From the IMG/VR virus record IMGVR_UViG_3300020029_000035, positions 1-6,134 of that record: a DNA stretch of 6,134 nt; one strand, 5' to 3'. Each line of letters opens with the position of its first letter. Position 1 is the first letter of the stretch. A program made the position numbers and the translations under genes. Below, piece by piece: positions 1 to 6,134 of this stretch. A model generated the notes under the pieces. It did no database searches. It worked only from the letters and a program-made list of their open reading frames with translations, and was not told the origin of the DNA. The DNA comes from a virus.

Positions 1-121
1 GTGTCCAAAACGCCTTCGACTTGTAAAATGGTTGTTTAGTGTCAGACATGATAGTAAGATTTAAAGAACGATAGAAAAATGCGCGGCCTCTCCAGCAGTC
101 GTTACCAATAACCTTCAGCAA
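1..121. repeat. Left copy of the terminal direct repeat (assembly overlap of a circular genome). It duplicates the 5' end of the lipobox ORF (1..49 = 6014..6062) and part of the upstream spacer.
   Basis: A base-by-base comparison by eye shows 1..121 identical to 6014..6134 (offset 6013). Confidence 0.93.
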
Positions 122-151
122 TTCACGAACTCTTGCCAAAGGGGTCCGCGC
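71..151 (-). terminator. Candidate GC-clamped stem-loop followed by a T-run on the coding strand. It could be an intrinsic-terminator-like element or an ssDNA structural element.
   Basis: 81..88 GCGCGGCC pairs with 143..151 GGTCCGCGC (T145 bulged). Pairing extends to 89..91/140..142 if one G-T pair is allowed. The enclosed loop is 48 nt (92..139), or 54 nt (89..142) counting only the GC core. On the coding strand the 3' arm is followed by ATTTTTC (A-run 75..79 in the window). It lies between the acidic ORF stop (183) and the lipobox ORF start (49 = 6062). Confidence 0.3.
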
Positions 152-182
152 ACGTAGCATATATCGTCAAGTAAAGAATGTA

Positions 183-479
183 CTATTTTTCTTCAGGATT
201 AGAAGATTTTGAAGCGGACTTCGATCTATCTATCTCTGAATCAATAAGTTCCTGTCCAACCTCGAGACCGTCAAACTTATCCATACGAGAGAATGAATTA
301 GGATCGAAATCTATTTCAGGGTTAAACTTTTCACCCCTGTCAAAATCAGAGGGCTCGACGATCACATCAGGGCGACCGGGGAGGACATCGACCGAGCCTG
401 ATCCATCAAGAACAGATAGAATACGCTGACCACGCGAAACATACGCGGGAGTGTCCTCGAGAAACCAATCAAGTGGCAT
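183..479 (-). CDS. Hypothetical acidic 98-aa protein directly downstream of VP1. It is possibly a scaffolding-type (VP3-like) protein.
   Basis: The ATG at 479 lies 12 nt after the VP1 stop, on the same strand as all core genes. By my count it has 22 D/E and 11 K/R, with repeated DFD/IDFD motifs. The opposite strand is also open here (178..429), so the coding call rests mainly on gene tiling. Confidence 0.5.
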   Translation of the reverse strand: MPLDWFLEDTPAYVSRGQRILSVLDGSGSVDVLPGRPDVIVEPSDFDRGEKFNPEIDFDPNSFSRMDKFDGLEVGQELIDSEIDRSKSASKSSNPEEK

Positions 480-491
480 AATATCAAAAAT

Positions 492-2291
492 TTAGCGATT
501 AGACAAACGGGTTGCGAAGGTTTTATTTATCAAATTCTTCTTCTGAACCGAATAAGACATATTCACAAAGAAGTTATCCTCTACGTTAGAGGCAAAGGGG
601 GAATTAACTTGCGCCATATCCACAAAGAGCGCAGGATAATAATTAGCGCTGGCGGAGCCTACATAGGAAAAACCAAGAGATCGCTGCTGCACCCAATACG
701 AGTAAAGGGGCTTAGGGGAACCTAACAGAGGAGCGGGATACGAAGACAAAGAGCCTAATACTTCATCATAAGACGAACGGAACTCGTTAAAACAAGGCTC
801 GTAGGCGACGGAAAGACCAAGATTCGAACCCGCAGCATTGCTGAAAAGCCGCGCGGCAGGAACATCCTGATAACCAATATCATTGTAAATAGGATTGAAA
901 TAATCCGAGCCTTGATAATTCAGGTAATCGGGTGTAACACCACTCCAAAAATAAACAGGGCGAATACTCAACATGTCGATCATGTAGCCGGGTTCACGGA
1001 AGTAATAAGACTGCCGACGGCCTAATCGATCATTGAAGGCAATAGCACCGCCTTGCTGGCCTAAAGGACCATTCACGCCCGAGCCCTCGAAATTGTTCTG
1101 GCCGGCCTGATTCATGACAATCTGCACATTAACAGTCTGCGAGGCGCTAAAGAGAAGCTTGGGGCGATCTACATGCTCAATTTTGGAAGCAAAAAAGGTT
1201 TCCAGCCAATCGCTATAGCGACTGCCGCCAGCGCCAAGGAGATCTTTATACTCCTGAAGGCGAGAAGCGATAGCCAACTGCGGGATCGTGCTTACGCCAG
1301 TCATAGAAACAGCAGATGCGGAGCCTACAGGAATGAGTCGACTAAATCGATCAGGATTCGACGGTACAACGGCCATAGGATGAGCAAACAAGAAAGCTGC
1401 CATACTGGTGACAGAAGCGCCGCCTGTTTCAATAGCGAACTGACTGGCAGGACCGCTTCCAGAAACAATATTAGCACCACTGGGTAGCGAGGTAGAAACG
1501 GGGTAACCGTTCTGATCACCACCTGTCGGAAGTTGGGAATCGATTATCTGAAAAAACAGGTTGCCTCTATTAAAAGTATTATTTGTACTCGAAACAGCTG
1601 ACGGGTAAAACTGACTCTCAAAATAGGCGTCGAGGAACTCTAGGTTAGAATACTCCTGCTTAAAATACGTAGATTCAGTGGCAAAAGAATAAGAGTCGTT
1701 GTGGATCGACCAGGAAGCAGGCCACGCGATCGAGAACAAAGACCACTGCGGAAAGCTATAATAATTTCGAACGATGTCCCAGTAAGCCAAATACGTATCA
1801 GCATTCGCCCACTGATTAACCGCAGCACCGGTAGGGAGGCTAGCAGTATAAGGAGGTTGGTTAGAAAGTTGTAGCGACGTCTTATTGGAAACACGAAGCC
1901 AAGACATAAGCGAATTAGGAAAGGCACGCGAAACGCCAAGAGCGGAATTAGGAGTAGTTGTACCTGAAGTACCAACAAGGGCGGTAATCCAATTCAAGCT
2001 CAAATCGTTCATGTCGAATTTACTACTATTCGTCCTCAACTCAGGATGATAGAGCTGAAGCGGCACCCAAAAACGATGAAGTCGAATAGTGTAGGGATTG
2101 AACGTTGGGACGGCAAGAGGGTTGCTTCGAACGTCGATGCCTTGCTCGATAGAAACACGATCACGAGCGTTAATAAAATCAATTCGCACCGGATATAAAA
2201 TACCCGGCGTACACGTAAAAGCCTTACTCTCAGGAACATCGTAGCGAGAGTAGCCATTTACAGCGTGAGAAATAAAAGGTTGTTTTCCCAT
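492..2291 (-). CDS. VP1: Major capsid protein VP1 (Microviridae F-like jelly-roll capsid protein), 599 aa.
   Basis: It is the longest ORF. The N-terminal region (ILYPVRIDFINARDRV...NPLAVPTFNPYTIRLHRFWVPLQLY) matches the conserved N-terminal strand pattern I recognise from microvirus capsid proteins. The size is typical of Alpavirinae-like VP1. It starts 3 nt after the Rep stop. Confidence 0.92.
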   Translation of the reverse strand: MGKQPFISHAVNGYSRYDVPESKAFTCTPGILYPVRIDFINARDRVSIEQGIDVRSNPLAVPTFNPYTIRLHRFWVPLQLYHPELRTNSSKFDMNDLSLNWITALVGTSGTTTPNSALGVSRAFPNSLMSWLRVSNKTSLQLSNQPPYTASLPTGAAVNQWANADTYLAYWDIVRNYYSFPQWSLFSIAWPASWSIHNDSYSFATESTYFKQEYSNLEFLDAYFESQFYPSAVSSTNNTFNRGNLFFQIIDSQLPTGGDQNGYPVSTSLPSGANIVSGSGPASQFAIETGGASVTSMAAFLFAHPMAVVPSNPDRFSRLIPVGSASAVSMTGVSTIPQLAIASRLQEYKDLLGAGGSRYSDWLETFFASKIEHVDRPKLLFSASQTVNVQIVMNQAGQNNFEGSGVNGPLGQQGGAIAFNDRLGRRQSYYFREPGYMIDMLSIRPVYFWSGVTPDYLNYQGSDYFNPIYNDIGYQDVPAARLFSNAAGSNLGLSVAYEPCFNEFRSSYDEVLGSLSSYPAPLLGSPKPLYSYWVQQRSLGFSYVGSASANYYPALFVDMAQVNSPFASNVEDNFFVNMSYSVQKKNLINKTFATRLSNR

Positions 2292-2294
2292 AAA

Positions 2295-3365
2295 TTAAAT
2301 ATTTAGTTGAAGTTTATAATGATCTCTCCAAAACTGAAGAATATCCTGATCTAACCAAGTAGGAGGGGCAAAATCAGGCATCCTCTGAGAGGACTCAGAG
2401 AAGCGCATCATCTGCTTTTGTTCCCACACATACGTCGCTCTACGGGATACGGCGGAATCGAGGCCAAACCGTTTAACGCACAAAGAAACAACACGCTTAA
2501 CCAGAGGAGACTTGCTAAAGCGTGCATAGCTATCAGCAGCGGTAATTGAGCGAGAAACTTCGTCTTCCGATTTAAGATACTTAAGATAATATCGAGGAAT
2601 CGCGTAATTATAATTGATACCCTTCGAAATATCAAAATAAGACCACGACGAAACACGGGCAGAAGGGCGAGGCATATAACCAAGAAAATCACCAACGCCA
2701 GCAGATACGAATTTTCGCGTATAACGGCGATGTTGGAGGAGGCGAGATAAAGGCGTAAGTTTTCCATTTACGGTAACGTATTTATCCGAAATTTCTTCGG
2801 GATTAAATTGAATTTGTTTAGTAACATATTTAACGCAATATCGGGCACGCTTATGGGTGGCTTTTGTCAACCAAACAAAGCCAAGACCTCGAACAGCAGA
2901 ACGAATTGTGTTGTAAAGAACGTTTGTGCCGAACAAAAAGCCATGAAAATGCAATCGAGGTTCATTTCCCATTTCAGGGTGAGTGCCGAACTCTTGGAAA
3001 AAGGCATGTTTAAACGAATGACCAAGTCTGTGTCGCAAACGCTCGTTAAAACGCCGGATGAAACGAGAAGGATCAAGCAGCGCCTCATTGTAATACTGTG
3101 GAGCAATAGTTATTGTGATAAAAATAGCCTGCTGACTATTAGCCTTACAACAAGCGAGCTCACGTTCAAGGCGAACGAACCAATCATTACGCTGACGACG
3201 CAAACAGTCTTCGCATTTTCCGCAAGGAACCATCAGCCACTGTCGCGCGATATCCCAGGGGCGGAGAGCTAAAGCAGACTTGGAAACGTCGGAACCATTA
3301 CGACAAGGGTTTTTCTTGTCAAAATAGCGACGGTTTCGTATCCATATGGGAGATGAGCAGGGCAT
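2295..3365 (-). CDS. VP4: Replication initiation protein VP4 (HUH superfamily rolling-circle endonuclease, phiX174 gpA-like), 356 aa.
   Basis: The N-terminus MPCSSPIWIRN is typical of microvirus VP4. A Cys cluster PCGKCEDC lies at 3204..3224. Motif I is FITITI. The HUH motif LHFHGFLF has HFH at 2943..2951 (CAT TTT CAT on the coding strand). The catalytic Tyr motif YCVKY lies at 2826..2840. Confidence 0.93.
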   Translation of the reverse strand: MPCSSPIWIRNRRYFDKKNPCRNGSDVSKSALALRPWDIARQWLMVPCGKCEDCLRRQRNDWFVRLERELACCKANSQQAIFITITIAPQYYNEALLDPSRFIRRFNERLRHRLGHSFKHAFFQEFGTHPEMGNEPRLHFHGFLFGTNVLYNTIRSAVRGLGFVWLTKATHKRARYCVKYVTKQIQFNPEEISDKYVTVNGKLTPLSRLLQHRRYTRKFVSAGVGDFLGYMPRPSARVSSWSYFDISKGINYNYAIPRYYLKYLKSEDEVSRSITAADSYARFSKSPLVKRVVSLCVKRFGLDSAVSRRATYVWEQKQMMRFSESSQRMPDFAPPTWLDQDILQFWRDHYKLQLNI

Positions 3366-3565
3366 TAGAACAAACTTTGGAGGTAATCGTATTTAGCATA
3401 AGGGTTATCACGGCGACAACGAGTAAGGTACTCGATCGCAGAAGTTTCGTCGGCGAACCAGGCGATAATAATTCGCTTCCTACGTCGATACACAGCAACA
3501 GAGTAACGAAGCGGGGAGCCATTAATAATAGGGGAAAACCTAGGCTGAAAATCGATATAATCCAT
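3365..3565 (-). CDS. Small basic hypothetical protein (66 aa from ATG 3565). The frame stays open upstream to ATG 3646 (93 aa) and TTG 3661 (98 aa).
   Basis: The stop TAA overlaps the Rep ATG as TAATG (3363..3367), which suggests translational coupling. The protein is Arg/Lys-rich (YRRRKR, CRRD). The start is ambiguous because the upstream extension runs through a GC-rich structured segment. Confidence 0.5.
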   Translation of the reverse strand: MDYIDFQPRFSPIINGSPLRYSVAVYRRRKRIIIAWFADETSAIEYLTRCRRDNPYAKYDYLQSLF

Positions 3566-3590
3566 GATTGAAAAGTTTAATTCATACAAC

Positions 3591-3690
3591 ACGAGCCTAA
3601 GCGGGCTGCGCTGTTTCGGGCCTCGATCTCGCGTCCGCGATATCATCGGCGCCGGAAACAATTACTCGCCGCGCTCTTAACGGCTCGAAA
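3591..3690. other. GC-rich structured segment in the spacer upstream of the small-ORF/Rep block. It is a candidate origin or other cis-acting ssDNA element.
   Basis: By hand count this 100-nt segment is about 61% G+C, against about 24% in the adjacent 3566..3590. An imperfect outer stem pairs 3592..3606 with 3668..3687 (6+4+2+3 bp with bulges). An inner hairpin pairs 3625..3632 with 3637..3644 around the tetraloop GTCC. Palindromes GATATC (3639..3644) and GGCGCC (3649..3654) are present. Confidence 0.35.
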
Positions 3691-3782
3691 ATATATAATA
3701 ACAAGAAAGCCACAGAGGAAAAGGATTCCCCTGAGGCTCAATAAGTTAAAGAACTCTTCCACCAAGCGGGCGGGTCACTACT

Positions 3783-4106
3783 CTAGTGCCCTTCCCCTTC
3801 TTCTTTCGACGTGCTTTCATTGTGGGCTAAATTAACACTGAACATAATAACGAGCGTATTATCGAAAAAATCGATCGAGAAATCAGGGTACGCAATCAGA
3901 GCCTCTACGAGCCTAGGAATAGAACTATGACTGATATAAGGCGAAGCGGAAATAGCGGAACACTCTACATAATCAGAAATGGGAGTGCAATCGAGGGAGT
4001 CGAGGCGAAGTGCCGAAAACTGGTCGTCTTTAATGTAACCTACCTGGACAAAGTCAACCTTAAGAGCCGGATTAACTCGTCGAATAACAACGTGGATCTG
4101 CGTCAT
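3783..4106 (-). CDS. Hypothetical protein, 107 aa, function unknown.
   Basis: The ATG at 4106 lies 11 nt (AT-rich) after the stop of the preceding ORF, on the same strand as the core genes. I recognise no motif. The C-terminal tail is acidic (SKEEGEGH). Confidence 0.5.
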   Translation of the reverse strand: MTQIHVVIRRVNPALKVDFVQVGYIKDDQFSALRLDSLDCTPISDYVECSAISASPYISHSSIPRLVEALIAYPDFSIDFFDNTLVIMFSVNLAHNESTSKEEGEGH

Positions 4107-4117
4107 AATAATATAAT

Positions 4118-4435
4118 TTAATAATCCGCTCGAAAATTAGAATAAAAACGCGCCCAATCGTCAGATTGCTTGAGCCAGAAGTTATAGCCCTCGGGAGTTG
4201 AAGCAAACGTAAAGGCGGAGGAGATAAGAGATTTTGGGCCGAGATTAGGATTGCGAAAAGCATATCGAATGTGGCCGCGTAAGCAATCTCGAAAGGTTCT
4301 CGTAGCCGTAGGAGTGTGGGTGTAATTCGCCTTAAAGGCGGTAAACACATTTCGGCGAACAAGCCACTCGATGAACGCATACTCAACGACATCGATTACC
4401 AGATTGTCGATTTCGGGTTGTTTTGTCTTTTTCAT
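4118..4435 (-). CDS. Hypothetical protein, 105 aa, function unknown. It is aromatic/Trp-rich with the motif TPEGYNFWLKQSDDW.
   Basis: The ATG at 4435 lies 26 nt downstream of a consensus Bacteroidota -7 box. The ORF tiles with its neighbours without overlap. I do not recognise the family. Confidence 0.55.
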   Translation of the reverse strand: MKKTKQPEIDNLVIDVVEYAFIEWLVRRNVFTAFKANYTHTPTATRTFRDCLRGHIRYAFRNPNLGPKSLISSAFTFASTPEGYNFWLKQSDDWARFYSNFRADY

Positions 4436-4461
4436 AATAATACGGTTATTGGTTTACAGCG

Positions 4462-4492
4462 CAAATATAATAACAAAAATCTAAAATGCAAA
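4462..4492 (-). promoter_or_regulatory. Bacteroidota-type promoter: -33 TTTG and -7 TAnnTTTG with a 19-nt spacer.
   Basis: On the coding strand this reads TTTG (window 4489..4492), then 19 nt, then TATATTTG (window 4462..4469). This matches the published Bacteroides consensus TTTG-N19-21-TAnnTTTG. My scan of the window for CAAAnnTA found only three -7 matches, and this is the only one with a correctly spaced -33 partner. It sits in an intergenic spacer. Confidence 0.6.
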
Positions 4493-4507
4493 AAAAAATC
4501 AGCAATT

Positions 4508-5869
4508 CTAACGAGATCTACGGGTAGTACCATATGTGCTCGAATGTCCACTGCGATTCATTTCCGTTTTCGCATAACCGACAACGTTTCCTCTCGAATC
4601 ATAACGAGTTGTCAATGAGGAACCTGCGGAACTACTGGAAGAGCCGCCAGCTGAAATGGTGGTAGCTGCGCGGGACATGCCTCCACGGATTATACCTGCA
4701 CCAGTAATACTAGCGGCCGCGCCAACTAAAGCTTTAGAAATTTCAACATACGGATCAACCTTCGCGTTGCGAAGAGCAATACGGGCCTGCTCAGGAAGGA
4801 AGTCAGATGCGTTCGCTTCGTTTATAATAGTTTTATCGTGAAAATCTTTAAGCGACATTGAAATTTTAAAAGTCTTAGGGCCGGGGTTTCCACGAGTAAT
4901 GGGATTTTTGCTTCTAAGATTTTCTGAATACTGAGGATTCGGAATTTCGATATCGAAACGCTTTTCCCAGTTACGTGTGAGCTCATTAGCAGTATCGAGA
5001 TTATTTAAACGCAAAGACTCTATGACTTCGCGGGCCTGCTCACCAAGAATTTGATTAAGAGCGGCCTGAGTATTCATCATGAAGGCTTGAGCCGACATGA
5101 CTGCGCCTAAATTTTCATTCTCGATATTCAAGCGGCGAACCTCCGCATCGACAAGAGCAGCTTGGCTCTTCTTCTCAGCAATAGAGCTCAAAAGAGTAGC
5201 ATCAGAGATAAAGAGAGCGTTCTTCTCGATACTCTCCTGCACTCTAAGGACGTCCGCAACAGCCAAATTATGCTTAGTAGCAGCCTGATCTAAAGCTACA
5301 CGAGTCTCAGCCATAAGAGTATACATCTGCTTGCCGACATTTTGATCATCAATTGATCGAGCTTGAGCGTTATCAAGATTAGCAGCAGCATCATTACGGC
5401 TTACCGTTGACTGCGCAACCATATTCTGTGCGATAGCAGTGGGATCACTGACAGGAGAAGCACCGGGACCAATAGAGGAAGCGCCTGAAGGGCCAGAAGC
5501 AGAGGGCATAGGAGCAGAACCACCCGACATTGTAGCGTTTACGCCAACACCGGAAGAGCCTAAAACGGCCGCGGGCGTTACACCAGCCTTTAGGTAACGA
5601 TCAAAAACCTTCGAAGGATCATTATAGGCATTCTCGTAATCGAATTGCCTCTGCCAATTAGCATAAGAGAGCTCTGACTGCTTTTGCATTTGCTCTAAAG
5701 CATATTGCTGCTGGAGCTTCATTTGCTTTTGCTGGTAACGCCATTGGCGACGAGCATTCATTCCTCCGAAAAGCTGACCAAGAGCACCGGAAATTAAACC
5801 AGTAGCGCCTGTGGAGGCGGCGGACTGACCGAGAGCTTGACCAAAAGAAGAGGCGATAGGGGCAGGCAT
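4508..5869 (-). CDS. VP2: VP2 minor capsid / DNA pilot protein (phiX174 gpH functional analogue), 453 aa.
   Basis: The N-terminus is Gly/Ala-rich and hydrophobic (GQALGQSAASTGATGLISGALGQLFGG). It is followed by the Q-rich segment RRQWRYQQKQMKLQQQYALEQMQKQ and YENAYNDP...RYLKAGVTPAAV. A long predicted helical or coiled central part and a Gly/Ser-rich tail follow. This is the architecture I recognise from microvirus VP2 proteins. Confidence 0.85.
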   Translation of the reverse strand: MPAPIASSFGQALGQSAASTGATGLISGALGQLFGGMNARRQWRYQQKQMKLQQQYALEQMQKQSELSYANWQRQFDYENAYNDPSKVFDRYLKAGVTPAAVLGSSGVGVNATMSGGSAPMPSASGPSGASSIGPGASPVSDPTAIAQNMVAQSTVSRNDAAANLDNAQARSIDDQNVGKQMYTLMAETRVALDQAATKHNLAVADVLRVQESIEKNALFISDATLLSSIAEKKSQAALVDAEVRRLNIENENLGAVMSAQAFMMNTQAALNQILGEQAREVIESLRLNNLDTANELTRNWEKRFDIEIPNPQYSENLRSKNPITRGNPGPKTFKISMSLKDFHDKTIINEANASDFLPEQARIALRNAKVDPYVEISKALVGAAASITGAGIIRGGMSRAATTISAGGSSSSSAGSSLTTRYDSRGNVVGYAKTEMNRSGHSSTYGTTRRSR

Positions 5870-5870
5870 A

Positions 5871-6062
5871 CTACACGTGTGTTATATTGTTAGAACGAAT
5901 AATGTAATCAACACGAACGGTGTCAATATGAACGCCACTACGCTGCATTCTAGCTTGAGCAGCACACGAAGCAAGAAAAAAGGCAGCCAAAGCAGCGACA
6001 ATAGAAGAGACGAGTGTCCAAAACGCCTTCGACTTGTAAAATGGTTGTTTAGTGTCAGACAT
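5871..6062 (-). CDS. Small putative lipoprotein or membrane-anchored protein, 63 aa (mature part about 31 aa).
   Basis: From ATG 6062 the sequence is MSDTKQPFYKSKAF, then the hydrophobic WTLVSSIVAALAAFF, then the lipobox L-A-S-C (Cys codon at 5964..5966), then a short polar tail. This fits a signal peptidase II-type signal. The stop TAG (5871..5873) is 1 nt from the VP2 ATG (5867..5869). Confidence 0.6.
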   Translation of the reverse strand: MSDTKQPFYKSKAFWTLVSSIVAALAAFFLASCAAQARMQRSGVHIDTVRVDYIIRSNNITHV

Positions 6063-6134
6063 GATAGTAAGATTTAAAGAACGATAGAAAAATGCGCGGC
6101 CTCTCCAGCAGTCGTTACCAATAACCTTCAGCAA
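6014..6134. repeat. Right copy of the terminal direct repeat (assembly overlap of a circular genome).
   Basis: Identical to 1..121. The window simply ends inside the repeat. Confidence 0.93.

What the first reader, a model, noticed from the sequence alone, without database searches (positions are those of the whole stretch)
5871..6062. Lipobox-bearing 63-aa gene translationally coupled to VP2: candidate lysis or superinfection-exclusion lipoprotein in a microvirus
The ORF has the three parts of a bacterial lipoprotein signal: a positively charged n-region (KQPFYKSK), a hydrophobic core of about 16 residues, and a canonical lipobox LASC. That leaves a mature peptide of only about 31 residues (CAAQARMQRSGVHIDTVRVDYIIRSNNITHV). 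Its stop codon is 1 nt from the VP2 start, so it is probably co-expressed with a virion gene. Outside the phiX-like group (protein E), lysis functions of microviruses are largely unassigned. Small phage lipoproteins in other phage families act as outer-membrane spanin subunits or as receptor-blocking exclusion factors (T5 Llp, Cor-type). Either role would be new for this phage group. No acidic residues follow the Cys, which argues for a periplasm-facing rather than surface-exposed lipoprotein in a Bacteroidota host.
Basis: partly seen in the sequence, partly recalled or inferred. Interest (0 to 1): 0.72.

Follow-up and report, generated by a model that had tools for sequence, protein, structure and literature searches.

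The report
Conserved small lipoprotein gene in gut microviruses
A 63-codon gene just upstream of the DNA-pilot gene of this gut microvirus is real, is the most strongly conserved gene in the genome, and almost certainly encodes a lipid-anchored envelope peptide whose role (host lysis or blocking of re-infection) is still open but now testable.

Summary
Window 5871-6062 (minus strand) is a genuine 63-aa gene with a bacterial lipoprotein signal (Cys33). Its stop lies 1 nt before the VP2 start.

- **Coding evidence:** dN/dS is 0.058, the lowest of any gene in the genome. The Cys is invariant in every true family member. Position -1 is always S, G or A.
- **Distribution:** every sampled GenBank genome with VP1 at least 52% identical carries the gene abutting VP2.
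- **Start codon:** the 100-aa version called by many gene finders is an artefact. The upstream extension is conserved non-coding DNA.
- **New findings:**
  - The leader is more conserved than the ~31-aa mature peptide.
  - AlphaFold predicts the mature peptide as a beta-hairpin.
  - Mature-peptide types follow the VP2 tree, not the VP1 tree.
  - A relative sits in an Alistipes prophage.
  - The gene never co-occurs with the M15 peptidase found in other gut microviruses.
- **Function is unresolved.** I rank a colicin-lysis-protein-like release function first (~0.35) and Llp-like superinfection exclusion second (~0.28). A conserved membrane-protein ORF embedded in Rep is a rival lysis candidate.
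- **Prior knowledge:** one NCBI record already auto-labels a homologue "lipoprotein". No paper describes it.

The parts
5871..6062 (-). 63-codon lipoprotein-precursor gene, stop codon included
   Evidence: The ORF is listed. Coding periodicity and dN/dS of 0.058 come from 79 relatives. There are 392 homologues in the protein collection.
5967..6062 (-). Leader, codons 1-32: basic n-region (K5, K10, K12) followed by a hydrophobic helix. This is the most conserved part of the protein.
   Evidence: AlphaFold predicts a helix at residues 12-32. Mean pairwise identity is 0.69 for residues 11-29 against 0.36 for the mature part. dN/dS is 0.040 against 0.080. K12, F14, W15, A24 and F29 are at least 90% conserved.
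5964..5975 (-). Lipobox L-A-S-C (codons 30-33). Cys33 is the predicted lipid-attachment and cleavage site.
   Evidence: The PS51257 pattern is met in the window and in 48 of 53 diverse members. The Cys is invariant and position -1 is always S, G or A.
5874..5966 (-). Mature peptide, 31 residues (C33-V63), predicted as a beta-hairpin
   Evidence: AlphaFold predicts strands at 34-42 and 48-56, with mean pLDDT 79.8. G43, H45 and D47 are at least 90% conserved. The region diverges into discrete types in relatives.
5867..5873 (-). Stop/start junction TAG-T-ATG linking the gene to VP2
   Evidence: Seen directly. The gap is 1 nt in 72 genomes and 2 nt in 7. It is also 1 nt in Tortoise microvirus 7 and in Poophage.
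4508..5869 (-). VP2 / DNA pilot protein gene (453 aa), the downstream partner
   Evidence: It matches PHROG 8689, 'pilot protein for DNA ejection'. The mature-peptide type of the lipobox gene follows the VP2 tree.
57..153 (-). Strongly conserved non-coding element directly upstream of the gene (about -104 to -8 from the ATG). Part of it is duplicated at 6070-6134. It contains the inverted repeat TGCGCGG...CCGCGCA followed by a T-run.
   Evidence: It is near-invariant in 79 relatives and shows no codon periodicity. It folds only weakly (z = -1.8). It matches no Rfam family and no promoter or terminator consensus on the gene's strand.

Best explanation
**Shown or strongly inferred (about 0.85).** The gene encodes a Sec-exported precursor of the signal-peptidase-II type. 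After membrane insertion, N-terminus inside, Cys33 would be diacylglyceryl-modified. The precursor would then be cut before Cys33, giving two products:
- a 32-residue leader peptide that stays in the inner membrane;
- a 31-residue lipid-anchored beta-hairpin facing the periplasm.

It is a core gene of this clade of gut microviruses, whose hosts are probably Bacteroidota. It is expressed as one unit with VP2.

**Inferred function (about 0.35, my first choice).** It is the phage's envelope-disrupting release (lysis) factor and works like the colicin lysis / bacteriocin-release lipoproteins. In those proteins a roughly 30-residue lipopeptide and an unusually stable leader peptide together damage the envelope. 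This reading would explain why the leader is the most constrained part of the protein. It would also explain why these genomes carry no peptidoglycan hydrolase.
For: **Lipoprotein nature**
- The PS51257 rule is met.
- The Cys is invariant and position -1 is always S, G or A across family members that share under 50% identity.
- The positive charges lie on the N-terminal side of the helix (sequence).
- Weak NCBIfam hits go only to lipoprotein signal regions.
- An NCBI nr homologue is named 'lipoprotein'.

**Essential-function indicators**
- It has the lowest dN/dS in the genome: 0.058, against o98a 0.085, VP4 0.094, VP1 0.118 and VP2 0.27.
- It is present in all 40 listed GenBank genomes with VP1 at least 52% identical.
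- It is also present in a clade with a different gene order, including an Alistipes prophage.

**Leader acting as effector**
- The leader is more conserved than the mature part (identity 0.69 against 0.36; dN/dS 0.040 against 0.080), while synonymous sites are saturated (pS 0.63). The constraint is therefore on the peptide, not the DNA.
- Stable, functional leader peptides are documented for bacteriocin-release and colicin A lysis proteins (references 16-18 listed in PMC5727409).

**Lysis niche**
- The window has no hydrolase or other annotated lysis gene.
- None of 106 module-bearing sequences has an M15 peptidase. Four M15-bearing microviruses, including the cultured Bacteroides phage phiHBP1, lack the lipobox gene.
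- Only phiX174 has a known lysis mechanism among microviruses (PMC3394797).
Against: - No experiment exists. Lipidation and lysis are both inferred.
- A second conserved membrane-protein gene (119 aa, 2-3 hydrophobic segments, basic C-terminus) is embedded in Rep. It looks more like a phiX-E-type or holin-type lysis gene.
- Mature-peptide type follows VP2 lineage rather than VP1. Lysis does not predict this, apart from simple linkage.
- The gene lies upstream of, and is coupled to, a virion gene. It is the first gene after the dif-like site in a prophage. Both positions are awkward for a lethal protein.
- The never-with-M15 pattern is confounded by phylogeny, and four related genomes have neither gene.
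- No phage is known to lyse with a lone lipoprotein.
- There is no sequence similarity to colicin lysis proteins (no Pfam hit).
Confidence: 0.35

Rival explanations
1. It is a superinfection-exclusion or receptor-masking lipoprotein. The periplasmic lipid-anchored beta-hairpin binds the periplasmic face of the phage's outer-membrane receptor, or the incoming VP2 conduit. This blocks adsorption or DNA delivery by related microviruses, and it protects progeny from sticking to cell debris, as T5 Llp, Cor and Rtp45 do.
For: - The characterised small phage lipoproteins of this kind are periplasmic. Llp is encoded next to the receptor-binding gene pb5 (PMC9586334). Rtp45 is about 6 kDa and forms a beta-sheet with LptD (PMC12685063).
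- Here the gene abuts VP2. Its mature-peptide types (A, B, B') are each monophyletic on the VP2 tree but scattered on the VP1 tree.
- VP2 and VP1 determine host range in the cultured Bacteroides microvirus (PMC13064476).
- The mature part is a predicted beta-hairpin.
- In the Alistipes prophage the gene is the first gene after the dif-like site, with a TAnnTTTG box 31 nt upstream.
- Carrying a gokushovirus genome confers superinfection immunity. The passages retrieved name no mechanism (PMC7062461).
Against: - The presumed effector (the mature peptide) is less conserved than the leader. Exclusion does not explain this.
- It has the lowest dN/dS in the genome and is universal in the clade, which is unusual for exclusion genes.
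- The mature peptide is half the size of Llp or Rtp45. The window's version has no second Cys.
- There is no sequence or fold similarity to Llp or Cor.
- Co-inheritance with VP2 may simply reflect adjacency.
- Within type A the peptide is nearly invariant although VP2 evolves fast (dN/dS 0.27).
Confidence: 0.28
2. It is a partner or accessory of another phage membrane component. It might work with the Rep-embedded 119-aa membrane protein as a two-part envelope system. Alternatively it might work with VP2 during entry or assembly. In either case it would not be a stand-alone lysis or exclusion factor.
For: - The embedded ORF co-occurs strictly with the short-form lipobox gene. It is present in all window-type genomes tested and absent from the long-form, M15 and distant clades.
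- The gene is translationally joined to VP2 and co-inherited with it.
Against: - The co-occurrence is confounded by clade.
- No interaction can be tested with these tools.
- The embedded protein does not look like an i-spanin, and the genome has no endolysin.
- A periplasmic lipopeptide and cytoplasmic procapsid-bound VP2 would not meet in the producing cell.
Confidence: 0.15
3. It is not lipidated. The N-terminal segment is an uncleaved transmembrane helix of a small membrane peptide, comparable to phiX174 E or levivirus LysM. The Cys would be conserved for another reason.
For: - The hydrophobic stretch is long for a lipoprotein signal (about 17-19 residues) and is helix-forming.
- It is the most conserved region, as in E, whose transmembrane domain carries the activity (my own knowledge).
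- In a sister clade the ORF continues for about 140 codons overprinted on another gene. This resembles E inside D.
Against: - The invariant Cys is always preceded by S, G or A, with small or hydrophobic residues at -2 and -3, in more than 50 lineages. That is exactly the signal-peptidase-II requirement, and nothing else predicts it.
- The charge distribution favours an N-in, signal-like orientation.
- There is no Pfam match to the phiX lysis protein family.
Confidence: 0.1
4. It is a chance ORF, or the tail of a longer 100-aa gene.
For: Many gene callers report a 100-aa form. The strict lipoprotein rule fires by chance on about 0.6% of ORFs.
Against: - Codon periodicity and dN/dS of 0.058 apply only within the 63 codons. 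The 37 upstream codons show no periodicity.
- Distant relatives start at the equivalent Met.
Confidence: 0.01

Closest known systems
Colicin lysis proteins / bacteriocin release proteins (Pfam Lysis_col; pCloDF13 BRP, colicin A and E lysis proteins)
   Same: - They are very small signal-peptidase-II lipoprotein precursors with a mature lipopeptide of only about 30 residues (my own knowledge).
- Their leader peptide is stable after cleavage and has a function of its own (references 16-18 in PMC5727409).
- Their effect is envelope damage and release of a macromolecular product.
- Here the mature peptide is 31 residues and the leader is the most constrained part.
   Different: - They are plasmid-encoded in enterobacteria, not phage-encoded in Bacteroidota.
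- There is no sequence similarity (no Pfam hit at E up to 0.1).
- The leader here is longer (32 residues).
- Activation of outer-membrane phospholipase, or any lytic effect, is untested.
Phage superinfection-exclusion lipoproteins (T5 Llp, T1/phi80 Cor, Rtp45)
   Same: - They are small periplasmic phage lipoproteins. Llp is encoded beside the gene for the receptor-binding protein pb5.
- Rtp45 binds its target partly through beta-strand pairing (PMC9586334, PMC12685063).
- Here the gene abuts VP2 and is co-inherited with it, and the mature part is a beta-hairpin.
   Different: - Their mature part is about twice as large (about 6-7 kDa), and Llp has a disulphide.
- They come from tailed dsDNA phages.
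- No sequence or structural match was found.
- Here the leader, not the mature part, is the best-conserved region, and the gene is core with the lowest dN/dS in the genome.
phiX174 protein E (single-gene lysis)
   Same: - It is a microvirus protein.
- It is a small membrane-targeted protein in which the N-terminal hydrophobic helix is the functional, conserved part and the rest is tolerant of change (my own knowledge).
- In the sister clade the ORF is overprinted on another gene.
   Different: - E has no lipobox and is embedded in gene D.
- The window's gene has its own non-overlapping 192 nt.
- There is no homology.
- In this genome the E-like architecture fits better the ORF embedded in Rep (2408-2767, minus strand).
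Outer-membrane spanin subunits (Rz1-type o-spanins)
   Same: They are small phage lipoproteins with a role in lysis of Gram-negative hosts.
   Different: - They need an inner-membrane spanin partner, and they act after a holin and an endolysin. None of these is present.
- o-Spanins are proline-rich with Cys for disulphides (my own knowledge). This mature peptide has no Pro and no second Cys.

Membership tests
Bacterial-type lipoprotein precursor (signal peptidase II substrate; PROSITE PS51257) | Basic n-region: K or R within the first seven residues | tested here: met
   K5 is within the first seven residues (K10 and K12 follow). The condition is met in 45 of the 48 pattern-matching members.
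Bacterial-type lipoprotein precursor (signal peptidase II substrate; PROSITE PS51257) | Uncharged hydrophobic h-region followed by a lipobox [LIVMFWSTAG]2-[LIVMFYSTAGCQ]-[AGS]-C, with the Cys at position 15-35 | tested here: met
   The window has F-L-A-S-C with Cys at 33. 48 of 53 diverse members match. The five failures differ only at positions -3/-4. The Cys is invariant.
Bacterial-type lipoprotein precursor (signal peptidase II substrate; PROSITE PS51257) | Actual diacylglyceryl modification and globomycin-sensitive cleavage | not testable with these tools
   This needs labelling or mass spectrometry, and a Cys33 mutant. SignalP and LipoP are not available here.
Llp/Cor-type superinfection-exclusion lipoproteins | Sequence or structural similarity to Llp, Cor or Rtp45 | tested here: not met
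   There are no Pfam or PHROG hits. A profile search against PDB sequences found nothing below E = 0.9. Foldseek against the PDB found nothing with E below 2.
Llp/Cor-type superinfection-exclusion lipoproteins | Gene located beside the receptor-binding or entry protein gene | tested here: met
   The gene abuts VP2 with a 1-2 nt gap in 79 genomes. The mature type follows the VP2 lineage.
Llp/Cor-type superinfection-exclusion lipoproteins | Expression blocks adsorption or infection by the cognate phage | not testable with these tools
   No cultured phage or host exists for this clade.
Colicin lysis / bacteriocin release lipoproteins (Pfam Lysis_col) | Sequence membership in the family | tested here: not met
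   The Pfam scan gave no match at E up to 0.1.
Colicin lysis / bacteriocin release lipoproteins (Pfam Lysis_col) | Tiny lipoprotein precursor with a mature peptide of about 30 residues | tested here: met
   The mature peptide is 31 residues here and 27-36 in relatives.
Colicin lysis / bacteriocin release lipoproteins (Pfam Lysis_col) | Leader peptide that is stable and functional after cleavage | tested here: inconclusive
   The leader is under stronger protein-level constraint than the mature part, which fits a function of its own. Stability cannot be measured here.
o-Spanin (Rz1-like) | Partner inner-membrane spanin gene plus holin and endolysin context | tested here: not met
   The genome has no such genes. 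tblastn with one query, the phiHBP1 M15 peptidase, found no match in any of 106 module-bearing sequences.
phiX174 E-type single-gene lysis protein | Homology to E, or location embedded in another gene | tested here: not met
   There is no Pfam match. The window's gene does not overlap another gene. Only the sister-clade long forms are overprinted.

The most novel reading that the evidence does not exclude
The conserved 32-residue leader, released into the inner membrane by signal peptidase II, is itself the lethal effector of a single-gene lysis system. It might act alone or together with the lipidated hairpin. It could act by membrane damage, by jamming lipoprotein processing, or by blocking a cell-wall precursor step. 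This would be the first lysis gene identified for microviruses of Bacteroidota. It would also be a new way for a phage to lyse a cell, using the host's own lipoprotein pathway to deliver a toxic peptide.
Probability: 0.2. Interest if true: 0.85.

Novelty: new variant of a known kind. Interest (0 to 1): 0.62.

Why it matters
Microviruses are among the most abundant phages of the mammalian gut. Outside the phiX174 group, neither their lysis mechanism nor their superinfection-immunity mechanism is known (PMC3394797, PMC7062461).

This gene is a short, well-defined, highly conserved candidate for one of those functions. It comes with clear mutational handles:
- Cys33;
- leader against mature peptide;
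- the natural type A and type B variants.

If it is lytic, it is a new kind of protein antibiotic acting on Bacteroidota envelopes. If it is an exclusion factor, its beta-hairpin should point to the still unknown receptor or entry route of these phages.

It also matters for annotation. The gene is often missed or called 37 codons too long.

Tried and rejected
**Searches that gave nothing usable**
- Pfam, PHROGs, NCBIfam and PADLOC scans. There was no family membership. The only results were weak matches to lipoprotein signal regions and sub-threshold PADLOC PDC-M02A hits.
- Profile search of PDB sequences and Foldseek against the PDB.
- Rfam on the whole window.
- Sigma-70 promoter/terminator scan and a TAnnTTTG search near the gene. 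Neither explains how the gene is transcribed.
- A dif-like site search in the window. It found only 2-mismatch chance-level matches.
- Literature searches for Microviridae with lipobox, lipoprotein or single-gene lysis. No paper describes this gene.
- One paper on the colicin A lysis protein leader could not be opened.

**Readings rejected**
- The 100-aa reading. The upstream 37 codons show no codon periodicity.
- P0164 and P0173, large proteins that matched the hairpin region. One is a low-complexity repeat. The other is a bacterial multi-Ig protein. Both are chance similarity.
- 'The family is really a 190-aa protein'. The long forms are the ~62-aa module and a J-like mini-gene in one frame. 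Why no stop intervenes remains unexplained.
- The spanin reading, for lack of a partner and an endolysin.

**Inconclusive test**
- Complementarity with the M15 peptidase. The two genes never co-occur, but the pattern is confounded by clade, and a third group has neither gene.

Full report
**What the window is.** The 6134-nt window is a complete circular microvirus genome. It carries a 121-nt assembly overlap (1-121 = 6014-6134), so the true length is 6013 nt.

All genes are on the minus strand:
- the 63-aa ORF (5871-6062);
- VP2, the pilot protein (4508-5869);
- three small ORFs;
- VP4, the Rep protein (2295-3365);
- VP1, the capsid protein (492-2291);
- a 98-aa acidic ORF (183-479).

The nearest GenBank relatives are unclassified Microviridae from pig, deer, rodent, lemur and tortoise faeces.

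**The observation.** This covers the sequence, K-rich n-region, hydrophobic core, LASC lipobox, Cys33, the 31-residue mature part, and a TAG stop one base before the VP2 ATG.

The protein passes the PROSITE PS51257 rule. That rule fires on about 0.6% of unrelated ORFs in these genomes. A single match therefore proves little, and the strong evidence is comparative.

**It is a gene, and the 63-aa start is right.** I collected 80 related IMG/VR genomes, 392 protein homologues and 42 GenBank records.
- In 79 aligned relatives, entropy at codon positions 1/2/3 is 0.25/0.13/1.09 inside the ORF.
- dN/dS is 0.058 with synonymous sites near saturation (pS 0.63). Four of the five other frames give dN/dS of 1.2-5. 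The antisense frame that shares third codon positions gives 0.145.
- Many gene callers report a 100-aa version that starts at an in-frame upstream ATG. Those 37 codons are highly conserved but show no periodicity (0.25/0.29/0.32). They are therefore a conserved non-coding element, not coding sequence.
- Distant relatives start at the equivalent Met.

**It is a lipoprotein precursor.** Conservation supports this across the family.
- The Cys is invariant in 74 distinct close proteins, in 53 of 53 representatives clustered at 50% identity, and in every true family member among 174 proteins.
- Position -1 is always S, G or A.
- 48 of 53 members pass the full pattern.
- The charges favour an N-in orientation.
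- AlphaFold, run with a 42-sequence alignment (mean pLDDT 79.8), predicts a helix at 12-32. A beta-hairpin follows directly after the Cys, with strands at 34-42 and 48-56.
- Weak NCBIfam hits go only to lipoprotein signal regions.
- One nr homologue is already auto-named 'MAG TPA: lipoprotein [Microviridae sp.]'.
- I could not run SignalP or LipoP, and lipidation itself is inferred.

**It is a core gene with an unusual conservation pattern.**
- About 14 GenBank genomes with VP1 59-69% identical to the window's gave no tblastn hit to the protein.
- All six that I opened have a 65-78-aa lipobox ORF ending 2-4 nt before VP2. Five share the same leader (...SKKFWTLVA.IVAAL.A[FY]F..SC). The sixth (L092) has a different leader with a lipobox.
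- All six have a strongly diverged mature peptide, which I call type B: C-TTRHYVVQSASSIKSGDTTRTTITYEQVGNFKRP.
- A type-B query recovers the rest. As a result, all 40 listed genomes with VP1 at least 52% identical carry the gene.
- The stop-to-ATG gap is 1 nt in 72 genomes and 2 nt in 7.
- The gene has the lowest dN/dS in the genome: 0.058, against 0.085 (o98a), 0.094 (VP4), 0.118 (VP1) and 0.26-0.29 (o107, VP2, o105).
- The leader is more conserved than the mature peptide. Pairwise identity is 0.69 for residues 11-29 against 0.36 for the mature part. dN/dS is 0.040 against 0.080.
- Because synonymous sites in the leader vary freely, this constraint acts on the peptide. Ordinary signal peptides are not conserved in this way.

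**Context and host.**
- A scan of representative bacterial genomes found one relative, in a prophage of Alistipes montrealensis (Bacteroidota).
- There the gene is the first gene after a dif-like site. The site contains TTATGTTAAAT, which is identical to the XerD arm of E. coli dif (my own knowledge of the dif sequence).
- A TAnnTTTG box lies 31 nt upstream of the gene in that prophage.
- Another relative is a prophage in contig GCA_965317415.1.
- The window itself has no dif-like site and no recognisable promoter next to the gene.
- The host of the window's own clade is inferred, not shown.

**The long forms.** About 30 of the 56 representatives are 180-220 aa long, with the module at the N-terminus.
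- In nine such genomes the module is followed by a different gene, not VP2. That gene has normal composition, is well conserved, and starts in the +2 frame at module codon ~60-64.
- The module's own frame runs on without a stop for about 140 codons. It ends in a conserved basic tail (...RRGGRRG.GRPK..K..PLGGSHL).
- Codon bias alone would allow this with P of about 0.02 per lineage.
- The window encodes the same basic motif as a stand-alone 24-codon mini-ORF, MKARRKKKGKGTRVVTRPLGGRVL (3746-3820, minus strand). It is conserved in 76 of 81 relatives.
- I therefore read the long forms as the ~62-aa module and a J-like mini-gene in one frame. Why no stop intervenes is unexplained.

**Function: evidence for lysis.**
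- The gene is core, under the strongest constraint, and has a functional-looking leader.
- The genome has no hydrolase or other annotated lysis gene.
- The gene never co-occurs with the M15 peptidase that Roux et al. proposed as a microviral endolysin. Zero of 106 module-bearing sequences have the peptidase. Four of four peptidase-bearing microviruses, including the cultured Bacteroides phage phiHBP1, lack the module.
- The closest analogue is the colicin lysis / bacteriocin-release lipoprotein. It has a mature lipopeptide of about 30 residues and a stable leader with its own activity (references in PMC5727409; the size is my own knowledge).

**Function: evidence against lysis.**
- VP4 has two stretches of suppressed synonymous variation, at codons ~191-250 and ~271-320. 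They coincide with a +1-frame ORF of 119 aa (2408-2767, minus strand).
- That ORF has 2-3 hydrophobic segments and a basic C-terminus. It is open in 75 of 75 relatives and 33-57% identical in distant window-type genomes. It is an E-like or holin-like rival.
- The M15 pattern is confounded by clade, and four related genomes have neither gene.

**Function: evidence for exclusion.**
- The known small phage exclusion lipoproteins are periplasmic. Llp is encoded beside the receptor-binding gene pb5 (PMC9586334). Rtp45 pairs a beta-strand with LptD (PMC12685063).
- Here the mature types A, B and B' are each monophyletic on the VP2 tree but scattered on the VP1 tree.
- VP2 contributes to host range in phiHBP1.
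- Microvirus carriage confers superinfection immunity, and the retrieved passages name no mechanism (PMC7062461).
- Against this reading, exclusion does not explain the leader conservation or the extreme constraint. Linkage to VP2 may be mere adjacency.

**Verdict.**
- A real, core, lipoprotein-type gene: about 0.85.
- A lysis or release effector of the colicin-lysis-protein kind: about 0.35.
- An exclusion lipoprotein: about 0.28.
- A partner of another phage membrane component: about 0.15.
- An uncleaved transmembrane peptide: about 0.10.

It belongs to none of the named families by sequence or fold. It is best described as a new variant of the small phage lipoprotein theme, in a phage family where none has been described in the literature.

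Noticed in passing
window 2408-2767 (-): A 119-aa ORF lies in the +1 frame inside VP4/Rep (VP4 codons 199-318). It has 2-3 hydrophobic segments and a basic C-terminus (...PPYPVERR...). It coincides with two stretches of strongly reduced synonymous variation in VP4. It is open in 75 of 75 relatives and 33-57% identical in distant window-type genomes. It has no Pfam or PHROG family. It is probably a real overlapping membrane-protein gene and a candidate lysis gene.
   Followed up: partly
window 3746-3820 (-): A 24-codon mini-ORF, MKARRKKKGKGTRVVTRPLGGRVL, overlaps the 3' end of the 107-aa ORF where synonymous variation drops. It is conserved in 76 of 81 relatives and in several distant genomes. 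It resembles the small basic DNA-binding (J-type) proteins of microviruses, a resemblance I recall from memory.
   Followed up: partly
L084 1512-2114; L085 6001-6606; L086 8001-8609; L093-L098: In a sister clade the lipobox module's frame runs on for about 140 codons with no stop, across a conserved gene in the +2 frame. It ends in the same basic ...PLGGSHL motif. Codon bias alone gives P of about 0.02 per lineage, yet 9 of 9 genomes and about 30 representative clusters show it. It is unknown whether a fusion protein is made.
   Followed up: partly
window 57-153 (-), partly repeated at 6070-6134: A non-coding element of about 100 nt upstream of the lipobox gene is more conserved than any coding region in 79 relatives. 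It contains the inverted repeat TGCGCGG...CCGCGCA followed by a T-run. Its fold is only modest (z = -1.8) and it matches no Rfam family. It may be a replication origin or an expression signal.
   Followed up: partly
window 1-121 and 6014-6134: An exact 121-nt terminal direct repeat is present. It is the assembly overlap of a circular genome of 6013 nt. The finding's ORF spans the junction.
   Followed up: yes
L086 7906-7918 and 7963-7970: The Alistipes montrealensis prophage has a dif-like site at its edge (TATTATGTTAAAT, containing the E. coli XerD-arm sequence TTATGTTAAAT). A Bacteroidota-type TAnnTTTG box lies 31 nt upstream of the lipobox gene. An intrinsic-terminator-like hairpin of the host gene lies just before these.
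   Followed up: no
window 3365-3661 (-): The 98-aa ORF just upstream of VP4 is recognisable in only 6 of 81 close relatives. It therefore lies in a hypervariable region of the genome.
   Followed up: no
VP1 (492-2291) versus VP2 (4508-5869) across L001-L104: The VP1 and VP2 trees are incongruent. The lipobox-gene-plus-VP2 block and the VP1 block recombine independently, so a breakpoint must lie between VP1 and the mature-peptide region.
   Followed up: partly
window 5907-5927 (-), mature residues 46-52 (IDTVRVD): All mature-peptide types keep a D-[ST] at the start of the second strand (A: DTVRV; B: DTTRT; B': DSVVI). This loosely resembles the TonB-box consensus [DE]-T-x-x-V of TonB-dependent receptors and colicins, which I recall from memory. 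It could equally be an ordinary turn motif.
   Followed up: no
protein family alignment A3: Three members give sub-threshold matches (best E = 7e-4) to PADLOC candidate defence protein PDC-M02A models. The match covers residues 23-59 of the window's protein. The significance is unclear.
   Followed up: no
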